Shown: in pieces, positions 1-64,000 of the stretch
Numbering within the stretch: position 1 is the first letter of the stretch
Layout of the letters: every line of letters begins with the position of its first letter
Assembly: GCA_001244265.2 (NCBI GenBank)
Contig: CDLV01000012.1
Location: 806,001-870,000 of the forward strand
Source: Microbotryum violaceum
Lineage: Eukaryota
Length of the DNA stretch: 64,000 nucleotides
Reading direction: 5' to 3'
The notes under the pieces: generated by a model
The model's database searches: none
What the model was told of the DNA's origin: nothing
What the model saw: the letters and a program-made list of their open reading frames with translations, nothing else
Position numbers and translations under genes: made by a program

Positions 1-602
1 CCATCGCTGCCGCTAGCACCAAGAAGGCACAAACGAACAAAAAAGGGAAGCGAACTCGCCGCGACGATTCCGAGGACGAAGCCCAACCCATCGGACACGG
101 CGATGACGACTTTGATTCCGACATGGAGGTCGACTCGGCAGAACTCGCCAACCCGGCTCTTCGCCCCCTCCCACCCCCACCTACGACGTCGGGGACGGTG
201 CTCGTTACGCTCCGAACGGTCTCACCGTATTCGCTTTGGTCGGTACAACACCTCGGCACGCGAGGATCACTCTTAGCGCCGTCGATCTTGCCGAAACCGT
301 TGCCCAAGACGCCCCAGCCTGATTATCTGCTCGTGAGGTCGTTCGAGTTTGACCCCAATGATTGGCAAGGGTACGAGCATCGAAGGACGGTCGGATTCAA
401 GGAGGGCGTCAGTTCGGAAAAAAACGACGACTTGCAATTGACAGCGAGGGAGAGGGGCGAGAAGAGGAGGTGGGAGAAGGAACAGCAAGAGCGGAGGGAG
501 AAGGAGGAGAGGGATGCGAATGCCGGGATCCGGAAAGGGGGCAAGGCGCTGATGAGGACGTGGGAGTTTGAGCTCAAAGACGTCGATGGGCTCTACGACT
601 AA
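1..602 (+). CDS. 3' end of an uncharacterised protein (runs off the window start)
   Basis: Frame is open from the window start (IAAASTKKAQ...DDSEDEA) through ORF 123-602, ending in TAA and followed by AT-richer 3' sequence. No family recognised. Confidence 0.6.
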   Translation, partial: IAAASTKKAQTNKKGKRTRRDDSEDEAQPIGHGDDDFDSDMEVDSAELANPALRPLPPPPTTSGTVLVTLRTVSPYSLWSVQHLGTRGSLLAPSILPKPLPKTPQPDYLLVRSFEFDPNDWQGYEHRRTVGFKEGVSSEKNDDLQLTARERGEKRRWEKEQQERREKEERDANAGIRKGGKALMRTWEFELKDVDGLYD

Positions 603-804
603 ACCACAGGCTTTCGATGTTGGCAGGGTTGCAATGTTCCTGAAATGCACTTCCTTGTTGCAAGTCTAATACAACATTTATGACCGGCCTAGTACAGATG
701 GCGAAGTCTGAAGGTATAAACAACAAGAACGGGTTTAACAAACAGAGGCAGAAAGACAGAGACAGGGACAGGGGCAGGGGGAGATAATATGCGATGCACT
801 CTTT

Positions 805-3800
805 TCAAGTTTCGAGGGAATCCAACATCCTGAGTACTTCACGCGCCGTCGGTCGATTCTTCTCCTTGGGGCTCGTCATGGACTTGAGAAGCATCCTGAT
901 TTCGAGCGGGACCAAGTCGTGGCCGTTGAGAAAGTATTGATGCGGCGTGCCATCAACATAAGTCGTCGGTCCAGAGAACGCCATAGTCGGGTTATCGTCC
1001 TCATCTTCGTCCTCGGACGACTCGAAGGCGCCATGACTCGCCTTCGAGGAAAGGTTTTGCAAGTCATCATCGTCGTCCGAGGAGGGGGAACGGGGCGGCA
1101 GGGCGAACAGGTTGGAGGGGTGGCTTCTGGGAAGAGCTGATGGAGAGGCCGACGGCGAAGGCGAAGCCAGCACACTCAGACTAGCCGGGGAATCGTGAAC
1201 AGAAGCGGAGGCGCCCCCGCTCGGGGAGAGAAGCTTCTTCGCCAGTACCGCCAGACCCCAGCTGTTCCTGCCGGACGTACTCGCCATGCTGTGAACGCTA
1301 CGTTCGCTTTCGATCGAAGCGCTACGTCGGAGGCTCGAAGTCGATCGACCAGACGACAAGTACGACACACAACCGCCGCTCGAGCTGAGCAAGCTCAGGT
1401 TCGTCCCGCTGTCGGCTCGACTGTGGGTCCCGCTACGGATGCTGCGGATTGAGCTGCGCCGCGAGACACTCGCACTGCCCGTATCGTTGCCACGCTCGCG
1501 ACGCCGTTGCTCCCACTCCCAATAACCGCCACGCCCGACCCACAGCATCCTCTCGACCGTGCGCATGTTGGCAAAAGGTTCAATACCCGTGGTGAGGACG
1601 CTGAGGGTCACGCCGAGCGAAAAGATGTCGGCGGAGTGACCAAAAGGGGATGGTGCGGGGCGCACGAATTCTGGCGGTGCGTATGGCGGCGTTCCGAGGC
1701 CCAGAGGGTCGGTAGGAGCTGGGTGAGGTGACGTCGCGGAGGGCAAGAACATTGACATTCCGAAATCGGCAAGTCGGATCGAAAGATCTGAAGCGACCTG
1801 TGGGCACGCCAGCACACGGCTCGTCAGATCAATAGTAACGCAGGGGCTCACCGCCAGCAGCGCTGCGAACTCACGAGCACATTTTGTGGCTTGATATCGG
1901 CATGCAATACCCCACGCTCATGGGTCCACGCCACAGCTGCGACCAGTTCGGTGGCCCAGGCGAGCCATCGACGTTTGCTCATGCGTTCGGGGAATGCTTT
2001 GGCAAAGCCGAGCACATGCCCGAAGGGGCAGTACTCGAGTAGCAACATGATGCGAGACGTCGGTGGTCGAGTTGGGCCGGGGCCTTCGGATGACATCAAG
2101 GTTAAGGCAGTCCCTTGCGTCAGATTAGAAGCATCCGATACAATGCGGTCGACCCCTTCCGATGTGCGCGTACGCTGCCTAGGTTCGGCAGCGGAAGGGG
2201 AAGCGTCACCAACGACAACGATTGGATCAGGCGACGCTGTCGAAGGTCGTGGTGCGGGTGGCTCTGATTGACGAAGATCCTTGGACTTGGTGTGTATATC
2301 CGAGGCTCCCTGATCATCAACGGTCAAGCTCGCGTAAAGCTCGGGCATGTGGTCCAGGACTGGCGAACCTAATGGAGGTGAAAGACTAGGCCCAGTAAAC
2401 GAGGATTGCCGATGTAGCGATTGTTTCCTTCGGCGTGGCAAAGTCAAGATGGGTATAGGAACTGCCTCCGATGAACTGCGGGGTATCAAGTCGGAGTGCG
2501 TCGACTGCATGCTCGGGGCTCGACCCAGACCGATCGATACCGCCGATGATGGGGACGAGTCTTCGTACCACTTGCGCCTCCTCGCTCCGGCGTTCACCGC
2601 CGATCTATCCTCATCGACCAGCTCCACGCCGTCACGTTCATCACGGACCCCGAACAGCTTGAGCACATGCGCACTCCCTCTCGCAGCGATCGACTGCGGT
2701 GGGATTGGCGTCGTCGTCGGCGGCACCAGTTTGGACAGAATGAATGCCTCGCCGAGCCCGGCGATCTGTGACTCGCGATCTGGAAATATACGCTTGACGG
2801 CGCACAGCGTCCAGTGATGCTCGTCATGCTGAGTGACCTCTCTTGGGATGAAACTGCCTAGGAAGACGTTCGCGTGTCGGCCCTCGCCGAGGGACTGGTC
2901 GCGGAAGGGGGCCATTCGCACGCGAGGCGCCTGGCGCGAGTCGAGCACGGGGTTGTCGCTGATCCCTGGTCCTGGGCCGGCGATGTTGCTCTGCTGTGGG
3001 TTCGAGTTCGAAGGTGCAAGCTGGGCCAGTGAGCGCCAGGCCGGTGGTGTGAGTGGCGAAGGTACTGTTCGGGCGCCGGGCGTCTTGGTGCTTCCGATGT
3101 CGAGCAAAGGTGAAGCGGCGCGGTCACCTGACGAGGTCGAGGCAGAGCGAAAGTGGTTCATCTGGCCGATGCGCAAGTCGTTCAACTCCGATTCTGCGCG
3201 ATCAATGTCGTACATCGCAAAGAATTCGCTGTCACGGGGCGGACTTGTTGGGGTCGCCAGTGATGAGGACGAGTGCAGAGGCCCCTGAAGGTGCGACGGT
3301 GCGTTGATGAGGGCTGGACGCTGCAGATTGAGCTCGAGAGGAGGTGCACAATTGAGAATCATGGGCGCTGGTCTGATGAGGTCGCACGTGACGGGTGCGG
3401 TGCCGTTGCTCGTGCTCGTACTGTCGCTACCGATGGTGGTATTGGTGTGACTGCTGGCGTCCTGGGGGGTCGACTGGAGCAGCTTGAGCCCTCTCCTCCA
3501 TCCGCCATGCGGTGAGGACGACGACGCTGACGATGAGCCCGAGACGTTCGGTGCCGGTGCAGACGGCGATGGAGCGACTGCAGAGGCCGGTGGGGTGCCG
3601 CCTCGGCTGGCAACATGAGGCGTGACGTTGGACCAATCGAGGGCAAAGAGATCGTTTCGTGACTTTTTGGGCGTGGTCACGATCGGCAGCGGTTGCAGCA
3701 GGTCGGACGAGCCAGACAAGGTCGATGAGGTGCCCGGGCTCGTGACCGCACGCTGCTGCTGGTGGTGGTCGGCGGCAGCACGGCGCTGCTCCGAGGGCAA

Positions 3801-3896
3801 CTGATACGACGTTGAGCTCAGCGGAGGCGTTGCCCATGACAAGCGTCGGATCGAGCTGTCCGGTGGTGGCGTATCCGAGGCACGAGTCGACCACAT
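805..3896 (-). CDS. Ser/Thr protein kinase with long low-complexity N-terminus and inserts
   Basis: Motifs LGEGRHANVF, CAVKR, LLEYC, HADIKPQN, LADFG, GTPPYAPPE, DIFSLG and RPTA. A 77-nt intron at 1798-1874 (GTGAGT...CAG) joins ORFs 1848-3896 and 805-1851 in frame. Confidence 0.9.
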
Positions 3897-4802
3897 GGTG
3901 CTCGGCGTGGACGCTCGTCGGCGTCAACGTCGGCGTCGTCAAGAATCGAGAGAAAGAGAGGACACAGTCCAAGCGCGGGTCGATCTGGGACCGTCAGGCT
4001 TTCGCGGGGCCATTCAGTTCCTGATTTTGCAGAGCTAAACGTGAGGAAAACACTTGATATAACTAAGTTTCGGGCTCGCGGTATCAGGCTTGTCAAATTA
4101 TGTTTAAGCACTTTTGCACTCGCGCGTACGCCGCACAGACCTCCTCGACCGCTCGCCGCTCCAACTACAAGGACTGCTTACAACCTTCTAACCCGCGCGA
4201 TTCGCTGTCTCCTGTCCCGACTCGCATCCGACGTCGACGGCCCCAACAAACGCGGGCGGTACATCATCCCATCTGCCTAGCGCCTACAGCGCCCGGAAGG
4301 GGCACATTGCGATTGAATACCAAATTCCTCCTTCTTGTGACGAGTCGGCACCACCATGTCTTTCAAGCATCATGATTTGATATCGGTCCTCAAAGAAGCC
4401 AAACCTGAGGGTCCGGTTGCGAGCGTCTCGATCCTCATTGTTCAGTCAAATACACGTACTTTCTGAATCCCGTCTGGGCCTCTTCTATTTTGGAGTTTCG
4501 ACCTGAGCCGGGAAATCGAAGCGAAGGCGATGCCGAATTGCGAGTCGAGGTCAATTTTCAACATGAACTCGATTGCCCCTGAAATTCGCAGAACGCGCGG
4601 CCGCCGCGATGGCTCCGAGAACGTAACATTGGATCGTTTGACTGCCCAAGAACTGAACTGAAGAGACACTCCCGAAACTGTTGACCCAGAGATCAGGAAA
4701 CCGACGTAGGCCTTGAAAGAGGGCATGGAGGGAGAAAGAAGATATGAATATCACAACAAACGGAAAGTCGCACCGCACCAATGCACCCAACAAAGAAAAC
4801 CT

Positions 4803-7800
4803 TCACTCGTCTTCATCATTATCCTCGTTCGCCTTCGTCTTTTTCCTCTTGGTCTTTGAAGCTGCTTCACTTGCACCATCACCCTTGGCCCACAGCCCCT
4901 TCTCCGTCAACGCCGCGATTGCCCTATCCCACAGGACCGGCTTCGTACCGCTCGTAGATTCGCCCATCAGCTTGAGGCCGTCCTTGAGATCCGCAACAAG
5001 CACTTTATTTTGCAATCGAGCCATTTTTTCAGCAAATTCTTGTATCTCTTCGGCGCTTCCGGTTGCCTCGGGTGTATGCGCTCGTTTCTTGTTCGACGTT
5101 CGAACCAGTGCGGGATCGAGCTCATCTTCCGCTATCAGGCTCTTGAGTTGCGTGATCTTTTCGCCGGCTCGCTGGAACAGAATGGAAAGAATCGGTAGGA
5201 TCAGACACTGGGGAATGGTGGCGATGATGTGGCCGGGGGTCCAAAAGGACTTACGTCGCGAATGGTCCCATAAGCTGGGATAGTCTTGTCGATAGGATCG
5301 GGCAGCTCGTCATCCAACGCCGTCGCAGCCAACGTCTCCTGAAAGAAATTGATGGCTGATGGGTCCACAATGTCCTTGAATCAGTCTCGAAACGGGCGAG
5401 AAAATTCCCCAATTCACGGACTTGGATAAGAGCAACCCAGAAAATGCGTGCTAACCTGGATTGGGGTAACTGTTGGGATCGTAAACGCGCGTCAATTTCT
5501 TCACGATCGCCGTCGCCAGGGCAATCTCGGGCTGTTCGGGTTCGTCGTGGCCTTCGACTATGATGATGCATGGCAATACGAAGAGTCTCCTAGTTCAGTT
5601 CCTACCTAGACAGAAGTCCTGTGCGCGCTACCCCTCCACTCACCAAAGGGTTTTTTGATCGATGGCGTCGAGTCGAGACGATGCTTGCGCAAATCATCGG
5701 CAAAAGGCAGCTGGTAGATGTTGATGCCGGCAGGCCGCTCGACGACACCCGTCTTTTGGTTCAACACCTCATTCTGCGCGTCGAGAATGACGATCTGGGG
5801 TCGGCCACTGATGCGAATGAGAAGCGATGCGTACGCGATCACACCCTTTTTGATCATGGACTCCATCAGTGCGACGAAAGTGCGCGTACTGCCGCTGTAG
5901 GCATCCTCGTCGGGGCGAATGAAGTAGCCGTGCTTGATCGTTTCTTCGTATTTGAGGAATTCGCTACGAGAGACAAAGCCCAGCAAGCTCATCGAAGGCG
6001 AGAGACCGAGCGTCTGCGGTGTCATGAGTTGGTACGAGGAGGGTCAGTCGTTTGGTCCGCCGCCTCGCCACAAAAACGCGTGCGTACCTTAACTTTGCGA
6101 ATCTCTGCTTCGGTGAAGAAGATTTGCGCTGAACGCGATCCTTTATCAGGGTCGGCTTTGCCAATCTCAAAATATTTGCGGATGTCGGTCTTGACGTTGA
6201 GATTGTCAGAGGTCTAAAAGCAAAAAGAAGAGAAAAGCCGTCAGTAAATTCTACAGATTGAGAGCAACGGCACTTCTGAACCTACCGCGTCTTTGTAAAA
6301 GATCTTGTGGACGACCGCGTCGGCGTGGCTCGTGTTGAGATCGACCTTGGTCGGGAGGCGAAGCCGTTCCACGCCAACCAGAGCGTAGCTGGTTGAGAGC
6401 GGAGTATCTTCCGTCAACAATCACATAAATGGCTGAAAAGAACACTCTTTTCGACCGACCCTTTGATCCCAATTGTCGTCCCTTCGGCGAGCGTGAACGG
6501 AATTTGGAATTGGACGCGCTTCATCGCCTCCTTCGTTCTTAGATTGTCAACCATCTCCGAAAGGGTCTGCACGATATCGTGGTGCACGAGCGGCCACGGG
6601 ATCGGTATGTCGTTGACATCCGCAACCTCGTCATCATCGTCTTCGTTGTTGTTGTTGTCCTCCTTGGCCATCGTGATAAATTTCTGGAGAAGCTTCCGGT
6701 CAGGTAAGCGCACAGCTCGCACATCAGCCCATAGCAAGTTGTTCAGCGACACGCACGCCATAAAAGTTCTCGAGGTCAAACTCGTGATCAGGTGGGGAGA
6801 AGAAAAACGGCTCGATCTTGTGATCCATGTCCGCGAGATCCTGGAGGGGGCAATTGCCTTGCAACAGGGTGAGCCTTGGTGCAGGACACTGCCTCATCAT
6901 AGTTGGCTCGGACGTACATTGCGTCTCTCGTTGGCGGCGTTGCGTAGCTTTGACCTCGGAGGGTAAGGTTCATCGTTGTCGGTGATGAGGATGATCTTTT
7001 TATTGATTCGAGGGCTCGAGGCACTGGTTCCGTCGGGAAGGTCAGCGATCCAAATGTGCAGATACGGCCAAATCGCCGTAACTCACTTTCGTCGAAAGAG
7101 ATCGGTGCAGCCCTGAATCGCTTCCGTCAACGCATTGACCCCCGTGTTGACCTCATACATTTGACTCAGCAATCCAGGATCGTCCTCGATGTCTTGATGC
7201 GTGTGCAAAAAGTGCCCGACGAGTAAGTTCCCGGAGCACTGACCACCCCATCGCGGGCAGGAGACAGAGGAAGCCTCGACTGACCGGCGAGCAGATCCTT
7301 GAACTTGACGAGACTCTCGGCCGTCACCAAAGCGAGATCCTGTACGATTTGGCAGTGCTTTTTTGCGCCGTTACCGCCCTTGACGCCTTCGGTCTTGGCC
7401 TGCAGATAGGGCCATTTTGTTTCGGGACAAAGTCAGCTCCAAGTATCTCTCGACCAGGTGCACACAGCCACGCTGCATGAGAGGTAAAGACGCAACCGTA
7501 TTGAAGATCATGATACCAATACAATCCCTGGGTGCGGACTGAGCCTTGCGACGCATCATCGCGTATGCCGAGCGGAGGCAGGCTTGGAGCTTGGTCGTCG
7601 CATCGGGCTTGTCCTTCCAGCCCAACTTCTCGCGCGTTTGGGTCGATGGCGGAGGTTGATCCGTCGAAGCAGGGACCAAAGGTTCGAGCATGGAGCTCGT
7701 GGCTTCGATGAGGAACAGCGTCGCGTCACTCGAATGGTAGATCTGTTCGTTGGGCCATTCCAAGGGGTGGTGCGCGGGAGAGGCGGACACGCGACATGGA

Positions 7801-7944
7801 GGGGTGCATGGGAGGCGGAGAGAAATGAGTTCCGTTACAGGCGATTTGTTACTCGTATCGCATACTCACCTCTTCTTGCACGTCCTCATCCTCCTCCTCG
7901 GAGGCATGGCCATCGTCTGTGGGCCGGGTCACGTGCGATGCCAT
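4803..7944 (-). CDS. KU70: Ku70 (ATP-dependent DNA helicase II 70 kDa subunit), multi-exon
   Basis: vWA N-terminus (DATLFLIEAT, DCIGIMIFNT), beta-barrel core (YFIRPDEDAYSGSTRTF, YQLPFADDLR) and C-terminal SAP domain (VADLKDGLK...GTKPVLWDR). Likely ATG at 7944 (MASHVT...EEEDED) followed by a GTGAGT donor. Confidence 0.9.
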
Positions 7945-8945
7945 CAACGCGTCAACGCCACGATCAGCGTCGGGAAGGCGTCCACGAGGTGCATGGACCG
8001 AATAGTCACATATTTGAAAGCTCACTCCATCCGTATGCCATGTCGAATGCGTTATTGCCGTATGGTCTGTAAGGGAGGACACACGCACGATCCCACACTC
8101 GTGTACGAGGCCAACCTGCGCCGCGCTTCTCGCAACTCTCGCCAGCAGGCGGCGGCGCGATGTCAATTGCTGCTCGGTACTAGCTCGGCATTCGCTTAGC
8201 ACTCAAGCTCAATTTTCACGTAAGTAACAATGCAAAGTCATTGGTGACTGCTCGTCTGAGCAACTCGCTTCTGTCCATCCTGTAGCGTAGCAGATCGCGA
8301 ATAGTATTGTTTCTTCTCTCTCCCTTTACAAACAGATACAACCGTGACTGCTCGCACGTGGCCGACCAGCTGTGCTCGCGGTGTCAAAAAAAAGACCGTG
8401 ACCGACACCCGTTTTTGCGCCTGCGCCGTGGGTGCAGGCGTGCACCGCCCTAGACCGCCCTGCGCCCTCCTTCGCCACGAGTTGGCCTTGCGAGCTGTGC
8501 GAGCGCGGCGGCGCGTCCCCCAGCAGCCCCCCAGCCAGTCGCTGCAAGTCTCTGCAGCTCGTTTCCCCCGAGCCCGTCACTTTATGCACCGAGTCGCCTC
8601 CCCGCTTTGCCTCGAGTCCTCCCTAGCGAACCTACTTGCCGAGCCACTGTTTCTTTCGACGCTCGTTCCCTAGTAGTCTTGGTTCGGTTGTACTGCGCTA
8701 TCCTCCTTTGCTCCATCCTCCACCTCCGACTCGACTCTTTCGGACACGCCGCTATAGTCCGTCGCCCGTCGCCCGTCGCCCGTCGTTGTCTCACCCTCTG
8801 CTCAGCCTCCCTGCTCCTTTGTCCCTTCGCGGCCTAGCTGGCCGGATTTCGTCTGGCGTGGCCCAACCAACGTGTACCAGACAAACGAATAAACAAGGCT
8901 GACCACGACTGAAACGCCCCCACCCACCCCGACCCCACCACTACG

Positions 8946-10403
8946 ATGAGCCCCATCTCGTCGCTCAAGAATGAGGCGAGCGAGGCCAAGGAGGCGTCCA
9001 AGGAGGTTTGGAACTTTATGCGCACGCACAACTGGAAGAAGTCAGCCCGCAACTCGTTTCGGATGAAGTACTTTTGGTACTGGTTCGTCGGCATCATTCT
9101 CGTAGCCTTCGCCGTCGTCGTCGCCATCTACCGCGATCCCATCGTCAGTGTGAGTTGATCGCAACAGGCCCCAGGATGTTGGCTGGCTCGTCGCGTCGCG
9201 CTCGGCCTGGGCTCAAGCTGTGTGTCGATTGGCGAGGCTCCGAGGCCACGTCAGGGCCACGAATAGGCTGGGACGACAAGATCTCGGTGACTGACACTTG
9301 TTGAATGCTCTCAACAGTGGTTTGAGCCGAGAAAACACAACATCGTCAACCTCCCGGCGAGCTGGGCCATCCCCGTCGCCATGCTCGTCGTCCTGTCGTT
9401 CCCACCGCTGGGAGGGCACGAAGTCGTACTCCTGGTCGTCGGACTCATTTGGGGCATCTGGATCGGGTTTGCGATCGCATGCGCCGGCACCTTCATCGGC
9501 GAGCTGGCCTGTTTCTTTGCGTTCAAATACTTCTTCACCGAAAAGGCGCGCAAGGTGGAACACAAGTCCATCTTCTACGCCTGCCTCGCTCGGCTCATGC
9601 GCGACGGTGGGGTGTGGATCGTCGCCGTCGTGCGGTTCTCGGCGATTCCGGGCCACGTCGTGACCGCACTGCAGTCGACGGTCGGGATGCCCTTGTGGCG
9701 CTATTCGATCGCCGTCATCATCTCGCTGCCCAAGCAACTCGCGATCGTCTACCTCGGAGTCATGTTCGGCGAGACCAAGGACACCAGCAACCAGGCTTCG
9801 ATCGACAAGCAGCGGAGAATCTCGCTCGGCGTATTCTTCGGAACGGCGATCGCGACCGTGCTCGCGCTCTACATCGTCTACATGCGCGCACGGAAATTGT
9901 ATCCGGTCGTGATGGCCGAGGCCGAGGAACGCAGGGCGCTCGCCGCCGCCGAACTGGGAGAGAACCCTCCGCGGTCGCACCCACACGATCCCACCCTCAT
10001 AGGTGCGGCATGGGATGGCGAATCGATATCGTCCGATCTGGATCTGGGCAAGGACCGAGTGTTCAGTGCCGGTCCGCACAGCTACGTGCTGCCCGCGCGA
10101 GGGCGGCCGGTCAACTTTGATGGTCCGCACCAGCCTACGGGCCCGATAGGGTACGGGCAATCCCCGTATGCGCCGCCAGCCCGGATCCCGGCCGAGTGGA
10201 CCGACGTCGAAGCAAGAGAACGATGGGAGGCTGAAAACCAGCAGCAAGGGGGATACAACAACGGCCCGCCGCTGGCGCACTACGGCGCACCGCATCAGAT
10301 GGCTCGTGTTTCATCACCGCGGCTCAATTCGTACCCACCCAACTCGAACCCGAGCATGACAAGCTTTACACATCTACCGCTGCAAGGGTCAGACTACAAC
10401 TAA
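8946..10403 (+). CDS. TVP38: TVP38/TMEM64 (SNARE-associated, VTT/DedA domain) Golgi membrane protein
   Basis: SFPPLGGHE, GTFIGELACFFAFKY, VRFSAIPGHVVTA and SLPKQLAIVYLG motifs with several hydrophobic helices. One intron at about 9149-9317. Confidence 0.85.
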
Positions 10404-10890
10404 CTTTACCAACACCCGTACGCGCGGTGATAAGATATGCCTTCTGGAAGGCTGAAGCCTTGATTACCTCGATGTCGGTGGCCCCAGAGTTTGGTTCGAA
10501 ATTCTCTAAATAACCAGCAGGTTCTGCTCTTTTCTCTTTGTGTTGAACACCACTCATTCGTCCGTTGTATCCTCCTGTCCTTCGAGATATCCCTGCTACT
10601 GTCCGACGGCGAGGCCATTCGCTTTCGAGGTAGATCATTCCGAGTTTTGCTACCTACTAGTGCCGTCTTCTCGTCCCGTCGTATCTCGTACAGTGTATCC
10701 GTACCGTTCTCGACAAAGTGCAACCAACTATTTTGTTACAAACAGGACAACCCCCAACATAATATCTTTACATACAATATCCTTGTCCAAAATGCGCATT
10801 CTCTTCCCCAGGGTCCAGCCATCTCTCCCACAGTCCTGCACATCCTGGTTGTGAGAATGGCTCCGATGATGCTAAAACAATAACATACAG

Positions 10891-11430
10891 CTACGCTTCA
10901 CGGTCGGTCCGATGACGATGTTGGTCGTGTCGGCCCCCGGGTTCTCGAACAGGACCTGTCCCGACATCCCTATCGCGATGGGCGTGCTCGGGGTTATCCC
11001 CGACGGCGACCGCGACCGACGATCCACAAATGGCACCGACGATGGCCCAGATCGCGATCGCGTTCAGCAGCGCAAGCAGGAAGCGTCGACGTGCTCTTCG
11101 GTCCGCGATTTGCAGGGCCGAGGGTTGGGAATGTGATATGGGGAGTAACGGTTGGCGCGTTGATGTGGGCGACGGTATCGGAATGAGCACAGCTTGCCCC
11201 TGCGGTCCGGTGATGCCTGATGATCGACTGGAACCCGAGGCCGAGGCGACGGAGGATGCTTCTTCGTACGTGGGTGCTGGTTTTGGTGTTAGTGTGGCGA
11301 ACCGTCATCAGCGTGCATCGGGTACGGTCGGTGGCAACCTCGTGACTCATGACTCACGTGGGGGGATGAGGTCGGTGGTTGCGACGGACGAAGGTGGGCC
11401 CGAGGGTGGAGTATCCTTCTTGATCGTCAT
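10891..11430 (-). CDS. Small single-pass membrane protein with PPxY motif (152 aa)
   Basis: Exons 11430-11358 and 11276-10891 are joined by a GTGAGT...CTAAC...CAG intron and total 459 nt in frame. The junction reads PPPPTYEEA; TM segment FLLALLNAIAIWAIVGAIC. Confidence 0.65.
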
Positions 11431-11998
11431 GACTGTTTGGAAGCTTGAGTAGTGTAGGGTTGTGTGGTGTTTGACGCAACAGATGGTGTACCTTGGGTAT
11501 GACACGAAGAGCGACGGGTCCGTGCGGCGCCACAGCCAACTCGCACTTCCAGAATTCCAGAAGGCGCTCCCTGGCGCCCCCCTCCTGCGCCCCCCTGACT
11601 CGCACTTGCTCCCCCTTATTAAGCTTGTGTCTGTCTCACCTGCTGGCTCATGTCGCTGCGAAAGCGGCCGACGAGGACTTGTAGGACGATTGACCACCAA
11701 AGCAAAATTATTCGATCTTCTAATCTTGAACGACTGTATTTGAGCACATATTCCGACCACCTGCCCGCGGGTAGCACTAGTCGTGTAAGTTGATTGGTAG
11801 TCTGCACTCTGACCGAGCAACCGAGGGCGATTACGTGAGCCCGGCCCCAAGACGTCATCCGACCCTTCCGCCTTGCAAAACGAACCAACATTTCGGATAA
11901 ATTTGAGTGTCCCGTATCTTTATCTCTTTCATCTCCTCCGCCTCCTATTCCTTGCATCACCCCTTGTCTTCCCCTCTGCGATTAAACCCAATATCGCC

Positions 11999-13186
11999 AT
12001 GTCGGCCTCCACCTCCACCTCGTCGCTTTGGACGCCACTCAAAGTCGGGCCTATCACACTCAGTCATCGCATCGTGATGGCCCCCTTGACCCGCATTCGA
12101 GCTGACCAGGACCATGTCCCGCAACAAGTCGCGGCCGAGTACTATGAGCAACGCAGCAACACCCCGGGTACGCTCCTCATCTCGGAAGCGACCCTCATCA
12201 GCCCTCAGGCGGGCGGAATGGGCAACGCGCCCGGCATCTGGAGCGAGGCGCAGATCCAAGGATGGAAGAAGATTGTCGACGCCGTCCACAGCAAGGGTGG
12301 CTTCATCTTCCTCCAACTCTGGGCCCTCGGTCGTGCCGCCGGTGCCGACAACCTCAAGCAAGAGGGCGGCTTTGACGTCGTTTCGGCGTCGGACGTGGCC
12401 TTCGAAGGCGGCTACAAGCCCCGACCCCTGACCGAGAACGAGATCAAGCAGTACGTCGCCGACTATGCGACAGCTGCCAAGAACTTTGTCAAACGCGCAG
12501 GCGGAGATGGGGTCGAGAGTGAGTTTGCCTCCCTGGCTACGAGAAAATTTTGCACTTTGTCTTGATTTTAACCCGAGGGTTTTTCGTCAACAGTCCACAG
12601 CGCCAACGGCTACCTGATCCACCAATTCCTCGAAACCAACTCGAACAAGCGTACGGACCGATACGGTGGATCCGTCGAGAACCGAGCCCGTTTCGGTTTA
12701 GAGGTTGTTGACGCCGTCGCCAAGGCCGTCGGCGCCGACCGCACCGGTATCCGATTAAGCCCGTACACGACCTTCCAAGGCATGAAGATGCCCGAGCATC
12801 AAGACATCATCGACACATACACGTACTACGTCAAGCAGATCAAGGAGAGGCAACCTGAGCTCGCTTTCGTCCACGCCGTTGAATCGTGCATCGCCGGTAA
12901 CGTCACCGAGGATGCCGACGAGCGAGAGACGCTCGACTTTTTGTACGACATCTGGACCCCTTCGCCCTTCTTGGTCGCCGGTGGGTTCAAGCGCGAGGAC
13001 GCCGAGCCCGTCACCGCCGCTCGCAAGAACACGGCCATCGTCTACGGCCGCTCGTTCATCTCGAACCCGGATCTAGTCGAGCGAGTGCGCAAGAGCGTCA
13101 AGTTTACCGATTACGACCGCGCCACGTTCTACATCCCTGGACCCCAGAACACCAAGGGGTACACGGACTACCCCAAGGCCACCTAG
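11999..13186 (+). CDS. Old yellow enzyme (NADH:flavin oxidoreductase / ene-reductase)
   Basis: HRIVMAPLTR, LLISEAT, FIFLQLWALGR, DGVE|VHSANGYL across an intron at about 12519-12592, NKRTDRYGGSVENRARF, YGRSFISNPDL, GYTDYP. Confidence 0.95.
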
Positions 13187-13401
13187 AGGTTTCTTTAGGG
13201 TGCAATATTTGAGTCGTACTAGAGCTTCACAGTCCTAGAGTGTATCATTTTGTATAGAAATGGCAAGAGCATATATTGGACTCGCCACCGATGAAAGCTT
13301 GGTGTTGCCGAGTGGACTTTGGCTGTTGAACGTTTTCGATTGGTGCAACAAGATCTTTGCTATATTGGTACATTCTACAAATGGAATTCTATTATATAAT
13401 C

Positions 13402-16400
13402 CTATTCTGCGTTTTCTACTGCGGCTGCTGAAGAGTACTGCTGTTGTCCTGGGAGCGCCTCCAAGTCGGGCTCCTCGTCTTCATCATAAGTGTCGTTTCG
13501 GAGCTGAGGTCGCACCCACTTCTCCTTGGGATTGCGCTCGCACTTTTCCTCTCTCAAAACGGCCTCCCACGTTTGCTGGGAGATTTCGGTTGCTTGTATG
13601 ATCCCGGCTCGCGCTCCGAACGCCGACGTCGTCCCGACCTGCTCGGACCAGACCTTCCAGTGATCCCACCCCATCCGGTGATTAACCAAACGTAGGCAGT
13701 CCGCCAAAGTATGGTCCGGGAGCACAAACTCGGGATCCTGTAATTGCTTGATCGACGGCGCTGGGTCATCACCGGGAAGGAAATCGTACGTCGTGTCGTA
13801 AAAGTCGTCGCGGCGACAATTGTATACGTGGTCCACTACGCTGCCCGGGGGTGGGAGAATGCGGAGCGGGGGTTGACCGCTGGCGTTGTACGCGATCGCG
13901 CTGAGCAAAAGCGGGTGACACTGCGCCGGCAGGGGTCGGGCGTGGTGGATGTGCGTCAGGATCTTCAGGTGCGCACGGCTCACCATCATGGCGCGTGGAA
14001 GGAGATGGGTGTAGCGGGTGATGCCGGGCATCGGATTTTGCTCCAGGTGACTCCTGAACGTTTCGGGGTCTACGTCCAACGGCGGCGAGAACTCTTCCAT
14101 CACCGTCTCCGTGAAGAGTCCGACAAGGCGGTCCGGCTCGTCCAAAGCGTACGTGAGCAAGGAAGTCAAGGCCGACTGCAAATAGACAGAGAGATAAGAC
14201 GGTGAGTAAGAGCAGCCCGAAAAAACAGCATCGAGTGTGTCAAAGCTCACCTTGTCGAGTCGCACCGAATCGGCCAAGATCAAGACTCGGGGCGAGGTCC
14301 CCAAGGTGCTAATTTGCGAGAGACCCCGACCAGCTTTGGCGGCGCGAATCTTGACTTTGCGAGTGTAAGGTCGTTTCTCGTACAGGTCGACTGTCAGCAT
14401 CGACACGTCTCTGCGGAGGATTTCTTGGCTAGAGTCGAGCAAGCTCGACACGATCTGCTTCGTCCACTGCGTGAGGCCACCAAGGGTTTCGAGTACGACG
14501 ACAGACGAGCCGAAGAGATCTTGGGATGCAAATTTGGGCTTGATCAAGTGATGCCGCAACGGGTGGTTGATGACCGGAACGAGGTCGATCCATTTGACCC
14601 TCGAGTGCCGCGACAAACGACTGAACGTCTCCCATATCGAACATCGTGTGGCAGTCCAGGAGTTTTTTCCGAGATGCGACGTGTGGAACAAGAAGCCGAT
14701 CGTGTCCATCTCGGAGCGCGCGATCATCCTCTTGCCGAGGTCGAAGCGAACACCGTGGTTCGCCGTCGTGTTGGCCCGGAACACGATTAGATCATTCTCG
14801 GCGTCGATCTGGGCCATAAGATGCGCAATCGCATCTCGATCCGCAAAAAGCTTGTCGTCGTCGAGGTAGAGAACCCAACCCCTCGAATTTTCATCGATCA
14901 CAAGAGCGTCGAGGTCGTACATCAACGGGGCTGTCGAGTCGGTGGCACCGCATACACAATCCCAGTAGCGCTTCTTGGCAATCGGATCCAGGGGAGGGAG
15001 GGAGCACGATTTGACCCCGGTGAGACCCGGAACGGTCGCGGCGAGGTGCCCACATTTGTGGCAGAGTCGATCCCGGTCGGCGTCCAGGTCAAAGGTGACC
15101 GAAAGCACTTCGCGCTTCGGCCCCGCGGGTGGGAGGGTAACCCCCTCTTGTGCGACGACGAACTGCTTTCGGTTGGGGTATGTTTGCTGGTCGAACGAGT
15201 CGTAGAAGTCTTGGACAAAAGTCCCACGGACGATGCGCGACAATACAAAAACTCGTTCGCCATAGTGGTCGGGTATATCCTTGTGATTGATACAATCATG
15301 GGATTGAGAGGGACAATTTGGGTCAAAGAGGAGCTCCAAATCGCTCGCCTTGGGACTCGAGAGATGGGAGCTCGTGATCGGTGGGAAGGGTTTGTGCTTA
15401 GACTCGTCGGCATTGGCCGCCGTTTCGTTCGCGGCGAGAAGGTCAAAGTAGACATCATTGTACTCGTGCATGCCAGGGAACTCGATGCCCATCGACCTGC
15501 AAGAAAGAGGCAAATGGGACGCTGTCAGTAGGAAGAAACGGGGCAAGTGGAAGCGAGATAGGACTCACCAATGATGGGCGATTGCGATCGGCTGACTCGC
15601 ACACTTAACCTCTTTGCGCCGTCCGAGCCACTGGTAGTTGCAGCCACACGGCAAGATCTCAAAGTCCTCGGGTAACATGCGGATGTACGAGTTGATGAAA
15701 TCCTGCTCGCCCCAACGCGCTCGTCGCCCGACGGATCGATAGGTGCGGGCGACGGTGCGCACGTAGCGATCGGTGAACGCGGCCTCGCGCATGCGGTCGA
15801 GACGCATTAACGCGACGCCACCATTGACCTGCACCGTCTCGATCTCGTGTGCACTGGCGCAGTAGGCGTGCTCGTCAAAGTGGTCCGGCGAGTTGTTCTG
15901 CGGGATGTTGCCGCATTCGAGGCCCTCGGGAACGCGCCAGTGGAGCGCGATCGGCCAGCAGCGATCCGGGTACAGTTGGCAGGCGTCGCCCATGTCGATG
16001 CCCATCTTGAGCAGTACTCGCTGATCGTCGGACTCAGCGTAGCAGCTCGAGAGATCGCTCAATACCGTCACGTCCGTATCGAGGTAGAGCACTTTTTCGG
16101 CGTGTATGATGATCTTGGAGAGGAACATCTTGCAATGCGCGCTTATGTGGATGTCTTCGTCGGAGAAAGGCAGCACCGCAGCGGCGAATTTAGCACAGAG
16201 GCCATGATCGTACGTCGAGACGCCGTGTCCCGAGTCGGCGAAAAACTCGCGCAGCTGGTCGTGGAGTTTGGGTGGGGTCACGAGATGAAAGTGCAGGCTC
16301 GGTCGAGAGGTGAGGAATTTGATCGCCGACCGAATGACCTGCTTAGCCTGGTCGACCCGATTGGCATCAAAGACCAACGCGATGTTGAAGGCGGCGTCGA

Positions 16401-19400
16401 GGCTCAGCTTCGTACCAGACGAATCACCACCTTCGTCGTCGGCTGTCGGAACAGGGGACTCGGCCGCCTCCTTCGCGAGTTGTCCCTGACGCACGCGGTC
16501 TTGCTCGAGACGTTCGTTCCGGGACTTGGCGCTGGCGATCAGCTCGTTGCGTTTTGCGATATTGCTCCACGCGCGGCTGTTGATCTCGGCTTGCATGATC
16601 CCGAGGCCAATGTCGATGGCATCGCACTCGTCGGTCTCGAGGGGGTCGACCGAGATTGCGACGAGCGAGCCAGGCACGAGTTGCAAATCGACGCGAACCG
16701 TCTCGTCGGGGGAGTTCACGGTATTGATCTTGGCGTGGACCGTCCAATCCATGCTGTCGTCTATGCGGGAGGCGAACGTCACCTCCGTGCCGTCCCCGCA
16801 GTGATGCGAGGCCTGCAGCTTCATCTCGGCGACAACATCGAGCTCCTTGGGCGACTTGAAGATTTTGACCGCGGCGTAGCGCACCCCGCGCGTGTCGATG
16901 TAAGGTTTCACGCCGAGCGCACTGAGGTAGGGTTGACTCGCCGCCCGGTCAACACCCCACGACCCGTCCTCGGGGAACGCTTCGGCATGGTACTGCGGGT
17001 CGACCGTCGGTAGCTTGCCGACGGGGATGAACGAATAGTACCACCCCTGCCAGCCTTGCACAAACTCGAAATCACGACTCGAGTCGGCCGTTCGCGGGAT
17101 CGGCAACGGGCGGTCCATCTCACTCTTGGCGTACATAAGCAAATGCGCCAAACCCATCTCCTGTACGCGCTTGTCGGCCAACAAAGGAGCGAGGGCGTGG
17201 TAGTTGGCTTCCCACGGGTCCATCGAGAATTTCTTAAACACGTGCAAAGGCATCGGTGAGTGCCGGGGCAGGGTAAGCCAACCAGGCCACGGAGTAGCAA
17301 GCACTCACCATACTCTCCCGAGCCGGATCACTCCTGACCCAGATCAATTCCTCGGGAATGGCGAGGTGCTTGTAGCCCTTGAGCGTCAGCCGCGTCCAAA
17401 ACTGCCAATCCTCGGCTCCGAGTTCGCGCGAGGTCGAAAAGCCTCCGAGATCCTCAAAGACGGCACGCTCGACAAAGACGTTGCCGCTGCCAAACGAGTT
17501 CGTGATCAAGCCCAAACTCATTCCCGATCCGAGGAACCAATACGTTCTCCGATTGGGTATCACTTTGGTCGTCGTGAACAAGGGGTTCATGTCGGAAGCA
17601 AACTCGTCGAGCCACGTGGAAAGCGCTTTGGCGCCCGTGCGTCCAGCGACCTGGACGACGGTTTCGAGGTAGTGGGGCTTGAGGACGTCGTCGTCGTCGA
17701 GAAAGAGCAACCAGTTCCCCTTGGCCAGCGCGGCCCCACGGTTCCGCGCTTCCCCGAGGTACGAGTTCTCGATCGTGACAAAGTGCCAGTTCGACCTCGG
17801 GGTAAAATAGCGGGCTTCGATGTCGGCCAGAGCGGCTAGCGTCGGGTTCTTCTTGGATCCGTCGTCGACAAAGATAACCTCGTAGCATTCCCGCGTTTGA
17901 CCAACGATCGAATCGAGCATCTGGGTAACCAGACCAGCGCGTTCGTAATGTGTGACGATGATGCTGATGCGGGGTGCGAACGAAGGAACGGCAGGTTTCC
18001 ATTTGGACGGCGTGGGGATGCTCATGATCCAATCGTGAAAATTGACCCAGTCTTCCGCCGCGGTCACGGTCTCGGGTCGAGGTCGAATCTTTGGCCAGGC
18101 CGTCGAGCGTAGCGCTTTCACTTCTTGGGCAATCCTGTGAGCAAAAGGGGTCGCACGCGGCGCAAACAAGACCTTGCTGTGGTCCGCGGGGTGCACGAGT
18201 TCCGGAATTCCGCCGACGTCACTAGCGATGAACCGAGCGCCGTACGCGATGCATTCAAGCACGGTGCTGGGCGAGTTGTCGATCAAAGCAGGTAGCACGA
18301 CCAGACGTCTAGGATCGGTGATGTAGACCAGACCTTGCTCTCGATCGTAGTCTCGGAGAAACTGGACTTGCAAATCGACGTCAGAGTGATCGCGGAGGGC
18401 GTCCATCGCGTTTGAAATCAGCGCGCTCGCATCGATGTGGGATTTCGAGTCTTCAAAGTCTCGCCCGAGAAACGTGATTTTGGTGATCGAAGTCGGCGTC
18501 TCAATCGATGAAGTTCTCTCAAACAAGAGCTCGAGGGTCTCGAGAAAGAGGCGGGTCCCTTTGCGCTCCTCAAGTCGACCGAAAAACACGAGCTCGTTGA
18601 CGGGGTGCACGCCTCCACTCTCGCTGGACAGCCTCCGGTTTACGTTTGGCAGTGGCCGAGCGCCGACGATGTTGGGGATCACAAAGGCATGTTGCGGCAT
18701 CTTCCACCCTCGCTTTTTCAGATAGTCGAGCATGTACTCGCTCGGTGCGATGGCGACGTCGGCCATCTCGACCGTGCGCCGTTCAAACTCGGCTTTTTGG
18801 AACGAAAATTTGTCCTGTGGATAGAGCTTGTTGAGGATCGTCGCCCATTCGACGTCCGCACCGTGCAGACCGACGACAACGCGCGTATTTTGCAACATCA
18901 GACCCTGCTGCCGAGCGAGAGTAGGGAAATAGCCAATGCCGGTATTGTCAGGGAAATGAATAACGTCCCACTCGTTGTCGTGGGCCTGCAGGAAGGCGAG
19001 GATCTGGCGCGAAGCGAGGGCTGACCATGACGTCGGCCAAAAGGGCTGCGATTCTTCTTCCACGAAATGTAGGTTTATCCCTTGATCCGAGAGTCTGAAG
19101 GCGAGACACAGAATCAGGATGCTTCGCTAACACTTGGCAAGCTTGCGTAGGACGAGAGCGGACCCGGGCAGAGACTCACATCCGCGTCAGATTGCGCACT
19201 TGGCCCATCGGATAATCTTGCATCCGATTGGCGATGAGAATGTCGACATTGACTATAGTAGAGGAAGCCAGAGCTGTGGCGAGCTCGCGAAAGGCGGTAC
19301 CAATACCCCCGTTCTTGTGCAAACCGGCGAGTTCGGACGTGACAATTAGGGCACGCGTCGGAGTCCGATCCGGATGCAGGAGTCGCGGGTTCTTTTTCCA

Positions 19401-19805
19401 GGGCAGCTCAGCGCGAGGTGTGACAGGGTCGGGGTGATTGTGGTAACGATGCAGCAGTGACCCCCAGGTGTAATCGATCTCGTTCTTGGAGGACAGGGAT
19501 CGGCCCTTGAGGAAGTGACCGCTGTTGTGTGTTCTCCGCCGCGAAGGAGCCCATCGTTGCTCGTACACGCGCCTGGCCAGCAGGAAGAAGACCAGCGCCA
19601 ACAGAGAGAGCACGACCCAACGCAACAGGCGTCGAGGTCGACGGTAAAGCCTCTGCCTGAGCTTGACGTCGCGACTGGACCGTCGGCGGAGCGAGAAGCG
19701 CGACCTCGTCGTCGATCGGCCCGTCCTCGAGGTGAGCGCGCTCGGCTCGGAGTTTGGTAGCGAGGACGATCCATCTACCGTGTAAAAAGAGTGAGGCGGT
19801 AGCAT
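13402..19805 (-). CDS. Giant multi-domain glycosyltransferase (GT4-like + GT2 + GT8 + GT-A-like + GT64-like), type II membrane protein, ~2031 aa
   Basis: Exons 19805-19180, 19094-17309, 17232-15569, 15496-14251 and 14175-13402 total 6096 nt in frame. Motifs: TM (WVVLSLLALVFFLLA), GGIGTAF, VFFGRLEERKG, DNSPSTVLE, IIVTHYER, VDDGS, RNRG, LFLDDDD, YLDTD, VNGGV, GEQDFIN, YLDDDK. Confidence 0.85.
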
Positions 19806-20296
19806 CTCATCCCTGGGAACCGACGAAGCTGATCCAAGCGCAAGAAAGGTCGGGGGCAAATGAGCAGGACTATAAGGAGGGCGGAAGGAGGTCGGGGGTC
19901 GGCGTTCGAACTTTTGGACTTGGAACCGCAAGTTGACGCGACCTTAGAAAGCGATGAGGTAACGGTTCGGAGTTGCGGATCACTTGCCATTGGAAGTTGG
20001 AAAGAAGCAGGCACTCGAAGAAAATGCAGACCACTCTACTGGAATATTCGTGATTAGGTTTTGAGTTTTTGAACCAGCACAGCCAAAATAAAAAAATTAA
20101 AAAAATAAAAAGGCCTGGTCAATGCTGCCTGTATTTGACTGCTTAGTAAACGGTGCCGATTTTCACTGAGAGCTGAGCCTGAGCGGAACCCGCCGCCGTT
20201 ACGTTTTCCGTCCTCTCTGCCCTATGCCATATAACCCATGCCCGTCGTTTAGATACTGCAACCACGTCAACTTTGGCAACCCCCTCCTTGGCCACG
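19806..20296. promoter_or_regulatory. Putative bidirectional promoter with poly(dA) tract
   Basis: About 490 bp between divergent start codons, with an A-tract AAAATAAAAAAATTAAAAAAATAAAAA at about 20085-20111 in otherwise GC-rich DNA. Confidence 0.5.
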
Positions 20297-21567
20297 ATGA
20301 TGCGACTCCGGTTACGCTTCGGACGACGGAGTGTCCACGTGGCGCTGCCCTTGTTCGCCGTCGTGCTCATCTGGTCGTACTGGACTCTCGCGCCATCCTC
20401 AAGCCGGCTCTACGACCCCCGCACCTCGGCGATCCACAAGCCTTTACCGCAGCCACTTGGAGGACCCATCACAAGCTCCATCATCGTCCCCGCGTACAAG
20501 GAACGAGCCAATCTCCGACCGTTGACCGAGCGCATCTTCCAAGCTGTCCGGGACAAGGCCTCAGTCGAGCTCGTTATTGTCGATGACAACTCGGGGGATG
20601 GTACCGAGACAGAGATTTCGGATCTGAGGAACGAGGGTTACAACGTCGAGTTGCTGGTCAGGACCGGCGAGAAGGGGCTTAGCAGCGCCGTGCTGAGGGG
20701 GTTCGAGATCGCACGGGGCTCAAGCTTGATCGTCATGGATGCCGATCTTCAGGTCAGGAATCATTCGACTGAGAGCTTGAGATTGATTCCATTGCTAACG
20801 GGTGTCTTTACTTGTTGCAGCACCCGCCAGAGACAATCCAACCGCTGCTCGACTCGCTCAGCGACGAAATTCCGATCGCACTCGCAACTCGGTACGGTAA
20901 AGGGGTCAGCATGTCCAAAGGCTGGCCACTGTATCGCAGAGTGATATCGTGGGGGGCTCGAACACTTGCCAGGCCGTTGACGAGTGCCAGCGATCCCATG
21001 ACGGGCTTTTTCGCCATTCGCCGAGATCACGTGAGTTGCGGAGCGTCCGTTGGGTCGAGTAATGAAACGTCGAACGCATCACACGTAGCTCACACTTTGT
21101 GTCCAATCCTAAAACAGTTTTTGAAGTCACGCCCGATCAACTCGTCCGGGTTCAAGATCGCCCTCGAGTTGATGCTGAAAACTCCGCCGAGTCGGATCGC
21201 CGAATCGCCGTATTCGTTCGGGCTGCGACAAACGGGGACGTCCAAGCTGTCGTCCAAAGTGATGGTACGCTACGTCGGACAGCTCTTGACGCTGTACGCT
21301 TGGAAGATTGGGATCCTGTTCCATGTGCTTGTAGCGCTGGGGGTAGGTTTGGGGGTGCTCGGGCTCGAACAGGCGGTTGGTATCGTGCGGAGAAGAAAGG
21401 GCACAGGACCGATGTTGGTCGGACACATGTCAAGGGAGAGGAAGCCTATGTTTATCCCGGGCGGTGGAGGTGGGGGCGGAGGAGGTGGATTGCGGGGCAA
21501 CAGTAGGCAGTTGGGGTCGACGAGGAATTTGCCGCCGGCGGATCGGCATGGCAAGCGGATGATGTAA
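20297..21567 (+). CDS. DPM1: Dolichol-phosphate mannosyltransferase-like (GT2)
   Basis: SIIVPAYKERANL, IVDDNSGDGT, GLSSAVLRG, VMDADLQ|HPPE, RRVISWGA, SDPMTGFF, GFKIALEL, FGLRQTGTSKL. Introns at 20753-20820 and 21031-21117. Confidence 0.85.
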
Positions 21568-21795
21568 CAATAAGTGGTGATGACGAACATCATGATTTTC
21601 ACGACACGAGTAGTTATAATATGACGATTTCTTAAGGAAGAAGATGGTGCGCATGGATGCTACATCTTGTGACACGCACAAATCCGACCCGTCGGCCCTC
21701 ATCATCCGAGGGGCTCGTTGCGCTCCGGGTGCTTCGCAGGCTGCGATCACTTCTCAAGCTCCTGCTCACCTCGTCGCCGACTGACCAACTCAACG

Positions 21796-24700
21796 ATGAG
21801 CGCCACCACTTCCGCACCGCCACCTCGGCCCAGATTCAAGACAAGGTTAGTAACGTATCCCAACTTCTCTGTAGGATGGCACACAGCACATTGCACTGGA
21901 GCTAGCTCCAACTCGTGCGAAGCGACGTCTCCGGGAGATGAGCTCGACGGGCGAACGAATGAGGCGTAACGAATCCTCTCTTAGTGGCTTTCCAGCTACA
22001 GCAGAGCGTCATTACTGCTTTTGCTGCTCGATGACTAGGTCAAACAAGTCGAGCACCTCCGTTGCAGCGACGCGGATCGTTCTCGATTCCAAGCCCACAG
22101 TCGAGCTCAGCTGCCTTCAAGGCCCTCTCGAGCATGGAAAGAGGAATCAGAGCTCACATCAGTTCACCTTCGCACAGTTTCAAGGCCGTCCGAGCATACG
22201 AACCTATCCACACGGGCGGCAAAGTCGTGCTTTCCGGCGATGGATCCTGGCTCGTTTCGACACTGGACGACCAAGCGCTGGTTAGTGACATCGCAACGGG
22301 AGAACGGATACAGCTCCTAAAAGGCGTAAGTTTCATCCTTTTCCCTTATATGGCCTGCATTATCCCAACTGAACCCACCTCCCGCCTCAATCTTTCTCTC
22401 TATCAGGACTCGTCGGCGGTCACGACCTTGGCCATCACCCCGACCCCCGCCTCACCCAATGCAGGTGGTTACCTCTTGACCGCCTCCCGATCTTTGGCAC
22501 TCCACCTCTACTCGCTCCCTTCTTTGACCCTGCATCGCACCATCGCCAAGGCCCACTCGGCACCCATCATCACCTCCGCCGCGGACCCCTCGGGAAGGCT
22601 TTTCGCGACCGGTTCCGCCGACGGCATCGTCAAAGTCTGGGATGCAGAAAACGCTCACTGCACCCACGTCCTGCACGGCCACGGTGGTCTCATTTCGGCG
22701 CTCTTCTTCGATGTTGGCGCCGACGGCCGAGCGAGGTTGGTCTCGGGCGCTGACGACTGCAAAATCCGAGTGTGGGATCTGCACACGCGGGAATGTGTTC
22801 ACGTCCTCGATGGCCACACCTCGGTCGTGACGGGCTTGCAGGTCACCAAAGATGGCAAAAATTTGATCTCGGGTGGACGTGACCAGGTTGTCAACTTGTG
22901 GGATCTTGAAAGGGGAGTGCTGAGGAAGACAATGCCCGTTTTCGAGACGCTCGAAGCCGTCGGACTCGTCCAACTCCCGGATCAAGTCGCTGTATGGACG
23001 GCGGGTGACAAGGGCGTCATCCGGTTGTGGGACCTTCGAAATGGCGAGGAAGTCAACAAGGAGCAGCGAGGGAACGGCAAAGGGAAGGTCCACGAGGTCG
23101 TCCAGGTCATGTGAGTAGACTCGGCATCGGTCGCGCCACAATCGTTTATCTCACTTGTGCCCCGTTTCGATCTGCACGCAGTCACAACGCCACCACCTCG
23201 ACCTTGACGGCGGTCTATGTTGATCAAAATATTATTACTCGGAGTCTCCCGACCCTCGAGGTGCTTCGCCAGATCGTCGGCTACAACGATGAAGTCATCG
23301 ATGTCGCCTACCTCGCGCCGAGCCGGCCAGAGGACGAGTCCCATTTGGCCGTGGCGACGAATTCGGATCTAATCCGCGTCTATGATCTGGCTCGTTTCAA
23401 TACTTCTTTGTTGGAGGGGCACAATGACGTTGTGCTCTGCCTTGCGAGATCGACCGATGGTAGCCTTCTGGCGAGTGGCTCCAAGGACAAGACCGCGAGA
23501 GTATGGCGACCCAAGTCGTCGGGCAAAGGATGGGCGTGTGTCGCCAGTGCCGAAGGGCATGTCGAATCCATAGGCGCCGTCGCCGTTTCCAAGAAGGAGC
23601 GCAATTTCCTCGTCACGGCGTCGCAGGACCGAACGGTCAAGATATGGGATCTCGCTTCTGCATTAGGCGCTGAGGAGGAAGGCGAGGTCAAGGATGATGC
23701 GGTAACCGTGGCTTTGAAATCATTGACGACACAGAAGATTCATGACAAGGACATCAACTCGTTAGACATCTCACCCAACGATAGATTGCTTGTGTCCGGA
23801 TCCCAGGACCGTACGGCCAAGCTCTTCTCGATCACCTACACCGCCAAAACCAAATCCTCGCCACCGACCGCTGCTCTATCTCTTCTCGGTACTCTGAAAG
23901 GGCACAAGAGGGGTGTATGGAGCGTCAAGTTCTCGCCCGTCGACCAATGCGTGGCGACCGCTTCGGGTGACCGCACGATCCGCCTATGGAGCTTGGCCGA
24001 TTTCACTTGCGTCAAGACCTTCGAGGGGCATACCAACTCGGTGCTGAGGATCGACTTTTTGACTCGAGGGATGCAGCTCGCTTCGTGCGCCTCGGACGGA
24101 TTGGTCAAGGTTTGGAACGTCAAGGACGAGCAATGTGTGTCGACGCTCGACAACCACGATGAGAAGGTCTGGGCATTGACGGTTGCCAAGGATGAGAAGC
24201 ATCTCGTCTCGGGTGGTGCGGACTCGGTCATCACCGTCTGGCAAGACGTTACGGAGGAGGAGGAAAAGGCCAAGATTGAGGAGCACGAGGATCAAGTCCT
24301 GAAGGCGCAGGACTTTGAGAACTACCTCTCGATCAGGGACTACTCGAATGCGATACTGTTGAGTCTGTCCATGGACCAACCGAAGCGACTGCTCAAACTC
24401 CTGACCGAGGTCCGACTCGCAGCCTCGGAGGATTTGAAGAGCTACACCGGTTCGAGTCAGGTCGATCAGGTGCTGCAGTCGCTCGGTGATGTCGATCTAC
24501 GACAACTTTTGCTCTACGTCAAGGATTGGAACACGAATGCGCGCACGTCCGAGGTCGCTCAGGGTGTTCTCCACGCGATCCTCAAGCTTCATTGCGCCGA
24601 GAAGGTGCTCGAATGCCTCGATCCACAAAAGCCGAAAGAGGACCTGGACCAGGACGTCAACTTTGGCGTAGCAGACGATGAGGATGAGGATGAGTTCGTA

Positions 24701-24997
24701 AATGACGAGAAACGCAAGGAGCGACGACGAGAATTGGCGAAGAAGCGACGCACCGAGATCAAGGCTGGAGATTTGTTGCAGGCTTTGATACCGTATACGG
24801 AACGGCACTTGAGTCGGGCCGATAAGATGGTGCGCGAGAGTTATATCGTCGAGCACTTGCTGGGTCAGATGATCAGCTATGAGCTCGAGGCGGATGCCGT
24901 CAATGTGGCGAATGGCCTGCAAGCCATGGAGGTAGATCTCGATTTGGATAGAAATGATGCCGTAGCTGCTTGGGCGGATGAGGACGAGGAGGAATAA
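21796..24997 (+). CDS. UTP13: U3 snoRNA-associated WD40 protein Utp13/TBL3
   Basis: Spliced N-terminus RFKTS|FKAVRAYEPIHTGG, multiple WD repeats (GHKRGVWSVKFSP, GHTNSVL), and the Utp13 C-terminal domain (WNTNARTSEVAQ, ALIPYTERHLSR). Confidence 0.93.
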
Positions 24998-25778
24998 GAA
25001 TGCAAGTGATACCCTGTTGTACTCCTATTCCATTTTTTGAACCTCGCTTCGGATAATCGACGATGTGGTATGCCTAAGATACATGCACCATTCCGACAAC
25101 ATCATGTCCTAGTCTGGTTGGCGAACCTATCTCTTGCTACAAGACGAGACCGTGCAGAGTCCAGACGTCTGATCCGAAATCCAAAGGTCAACGATTTAAA
25201 GCTCCAACTTTCGATTTATTGACGACCCGAATGCGGGTACACTAGGGCTCCATCTCCCTTCCTTTGTTCTGCTACTCGAAGTACCATCCCCTTCCGCAGC
25301 GCAACATCCTGTGTAGCGCGGAAAGCATCGGAGCTACGAGAGCGGAGCGTGCCTAATATTCCGTTGGCCAACGCACCTCGCTCGCCCACGCTACCTTCAA
25401 GCCACACCGGACATCGAAAGCTTCGAACTTTTCGTTTCCCTTTCAAGCGTTCGAATTGGCGCTACTATACTGTCCGCATTCAGGTAGGTAGGCTCCTCGT
25501 CCACAAGGTCTCGAACCCGAGGGATTTGATCAATTCTCGCTCTTTGGTGGAGCACGGCCGCCGCCGCCGCGAGGAGGCCTCGTTCTATCATGCACACGAT
25601 CAGTGGCAGCAGGCCGAGAGCCTGAGTGTGCTCACAAAGTCTGATATTTGGCCCTCGTAGATCCGAGAGCCGAGTACCATGCATGTGTTATCAGTTTCAG
25701 TATTCTAGTTGTATTCACATTCGACCTGACTACGGTATTGCCTCATTGAAACCGTCATCGATGACGTCATTCATATAC

Positions 25779-27040
25779 CTACTGGGAGGGCAAGTTCGGG
25801 ACGGCGAAATCGCGCATGTGCTCATCCTGTGGAGTTAGAAGGGGTTGCGTGGCATCCACGTCAGTAAAAATCTAATTAATATGTATATGGAGACAGAGAA
25901 ACGAGTCAAGAATCAACTCACGTAGGAACGGAAGTGGAGCTTGCGGCCGGCGGTGTCAATCTCCTCCACCTCCTCAGGCTTGAGCTCGGGCAGGGTCTGA
26001 ACCTCGGCGAGCTTCTTGATGCGGCCCTCGTTGCCGGACGCGGTCACGGCGACGACACCCTTGGCACGAGTCCACAACAACAAAGCTCCCGCGGCATCAA
26101 CATCTTTGCCCGTCTCGGAAGAGATGCGCTTGGCGATGCGCTCGAGAATCGGCTTGATCGGTCCGCCCGTCGGGTGACGGAGCAGGGGGGTAAGAGGACC
26201 GTAGGCTTCAGTGCGGATGCCATGCTTCTCCTGAATTTTGAGCAGAGGCTCGAGCTGCTCGAGCAAGTAAGGGTGGTACTCGAGCTCTGTAGAGGGCAGA
26301 GCGATTTGACTGTGAGCACGAGCCAAGAAAAAACCCTAGGACAGGGCAGGCAAGGACGGAACGCACGGTTGACGACCGGCTTGTACTTGACCTGGTCCAA
26401 AAAGCCTTCAAAGTCCTGGGGTCGGAAGTTAGAGACACCAATCGAAGACTCGAGCTCGCCTTTGTCCTTCATCTCTTCAAGCACACGCCAGAACGCGAGC
26501 ATCTCCCCCTTGGGTGCGAGGAAGGGGTTGTGGATGAGCAGCAGGTTTGGGTGGAAGCCGAGACGATGAATGGTGGATTGCACGGCCTTCTGGGCATCAG
26601 CGACGGGAATCGGGGCATTATCGGGATTGCCTTCTTTCTGAGAGACTGTGGAAAGAAGTGACCTCGTCCAATCGGTAAGCGCCGGACGACAGGGTAGCTC
26701 TGCGGGCCGAGCGGCGGACTCACGCTTGGAGGTGACGAAGAGCTCGGCGCGGGGAACGGCCGAGTTGCTGATGCTTTGACCCGTCTCCTCTTCGTTATCG
26801 TAACCTAAGAACGGTCGAACAGGCAAAACTATCAAGGACTTGTTCTCCTCCAACGAGGACGTATGCTCCCCGAGTGCACTCCTCACCTTGCGCAGTGTCG
26901 ATGTGGCGGATGCCAGCGCCGAGCGCAATCTTGCCGGACTCGACGGCGGTCTTCTTCGCATCACCTGTCCCATTGCCCCATCCGAGGGTCGGGATCTTGG
27001 TGCCGTCGTGCAGATCGAAGGTGGGGACGGAAAAGCTCAT
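25779..27040 (-). CDS. Aldo-keto reductase, multi-exon
   Basis: IPTLGWGNGT, GIRHIDTAQ|GYDNEE, ELFVTSK, LLLIHNP, SIGVSNF, EYHPY, EAYGPL. Last exon DEHMRDFAVPNLPSQ* stops at 25779. Confidence 0.9.
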
Positions 27041-27999
27041 CGTGGATCGGGTCTGTCGAGGATGTAAGCGAGGTTTGAGTGACCGAGCTGCTGCTGCACC
27101 AAGCCGGCACGGCCTGAAAAATCAATCGATCTAGCTCAAGAAGGGGCTTCGAGGGTGCAATCGAGCATCGAAGCAAGCTCAGAATGCGACCAGGTTGACT
27201 CACATGAGACTCTGGGTTGGTCCAGGTGTGTGAGGTGGAGAGACACGAGCGAAGAAGCGCTACGCTGAGGTCAACTTCTTTGGAGTGAAGCGGCGAGATC
27301 GAAGCAGATCGAAGCGAGCTAGTTGGGTAGATCGAGAGCGATGACGTCGTCGTGGCGGACGGCTGAGGTCGGCCGGTTTTGTCAGACACGGCTCCGTCTA
27401 CCTTCTGGGACGACGAGTCGCCAGTGTACGAGCAGGCTTGCTCGACTCAACTGGAGCGAGCACGTAATCCGTCGAGATCCTTCGCTGATAGTGCGTCGCC
27501 ATGTCGTCGCCTCTGTAGCTCTTCGCTCCTCGGCTGCTTCCCACATCGCACTCACGCCATCGCCCTCGACAACTCATTCTGCGCGGCGCACTCTTTACGA
27601 TATGGCCCAGCCTTCTTGGAATGGACTACCTCGCGTCGAAGCTCTGGAACAGAACGTTGGCAACTCGGCGAACTCCGATGTGTTTCAAGCTTGCATCAGG
27701 CTCATAAACACGGCCCATGATGTCAGTCACATCATCCGCCAGGTCGCAGGCTGGATTGGAGTTCTAGCAAGTCATGTCATTCCGGCGTATCACGTCTTGT
27801 TTTTCAGCAGAGCTGCTCTCTAGCAATGCCCATCGCGAGGTTGCTGTCACTCGCTGACGGCCGGGACTCGGGCTGTCCCGAGACGGAAGTTGCCCTGACA
27901 AACGGGTGGCACTATGATGCCCTACCAATTCAACCGCGTTGATGGAGCAGAATCAGAGGTCTGACGTCGCCTTTGTGTAGGTGTAGCGATGACGTCATA

Positions 28000-28139
28000 T
28001 TTACATTTACATTTACATTTACATTTACATTTTACATTTACATTTACATTTACATTTACATTTACATTTACATTTACATTTACATTTACATTTACATTTA
28101 CATTTTACATTTTACATTTTACATTTACATTTACATTTA
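28000..28139 (+). repeat. (TTTACA)n hexamer microsatellite, ~23 units with a few TTTTACA variants
   Basis: Directly visible tandem array. Confidence 0.97.
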
Positions 28140-28754
28140 GTGTTCCGGGTCGGCCAATCGTCGCCGAAGAATCGGCGGCGGCCCAGACTTCGCGATCAGC
28201 CATTTATAATGCATGTTGGTCGGAAAAGGCGTTGCCGTGCAGATATATCCGAACTATACGAATCAACCCTATCCGATGACAAGAGATGAAAGTTAGATTG
28301 GCCGAAACCACTCATCGAATTCGCAAAATTCGGACACTTGAGAGCAGTTGCATATGCTTTGAATGCAAAAAGCTGCACCCGCAAGGCTGGCCTGGGGAAC
28401 CGCCGCCCGTCGGCCGGCTTAGTCAGACACGGCTGCGACGTACCGAGTTGTCGAAAAGTGCCCCAAAAGAATCCAACTGAATGTAATCGCGAGAAAGAGT
28501 GCGTAAAAGGATCGACTTGGTTATGTCAGCCTGAATCATATTTTTCCACATGCAGTGGCACGGTCCGGTCACGACTCCGACTCAGTCGGGTGCAGTGCAG
28601 TGGAATCGATCGTCGTCTATGTTTACCGCGTTTTGACGCTTTTGAGGCGCGTCGCGTAGTTGTCGCGTCAGGCTGGTGCCAGTACTGCTGAGCGCGAACT
28701 GTTCGCTTCCACTCTCCTGTCCTGTGCCTCACGGTTTGCGCCCGATCCTATTGG

Positions 28755-31700
28755 ATGGCCAGAAAATTGACGGCGGCGAGTTCGTGAGTTGAACATGCCC
28801 GCCAGCTCCGATGCTGCGTTGGGCCAATACTGATTCTGTCCCTCTCCTTTTCCCATTCTTGACGATACGGGCCACTTATCCTCCCCTTACCTCCGACCAC
28901 CGGTCTTGCTGCCCTAGCGTCGCCTCCTCGAGCAGTCAATCCACGGTCCCTCGTCAGACGTTGCTCTCGGCCTACTTCGCCAAGAGCTCTCCGACGTCTA
29001 CGCCTACGCCCACCCCTTCATCGGCAGAGACGCGTAACCGCCAGGTCCCGGCTACGAACGGATCACGACGCCAAGCGGCAGTGGCAACAACTGGACCACT
29101 AGCTTCCAGCAGCTCCGCACCTTCGTCACCCTCTCACACGACATTGAACATTCAAATCAAGGCCAAGCTGCAGAACGGTGCTTCACAGTCGTCGATAAGC
29201 ATCAGAACCGAGGATCAGAGCCAGTCGGTCACCGCCAGCCCTTCCAGCAGCTCTGCGAACGACGATCCGGTCGCCTTGTTGAGCCGGTCCAGTCCCCACA
29301 CCAAGCTACCGGATGCAAGTGGTTCCTCGCAATCCACGACGCCGCATACGCCGACTCGGTCCACGATGAAGCAGCCGAACGGAATACACGTAAGTCAGCC
29401 CTCCATACGGCGAGCTCGACACGCTGACACGCGTCTGAATTCTTGCTCGAGCGACCGCGATGTGAGGTTCTAATCCATTGTTTCGTGCATTGCCAGATCA
29501 CCCCCAAGACTTCGACGAGCCAGACCGTTACAACACACTCGAGCGGGGGAATACGCACGACCCCAGCTCACGTGATTAGAGCGGGCAGCTCCACGGTTGA
29601 GAATGGCGCAGGCTGCTCTCTCGCCAAGCAAACCGGCGAGATTTTACAGTCTGGTCCAGCCTCGAGCGCCAAGGGCAAGGGACGACAGGAGCCCATCGAA
29701 GACCAATTTCATGATCATACTGATTCGGCGATGTCCGAGGACGATGCAGACCAAGACGACGTGGAGCCGGACAGCTGTCCCGACTCGCAAGAGAACGAAG
29801 TTCCGCTGTGTTCCCAACCCTCGCAAGCTCGATCTCAGCGCATCCAGAGCCCGCAGACTCGACAGACGACCCCTCTTCCCGATTTTCGATCCGTGCCAGC
29901 GTCTCATTTCTACTCAACTCCGATAGCTCGTTCGGTGGAAGCCGCACTCGTTCTCTCAGGCCACGGAACGTCGGCTCCCGTGAATCCTCCTGCAACAGGT
30001 GATCCCATTGTCACGACGAGTGGTGCGAACGGCGTGATTAGAACTAGTCCATCCTGGTCGTTAGTATCCCAGTCCAACGCCAAAGCTCTCATGACACCAG
30101 ATTGTTCGTCAGCTTCACGCTTTGTGCGATCGCCGAGCAATTCTTCGCTTTCGTCTCTCGAACCGTCCCCTGTCAAGTCATCACGTTCGCCCGTCAAAAT
30201 TGGCTCGCCACCGGCTCGCAAACCCCACTCGTTCGTGCTCGAAGTGCCATTGGCACGTGTCCGCGATCGAACGATCTCGCTCACACCGCGCCGGAAGCGT
30301 AGAGCCCGCTCCTCCTCTGACGATAGCTCCGGCTCGGCGAGCGCAAGTGATTCAGACGACGAGGCGCTGAAAGCAGCGTTACTGCGAGCCGCGGCCCGCC
30401 GAGCGGAAGGCAAGGCGCTCAACTCAGAACCACCCAATTATGTTGCCACATCGCACGATGGCGACGACAGACGACGATCATTTCGGCCCCGAGCGGCGCC
30501 GGGGGCATCGACGACGAACGTCGTCAAGCCCAAGCACGACTTCGGCTTCGGAGGCCTCTCGTCAGCGACGCGAGGTGGCTTTTCGATCGCGGCCCTCAAA
30601 CGCGAACGCGATGCCAAAGCCGCCCGTGGGGTCTCTGAAGCTTGGATTGAGGGCAAACGTCTTATGATGAACGCGAGCGACTCGGACTCGTCGGATGAGG
30701 ACGCCCTGGCCGACCCGTTCGTGTCGACGCTGACCGCGGATCAAGTTGACGAAATGACCAAGGTCGCTGCGGACGTGGTCGTTGATCCTGACTTGGATCC
30801 GGAACTGATTGGATCTCCGGAGAAGCGGGATGCGAGCGATCGTTCCCGAGCAATGGCGCGTGTGCTCAAGGACGACTTAGGAAAGTCACCCGAGGCAACA
30901 TCGATTGACGAAGCTGTGCAGCAACGCGTCTGCTGGCGCAAGGAGACCAGGGCCACCGCCTGGACGAGGATGACTGATAGTGACGGTGAAGAGATGACCG
31001 GACCTCTCACAGAAGCCATTTTAAGAGCCATCGAAGGTAAGTATAATTGTGTAAGTCGGTCTGCGACTCTAGACTAAATTCCGACTCTCATTCGCAGACG
31101 GGCGCCGCGATGCCTCGCGCTTTCCTGCACCGATCGCCTTGTTGCCTCGCCGCGCTTGTCACTCGCTCGACGACTACAAAATAGGCGCGCAGCATCTCCT
31201 ATCGCTGATCTGCCATCCGCACACCAACTCTGAGCTCGCCGAACGAGGGCATGCCCTACTGGACCGAATCATTGTCCGCGAGGCTTCGAGCGCCCCACCA
31301 CGAGATGCGCTTTTCACAGCGCTTGATTTCGAAGAGCAGCTGAGAGTACTGGGCCTCAAGACCGATGCGCTCTCCCACACAGACCCCGAGAGACTTCCCC
31401 CAAGCTCTCCTCTCACGGATCTTGACGATGAGGACTCGACCACTCAGCCCCAGCAACCTATCGTGACCGACGAGCAACGAGTCGCAGCGGTGACGAGGTT
31501 GGTTCGAGTCGTCCAGGCACTCGCATCCTCGCGGTAAGTCGACTTTACCCGAGCGAGCCCCACAAATCAGCCAACTGAAATTATGTCAACATGACCACAG
31601 ACCGAATTGCGTTCTAAGAACTTGCGATATTGCCCCTTTGGTAACCGTCTTTGTCCGGCTCGCGCTCGATCCGTCGGCGGCGCCGCTGCGGGGTCCCTTC

Positions 31701-32682
31701 GAAGCCGTTCTGAGGAGTCTGCTCGATGCCGTCTCTTTCCAGGACACAGCCACTGTAAGTGTGCATCGATCTCGATCTGGTGCTTTGATCGTCGACGCCA
31801 GACTAAACAACTCGTTTTTGCAAGCAGAGGAGGTCCATCTTTTCGAGACTGCTGGGCCTGTACCCCATCCGCGATGCCCATCTCCATGTCGAAGTGCTGC
31901 GCGCCTTGCCTCGACAGAGCGAGGTCGCCTTGAGCCTCAGAGCTGCGCTGGCCTGGGGCTGGCTATTTAACGTCGAGGCAACCCCTTCCTCGAAGGAGCA
32001 CGGTGTGAGTTCCTAGCGACATATACTTTGATACTGCTCGCCCCAGTGTTGACCTTGGGTGATCTCTCACGTTGGCCACAGCATCTCGACGACCCGCATC
32101 ACCGGCCAGCGCACCTCAAGGCTGTGCTGCGCATGCTCACCTCGCCGAAGTCGGACAGACCGTTCATGGTCACCCGAGACGTCGACGATACGGTCTTGTA
32201 CTACAACGCCCAGCTGCTGTCGATCGCTCTGTCGGATGTCGTGGAGGGTCTATACGACCCGGATCCTGAACAGCGTCGAGCGATCCGAGAGCTCGTCGAA
32301 CAGATCTTCACGACGCTCAATGGCATCGAGAACAGGATTCGTGAGTATGGCATGGTATCTCAGAGAGTCCAACTGTTTTTTGATGCTCATGCTGGTTTTG
32401 CTCTTGCTGTCTCCAGGGACGGACGTCCGCCATGGGAATCCGATGAGGAACCGAGCCAAGAACGCGTTGACCCGGGTCGCGCACGCTCTGACATATGCCT
32501 GGCGGGCAGCCAAAGGTCAGAACGCCGGTCTCGACTTCTCGAGCATCACCAATGCTACTATCGAGAATGATGAGCAGCAGGGTGGCGGTCTTGGTGCGTC
32601 GACGGGCCCGAGGTTCCAGACGACGCTCGACTCGATATTCGCCAAGAGACCCAGGTTGATCGAGGCCGGGGGTGGGGAATGA
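28755..32682 (+). CDS. Large uncharacterised nuclear protein with disordered N-terminus and helical C-terminus (possible Nse6/SLF2-like)
   Basis: ORFs 28811, 29443, 31139, 31638, 32028 and 32059 are bounded by GT/AG sites. Probable first exon MARKLTAAS|GTGAGT at 28755; basic NLS-like PRRKRR. Confidence 0.65.
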
Positions 32683-32959
32683 GCGCCGTATCGGTGGGTA
32701 GAAGAAAAAGGGGTCTGTACTAGACTTTCATGCTTGTGCTTCTTTGCTTCGTTTTATTTTGTTTTTGTGTTAAGTTGTTCCCATCATCGTAATCCGAGAA
32801 GTGCCGAGTTGTGCTACGCGAAGATTCTGCCGCTTGTCAGCACCGTACTGACCCGATGAGTCAGCCGAAAGAGTCGGGGGCGCCCGACCTCGGCCGCCCG
32901 AGCCGAAATTCAGCTTGGTTGCATTCCCATCACTCCCCCTGGACAACCCTCAGCGCAGC

Positions 32960-34237
32960 ATGTCGGACGAAGCACCCATCAAGTTCATCAAGAAGCGGAA
33001 AGGTGCACCTACAGGCTTGAGGCAAAAGGAAGCCGTTGCATCGACTTCGACCGCTGCTGCACCGTCAACTTCGACAGCGAACGGCGAAGGTGAAGCGCCG
33101 GTCGAGAGCGAAGTCATCCACGCGACCAAACGCCACCTCACCAGCCACCTCGTACAAGGCACAGCAGGTGCGATACGGAAACGAAAGGAGAAGGACGCGT
33201 TCGCGGATCTGTCGGATGAGGATGAGGAAGCTGCCGAGGCTGAGAGGACCAGGCAGACGGTCGGAGTTCGGTACTCGGCGACGACCAAACGGGAACGACG
33301 GAGGAGCAGTTCACCCCCCGCCGAAGTATCGGCCGAGTTGATCAAGTTGCAGCAACAGAGCAAGGGCAAGGACGGCGATAGATCGGCGAGGGACGTGCCG
33401 GATGATGGCTTGTACAGAGGTGCCAAGGCGACGCAGCATCAGGTGACCAAGTCGTTTGGACCCATCAAAGGCGGACCGGACAATGTGCGCCAAATCACCC
33501 TCGTCGATTACCAACCCGATGTGTGCAAAGACTATAAAGGTGAGTCTACATCTCGTAGGGTTTGTGGAAGAGGGCTTGCCGTTTTCCGCGGCCTGCCTTT
33601 CGTCCACCTCGGCACTCTTGCTCAGTACGACTGCAGACACTGACAATCCCTTGATATCCCGTTGACAGAAACGGGCTTCTGCGGTTTTGGCGACTCGTGC
33701 AAGTTCTTGCATGATCGAGGCGACTACCTCCACGGCTGGCAACTCGACAACTCGTTCCTCTCCTCCTCGGCCGCGGCCGGCTCCTTCCTCTCGAAGCAAC
33801 AGGCGCGAGACAACCCCGACGAGAACGACGAACAAGAACCCGTCGACGACCTCCCCTTCGCCTGTCTCATCTGTCGACAACCATTTGGTAAGGACCCAGT
33901 CGTCACACTGTGCGGGCACTACTTTGATGCGGCGTGCGCGATCAAACGATTCGCCAAGACGGGCAAATGCTTTGCGTGTGGAACGAGCACGAACGGCGTC
34001 TTCAATCGCGCGACCAAGTTGATTGACAAGATCAAGGAGAGGGAGAAGCTGTTGGAGGAGGCCAAGGAACAGGAGAAGGAGTTTGAGGATGATGAAGGAG
34101 GGATTGAGATCGAGGGATTGGAAGAAGAGGCTGGAGGTGCGAGTCGAGCACGGCAGGAGAAGGAGGAGGAAGAGATGTACGAGGATGAGGAGCCGAGACC
34201 GGCCAAGAAACGTAGACCTATTATTCAAATCATGTAA
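32960..34237 (+). CDS. CWC24: Pre-mRNA splicing factor Cwc24/RNF113 (CCCH + RING)
   Basis: DYQPDVCKDYK|ETGFCGFGDSCKFLHDRGDY and LPFACLICR...CGHYF...CFACG...GVFN. Confidence 0.95.
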
Positions 34238-34569
34238 TGTGAGATCTAGTTGAGGTTTTTACAAATCACTGCGAGCAATGAGATCAAGAGCCCCGAGAGT
34301 CACGTAAACGCGCCGAACACGAGTACTCAGCGTAGGCGCCTTGGGCAGATGCGAAGCCAGTTCAAATCCATCAATCCAGTTTTCCCGGCAAACTGATCCA
34401 ACTCAGTCCCTCGCGTGCCTCTCTCATCACACGTCGTTTTTTGGGGGCATAGGGGCGGGGAGGGAGCTGTTTATTGCACGTAGCGCTCGACTACTTTTGC
34501 CGTACTCGACACCAACCCCAAAAGAGCACTTCCTTCATAATCCCAGCCAACACACGACCACACCTGCGC

Positions 34570-35509
34570 TTAGAAGTTCTTCTTGGACGAGAGGGCCAAG
34601 TGCGACGAGAACTCATCGAAGGGGGTCTGGGAGAAGGGGATCTTCTCCCACAGGTCGGGGGTGAGGAAACCGTAGGTCTGCGAGATGGCGGCAAAGGTGG
34701 CCTTGATGAAGTTACCGAGGGTCGAGGTGTTACCACGCGACGCGGTGTAGCAATCCTCGACACCGGCGAGCTGGAGCATTCGCTTCGAGGCGGGGGCGGC
34801 GACAATGCCGGTTCCTCGGGGTGCGGGGACGAGGCCGACGTAGACGGATCCGACCTTGCCGTTGACCTTGCAGGGGACGGTGTGGGGCTCACCGAGCTTG
34901 TTGCCCCAGTAGCCGCGTCGGACGGGGACGACCGAAAGCTTGGCGAGGATGATGGCGCCTCGGATGGCGGTGGCGACTTCCTTGGCGCACTTGACACCCA
35001 GTCCGACGTGGCCGTCAAAGTCACCGACGGCCACGAACGCCTTGAAGCGGGTGCGTTGACCGGCACGGGTCTGCTTTTGGACGGGCATGATTTGCATGAC
35101 CTCGTCTGGAGTACACGGAGAGCGGGGTGTCAGTCAGTACTAGACGCGAATTATTGCGGGTCCATGAATCGCACGGGCGTGAAACTGACCCTTGAGCTTG
35201 GGGAGAAGGATGTCAATGATTTGGTATTCCTTGACGGGGAGGGAGAAGAGGTAAATTTCCTCGATCGACTTGATCTTGCCGTCCTTTACGAGGCGACCGA
35301 GCTTGGTGACGGGAACCCTGTGGGGGACACCGGTTGCAGGAATGAGTGGCTGCTTTACGCGCCTAGCACACATCCCCGCTCTCGTGCCCAACTCACCATT
35401 CACTCTCCTCATCCTTTCGGGCTCCACGACGGGGACCTCGACGAGGTCCTCGACGGTCACCGCGGCCTCGACCGAAACCGCCACGAGATTCACCAGCAGG
35501 TGCAGACAT
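34570..35509 (-). CDS. RPS2: 40S ribosomal protein S2 (uS5)
   Basis: RGG-rich N-terminus, [51 protein letters not shown]. Two CDS introns. Confidence 0.97.
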
Positions 35510-36505
35510 GCTGTTGGTGGATGCAGAGCATAGGAGGGTCAGCAAGAGTTGCGCGTGATGGGCGTTGTGGTCGTGGGTGTGCCAGTTGTAGTGTTCGTAG
35601 TCCTTCGCTGCTGCTGGTAGTGGAGTCTGCGGTAGTCGTGGCCGTCGAGCTCGCAAGACACTCGCTGCTGCTCGCTCAGTGCGCCGTGGCCCAGCGACGG
35701 TCGAACGTGCAACAAACCCTGCAGCCACGCTCCCCAACTCCTCCCATCGCATCCGCTGTTCCCAGACCAGTCTCATGTCCATCATGTATACCCAGCCGTT
35801 CCAACGGTGTCCTACAAGACCGTGCATCCCGGCCCGTGCGAGTCGTGCGCCGCCGCTCATTTTTTGCTCGCGGCCCGCCCCAGCGCTCGAGGCCCACACG
35901 CCCCAGCCAGCCCACACGCCTGCGACCGACCGCACACCGCACACCGCAGACGGTCTCGCTGCCCCTCCCGTCGTCGTCGCATGTCGCACCACCGCAGGTC
36001 GAGTCGTGGCCTCGTCGGACCCATTTGCTGCTCGCCCAATCCGTCACGAGAGGAAGGGGTGGGGTACGTACATGTAAGGGAGATGAGTGGACGACGGCTT
36101 GTGCTAGCAACTACGGCAACTGGCCAGACACCAGGAAAGAAGCCCGCTTCCGACTCCCTTGGCCCCCAGGCGCGCCTCGCCCTTTCACTCTGCTCGTAAA
36201 ATCAGCGGCGGCGCGTCGGTTGCGGAGCGGCATCGAGCGGAGCGCAATAAAATCCGCTCCGACGCCGGTTTTGGCCGGACGAAATCACTCCCCCTCAACG
36301 ACAGCGGAGAAATGGGCGCTCGCACATAAGCAGGGCTAAGATCGTACATTCCCGTGCTGTCTTCATTTTATGTAGTGTTCTAGTACTCTGGAAAGAAACA
36401 GAGTCTGGTTCATTCAAGAACAGTCGGTGCACAAGTTAGCCGGGCCCGAAAAGGAGAAAACCCCCAACTTAAGTCGATCGGCCGGCTTTCAAAGACCCTT
36501 TTGAG

Positions 36506-37182
36506 CTAGGATTGAAACCCTTCGTTCAAAGCCTCAGCCTCCCTCCGTATCAATTCCTTTGCACTATCCATCACATCCTCAAGATTCATCACCGAATGTG
36601 TCGCCCCTTCCACGACCCAAGTCTCTACCTCGACACCTTGCGTCATAGCTGTGCAGATGTGGTTCTCATTGTCGAACCCGCCGAGGACCCATCCTCCTGT
36701 GACGAGTTAAGATTTTTGAGTACATCGATCAGGAGCTGAGCAAATTCGGGGATACCGTGGGTAGCACAACGAGTCATATCAAGTTGGTGTTATACGCACC
36801 TCCATGGAACCTATTTCACACGACAAGATATGATATGTCGTCAACTTTTCGATAGAGTAGATGCGCTGAACCTGAGATTGACTCACCAAAGCAGAACCGG
36901 CCATCCGTCCGCAGGGACTTCACCCAGTGGTGTCCAAGCCCTGACCTTGATATTCTCGTGATCAATGACAAACTCTTCCGTCTTGGCCACTTTCCTGATG
37001 TGGGACAATCCGGGCATCAAGCCTTTGCTCGCAGCGGCGCGGATCGAGGGCGAGTACGGCGTGTCCTCCGTTTTGGGCATGTATATCACGTGTTCGTTGT
37101 GGAACTTTACATATTGCGGGTCCATCAAGGGGAGGTCCGAGGGGTCAATCGGTTGGTGCTTCGTTCGATATGAGGAGGACAT
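36506..37182 (-). pseudogene. HSL-family alpha/beta hydrolase with internal deletion of the catalytic core
   Basis: Spliced product reads GWPVLLW|FHG|GGWVLGGFDNENHICTAMTQG-VEVETWVVEGATHSVM...*. It has no DYRLAPE, GxSxG or catalytic Asp region. Confidence 0.7.
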
Positions 37183-38019
37183 AGTGGCGGGAGGAGGGGT
37201 CTAATCGACCTCTATGGATGCTGCAGTACGGGAGAGCTCTAGTCGGACAAGAAGATGGAGAGGATAGGACGATGAGCGAGGCAAAGGCTGGATCGATCGG
37301 AAGGTGCGAATGGGGCCTGCGCTTTCGAGGATTACATTCGACTGAATCCCCGGATCAGGCTGTACATATATATATGCGGAGCCTCTCGAACCAATTTTTG
37401 TAGGTTTGCATAAAAAGTAATGTTGAATTCGCCCAAGATGATGACCAAGATCAGCCTTCCTCAGCACTCAATCCGGTACTGAGGAAACACAATGTCTCCT
37501 GCACTTGTGTACTAGGTCAGTATCCGACTGAGAGGGCCCCTCAGTTTCAACCCGGAAGTGTCACTCATGCGCTCATTATATTAGACGTTGATTTCTTTTG
37601 ACCTGACTTGGCGGAGCAGCTGAGAGCGAGTTGTAACTGAATTCATGCGCCGCCAACTTCAAGTTGAAGCGACGGCCGGTGCAGGTTGATTGAAGCTCAA
37701 TACATAGCTAAACGACAGAAATCAGGAATCCTCTGCAGTCCAATAAGGCGCGAAAACGCCATGGACCGTCCCCACCCTGACATAGTACCCGACATTGACA
37801 TGTGGCCGGGCCCCAACTTTTGGGCTTTCGCCTCAGACGGCCACCGCAAGTACAGGTCACGTGAGCTTTGCTCACCCGTGCACGACCGACCTCCTGACGC
37901 CAGGTTGCTCTTCCGCTTTGGCCCATCACCTGCGTGTCCTGCGCAAGCACACGTAGCTGGTCGAGCACCCTCATCGAACAAAAGCTTCGTCACCAGAATT
38001 CCAGCTCCACCTCCGCACG

Positions 38020-38923
38020 ATGCCCCCTTCCACACCCATCAGTTCCTCCTCGTCCAACGTCCCTTCCACGGCCACGCGCCCCTCCAAATCCGACTACATC
38101 GAAACCGACACGGGCAACAAAGTGTCCCGTAAATGCGTCATTTCAGGATCCCAAAACATCATCCTTGGTGGCAAGACGTTGATCCAGCCTGGGGTCATTA
38201 TACGGGGTGATTTGAGACGGGCCGGTGCAACGGGCGCGGCGGTGGTGGTTAGTATTGGGAAGTACTGTGTTTTGGGAGAAGGTTGCATCTTGAGGCCACC
38301 TGCAAAGACTTATAAAGGGTAGGTCGCCTCGAGGTTTGGTCATGCGTCAAAAACGTCCTCGTTGCTTGATCCTGACTCTCCTCACCCCCTGACGATCCTA
38401 ACACTGACTCTCCGCGCCGAACGCGTCCCTCACAGCATCTTCTCGTACTACCCGATGAAAATCGGCGATTTCGTCCATATCGGAGCAGGTAGCATCGTCG
38501 AAGCAGCGACCATCGGTTCGGGCGTCGAGATTGGCAAAAATTGCATCATCGTCAGTGTTTTCAAACCTTTTTCTTTTCGGAGGATCCTTCAGAAGTACTG
38601 AGACGCCGCGTATTTCGGACACAGGGCTCCATGTCTATCATTAAAGACAATGCCAAGATCCTCGACAACAGTGTCGTTGGACCTGGGACCGTGATACCGA
38701 GTTTGACCGAATGGGGAGGCAGCCCAGGTACGAACCCCTTCCTCGAGATTTTCGGTCCTTGCGAGGGCGAGCGTTCTCTTCCCCAACCACTCATTCCTGA
38801 CTTCTCATTTGGCCCTTCTTTCCAATCACCTCAGCGCTTATTCTAGACCAACTACCCGAATCGACCCCCGAGTTGACCGAAGCAAAGTCGAAATCCTTCT
38901 ACGCCAAGTTCCAACTCGAGTGA
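38020..38923 (+). CDS. DCTN5: Dynactin subunit 5 (p25)
   Basis: YIETDTGNKVSRK, GSQNIILGGKT, IIRGDLRR, ILRPP, FSYYPMKIGD and LbH hexapeptide repeats. Three introns. Confidence 0.93.
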
Positions 38924-39148
38924 AGCGCCATTGAGACCCCTTCCGGCAGTCCTCATCGAGTGTTGTTGTATTTGTCTTTGGAGCGAAGCATAGATTTGGC
39001 ATAGGCACAAGAGAGCACGAAGGCATGTTACATGTTCGTATAAGCAAGAGAGAAGACCCCAGATGAAGCTCGGAGAAGACCCAAGAGAACAAGAAGTGTG
39101 GGAGACAAGTACAGAGATAAGTCCACATAGACCACGGACTCGGCCCAA

Positions 39149-42146
39149 TCACTGTGCGCAAGAAAAGGCAGGTTAAGGTCAGCAACCTGTAGCGGGGTTG
39201 CTTGTAGCGAAAGTACAAACAAACTCACGACACCGATGCGATGGACCGTCTTCTTTCCTCCCGAGAAGCGAATGACTTCTCTTCGCTCGAGGATGTACAG
39301 CGTCCTCTCGAGCGCATGTTGGGTATACCTGAACAAGCAAAGCGCACACTCATCAGCCTAGGTCCAAATGTTCCGAATACTTTGTGATTTGCTTGACTCG
39401 CCCTTGCTGCGTGACGAACTCGCGCACCAAACTGGCGTAACTCGTGCTCCACCCGATCGGCAACCGCCTCCTGATATCACTCTCGACCTTGTTGATCTCC
39501 TCCATCAAATCTCCTCTGTTCATACCTTCGACGTTTCCCGCCTGAACGGCATCCATAGTCGAGAACTTGAACAGCCGGATCGCCTCATCGACATGGTGTT
39601 CTTGCACTTGAGTTGCCAAAGTCATCTTGGCCAACGATTCGGAGATACGAATGATGGCCTCCAATTGACGGACGGTGATGGGGATCGAAGAGCGTTCGTT
39701 GTTATCCCTCTCGACTTGTTGAACTTGTTTCCTCAACGCGACGAAATGCGACGACAACTTTTCCGCGGCCGTACGAGAAAGTCGAGGCGCGCAACGCGAC
39801 TTGCAATACCCGACAAAACGCTTCATCTTGTCAATGTCGATCTCACCAACTACAGCGGACTCGGTCGCGACGTTCATGTGGAGGTTCATAACGTGGCGCG
39901 CGATCGTGCGATCACGATTCTCGTCGTGCTCATCCTTGACGATGAAGATCATATCGAAACGGGACAAGATGGTCGTTTGGAAATCAATGTTCTCGCCCGG
40001 GGTCTTCATGTCGTCGTAACGACCAAAGACGGGGTTTGCTGCAGCCAGCACCGACGTTCGCGAATTAAGGATGGTCGTGATACCGGCTTTGGCGATCGAG
40101 ATGGTCTGTTGCTCCATGGCTTCGTGAATCGCGACGCGATCCTCGTCGCGCATCTTGTCAAATTCGTCGATGCAGACCACACCACCGTCGGCCAAGACCA
40201 TGGCACCACCTTCAAGATAGAATTCTCGCTGTGAGACCAGAGGGAGTCCAAATTGGCAACATGAGCATCACTGTCTATACCATCTTGAGACTTGTTTCTA
40301 TCCGCACTCACCGATTGGGGATCGCGCTGAACGGAAGCCGTCAAACCAGCAGCCGAAGAACCCTTGCCCGAAGTGTACACCGCAATCGGGGAGACCTTCT
40401 CGACGAACTTGAGCAACTGCGACTTGGCTGTACCGGGGTCACCGAGTAAGAGGACGTTGATATCACCACGCAGGCGCATCCCGTCGGGCAAGACCTTCTT
40501 CGATCCACCGAATAAGAGGCACACGACGGCCTTTTTGATGTCTGATAAGTAGGAGGGAGGCTAAACTGATCAGTGGGCGATTCAAAAGGCCGACGGGACA
40601 TCAGCGCAGCACTGACCTCCGTTGCCAAAGATACTGGGCGCGACACTGCTCGCGAAGCGTTCGTAAAAGTTGTCGGAACGAGCCAACTCGCCAAACTCTT
40701 CCTCCTCCTCGGCCGTAAAGTTGCGCGATCCGCTCTTACCGTCGGTGTCGATCTCGAGGCCGATGACGCGGAGATAGGGCGTTCGAAGGGCGACGGGATT
40801 GTTGCGCTGTAGGTATGGAGCACCATAATAAGGTTAGCGACGAGCTCATAGTACTCTCATGCGAATGGCAGCTTACGCCCGAGGATTTTCCGGATTGGAA
40901 AGTCGAGTAAATACCCGTTGCAATGACGCGAGTACCCGGAACGACTTTACCCGTCAAATATCTGCACGCTCGTGGTACTCAAGTCAGTCGTTGGTGACCT
41001 CACTCGCACGTGTATTGTTTTTGACTCACCGATCGGCACTGAGAAGGACGTGTCGGGGCAGTTCACCGACGGGGACCATGTCGGGAGCCTCTTGCAACTT
41101 GATTGTCTGTTGATCAACGAAAGTGCACTTGTCGTGCACGATCACGTATGGGTCCATCGGGCACTCTTTTGGTCCATCGGGGCCGGGATGCCTGTCGCGG
41201 TGAAGATGAAATGCCGAGGTCAGTGACTGGCATGCTTATTGTCGGCAGCATCGAGAGAGGAAGGCAAGAAATAGACTGACGATCCACACACTCGGGGTAA
41301 CTGGAACCCGGTGAAGCCACCCTGGACCTCCATGGGCGCGACATGGCGGCAAAATTTGCAGGTGAGGTGAAGGCGGATCGCACGAGACGAGAGCACACTG
41401 GCCGAGATGACGATACCGGGTAATCGTACGAGTCGAGAGATGGAAGATGCCTGAGAACAACAAGTATGGATGAGTGATCTGCCAAACTCCAGCGACTGCG
41501 CGGGGGCGACTCACGCCGAGTTCTCGGAACTGCATCAGCCTCGAGCCACTTCGGAGTTGCAATTGGATCTCGGGTGTCTCCTTAGCGCGACGGTCCCTTT
41601 CTTCTGGGTTTAACATCGCCAAAGTTGGTTGAAGGATGGCGCGGGCGAGGTTGCGCAAAGCGACTTCGAACTGAGCAGTGCAGAGTGGCGCGTGGTTAGC
41701 CTCGGCCGCTCGACGCGTTTATGAGAGACGCGTCCCGGCCTGGGGAAGTACGAATGCGACGAAGGGGTCGCTCGCGTATGACCCATGCCGTATCGAATGG
41801 TTGTGATGAACATGTTCGAAAGTGACCCAGTCACACTCACCAGGGGTACGACTTCGCCTGGTTCGGTCCTACACCTCGCGGCGAGGTCCTCGTTCCATCC
41901 GATCAGGTGCGACACCTCAACTTCGAGCGTGTACTCCTTGCGCAACAGGTTCGCCCTCAGTCGATCGCGGTAGATGAACGACTCGTTCTCTCGGTAGCCA
42001 GTCAGAAAGTCCTGTAGGGCTTTGATGGTCGCTGTGTTGGTCTGTTGCTGCGTGTTGCTTCCCGTCGAGCGGAACGAACCGCCGGTTGTTGAGGCGGGGG
42101 GCAGCACGGGCACCGCGTAAACGCTGCCTTGGTCGAAGCCGCTCAT
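39149..42146 (-). CDS. MCM5: DNA replication licensing factor Mcm5
   Basis: MSGFD...[90 protein letters not shown]. Confidence 0.97.
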
Positions 42147-42493
42147 ATTGTGTTGGGGCAAGATGGTGTGGAAGATGAGCGAGAGATGGAAAAGGTAAAG
42201 AAGCAAGTCCGCTCAGGGAATCGAGAGAAGTCGGGATGGAGGTGGCGCAGGGGGGACAGCAGGTGAGAAGGTGACGAGCAGGTACGGAGGGACACGCGTC
42301 TCAAAATTGCACTCGCGTCAAAACGCGTCGAGCCAGCCGGGACGCGACCCCCAACAAGAAGAGGTCCGAGCGCAAAGTGCCGTGCCACTGACGCTACTGT
42401 CTCCACTCGACGCGACGCGGCTCGGTTTCGGCCTTCAGCTCTCCACACAAAACATACGTCTCTGCACCGATCGACCTCTCCCACTCGTTTAAG

Positions 42494-43803
42494 ATGCAGC
42501 AACCGGCCATGCTGTACGGCACCGCCTGGAAGGGAGCTCGTACGACCGCGCTCGTTGTCCAAGCCGTGCTCGCTGGCTTCCGAGGTATCGATACCGCCTG
42601 TCAACCCAAGGTGAGGCGCCCCATCCACATTATAGCTCTACAAGTTGGCACGGTCTAATGGCGAAAGTGCGCTGTCACAGCACTACCGCCAAGAGCTCGT
42701 CGGTCAAGCGATCGGGCAACTCAAGACTCGGCACGGCATCAACCGAGACCAGCTGTGGATCCAGACCAAGTTCACTTCATTGGACGGTCAGGATCTCTCC
42801 CAGCCACTCCCCTACGACAAGGGTGCTCCTCTTGCGCAGCAGGTGCGTTAGTGTACGCCGAGACCACACGTCCTCGCGCTGAACAACTTCCGAGCTGATG
42901 CGCTCGAAAACGTCGTACCGAGCACAGGTCCGACAATCGTTCGAGACCTCGCTCAAGCAGCTTGGAACGGACTACGTCGATTCGCTCATCATGCACGCGC
43001 CCATGCGAACGCGTGAGGAGACAAGGTCGGTGTGGACCGAGTTCGAGTCATTGGTTAAATCGGGCAAGGTGGGTCCAATGTCAGGCTCGCAGTTCTTCCG
43101 GTTTTTTTCAAGCGCGCTGAACTGCGTTGGGTTCGTCGATTGTTCTGCAGGTTCGAGAGATCGGCATTTCCAACATTTACGATGTCGACTTGTTCGACTG
43201 GTGCTTTGAGACTTTCGAGATCAAGCCGAGCTCCATGTCAGTACATCTCGTATTGCTCTTAGCGCCCAGTGCGCGAACCTGACCGACCCCCCTGTTCTTT
43301 CTTCCCCAGTCAAAACCGGTTCGTCGAAGAGCATCTCAACTTTTGCGCACCTATCCTCGAGCGTCTCGCCCAACGCGTCAAGGAAGGTCACCCCATGGTC
43401 CGATTGCAGACCTTTTGGACGCTGACAGGCAGTTGAGCTCTACTCTCCTTCCTCCACGTGGCCCGAATTGCATCTCAAGTCTGACCCAAGCCCTCCCCCT
43501 CATATCCTAGACCCTCAAATCCTCCGCCAACTCAGCCCTCCTCAAGTCCTCACCTTCCCCGAATCGAGAGCAAGACTCAAAACCTCAGCTCAAGTATTGT
43601 ACTACCTGCTCATGACGGCTTGTCGTTGGCCCAAAGGCATGATCACTCCTTTGACGGGCACAACCAGTAAGCAACACATGCAAGATGACATCGAGGTGAT
43701 TCGAGCGGTCGCAGAGAGCTCAGTCGGGGATGGATGGAAGGGGGAAGAAAAGGAGATGGAGGATGCGAGAAAGTTGGTGGAGAAGTACATTTGGTCCGAT
43801 TGA
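42494..43803 (+). CDS. Aldo-keto reductase family protein (YGTAWK type), multi-exon
   Basis: MLYGTAWK, GFRGIDTACQPK|HYRQELVG, LWIQTKFT, LGTDYVDSLIMH, IGISN, TPLTGTTSKQHM. Confidence 0.88.
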
Positions 43804-44928
43804 TTTCCTGGTGCTGTGTAGAGTTTCGGACGAAGGCGGCTGTTCTCGCCGTTTTGTTGTTTTAGTACCTTCAGATTGCTCTCCCTCTTGTTTTTGTACA
43901 AAGTTGACGCACCGCGGGGCGGCGACGAGTCCCTGAACCTCTAGCTGGAATATAGTCAGGGCATGTTCAAGCACGGCTTCACCCATCAGATCGTGTTCCG
44001 AAGTCTATGATCGAGGGAAAAGGAGGTGAAAGAAAAACCACGTCGCGGCAAAGCCTTAGGCGACGCAACTTGGGGTACCTCACTGCAGCTGGAAGAGTTT
44101 TTGTCCCCTTCCCGAGCATCAGGCTGTGGCGACTCCAACGTCTTCAGGATTGAGAATCGAGAACCGTGTTCGAGAGGGCCCGGAGCCAAAGCGCAGGCCC
44201 GCTCAGCTCCGGAGTCAGGCTTCCTGAGCGTGACCTTCAGTGTCACCTTCAGCTGGGCTGTGAATCGCCGAGGAATGCAGAATGCCCCGGACGCGGTACC
44301 AGTCACGTCGGTCGAGCCGGGGCTAGCGGTGAATTGCCGCGACTCTGCAATAAACAGGGCTAGACAATGAACAGTGAGCACTGCAAACTAGATAGCTGCC
44401 GAGCCACCGGCACTCAGACCGCTGGGCATGCCTCCTAGCTGCTTGCTCCGTCCCTGCACGGTGCAATGTGTCCATGGCAGAACTGCGCTAGCTATGGCTG
44501 CGGCAGGGAAGGGGCACGTGGCTGCATGACAGCGGCGCCATCTCGTGCTAATGAGGGCCTTGAGACACGACATGAATTGGAGGGCTGGGAGCGTGAGTGC
44601 TTTGGAGGGCTGGACGCCCGAGTGCCCTCGAATTCTCGGAGTGAAAGCCTCAGCTCTAAGGAGCTTCAGGGATCGAAAGGGACTTGCTCTCCCTCCATTT
44701 ATATATAGCGTGGAATGCGCCAGCCGTAGAGCCTCAATGTAATTACATCCCGTCAATACCCTCCAACGTACCCTGCTTCCCTCGGAGTCGTCGTTGCGGA
44801 AAAAACGAAACAAGACGGAGCTACCAACAGAGGATAATTGGGGCGAAAAACGTATCGGCGAAGCTGAAGACTCCATGGATGACAAACGACTGGGTTTTGA
44901 GGTGTATGCTTGGGGTGGGGCGAGTCGT

Positions 44929-45916
44929 TCAGAACCTGAGGGGGGTGAAGAACCACCTGTGCATTCGCGGATGCGCAAGATGGGGTCAGCTCAACGGGTC
45001 AAGTGCCGAGATATGCCAACGCCAGGGGAGAGAGCACGCACCTGTTCTTGCCAGCGAGGTACCTCTCCTCGAACAACTTCTTGATCTGCTTCTTGGCATC
45101 CTCTCGGCTGGACACCTCCTTGAACGTCTCGGGCGCGATGACGCCCTTCAACCCCTCGAGCTCGAGCGCGTAACGGGTCGGGAGCAAGTGCGAGTAGTTG
45201 ATCGACTTGATGAAGGGCTTGACCTTGGATCGCTTCTCGATCGTCTTCTTGCCCATCCTCTTTGTGACCTTGCGAGGGTAACACTCGACACCGGCGACGA
45301 GGGCGTGGGAGTAAGGTCGATACTTGTTGCCTGAGTCCGACTGGCAAATGACAACGACCTTGCGGCCGGCGTAGCGCCCCGACAAGACCAATGCGACTTT
45401 TCCGGGCTTGTAGATCTTGGGCCTGTTGAGGGTGGTTCGTTGCAGTAGGAGTTGCGAGTGTGCGGGTGAGTGCGGGTGCGGTCGGGGGGGAGAGCGTGGG
45501 ATGTGGGATGGGCGGGCGGCGCGGAGTGGGCGTCGTGGTCGGTTGCGGCGGAGCGAGTGTGTGGTGGTGCGTACGCGCGAGAGGCAGCCGGTGCGAGTGT
45601 GCGAATTGGCGGGCGAGTCAAGCGGTCAAACGAGCATCATCGCAGGCAGAGACATAGCCGCCGATCGTATGGTGGTGTATTTCACACAAGGTGATCGCAA
45701 TGGATGGTCGAGGGTGATGGATGGTGGTTTGGTAGGGTTTGTGGGTCGTACAGCGCGCACAAGGACGACGATACAAGGCGTGAGGCAAATTTGAGAGGAC
45801 GCAATCGACGCGGCACAGCAATCACAGCACAAGGTGAACGAGGTGGGAAGGGGATCGTAAAGGTCAGCAAACGTTCAGGACGACGCATGCGGGTGGTGGT
45901 GGTATGCTGCTTACAT
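44929..45916 (-). CDS. RPL27: 60S ribosomal protein L27 (eL27)
   Basis: M|PKIYKPGKVALVLSGRYAGRK, YPRKVTK, RSKVKPFIK, NYSHLLPTRY, GKNR|WFFTPLRF*. The ATG is split by the intron at 45423-45914. Confidence 0.95.
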
Positions 45917-46418
45917 CTTGCTGTTGAGGTACAGGGAAGGGGCGAAGGAGAGGCAGACCACACAGCTCACCGCGCCCAGCCAGGTCAGGGAACGGCAGGC
46001 GAAATCACTCGAAATCAGGCGCGGCCCAGCCTGGCCCAACGCCAGTCGTTACCAAACTGCGCCCCGTGCAGTGCCCGCCCAGCCAGCCTGGCCCAGCGCC
46101 AGCTCCGTGCGGAAGCAAAAGGCCCAAATCGGCCACAAACGGTCAAAACTCGACTCGGACCGACCGGTTACTTAATGAGTCGGACGTGCTCGATCTCGAC
46201 TCGGAACTCTTTTCGACATTCATTCCGTGAGGTGTGTCGTGCACGCCTCCTTCTACACTCTCTTCTTCGTGAGATCGATCTGCGATGGCTCGTGCATAAG
46301 TATTCGACTTGCAGAGCTGCCCACGGGTTCCTACACCCTCCTAAACTTCAACCCGCTTGCTCGGGCCATACACAGTCTCTATTAGTTTGTAGTTAAGCTG
46401 GCAAGGGTCGCTTCCAAG

Positions 46419-48810
46419 ATGACGACTCGGGCTGGTGCGACCACCGCCACGACGTACCAACCGTACGCGTTGCCACCCCGACCGGCAGCACCCATCATCC
46501 TCTCGGCCATGGCCAGTCCGTTCGAGCCGTCTTCACCGATGGGGATCGCGCCGACCTCCGCGACGATGGATCAACCGACCGCGCAAGACTGGTACATCCT
46601 GCGCTCGCTGCATCAACAGATCTACGCCTACCAGCACGCCCTCTTTCATCCCCACGATGGCCCACCTGCCATAGCCCCGGTCCCGATGCACGTCGCGATC
46701 CCACCTCCCCCCAACCCCTCGTCGTCGTCGTTCCCCTTTGCGCTGCCCAGTGGGTCGCCGCCGTTGCCTCTGCCATCGGGGCCGCTGCCCACCAACCTCG
46801 ATTCGCCCCACTTCGCCCCAGGACTCACACCGGGCATGGAGATGGGGATGCAAGCCTCGCCTGAACAGCGGCAACCGCAACTGCAGCCCACTAGAACGCG
46901 CAAGATCAGCAAGAGCAAGAAGAGGCTCGAGAAGCAGCTCAAGCAAGGCCTTCTGCGGCGCAAGCAGTTGCAGCAGGAGAACATTTTGCTCAACTACGAC
47001 AGCGACTCTGCACCAACAGCCAACAAAATACTTCCTGTATCATCGACTACCATCGTCCCGCCAGCTATTTCCGAGACTGCCAATCGTGCTTCGGGTTTGA
47101 CCCCGGCCCCGGGTCTCGGTTTGCCCTCGACGGATTCGACCCCTGTGGTCCCACTGGCAGAGGAGGTACTGCCAGTAGGAGGTGCGACTCTGACCACTGC
47201 CTCCGAAGACCAAGTCCGCTCGGAAGAAATACTCAGGGCTATGCTCAAAGGTGGTCTGGCACGTTCCAAGGTGCCTTCGACGAAGCAGTCTGCGACCACA
47301 TCGAATTCTGCGACATCATCCCTCCCCCCCAATTCGACGATGACCCAAGCGGGCAACGAGAACGTTGCAATCGCCAACGGCGCCAAGGACAAAGGCAAAG
47401 GCAAGGCCTCACCGCAGGAGATTGAGGTCATCACTCTGGACGATGACGATGATGAGATTGAAGAGGGCGAGATCCCCGTCGATCCGGTTGAAAGGCGCAA
47501 GAGCCTGAACACGCAATCACCGACGACGAAGAAGACGACGGCGGTCCCCATTCCGATTCCGTTCCCTCCGCCTCGACCCAAAAAGAGGCGAAAGTCGTTC
47601 GAGGTCGAGATTGAAGACATGGATGAGTCGCCCCCGCGCGGCGATTTCGAGTACGATCAGGTCCCGAGAGGTCCGAGGGTGAGATTCGTTCTTTCTTTCT
47701 TGGTCCCACTGCTTTCCACGTCCCCTTGACTGACGTATTCGCTTAGCACCGAATCAACTCTTCTCATCAGGGTTATGATCCAGCTACCTCCTCTTCCTCT
47801 CATGTGATCATGGCCTCCCCTCCCCCTCTCCTCGCTCCCCCTTGGCCCGCGAGAATGTACGATCGATGGGCTGACCAGGAACCGGGTGAAGTGGTGCGTC
47901 CAAGCTACGAGTCCTCACAGTCGCTGTCGAATCCGGTACCACGGTATCCGCCCAAGCCGCTGGCGCCGCCATCGCCACCATCGCGACAGCATAACCGCAT
48001 CGAGCGGCCTCCTCACTTCCAACAATCTTCGCTGCAGCAGCTGCTCCCTCCTCAGCGGCCACCTCCCTCGCATCCGCCACCGCCACCGCACGACGACCTG
48101 GCGCACAGTGAATTCGAGCGTAAGTCGAATCCTTCGATAAAGACTTCTTGTGCCACCGTGCCGTCATCAGGGATGACAAGCGCATGGAGTCTGACTTTAT
48201 GGGGTAATCGTATGTGTTTCTTCATTCTTTTCCCCGTGCCATGTTTGGTCGTACAGGCGAGTCGTACCCTCAATACCGAGCTCCTTCGGATGAACAGAAG
48301 CGAACGCGGTCACCCCCGAATGTGCCACCTCTCGCATTTGCTTACGATCCTCGTCTTTCGAAAATGGGCTCGGTCCCTCTCGAGCACACTCCGCCGCCGT
48401 TGATGCCGCCCCCACCACCGCCTCAGTTTTCGTACCCACTAGCACTACCTCCTCCCTTCTCGCATCCGCTTCCCTACCTACAGCAGTATCAGCATCAGCA
48501 TCATCAACAACCGCAACCACAACTGTTTCCGCACCCGCACCCGCATCTGCATCTATATCCCCCACCTTTTCCCTCTCCCTCTTCCTCCCCGGCTCCGTAC
48601 CAGTACCCTTATCAACCCTCGCCTGCTCCCGCTGCCCCCAATCCTAGCCACCCCTATCATGGCTACGAACCTCCCCCTCCCCAAGGGTCTTCTCAACTTC
48701 ATCCCCAACAGTATTACCCGGGTCAAGCTGGCCCTCCTCCTTCCTCTTACTTGCTTGATCCACGACCTCCTCCCGGCTTTTCTGGAACGAATTCTCGACC
48801 TCGCTTCTGA
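46419..48810 (+). CDS. Uncharacterised Pro/Gln/Tyr-rich low-complexity protein, multi-exon
   Basis: Long ORFs 46419-47729, 47804- and 48214-48810 with intervening GT...AG segments. Contains IEVITLDDDD (SIM-like) and PKKRRK (NLS-like). Confidence 0.6.
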
Positions 48811-49479
48811 AAACTTTCGACTGCCCGCCTGTCCAAGTTGGATACCTTCGGTTTCTTCTTTCGGCAACGCCTAGGGTGAGTAGACTCGTTTCCACCTGTG
48901 GAACGAACGCAGAGAGCTTTTCTCGCATTTCTTCTCGATTTCCCCCTTTTCCTTTCTCTTCGAACCAAAACTTTCGTCGGATCTCCGTTTTCGTCGGCGG
49001 CTTGCAAAAGTTTTTTTTTTCTTTTTTTCTCGTGTACGGTCAGGTCCTTTTACCTTTCTCTTCTTTCTTCCTTTTTGTCTGTCTCAAAAAAAAGCCCCGA
49101 TGAATCCGCACGATCAAAACTCGGTTTTCACGTCGGTTGTGTTGATTCAGCGCGAGAGAGAACTGACTGGATAGAGAGCTTCCCCTCGTTTACGAGGAGC
49201 GTGAGAAGTCATCGAAGAGAAACGACCATTGCAAAGAACGTAATAATGATGAATAAAAGAAGTGGGAAACAGTGAGCAATGGTCGTAAGTAAGTGAAGCG
49301 ACAAAACATTGGGATAACGCTGGACATAAACGAGGTGGTGCAAGTGGAGGAATAAATGCGAAGAAAACGAAAGCGGAAACAGAGGGGAGGCGAAAACCTG
49401 GAATGTGCCAAGTGAAGAAAAGGTGTATTCAGGATAGATAGCGGATGCAATAAATATGTACAGTAAAGAGCGGACACAA

Positions 49480-52400
49480 TCATGGTTCGCTGCGTGTCGC
49501 ATCGGACGCGCCACCGAGCAGCGAGGATGTTTCGCTGTCGACGTGGATCTCATCCGCCGAGACTGTTTTTTGAAATGGGAAAAAAGGGTTGCAAGGAAGA
49601 TCAGCAATTCATCATCGTCAAAAACTTTGCCCGCCCAACACTGTGAACTCACCCAGGAAACTCGCCCTCCCCAAAACGACCACGCCCTCCCCCTGTCCTC
49701 GATCGTCCTTCTCGAGATTGACATTCTTCATACTCAACATCGCGACAAGCGCAGGGATGAGCGTCACCAACGCCAACCAATTCAACACCTTCTGCGTCTC
49801 GGTATAGGACTGTTGGATCGCGATCCTTTCTTGACTACCGACGGGGAAGGACATGGCGAAAGGGAGGGAGCCCATGATTTTGGAGATGAGGTCGGGTGTA
49901 GGGGAGGGAAGGGTTTGGTAAAGGTGGCGGGGGAGAAGGGTGGACCATATGGCGCCGGCTCCGGCTCCACCGACAGCACCGCCGATTTGGGTGATGGTCA
50001 AGAAAATGGCGGTGGCCATACCCACATCTGAACCGGTGAAGAGGGGTCAGAGTCAGTCGAAAGACAAATAACGCTGGACGCTGCGGTGCACAACTAACCT
50101 TGGTGGCCCACGACGGACTGAACACCAATCTGAGCGGCAATCGTGGTCCAGCCGCCGCCAGCTCCTCCGATAACCTGATAACGCAGCACACTCACCCAAA
50201 GTCAGTGCCATTGAACGACCGAGAATGACGGATCATTGTCGTGATCTTACCTGACTCAGGATCAACTCAAATGTCGAGGAATCCAGGTCCCTCGCACGCA
50301 TCATCAACCAAACACCAGCGGCATGCGCAATGACCCCAATGACGCCGGTAAACTTGTACCGGTTCGAAACCTTAGCCAACCAGCCCGCCAAGAGGGCGCT
50401 GACGCAAGCAGAGAAGATGTACGATTGGGCGATGTAGGATGCGGTCTTGGCGGAATGACCTCTTGCGACTCTGAGGGAGGATCGAGGGCTTAGTGGCCAG
50501 CTATGGGGTAATATACAGCGTCAACATAAGGGACGCACTGGAGGTAGGACGTGAAGAAGCTCTCGTATAAGAATTGACTGCACCGATCAGAGCAACTTCG
50601 TCAGCCCCGCCTCCCTGTGCATCCGATCAGTCTTCGAAAATTAAGCTTACCTAGTGAAGTGGAAGAAGCCCAAGACCGACCCCGCAACAATGGTCGTGTT
50701 TCTAAGCAGTCGTGGCGGTAAGAGAGGGATCGAGGCAATGCGAAATTCGTAGAAGCAGAAAAAGCCGAGGGTCACTAGACCAGCCGCGACGAGTAACCAG
50801 ATCTTGGCTGAAGGTGAACAAGGGGCAAGAGACGTCAGTCGAGCTCTGTTGAAAGAATAGTTAGGTAAGATGTTTCCGTGGCACCCACGATCGTTCCAGC
50901 TTTCCGGTCGCTGCGCCGCAAGCGTCAAGGGCAACAAAAAGAGCGTGCATCCGAGCGTCAAGGCCGTCAAGCCGACAACGTCCAGATTCTTCCACACCTC
51001 TGCGATCTTGCCCCACGCGCTCGTATCTCGCCGCTTCCGCCTGCTGTTGTTGAACTGGTCCAGAACACCCCGACTCAGCCGTCTCTTCGAGCTAGGGTTG
51101 ATCATCCTCCCCGCTTCGACTTCTCGCATCTTGTCCTTCCTCGTCCCAATACCCACACCAAGTGACATGGTCGAAGGCGACCGTCCAACGAGAGCCGCTT
51201 CTTCCTTGATCCGCCGCCATTCAAGCATCAGAGTGCAAAAGAGCACAGCCGAGACCAGGGGCAACAAAAGGCCGAAAGAAGCGTATGCGGCGCGGTAGCC
51301 CTTTTCGCCGAAGCTGAGGAAAACTTGGGCCAATGCGGGACCAATCCAGGTCGTGACGAGCCAAGGTAGTGAGATGGTCGAGGTGATCAGACCTCGATTC
51401 GAGAGTGTGGTCGTGTCTGCAGTGCGAGTGAGAGGGCGTCGAGGTCAGCATCCGGAAGGTAGTCAGCGCGGGAGACGCCCTTCACTAGCCGCGGATCGCA
51501 CTCACCCGCAACGATGATCTGCTGCGCAAGCTGTAGCCCTTGGCCACCTAGCGCGGAGAACGCTCGAGCGACGATGTACACCGTCGGTGAAGTCGCGGCG
51601 GCGGTCAAAAAGTAGCCGAGCGAGTAGATCGTTGCCGCGAGAGCAACGCCCTCTGCTCGGCCGAAAACGTCGAGAATTTTGGTCATAGGGGTGAGGCCGA
51701 CAGCGAATGCGATCTGTACGGACGGTACCACAAATCGAGATTAGTATCGAGCGACTAAGAGTCAACATCCACAAGTACTGACACTAGTGATGATGACGAC
51801 CGAGGAGAGCAGTGAATGCGAGCCGAGGAGCGACAAGAAGTAAGGCTCGATAGTCGGCGTAGTTTGACCCTCGAGACTTGTGAGGGTCGAAATGAGGTAG
51901 ACACTGCGGCATGCGGCATCGACGTCAGAAGATTCGAGTCAAGCCACGCCGGTGTAATACGCACTCACCCCGCATAGATCGTGAACAAGCCGCCGGTGCC
52001 GCGTGTGCGACCCATGAGTTCCATCTTGAGCGTGCCCCACTGTTTCGGCGGATCGTCACTCTCGCCTCGAAGCTTGGACCGCCGTACGCGCTCCGGTGTC
52101 CCATTCTCGCCCGCCGTCCAAATCAAGTCGTCGTCATCGTCATCATCGCGATGATTATTGTAACATTCGTCGTCTTCGCCGTCGGTGTCGTCGGCGGAGC
52201 GTCTCAACCCACTCGGCTTGCGCGGGATCGAGTCCGACCTCGTCCTCGGATGGGAGTTCGAGTCGGTATCGTTGTCGTCCGAAGCAATCGAATCGCCGTC
52301 CGAGTCGTGCATTCCATCGGTGCGATCATCAGGATGCAAGTAGGTTCCCGGATGCGAATCGTACCGTCTTCTTTCCCTGCCCTTGCCCTTACTGCGCCAG

Positions 52401-52834
52401 GAAGGGGAAACGTTCGGAGGACTGTTCGGAGCGCCGGCTCCTCCGTGGCCATGGCCGAGGTGCCGTTGGAGTGATGCCGCGGATTGATGATGTGACAACT
52501 TGCGGGTGAGGATCTCGTGCAACGCTTCCCGGGCGTCCTCACCGTAAGAGCTCGATCTATGCGCGTTGCTGCCACTGCCCGGCGGGAAGGAGCCGTAGCG
52601 GGTAGAAGGGGAGGCGGAGCCCGATGTCGAACCCGTCATGGACGACAGCGCACCTCCCAGCGGCGGCATCGGCGGCATCGGCGGCATCAGAGGCGACGAA
52701 GGGGACGCTGTGACAGGGAAAGGGGCGAGGGAGCGTACACTGGGTCTGTGCTCGCTTCGTAAGGTGGACGTCGCTCCTCGAGACGGTTCATAACCTCGTC
52801 GTTCCTCTTCGGCAGGGGCAGTGATCGAACCCAT
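49480..52834 (-). CDS. MFS transporter, siderophore-iron (ARN/Str/MirB-like) family
   Basis: KILDVFGRAEG, QQIIVA|DTT, LDVVGL, PLLPPRLL, TQIGGAVGGAGAGAIW, ERIAIQQSY and many TM helices. Last exon ends ...SETSSLLGG...SEP*. Confidence 0.85.
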
Positions 52835-53614
52835 CGCGGCGGACAAGCAGCGACGCTTTGGCCGGCGGCGATCGAACAGAGCAGGGGCCGAGTCGCAGGA
52901 ACGTCGCAAGTTTGGTAATTGAAAATGCGATTGGGATTCTGACGTACACACGAGCCTCAAGGGCTGCGATGGTGCGCCAAGGCCACGCTGTACGCCTGCT
53001 CAATGCCGGCGTCGACGATCCTCGATCTCCGTACTGAGTCTCACTCAAGCAATTGCCGTCCTGCTCGAACAATTGCTGGGCTGAGCCGAGCTTGGGCGGC
53101 GCTGAGAGATCCCGGATGACAGAGCGTTTCACCGGATCGACGAACCACGGCACTTGTCCTCTCGTTGAAAGGGAAGAAGGCTCACGTCGTAGAAGCCCAA
53201 AGTGTGAGTCGCGCTGTAAGGAGCGTCCGCGACGGTCAGGCTCCGACCCCGGCCCGGCCGCGTATTTGGCTCAACATGAGCGCCGGTGCCGCCTCGGCCC
53301 ACTCTCGGCAGTCTGAAAGCCCACCGACCCCCGGATTCCACTCCTTTCGATCGCCGACCTCGTAATTTCCCCGTCAGTGATCGATTGGAAATGGATCCGA
53401 GACCGTACAGCTTTTCTTCGCCTCACGTTTTTCCTGACAAGCTCGACTGGTTGCATAGATCTACACGGCGGCTAGGTATTGCGTGAGAGATTTTCCTCCT
53501 ATTTTTTTTCGCCGAGAGCTTCGGCACTTGGCTGTGCTTTGCTTGCCATTCGGTGGCGCCGCGGCTTTGTACGCTGTCGTTTCCCATCTCTCGCGCGACG
53601 TCACTTGCGAAACG

Positions 53615-54445
53615 ATGGACACCTTCTGGAAAAAGGCGAGTCCTTCACTCCACAACAGCTGCCGTGCCTACCTCATCGAGTCCACATGACTGACCCTTTT
53701 GTATCTCTGTCGCCCTACCGTCCCTGGCAGCCCGAGCTCAAGTTCGCAAGTCGACCGACACACGTGCCCTTCATGAAGCCAGCCTTCTGGCGACGATGAC
53801 AGCTAATGAAACCGCTCAATTACCAACATAGGATGCAGCTCTTATCCCACCTCTACTGTTCTTCGCCATCCCTGTGTTCATGATCTCGATCCGAGTCAGG
53901 AACTACCTCAAGGGATCGTCCGGCGCCAACACGTACGACCCCAAGACCGGATTGGGTAAAGGCGCCCCCGGATTCACTACAGCTGGGACAAGAAAGGTCG
54001 ATCCACATCAATATCCTGGAGTTTTACTATCTTGTCTTACTGACCCAGGTCTGACACTCTCCCCAACTCGTTGTGGGCACCGGCCTCTCCTCGTCGTCAT
54101 CACTGCGACCGCTTCGATCCTTGCCGCCTTCGCACCATGATGAACCTACATCGCTCATCGCCCCCCCCCCCCCCCCCTTACCCCACAAACCAGGTCGCCC
54201 TTCCCGCCCATCTCGTAGCCCGCATCAAATCAGGCGAAGACGTCTCGGCCGAAGAGGTGACCGAAGCCCTCGAACTCGAAGAAGAGCGTCTCCGTCGAAA
54301 GGCGCAGGATGCGCTCGAGGCTGAGCAGAGGGCCAAGAAGGGGATCAAGACGATGAAAGTGCCTGAGAGTGTTGATTCGAGTTGGTTGCCCCCGGGATCG
54401 ACGGTTGTGGGGGGATCCGGGGGTGCGAGGAGGAGGAAGAAGTAG
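53615..54445 (+). CDS. Small uncharacterised single-pass membrane protein, multi-exon
   Basis: Reconstruction: MDTFWKK|PELKF|DAALIPPLLFFAIPVFMISIR...YDPKTGLGKGAPGF...RK|VALPAHLVARIKSGEDVSAEE...WLP...RRRKK*. Confidence 0.55.
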
Positions 54446-54568
54446 AGGTTGTCCAGGGGGGGTCATGGAGAGTGCTTTTCGTTGGAAAGGGCTGTAGAGG
54501 TCCACATCAAGGTCAAAACAAGATGCATTTTTTTCATTGCGTCCAATTCATTTACAAGAGATCGCATG

Positions 54569-55293
54569 TCAACAGAGAGATGTAGGGGCGTCAGGTACTT
54601 CAAAAGCACTGATTAGCGTCGGACCACACCGACTCCGAGCAAGCATAACAACAAGCCGCTCAAGACACGGGGAGGGACCTGGGTCAATCCGGCCAAAGTG
54701 AAGAGGTGCATGCTCGCTTGGACGGCAAGGATGAGCTTGTCCAATTGCGTGAGCGGGCCGACGACCGAGGCAATTCGGAGGTAGTTGAGGCCTTTTCAAG
54801 TTCATTACGACCACTGAAGTCAGGGCTGAGGTTACAGGGTTGATGTGTTCCATGCACTTTCAACAGACTTACCGAAGACGGTGTACATGAAGGACCCTGC
54901 GCAAAGGTCACGCAGGAACGGGTCAGCGTGGTGACAAAATGTCGGCCATTCGACATTTGTGGGTCGCGACGACCGACGGGCTCCGAGTGGACCCACGACG
55001 ACACTCACCTTGGTACCATCCCTTGAGCGCCGTTCTCGCTTCCACGCTCAAGTGTTTAAGCTTGGGACCCAGTTCGTTCTGGCCCATGCTGTTCGTGCGT
55101 AAGATAGGCCCTCAGCATTCATTCATCCATGACTCTCAACGTCACCTCCGTCCGTGCATAAGTGGGGCGCATCGGATCGGCAAGTAAAAATGTGGGACCG
55201 GTGAACCTACACCGTGTGGCCAACTGCAGTGAGTAGCGAGATGATACCCGCGATTTGGAGAGGGCGTGAAACGAGAGGATTGTTGGTTGCCAT
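54569..55293 (-). CDS. Small hydrophobic fungal protein or gene remnant; 3' exon uncertain
   Basis: Short exons MATNNPL...LLTAVGHT, MGQNE...KGWYQ|GSFMYTVF flanked by GTGAGT/GTAAGT donors and CAG acceptors. Confidence 0.4.
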
Positions 55294-55532
55294 GATGATA
55301 GTTGTCTTGACTCGAGTCTTGTGGTGCAGGGGAGGAAGCGAACAGCAGCAACTTGTCAAGTTGTCACAGCTGCTCCTCCGGGCAACTCGTGAGCCGGACG
55401 GCCGGTTTGTCAGTTTCAGTTTCCAAGCCGAGCCGAGCAAATTTTGAAACATAAAGGGACCTGTTTCTCACGCCACCTTAGAAAATGGTACAAGAAGCTA
55501 CTAGGGAAAATTAAAAATCCGAGATACCCACT

Positions 55533-56958
55533 TCATCCCAATAGATTCAGCAAATTGTCCCCCTCGACCCCCATTCCATCGATCCCCTTGCCCAGATTGC
55601 TCGTCAAATTCTCCCATGTCGCCTTCTTTGCCCTCGCCAAAATTCTATCAACCATATCCTTGGAGGTTGGATCGTCTTCAGCGCCTTTCTCGACGGGCCA
55701 TGGTCCAAGCGCCTCGGTCTTTTTGGTCGTGTACTTGGCTTTCCTCTCAGCTAGGATATCTGCCACCGTGCTCGCCGTTTGCTCGATGCTCTCCTCTTCA
55801 TGAGAGGCGGCAACTCTCAGCTCATCTCGAATAGCCATTGTGATCGTCGCGTCATCCTTTCGCTTTTGTTCTTGCTTCTGAGCCTGCTTGTTGTGCGGGA
55901 CCAAGTGGACCGTGGGCAGTTGGCGAGGATGCAGGAATGTCTCCGAGGGGACGATGAAGAAGGCTTGCGCCTCGAGGAGCGACAACAGCACTCGATGAAG
56001 ATCCAACGAAGGTTGCAAGATTGATGAGGATGAGGGACCGTCTGAATTAGTACGCGAATCCAGAGCTGAAGCTAGTGTGTGTGGAAGGGTCAAGAGGTGC
56101 TCGAGAGTTGCTGTGGGGGCGGGGGACAAATTGTGGTTGGGGGGTCAGGTTCGGGCTTTCTCCTCCTCTGGATACAGAAATCATGACTCTGTGGAAACTG
56201 ACGTGGATCAATTTTGATGTACACTTGTTCCTGCGTGTCGGCCTGGGTTGAGAAGAAGGTGTAGATTGCGAAGAATGCTGCGACCTGTATCAAGGGCTCC
56301 GAGGTCGAGTCGGGCACCAGGCGTTCTGCAAAGGTTTCGCAACGATACGAGTCAGTGCCTTATTTGCGTTACCAACAATCGACATCTCAAGCTCTGATTG
56401 TGAACGGCACTGACCTAAGAAACCCCTGAGGATGCTCTCCCCCCAGGTCTGTCTCGCTCTCCCCTCCATTATGCCGAACAAATGGATCCTCGACCACCCT
56501 TTAGCGATCCAACACGACTTGAACACCTGGAAAGGACTTTGTTCGTCTCCTGTAGTCAGACCTCGATACGCCTCGACGAACGAGTCGAGCAGCTCGTCGA
56601 CGTCTAATCGCAACGACGAAATCCAGTCCGCCGAGAGGAAGTACAGGTGATGCTGCAACACGAATGTTGTCGCAGGCGTACTTTGGAGTGGTATTGTTGG
56701 AGTCGCAGCGACGACAGATGGAACGTCCTCTAAGGTCGAGGCGGCTCGCTGGGCACGTGACCTTGCCTCGTGTCCTGTGGGTGCTGCTGCTGCTGCTGCT
56801 GCTGCTGTTTGCTTTCGCCGAGGTGTGGCTTCGACCGGTAGTTCCGCCTGCTCCTCGGAAGACTCTGAGACTTCCCTTGTGCTTGGCCCGAGTTCACGTC
56901 CTCGACCGCAATTTCGCCCTCGGGGTCGGCCTCGCGCCCCACCCCTTTTCGGAGGCAT
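55533..56958 (-). CDS. SNAPC1/SNAP43-like snRNA-activating complex subunit
   Basis: LRLDVDELL...F, PFQVFKSCW...WSRIHL and QVAAFFAIYTFFSTQ...IKID resemble the SNAP43 N-terminal domain. Two GTCAGT introns restore the frame; N-terminal AT-hook-like RGRPRG. Confidence 0.6.
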
Positions 56959-57382
56959 GCTGCTCTGAGGGAGGGGTGCGGGGGGACAGAGGGAGAGCAC
57001 CGAGCACCGAGAGCAGCCCGAGCTCGCAGCGCAAGGCTTCTCCGAATTCTCGGGCGCGGCGATCCGAAGGGAAGATAGGGACATACGTGCTATAGAAGAA
57101 CCCCTGGCGGGTGGCCCTTAAGTAATTCGGTCAAAAATCTCAGACAAAGTTGCACAAAGTTGCACTCAGAATGTATCCGGTTCTGCAGCATCCCGTGCCC
57201 AGTCCAGGCGCTCTGCTGTCGAGAAAAAGTCACTCCAAGACCCGCTCAAGCCACAACTTGAAAAGACCTGCTACCGAGCTAAAGACGACTTTTTCTGGAT
57301 CCTCTTAATGCTATTCCGGACTGAAAATTCTTGCAGTTGACTCTCTTTGCCCCTCTGTTCTGCCCTCGACTCGTGGCAACTT

Positions 57383-57672
57383 ATAATAAGCTTGAGTAAA
57401 AACGGAGAGATGAAAACTTAATAAATATTACATTTATTTAGAGTTTATGTATACATTCTATGCTTATGTAAATAATAATGATTTTATTAATTCTGATTGT
57501 ATTAATCTCGAGATGAGCGCATTGTTTATTCTTAAACCTAAATTATCTAGACTTATTTCTATTAACGCTCCTAATACTAAAAACGTAATTGAAAGTACAG
57601 TTAAGGTAAATGAAAATGAAAATGAAAATAAAAATGAAATGGAAAAGGTAAATCTAAATCGAAGGTAAATGA
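57383..57672. other. AT-rich island ending in a degenerate (GAAAAT)n array
   Basis: Abrupt drop in GC relative to the flanks, with AAATGAAAATGAAAATGAAAATAAAAATGAAAT at about 57608-57640. Confidence 0.75.
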
Positions 57673-58314
57673 GTCATTTGCACTAATTCCTGCGATGACT
57701 GAACGCAGCTGTGACAATCCGATCGATGACATGTGGGGGTCCTCACGTCCTCAGCTTCAAGCACGAGCCTGGTCCGTCGCGATCACTCTCCGCGCGTTCG
57801 CGCTGCTGTAGCTCTGCGAATACGATGTATCTCCTCTCTTACTCTGTAAAATCAGCATGAAATATGCTTAGGAACGGGCTCTTGGACTGAATAGATGCCA
57901 CGAACCAGCACATGCTGTCTTTGGCCCCGGCGACTCCGAGAGGAGCAACTCGGCCGGAGTTAGCGATCGAGATCGTCATTTCGCTAGATATATCTGAACA
58001 GAAGTATAGGAGGAAATAGTGAGGAATGCCGTATCGTTGAGGATATTGTTACTGACTTTTGGAATATCCAACACTAGTCTACAAGCTCCTAGAAATGTCT
58101 TGAAGTCGGAGGGGCACTGAGGGAGTCTGGGGGGCATCGAGCCAAGTTAGGGGCTCGCCCTGATCTTCACGCGACTGCTCAACTCTACTCAATATTCAAC
58201 TTCCTGCACTTCTATAGCAACGGCCTAATGCCCTTCGAGCCTCAGGGCTTCCTCGCTGTTCTGCTTTCCCTCTTCATGACCTGTCACCCTTACTACACGA
58301 TCAAAGGGCCTTTT

Positions 58315-59443
58315 ATGGCTACGAGACGCTCGTTGCGTGCCGCGGCAGATGAGCTCGAAGAGGGCTCGGAGGAAACTCCTGCTTCGCCTCAGCCGCGTCT
58401 GGCAGTCACTGAGCTTGTTACGCCAACCCTATCTGTCAAAGATGACTACGACGAGGGGACCACAGTGTCGGTGCGGCATCTGACCGATCAGAAAGTGAGC
58501 CGGGTCGCAGCGCAAATTCTTTTCCCGCACGCTAATACCCTCTTGTGACTTTGCTTGCCTAAGATCATCTGCGATGCTGAATCGAGGCAAGATTCAGTTA
58601 TGCTCGCGATCGGGGTTGAGTTCGACTGCTCAGAGGTGAATCACATCGCTCATTGTGCGGTGGAAGTTTGACGAGCATTTTGCTGAGCCCGCCTCATGTG
58701 CTCCGTTCTCGCAGTGCTTTCCCAGCGGCCTCAGAAACGAAGCCTCTCGGCAGTCGGTGCCATGGGGCGATCCCGCCTCATCGGCTACTTCCGTACTTGC
58801 GGTCTTCCGCGCCTTGACCTCATCACCCGGATTGGCGGTGGACGAACTGCAACTGTTTGGTCTGCGCGCTGGAGCAAAACTGGCAAACAGACAACTTTGG
58901 CTCGCTCGTCGGCCGGTACCCCTATAACTCGAATAGGGTTAAAAGACTCGAATCGTTGCCAAAGTCGTCTCGGCAAAGTATGCGGCGTCGATTGCTCGCG
59001 AGTACTTTGTCCACACGCGCATCGTCCCTTACCTTTCGCCGGCTGCGCATGCGTTCTACGGCCTCTACTGTAGTGGATCCGATGGTTATGAGTATGTGTT
59101 TGTATTCGAGGACGTGGGGAAGGAGATTTCGGAGACAGAATGGGCATTGAATGCTGAGCTTCGTGACAAGGCGGAGTACGTTCGAGTGTGCGAATCAGGC
59201 TGGAAGGCCGAGCCTGGGAGGGAATGGCCGAACACAATCACTGACATTATGCCACTGTTGCTGTGCAGAGCGGCTTCCCAGCTGATTGCCGACGAGGGCG
59301 TTATTCATGACGACTTGTGCTCGCGCAACGTCGTTCGTCGGGCCGACGGCCGGATCTTTCTCGTGGATTGGGGTGAAGCCTTCAAGCCCAGCATGAGAAC
59401 TTCGCCCCCGACGAAGCAGATGGCGGTAATGATGAGTGAATAG
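58315..59443 (+). pseudogene. Atypical protein-kinase-like gene, probably degenerate
   Basis: AFYGLY...FEDVG and GVIHDDLCSRNVV...IFLVDWGEA (catalytic-loop and DFG-like motifs). I could not splice the upstream part cleanly. Confidence 0.5.
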
Positions 59444-59980
59444 GAGTGTATGTCCGCCTCGATGGACCCTCGGACATGCAATAAATTTGTTTTGCGTTCC
59501 CTATACTGTATATCACTGTCCCCTTTCAGACAGCATCTCTAGATCAACCCGCACTGGCTAGCCAAGCAGAGGGTCGGTACTCAGTCGGACAATGTGTCGT
59601 TCCATTGAAGGCCTTGAGGGTGGAACATGTGTACTTCTCGGTCGCTCTCCTTGCCATGCACTAGATCCCAGCCTTCCAGTATCCAAAGATCGCGCCTCGC
59701 TCTAGAGCGAGCCCGTGCCGTCCAGCGATAAATCCCCCACCCGCCATGCTGCTGTTCTCGACATCGAGCTCCCCGAAAAAATCTAAGGTATAAACCCTTG
59801 TTGGGAATATCGCTATTGCAAAAGCTTTTTTGGAACGATGATAAACAAACCGCTCTTTTCCTACCCGCAAGAGATCAACAACTTCCAAGCAATCACATCG
59901 CAAACGAAAGAAACCGAACACTACTGGCTGCAGTCCTTCGTCGTCTTCTCAGTGGATGGGATTTCCGAAGAACGAGCCGA

Positions 59981-61317
59981 TTACCAACCTGAACTGGCAC
60001 CAGCGCCGTTAGCGGCCGGTGCGGGCTCAGCAGCCCAGTCGGTCGTGGTCTCGGCACCCCAGTTCTCGGCATCCGTAGCGGCGGGGAGCGTCGAAGCGGC
60101 GGCAACGGTCGCGTTTGCGCCCTCGACCTCCCAGTCGGCCGTAGGTTGCTCCTGAGCGGGAGCGGCCTCGGTTTCGGCAGCGGCCTTGATCGCCTCTTGG
60201 TCGCGCTCGACTTCATCGGGGTCGCGGTACTAAGAGGGTGAGGGATGGAGGAAACGGTACCGTCAGTCTTCGAGCGCCAACCTGGGAGCACAGCGAGGAC
60301 AGAACCCACCAAGAAGAGATCGACCATAACGGGCCACGCGCTGGGGGCACGCGAGATGGTGCCTCGGATGCGGAGAACCTCACGGGCGAGCATCCACCAG
60401 ATGAGACCGATCGAGTTCTTGGACTTGTTGTTGGTCGGGATCGCGACGTCGACGAACGAGAGGGGCGAGTCGGTGTCACAGAGGGCGATGACGGGAATGT
60501 TGACGTACGAAGCCTCACGGATGGCCTGGTGGTCGACGCGAGGATCGGTGACGACGATCAAACGGGGTTCCTTGAACGAGCGAGTGATGTAGTTGGTGCT
60601 GTCGACAGTGATTCAAAGGTCAGCGCGGTTGGCACGTCGCTGTCTTCCGGCTCCCTCCCGCGCCCAACTCACAAGTTACCGGGGGTGAAGCGACCGGCGA
60701 TGGCCTGGGCACCGGTGTTGGCGGCGAACTTGAGGACAGCGCGGTGACCGTAAGGGCGAGCCGAGATGACGCAGATATCGTTGGGATTTTCGATGGCGGC
60801 GATGACTGACGAGGATGCAAAATAATCAGCGACCTGAAGACGCGGCCCTTTCTCCCTGGGACTCACTTCGGGCAGCGAAGACGAGCTTCTCCCAGGTCTT
60901 GCCGACGTTAATGACGTTGATGCCCTGCGAGACAAATAACATAGCACGGATGAGTCGCCTGAATCGCCATGCAGCTCCTGTCTCGGGGCGTCCCACAAGA
61001 AAGTCTTCGCCGGCTCCGAAATTCTTTTCCGATACCTACATCAGCACGACGCTTCCAGACGTAGGGAGCCATCTTCTTCTCGACGCTCTTGGCACTGTTG
61101 AATAGAGCGAGGGTGGAGGTCAGTCTCATGAAGAACACGCTCCGGGTCTGTGGCTCGCGAGGCCGTGAACGGCCTCGCGGCGCACTCCAGCCTGAAGTAG
61201 GGCAAGCGAAATGATCTGGGGAAAAACTTACCCGATGTGGGCCTGAGCGGTCAAAAGGAGAGAGATATCCTCCTCGGTGACTTGCAAAGCAGCGGGCAAT
61301 CGGGATGCGGGAGCCAT
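59981..61317 (-). CDS. RPS0: 40S ribosomal protein S0 (uS2/RPSA)
   Basis: [85 protein letters not shown], and an acidic DW-repeat tail. Confidence 0.97.
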
Positions 61318-61646
61318 CTGTACGATTTGTGGAGACGGAGACGGGACAGGCGCGCGAAGGCGACGACGCAGGGGGAGGCGTAGGGAAGGGGTAGCGGAGC
61401 AGCGGAGGTTGGTCAGTTCGGTCCAAGCGGTGCAATGCTTGTTGTATTTCGTCGAGTATCTCGCTTGAACGGCCCTTTGTTGCCTCTGTACAATGGCGTA
61501 CACCGGTTGTCGGGACATACACCACCGCACCCGTCGTCGCATCCCGCTCCATTCCTTGCCTGCCTGCGATCATGCGCCGCCCCTTCGCGCAGTTCGGCCC
61601 CGTTACCATTCACCCGCCAGCCGTCGCGCATGCATCCGTAGCTGTT

Positions 61647-61705
61647 CACGTCCACGTCCACGTCCACATCCACGTCCACGTCCACGTCCACGTCCACGTC
61701 CACGT
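61647..61705 (+). repeat. (CACGTC)n hexamer microsatellite, ~9-10 units, one CACATC variant
   Basis: Directly visible. It lies inside the inferred RPS0 5'-UTR intron. Confidence 0.95.
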
Positions 61706-62054
61706 TCTCCTCCAGTTGAAATGCGTCGTACTGTTGAAGGATATGTCTGGGACTCACATTTAGGAATGAGGAGCGGATGCAAGTCGACAACTGCCTGGGA
61801 CCGTGCCCTGTCGCCCTCAGCGCCCGCGCCGCGCCGAGTTTCGTTTTCAAAATTTACCGGTGGCCCAAAAACAGGCGCGGCGCACGGACCCCCTGCACCA
61901 GAGCGTGCGCCTAGTTCCTCCAGAATTGGCACCACGTCAGATTGCGCGATAGCTTTACGCACATTTGCTCCCAGTACAATCACCGCAGGAAAAGCGCGAG
62001 AAATTCAACAAATAAATCTCGTTCCAAGACGTCAAGCTTCTGCGAACAGGTAGT

Positions 62055-64000
62055 CTATAACTGCGCTTGCGGCGTCACCATCGGACCCGCATGACTCGGA
62101 CCCGCATTTAAAACTGCGTTCACACCCGTCAAAATCAATCTTGTCGAGGAAGTGGATGCCGCCAACGTATGTTGCTGATCGTACTGTTGTTGGGCTTTCA
62201 TGGCGGCCTTCTCCTCCCTCGCGGCTTTCCTCGCCAACTTGTCCACCTTTTGTTGTTCGCGCTCGGCTTTCTTCGCCGCGAGCTGCAACTTGCCCGTCCC
62301 GCGCGGTCGACCCCGACCTCGCTTCTCCGAATGCTTGCTCTTATTTCCTCCTCCTCCTCCTCCTGGTCGACTGCCTCCACCCTTACGCGTCACACAAGGC
62401 GAATGTCCGGCGTTCGAGATCGTCGAAGGGGCTTGCATCGGTGGAGGGGTACCCCCGACGGAAGGGCCTATCGAGCCGCTGTGAGAACGTGAACGAAAGT
62501 TGGATGTGTTCGTCCAGTCGGATTCCTGGCCGGAAAAATACGATTCGGCAACGGACGACAGCCTCATCTCATTGTTCGCTCCATTCCGCTGTGGCGGTGG
62601 GGTCGGACACGTGGGGTGGAGCGGTGGCAACGACTCGGGTCGAGGAGTCGTTATAGGGGTCGTGCTGATCGGCTCAGGAATGGCCTCTGCCTCCTCGACA
62701 TCCCGCATTTCGACATCCTCTGCCTGCCGTGTAACCTTTTCCCCGTCCTCTATCGGTTCTTCGTGGTTGATGTTGACGCGCGATAGCAGCATCGATGACA
62801 CGTTCTCCGAGTCCCTGGCGCTCGCTTTGAGCTCGCGATCGAGGCGCATTTGCTCGCGCTCCTGCTTGCGCTGCAATCGTCGCTCGCGTTCGGCGAGCTC
62901 GGCCGCACTGAAGATGAGCTCGAAGCTGCCTTTGGTCGGTGCGTCGATTACCTTCTCGATGAGGAAACTATTGTATGCCGCTGAATAGGTTTGGCTCGCC
63001 GAAAGGACGGGGGTACCAGCGGGTGATGCACGTTCCTCAGCGGCGATCGTCGTCGCGGCCGAGTCCTTCTTGCCCTTCGATCGACTCTTATCGCCGGCCT
63101 TGCCGTTCGATTTCGAGTTGGGTGCAGAAGAGGAAGATCCGCTCAACAGAATGCTGACAAGCGACTTTTTCTTGCCTCCAAGGATTCCGGAGCATTGGAG
63201 TGCGCCGCAGAAGCAAGGTTGTCGAGCTGGCGCGCTAGTGGCAGTGACGACGGCGGGTGTCACGCCCTCAGATGGGGTCGTGGCAGCGATAGATTCCGGG
63301 TTGGGCTGCATGATCGACTCCCCATTCGGCAGCACAGCCTTGAACGTCGAAGCTGAAGAATGAGACGAGGTTGAAGCCACGGGGCCAAGGAGCGAACTAG
63401 CTAAATCAGAGCCGGATTCGTCGGCACTTTCGGCAGCAGGGGTCGCAGCCGGGGTGGTTGACGTCGTCTCGGCAGGTGCGGCAGCAGGCGCGGCCAAAGC
63501 CGTTTCAGCCGCAGCCGCAGCAGCCGCTACCGTAGCAAGGGCAACAACATTGGGATTTGACTTGATATCGCTGAAGTCTTGCCATCCGTAATTGTCTGTG
63601 AAAGCGCAAGGAGCTCCGGCGCGTGAGCTGAGCAGCACGCGTGACGGAGGGAGGCGAGTGCCATGCTTACATGTGAGCTCGGTCCCAGCGGGAATATCTT
63701 GCATCGCATACATGCCGATCTGTGAGAGAGATAAAAAAATGTTTAGCGTTTGTCCAGAATGGTCGCGGAAGGCATGGCCCGCTGACCTCGTATTCCTCAT
63801 AACCGGCCATCTTCCATCGGACGACTTTGACATTGGGTCCACATCTGAGGATATCCCACAACAGGGGCTCGGTCAGCTTTCGGAGATACTGACATAAATG
63901 AGGAAAGATGAGAAATATTCCAGAGACGTACGAATGGTTGATGAAGCGCGACGCGTTCCCTCGCATGCCCTGCAAGCGGCAATGCACCGGCATCGTCAGC
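62055..64000 (-). CDS. SET-domain histone-lysine methyltransferase (Set2/Ash1-like), 3' part
   Basis: RGNASRFINHS|CGPN, IGMYAMQDIPAGTELT|YNYGW, post-SET CFCGALQCSGILG and AT-hook KRGRGRPRG. The gene extends beyond the window end. Confidence 0.88.

Follow-up and report, generated by a model that had tools for sequence, protein, structure and literature searches.

A 2031-residue protein of Microbotryum violaceum with five glycosyltransferase folds on one predicted single-pass chain

Glycosyltransferases with several catalytic centres on one chain, such as LARGE, EXT, the bacterial O-antigen polymerases and A111/114R, bear on the question of how glycan synthesis is ordered without a template. 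LARGE1, a Golgi type II co-polymerase, combines a GT8 xylosyltransferase with a GT49 glucuronyltransferase, while EXT1/EXT2, EXTL2 and EXTL3 are GT64 alpha-GlcNAc transferases. The uncharacterised bacterial multi-domain 'O-antigen biosynthesis' glycosyltransferases (~1100-2200 aa; JGI names) follow the same principle of several transferases per chain, combining GT4-GT2 with further GT2 and TPR domains, and are presumably cytoplasmic. To our knowledge, the characterised multi-centre glycosyltransferases have two or three centres; five transferase folds on one conserved eukaryotic chain, four of them with their signatures intact, would be extreme by comparison. A111/114R of chlorovirus PBCV-1 is one protein with three glycosyltransferase functions, which makes it a precedent for several different transferases on one chain making one complex glycan; it is viral and has three domains, against five folds in the Microbotryum protein (PMC7826918).

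The Microbotryum protein described here is encoded on the reverse strand of a 64,000-nt window, the whole stretch of Microbotryum violaceum DNA that was analysed and to which all positions refer. Its exons, joined between 13402 and 19805, give a 6096-nt coding sequence of 2031 codons and one terminal stop (Table 1). The order of domains is anchor, GT4 (GT-B), GT2, helices and a beta-sandwich, GT8, a GT2-like GT-A and a GT64-like GT-A. The initial annotation had called for Pfam, AlphaFold and Foldseek analysis of the spliced protein; this returned Pfam families for GT4, GT2 and GT8 and, by model, two more GT-A folds, so that there are five folds. It is considered likely that a single Microbotryum gene encodes this 2031-aa single-pass protein, that the protein arose as a fusion of two cassettes, and that it has four active lumenal centres and an inert GT64-like end.

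Table 1. Coordinates of the gene and protein features within the window
Feature	Position	Strand	Detail
ORF 1	19176..19943	-	255 aa
ORF 2	17234..19126	-	630 aa
ORF 3	15565..17304	-	579 aa
ORF 4	13402..15564	-	720 aa
Exon 1	19180..19805	-	start ATG 19805-19803; basic tail, membrane anchor, stem, GT4 first strand and Gly-loop (KNGGIGT)
Exon 2	17309..19094	-	remainder of GT4 (GT-B) module and entire GT2 module
Exon 3	15569..17232	-	helices, beta-sandwich, long helix, GT8 module
Exon 4	14251..15496	-	Cys-rich linker, module 4, start of module 5
Exon 5	13402..14175	-	stop TAG 13404-13402
Intron 1	19179-19095	-	85 nt, GTGAGT..CAG
Intron 2	17308-17233	-	76 nt, GTGAGT..AAG
Intron 3	15568-15497	-	72 nt, GTGAGT..CAG
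Intron 4	14250-14176	-	75 nt, GTGAGC..CAG, in frame, stop-free
Hydrophobic anchor, single, aa ~59-78	19572..19631	-	sole 19-aa window with Kyte-Doolittle mean > 1.6
Module 1, GT4-type GT-B, split by intron 1	18125..19358	-	Pfam, both halves
Module 2, GT2 (GT-A fold)	17330..17974	-	Pfam PF00535, 80.4 bits (cut-off 23.3), E 2e-22
Beta-sandwich, exon-3 residues ~60-215 (aa ~860-1020)	16588..17055	-	AlphaFold model, pLDDT mostly 73-94
Module 3, GT8 (GT-A fold)	15574..16386	-	Pfam PF01501, 45.5 bits (cut-off 24.3)
Module 4, GT2-like GT-A, no Pfam family	14551..15261	-	fold search of AlphaFold model
Module 5, GT64-like GT-A, split by intron 4	13618..14532	-	fold search of AlphaFold model

The protein has 29 named full-length collinear orthologues of 1896-2057 aa, all in Microbotryomycete genera (taxonomy was checked for six orthologue-bearing genera), and on this comparison of sequences it is conserved throughout the class Microbotryomycetes. 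Motif counts given below out of 30 refer to the Microbotryum violaceum protein together with these 29 orthologues, from four orders. Mean column identity was 0.6-0.75 in modules 1-3 compared with 0.3-0.55 in the less conserved modules 4 and 5. The earlier statement that no characterised fungal enzyme with this architecture was known agrees with a literature search, in which neither a fungal enzyme of this build nor a paper on the five-fold architecture was found. For 'Proteophosphoglycan ppg4' and 'WcaA', names that come from databases, that search turned up no underlying papers, and no biochemical, genetic or localisation data were found for any family member.

Both Rossmann halves of module 1 exceeded the Pfam gathering cut-offs, the N-terminal half with Glyco_trans_4_4 (39.6 bits, cut-off 29.7) and Glyco_transf_4 (36.7, cut-off 28.5) and the C-terminal half with Glyco_trans_1_4 (34.1 bits, cut-off 27) and Glycos_transf_1 (28.9, cut-off 26.4). 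The C-terminal half of GT4 enzymes is typified by an EX7E-type acidic motif, which here reads DNSPSTVLE and is therefore Dx7E, not Ex7E; the D...E pair is found in 30/30, as are the motifs GRLEERKG and DNSPxTVxE. For module 2, the Pfam score above cut-off is accompanied by DxD and ED motifs, with DDGS, LDDDD and [AG]ED each present in 30/30, and a search against PDB sequences matched K4CP (1.4e-10) and CgT (7e-8). The motif QxxRW marks the processive synthase type; inspection of the exon-2 translation by eye revealed none, and because of its absence nothing suggests a synthase of that type. The Pfam boundaries of both modules agree with the ranges first proposed for them, and GGIGT, FFGRLEERKG, DNSPSTVLE, VDDGS, FLDDDD and EDW were all located where they had been reported.

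Relatives of this first cassette, which are bacterial, environmental and protist, match aa ~150-820 only, at 25-34% identity. Among them, the bacterial 'O-antigen biosynthesis' proteins carry a collinear GT4-GT2 cassette over aa ~150-820 (30-34% identity) and differ from the Microbotryum protein in having TPR repeats and in lacking the beta-sandwich, the GT8 module, module 4 and the GT64-like module. A FastTree phylogeny of the GT4-GT2 region with 58 rows (those matches among P0032-P0087 whose HSP exceeded 550 aa, together with seven Microbotryomycete rows) placed the Microbotryomycete proteins in a monophyletic clade with a long stem inside an unresolved polytomy; a bacterial donor is neither claimed nor excluded.

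Module 3 was assigned to GT8 by Pfam score, by fold and by its DxD, NGG and (E/D)QD motifs. The Pfam match agrees with the range given before, YLDTD, NGGV and GEQDF being at the places claimed, and the motifs D[TS]D, NGGV and GEQD were each retained in all 30 proteins. The nearest solved relative by fold is LARGE1 (Z 22.1, 226 residues aligned, 20% identity; Foldseek 6e-13), followed by LgtC (Z 19.9) and UGGT (Z 19.3). Like LARGE1, the Microbotryum protein has several GT-A domains in a single type-II-like polypeptide; it differs in lacking GT49, in having five folds instead of two and in the additional GT-B module. A phmmer search of exon 3 against PDB sequences gave no matches at E up to 0.01.

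Between modules 2 and 3 lies a region of ~250 aa which the initial annotation had left unassigned. That description still holds as far as family is concerned, none having been found; as to structure, the model now divides the region into a helical stretch and a beta-sandwich, and in the latter the motifs H.CGDG and CD are invariant. Pfam gave no family for the beta-sandwich, its atlas matches were unnamed clusters only, and none of 1391 candidates was a near-length homologue; a local HMM of the domain detected one relative outside the class (P0083). It should be noted that matches to GT8 took up both fold searches with the exon-3 model, so that the sandwich was not effectively probed. It may be that this domain holds the growing glycan.

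The second DDD module of the initial annotation proved to be a GT-A domain by fold, and by sequence via intermediate relatives, with the YLDDD motif present. In the C-terminal AlphaFold model (pLDDT 77, pTM 0.75), residues 79-315 matched CgT (5hea, Z 16.9), WrtF (Z 16.4), RmlT (Z 16.1) and SpsA (Z 15.5), with TarS/TarP also falling within the Z 15-17 range; the fold is a Rossmann-like GT-A in which strand 4 is followed by an acidic motif. Twenty-five of the 30 nearest named clusters in the atlas were of GT2 type, and phmmer with the C-terminal 697 aa gave no matches among PDB sequences at E up to 10. The cysteines of module 4 are invariant. Its acidic motif contains adjacent DD in 28/30 and NDD in 2/30, with D1572 as the only invariant Asp, and the third DxD position varies (D in 14, T in 11 and S in 5 of the 30). 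Given the single invariant Asp and the variable DxD, module 4 might be inactive too.

Module 5 (model residues 326-626) matched EXTL2 (1on8_B, Z 18.2, rmsd 3.2, 221 residues aligned), EXTL3 (Z 16.7) and EXT1/2 (Z 16.4-16.5). Together with sequence homology through stand-alone relatives, for which a single HSP runs through the GT64 region, this supports the GT64-like tail that had been proposed. Neither exon 4 nor exon 5 gave a Pfam family at E up to 1, and PF09258 was absent from all 31 Microbotryomycete rows in the precomputed Pfam lists. Both acidic motifs are missing from every protein (DxD 0/30, CDD 0/30): the column of DDD, the metal/nucleotide motif, is occupied by SDS, ADS or SDN and the CDD column by CH(P/A/Q/G) or CQ(P/G). 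In the alignment with EXTL2 the acidic columns of module 5 read L(A/S)DS(V) and CHP, and in all 30 proteins the SLNNRW stretch has lost three residues. Module 5 thus shares its fold with the EXT and EXTL enzymes and differs from them in lacking DDD and CDD, a direct Pfam GT64 match and a GT47 partner domain. Because DDD and CDD are lost in 30/30, the module is probably non-catalytic, an apparent pseudo-enzyme, and would most likely serve as a scaffold, dimerisation or acceptor-holding domain. The earlier estimate of up to five glycosyltransferase modules is therefore upheld for the folds, which number five, and is reduced to probably four for the catalytic centres, since the GT64-like tail is without DDD and CDD.

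The second half of the protein also occurs alone. Stand-alone GT8-GTA-GT64 proteins of ~900-1100 aa, type-II-like and mostly with an N-terminal hydrophobic segment, were found in Cladochytrium replicatum (chytrid), Picochlorum sp. BPE23 (green alga), one MMETSP transcriptome and many eukaryote-like contigs. In 20 of the 22 examined, aa ~1080-1895 of the Microbotryum protein aligned as one HSP (25-30% identity, E down to 1e-107). Pfam detected GT64 in 9/9 and GT8 in 5/9 of those scanned, with matches to PF09258 of 4e-21 to 6e-29, and a profile of the family matched LARGE1 most closely (1.6e-23) and EXTL2 (4.6e-22). The LnLDDDv and hCDdilLN segments of these proteins align with LMVDDDT and NCDDIAMN of EXTL2. 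They have the Cys pattern and the YLDDD of module 4 in common with the Microbotryum protein and differ from it in their intact GT64 domain (DDD, CDD) and in the absence of the GT4-GT2 cassette and beta-sandwich. No characterised member of the family was found in a literature and database look-up. Cluster look-ups returned names for 4 of the 30 proteins queried. A one-off architecture was rejected; judged by these alignments, the Microbotryum protein is a fusion of two older, pre-existing multi-glycosyltransferase cassettes, GT4-GT2 and GT8-GTA-GT64. The fusion would have joined a GT4-GT2 unit, as seen in bacterial 'O-antigen biosynthesis' proteins and scattered protists, to a GT8-GTA-GT64 unit.

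As to catalysis, enzymes of GT4 and GT8 are retaining and those of GT2 inverting. Going by family stereochemistry, the four centres predicted to be active would comprise two retaining (GT4 and GT8) and two inverting ones (GT2 and probably module 4). Acting one after another on a single acceptor, they could introduce as many as four distinct sugars or linkages, giving a lineage-specific oligosaccharide block or a repeating heteroglycan of the wall, of a capsule-like layer or of a glycoconjugate. Alternatively, only two centres may act, alternating as in LARGE1, EXT1/EXT2, K4CP and PmHS2 to make a disaccharide-repeat polymer, with the other folds as scaffold or glycan-binding domains. Consistent with this, the whole C-terminal model resembles tandem GT-A polymerases (PmHS2 1.2e-8, K4CP 7e-7, LARGE1 7e-5), the GT8 module is nearest to LARGE1, module 5 is degenerate, and the DxD site of module 4 is under weak constraint only. 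However, every GT4, GT2 and GT8 signature motif is kept in 30/30 proteins from four orders, which is hard to explain with two acting centres, and the alternative is regarded as unlikely.

With four active centres as the preferred reading, a further proposal can be made tentatively, although it is itself rather doubtful. A bacterial-type GT4-GT2 cassette and a eukaryotic LARGE-/EXT-like cassette would together place four live centres and one fossil centre on a Golgi chain, which alone would make the repeating heteroglycan behind the distinctive wall or slime chemistry of Microbotryomycete yeasts and anther smuts. The wall and exopolysaccharides of Microbotryomycetes are mannose- and fucose-rich and poorly understood, and the five-fold protein could tie a gene to them. 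If the protein is indeed a single-chain heteroglycan maker, the stand-alone GT8-GTA-GT64 proteins would be polymerases of eukaryotic matrix glycans and form a family so far unrecognised. The system is tractable because of the good genetics of Rhodotorula toruloides, in which the orthologue is represented by P0028/P0031.

The basic N-terminal tail and single hydrophobic anchor noted by the initial annotation are present, the tail being 58 aa long; one Kyte-Doolittle window exceeded 1.6, and there is no further hydrophobic segment in the protein. By-eye counts of charge gave ~+7 on the N side of the anchor and ~+5 on the C side, a modest bias, and the positive charge on both flanks speaks against a clear-cut topology. 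Many invariant cysteines occur in GT8, the linker and modules 4-5, and because of these the lumenal side is favoured. We infer that the catalytic portion is exposed to the secretory-pathway lumen, in a type II, Golgi-lumenal arrangement. Alternatively, it could face the cytosol and make a glycan linked to lipid or protein on that side of the membrane. Such an orientation would fit the small charge bias across the anchor, and also the finding that beyond the class the GT4-GT2 cassette has its closest relatives among bacterial or environmental proteins, the bacterial ones presumably being cytoplasmic. It seems improbable in view of the numerous invariant cysteines of cassette 2, the hydrophobic segment at the start of most stand-alone relatives of that cassette, and the long N-terminal tail, which ahead of a single anchor is usually cytosolic. 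Moreover, those relatives of cassette 2 with solved structures (LARGE1, EXT1/2, EXTL2/3 and XXYLT1) are, as we understand it, lumenal Golgi or ER enzymes. A111/114R of PBCV-1 is presumably cytosolic or soluble.

At the level of the gene, the four open reading frames had been proposed to splice into one frame through four introns, and the coordinates and the 2031-aa product are exactly as proposed, the introns having canonical GTGAG..AG ends. All four introns contain a CTRAY-like branch site. Four public sequencing runs were compared at the locus, and in two of these (X10 and X11) all four joints were present on single contigs, as one spliced form, which supports a single mRNA. Each run contributed one such contig (7661 nt in X10, 7548 nt in X11), with 0 mismatches and spanning 12900..19933. 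These contigs omit exactly 14176-14250, 15495-15566, 17233-17308 and 19095-19179, each bounded by CT..AC on the + strand, where the skip 15495-15566 corresponds to intron 15497-15568 with the cut placed +2. Because of the precise GT..AG skips they are taken to be cDNA-derived, though not recorded as RNA. Run X9 contained the unspliced genomic form of the locus, and run X1 short low-depth pieces, some extending into introns, which were uninformative. The spliced contigs do not mark where transcripts begin and end, and 3' of the gene they continue into a convergent neighbouring gene. That the open reading frames are separate genes, or their join an annotation artefact, can be dismissed: no support for it was found, the Microbotryum database models differing only in keeping in-frame intron 4, while single contigs in two runs cross all four precise joints, the reading frame is preserved through all joins and there are 29 single-chain orthologues.

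The neighbouring genes encode a kinase, a VTT-domain protein, an old-yellow-enzyme-type oxidoreductase, a GT2 protein and Utp13-type WD40 proteins; no sugar-pathway cluster was found among them, and they give no pathway clue.

Collinearity of the junctions was judged in an alignment with 11 orthologues. Junction 2 was collinear in 11/11, and junctions 1 and 3 in 10/11 each, the exceptions being a 10-aa insert in P0002 and a protein short by 12 aa (P0013), respectively. At junction 4, the 25 intron-encoded residues are absent from 9/11, and only two Microbotryum database models retain them. The database models of two Microbotryum species wrongly keep the in-frame intron 4, and the gene models are corrected here. 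Further side results are the stand-alone GT8-GTA-GT64 family of chytrids and algae and a GT64 domain that persists, apparently, as a pseudo-enzyme.

The ORF listing of the window gave four long head-to-tail ORFs on the minus strand (13402–19943), which the initial annotation had joined into one gene through four short introns, and the coordinates of these introns were matched exactly in the minus-strand sequence (see table). Spliced together and counted from the start codon at 19805 (ATG), the five exons amount to 6096 nt, comprising 2031 codons and a single terminal stop. Intron 4 is in frame and contains no stop, so its removal could not be decided from sequence alone. Contigs of four public sequencing runs (X1, X9, X10 and X11), none recorded as RNA, were compared with the window. 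X10 and X11 each yielded one contig (7661 and 7548 nt, respectively) spanning 12900–19933 with 0 mismatches, from which exactly the four proposed introns were omitted with GT..AG ends on the strand of the gene. X9 was unspliced genomic sequence at this gene and X1 offered short, low-depth pieces only. X10 and X11 are inferred to be cDNA-derived because the skips are precise and intron-shaped; the lack of coverage at 19934–20248 and the fourfold higher depth figure of the adjoining contig also fit cDNA. Therefore, a spliced form exists in which the five exons are joined and intron 4 is removed, and the connection previously proposed across the four junctions is seen in single contigs of both runs. 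Such contigs cannot mark transcript ends; on the 3′ side they run on into the convergent neighbour.

Coordinates of the introns and neighbouring features of the multi-glycosyltransferase gene
Feature	Position	Strand	Details
Intron 1	19179-19095	-	GTGAGT..CAG, 85 nt
Intron 2	17308-17233	-	GTGAGT..AAG, 76 nt
Intron 3	15568-15497	-	GTGAGT..CAG, 72 nt
Intron 4	14250-14176	-	GTGAGC..CAG, 75 nt
Upstream out-of-frame ATG and its frame	19810-19775	-	11 codons
GT2-family gene, divergent	20183-21567	+	at least 2 exons; PF00535, E 6e-20
Old-yellow-enzyme-type NADH:flavin oxidoreductase, convergent	11813-13186	+	PF00724, E 4e-46
VTT-domain membrane protein gene	9291-10400	+	
Split protein-kinase gene	805-3923	-	
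Utp13-type WD40 gene	22035-24997	+	two ORFs

Reading downstream from the contig end (19933), the first ATG met is out of frame and lies 5 nt before the start codon. The frame that it opens overlaps the main start and may act as an upstream ORF or as a site of leaky scanning.

A search with the exon-2 translation returned 29 full-length named orthologues (1896–2057 aa) and two fragments, from Microbotryum, Leucosporidium, Sporobolomyces, Rhodosporidiobolus, Rhodotorula, Phenoliferia, Meredithblackwellia and other Microbotryomycetes, the best match being that of M. saponariae (98% identity), which places the window in a species of Microbotryum. The six genera checked all belong to the class Microbotryomycetes (orders Kriegeriales, Leucosporidiales and Sporidiobolales); Microbotryum itself is a member of the Microbotryales. 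The spliced protein aligned collinearly with 11 orthologues across every junction, with a 10-aa insert at junction 1 in the Microbotryum model P0002. Only the two Microbotryum models (M. saponariae and M. intermedium; P0001, P0002) contained the 25 intron-4-encoded residues, against 0 of the other nine. As the spliced contigs and the non-Microbotryum orthologues show intron 4 removed, these two database models wrongly retain it. Another model, P0117 (3161 aa, Microbotryomycetes sp. JL221), is approximately 1100 aa too long, with the shared part starting near residue 1270 and the mid-region HMM matching at 2070–2336, and is probably a merged gene model.

A Kyte-Doolittle scan found a single hydrophobic segment (aa 59–78) behind an Arg-rich tail. 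The GT4, GT2 and GT8 modules recognized earlier were borne out by Pfam, with matches above cut-off for the GT4 halves (39.6, 36.7, 34.1 and 28.9 bits), GT2 (80.4 bits) and GT8 (45.5 bits); no Pfam family matched exons 4 and 5. Two AlphaFold models were built, each from 30-sequence alignments. That of exon 3 (pLDDT 72.6) showed helices, a β-sandwich (residues ~60–215), a long helix and the GT8 domain, which in fold searches (including Foldseek) resembled LARGE1 (Z 22.1), LgtC (19.9) and UGGT (19.3). The C-terminal model (pLDDT 77, pTM 0.75) contained two GT-A domains: module 4 (model residues 79–315) resembled the GT2-type enzymes CgT (Z 16.9), WrtF (16.4), RmlT (16.1) and SpsA (15.5), and module 5 (residues 322–626) the GT64 enzymes EXTL2 (18.2), EXTL3 (16.7) and EXT1/2 (16.4–16.5). 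The whole model also matched the tandem GT-A polymerases PmHS2, K4CP, COLGALT1, LH3 and LARGE1. Since Pfam supports modules 1–3 and the modelled folds show GT8 and two further GT-A domains, the predicted architecture of five GT folds is real.

Motif states were scored in 30 orthologues. GRLEERKG and DNSPxTVxE of GT4, DDGS, LDDDD and [AG]ED of GT2, and D[TS]D, NGGV and GEQD of GT8 were each present in 30/30, while module 4 had an adjacent DD in 28/30 and NDD in 2/30, D1572 being its sole invariant. In related stand-alone proteins (see below), SLNNRW, LNLDDDV and HCDD(I/V)xLN align with NKMRNR, LMVDDDT and NCDDIAMN of EXTL2, motifs which bind metal-nucleotide and donor sugar. At these columns module 5 of the Microbotryomycete proteins has S---GL (a three-residue deletion), SDS (25), ADS (3) or SDN (2), and CH(P/A/Q/G) or CQ(P/G). 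Thus, of the up to five GT modules suggested initially, all five stand as folds, but the fifth has DxD in 0/30 and CDD in 0/30. It is nevertheless conserved (column identity 0.3–0.56 in the orthologue alignment) and is packed against module 4 in the confident predicted model; module 5 is probably a retained pseudo-glycosyltransferase.

Outside the Microbotryomycetes, matches of the exon-2 search covered only aa ~150–820, the GT4-GT2 pair, at 25–34% identity, in bacteria (Acidithiobacillus, Oceanibium, Algicella), some protists and numerous TPR-repeat proteins of environmental origin annotated as 'O-antigen biosynthesis'. In a quick tree the Microbotryomycete pair formed one clade on a long stem within an unresolved polytomy. 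When the C-terminal 697 aa were used as query in an exhaustive phmmer search, 114 proteins scored E ≤ 1e-3, among them a family of ~880–1120-aa stand-alone proteins with named members in Cladochytrium replicatum (a chytrid), Picochlorum sp. (a green alga) and one MMETSP transcriptome. With 20 of 22 of these, aa ~1080–1895 formed a single BLAST HSP (25–30% identity, E down to 1e-107), and most of the 22 open with a hydrophobic segment. Pfam GT64 was found in 9/9 scanned (E 4e-21 to 6e-29) and N-terminal GT8 in 5/9, and the family profile matched LARGE1 (1.6e-23), EXTL2 (4.6e-22), EXTL3, EXT2 and EXT1. The separate relatives of these two regions indicate that the protein is composed of a GT4-GT2 cassette, a linker with the β-sandwich and a GT8-GTA-GT64 cassette.

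The stand-alone eukaryotic family (P0129, P0130, P0136, P0138, P0139, P0142, P0146, P0165, P0178 and others) is itself uncharacterised, its build being an N-terminal hydrophobic segment, a LARGE-like GT8, an orphan GT-A and an intact EXT-like GT64. In dictyostelids and other protists, relatives of the GT4 cassette (P0071, P0075, P0077, P0079, P0081) are joined to sulfotransferase domains (PF13469, PF00685) within one chain, which suggests that enzymes building and modifying glycans have been fused elsewhere too.

With only one anchor, all modules would lie on the same side of the membrane. A lumenal catalytic part is favoured, as the cysteines of the second cassette are invariant and its solved relatives are lumenal; the charges flanking the anchor do not settle the matter. 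The stereochemistry of the families makes GT4 and GT8 retaining and GT2 inverting, and the GT2-like module 4 would also be inverting. Four different centres on one chain suggest that up to four sugars or linkages are added in order. This would yield a defined oligosaccharide block or else a repeat unit that is polymerised in situ. The gene neighbourhood in the window gave no hint of the glycan product.

In public databases these proteins are hypothetical or misleadingly named, for example 'proteophosphoglycan ppg4' or 'WcaA'. A full-text literature search found no account of the five-fold architecture, the stand-alone family or a function, in keeping with the initial view that no characterised fungal enzyme is known to have such an architecture. 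The protein belongs among the multi-domain glycosyltransferases, a known kind; the nearest printed precedent found was the chlorovirus protein A111/114R, reported to have three functions (PMC7826918).

The VTT-domain, kinase and WD40 genes represent ordinary housekeeping context. The divergent GT2-family gene, which we take to resemble dolichol-phosphate mannose synthase, lies on a contig in X10/X11 with approximately fourfold the depth figure of that of the large gene. On the other side, the spliced contigs pass directly into the oxidoreductase gene, and both transcripts thus probably meet or overlap at their 3′ ends.
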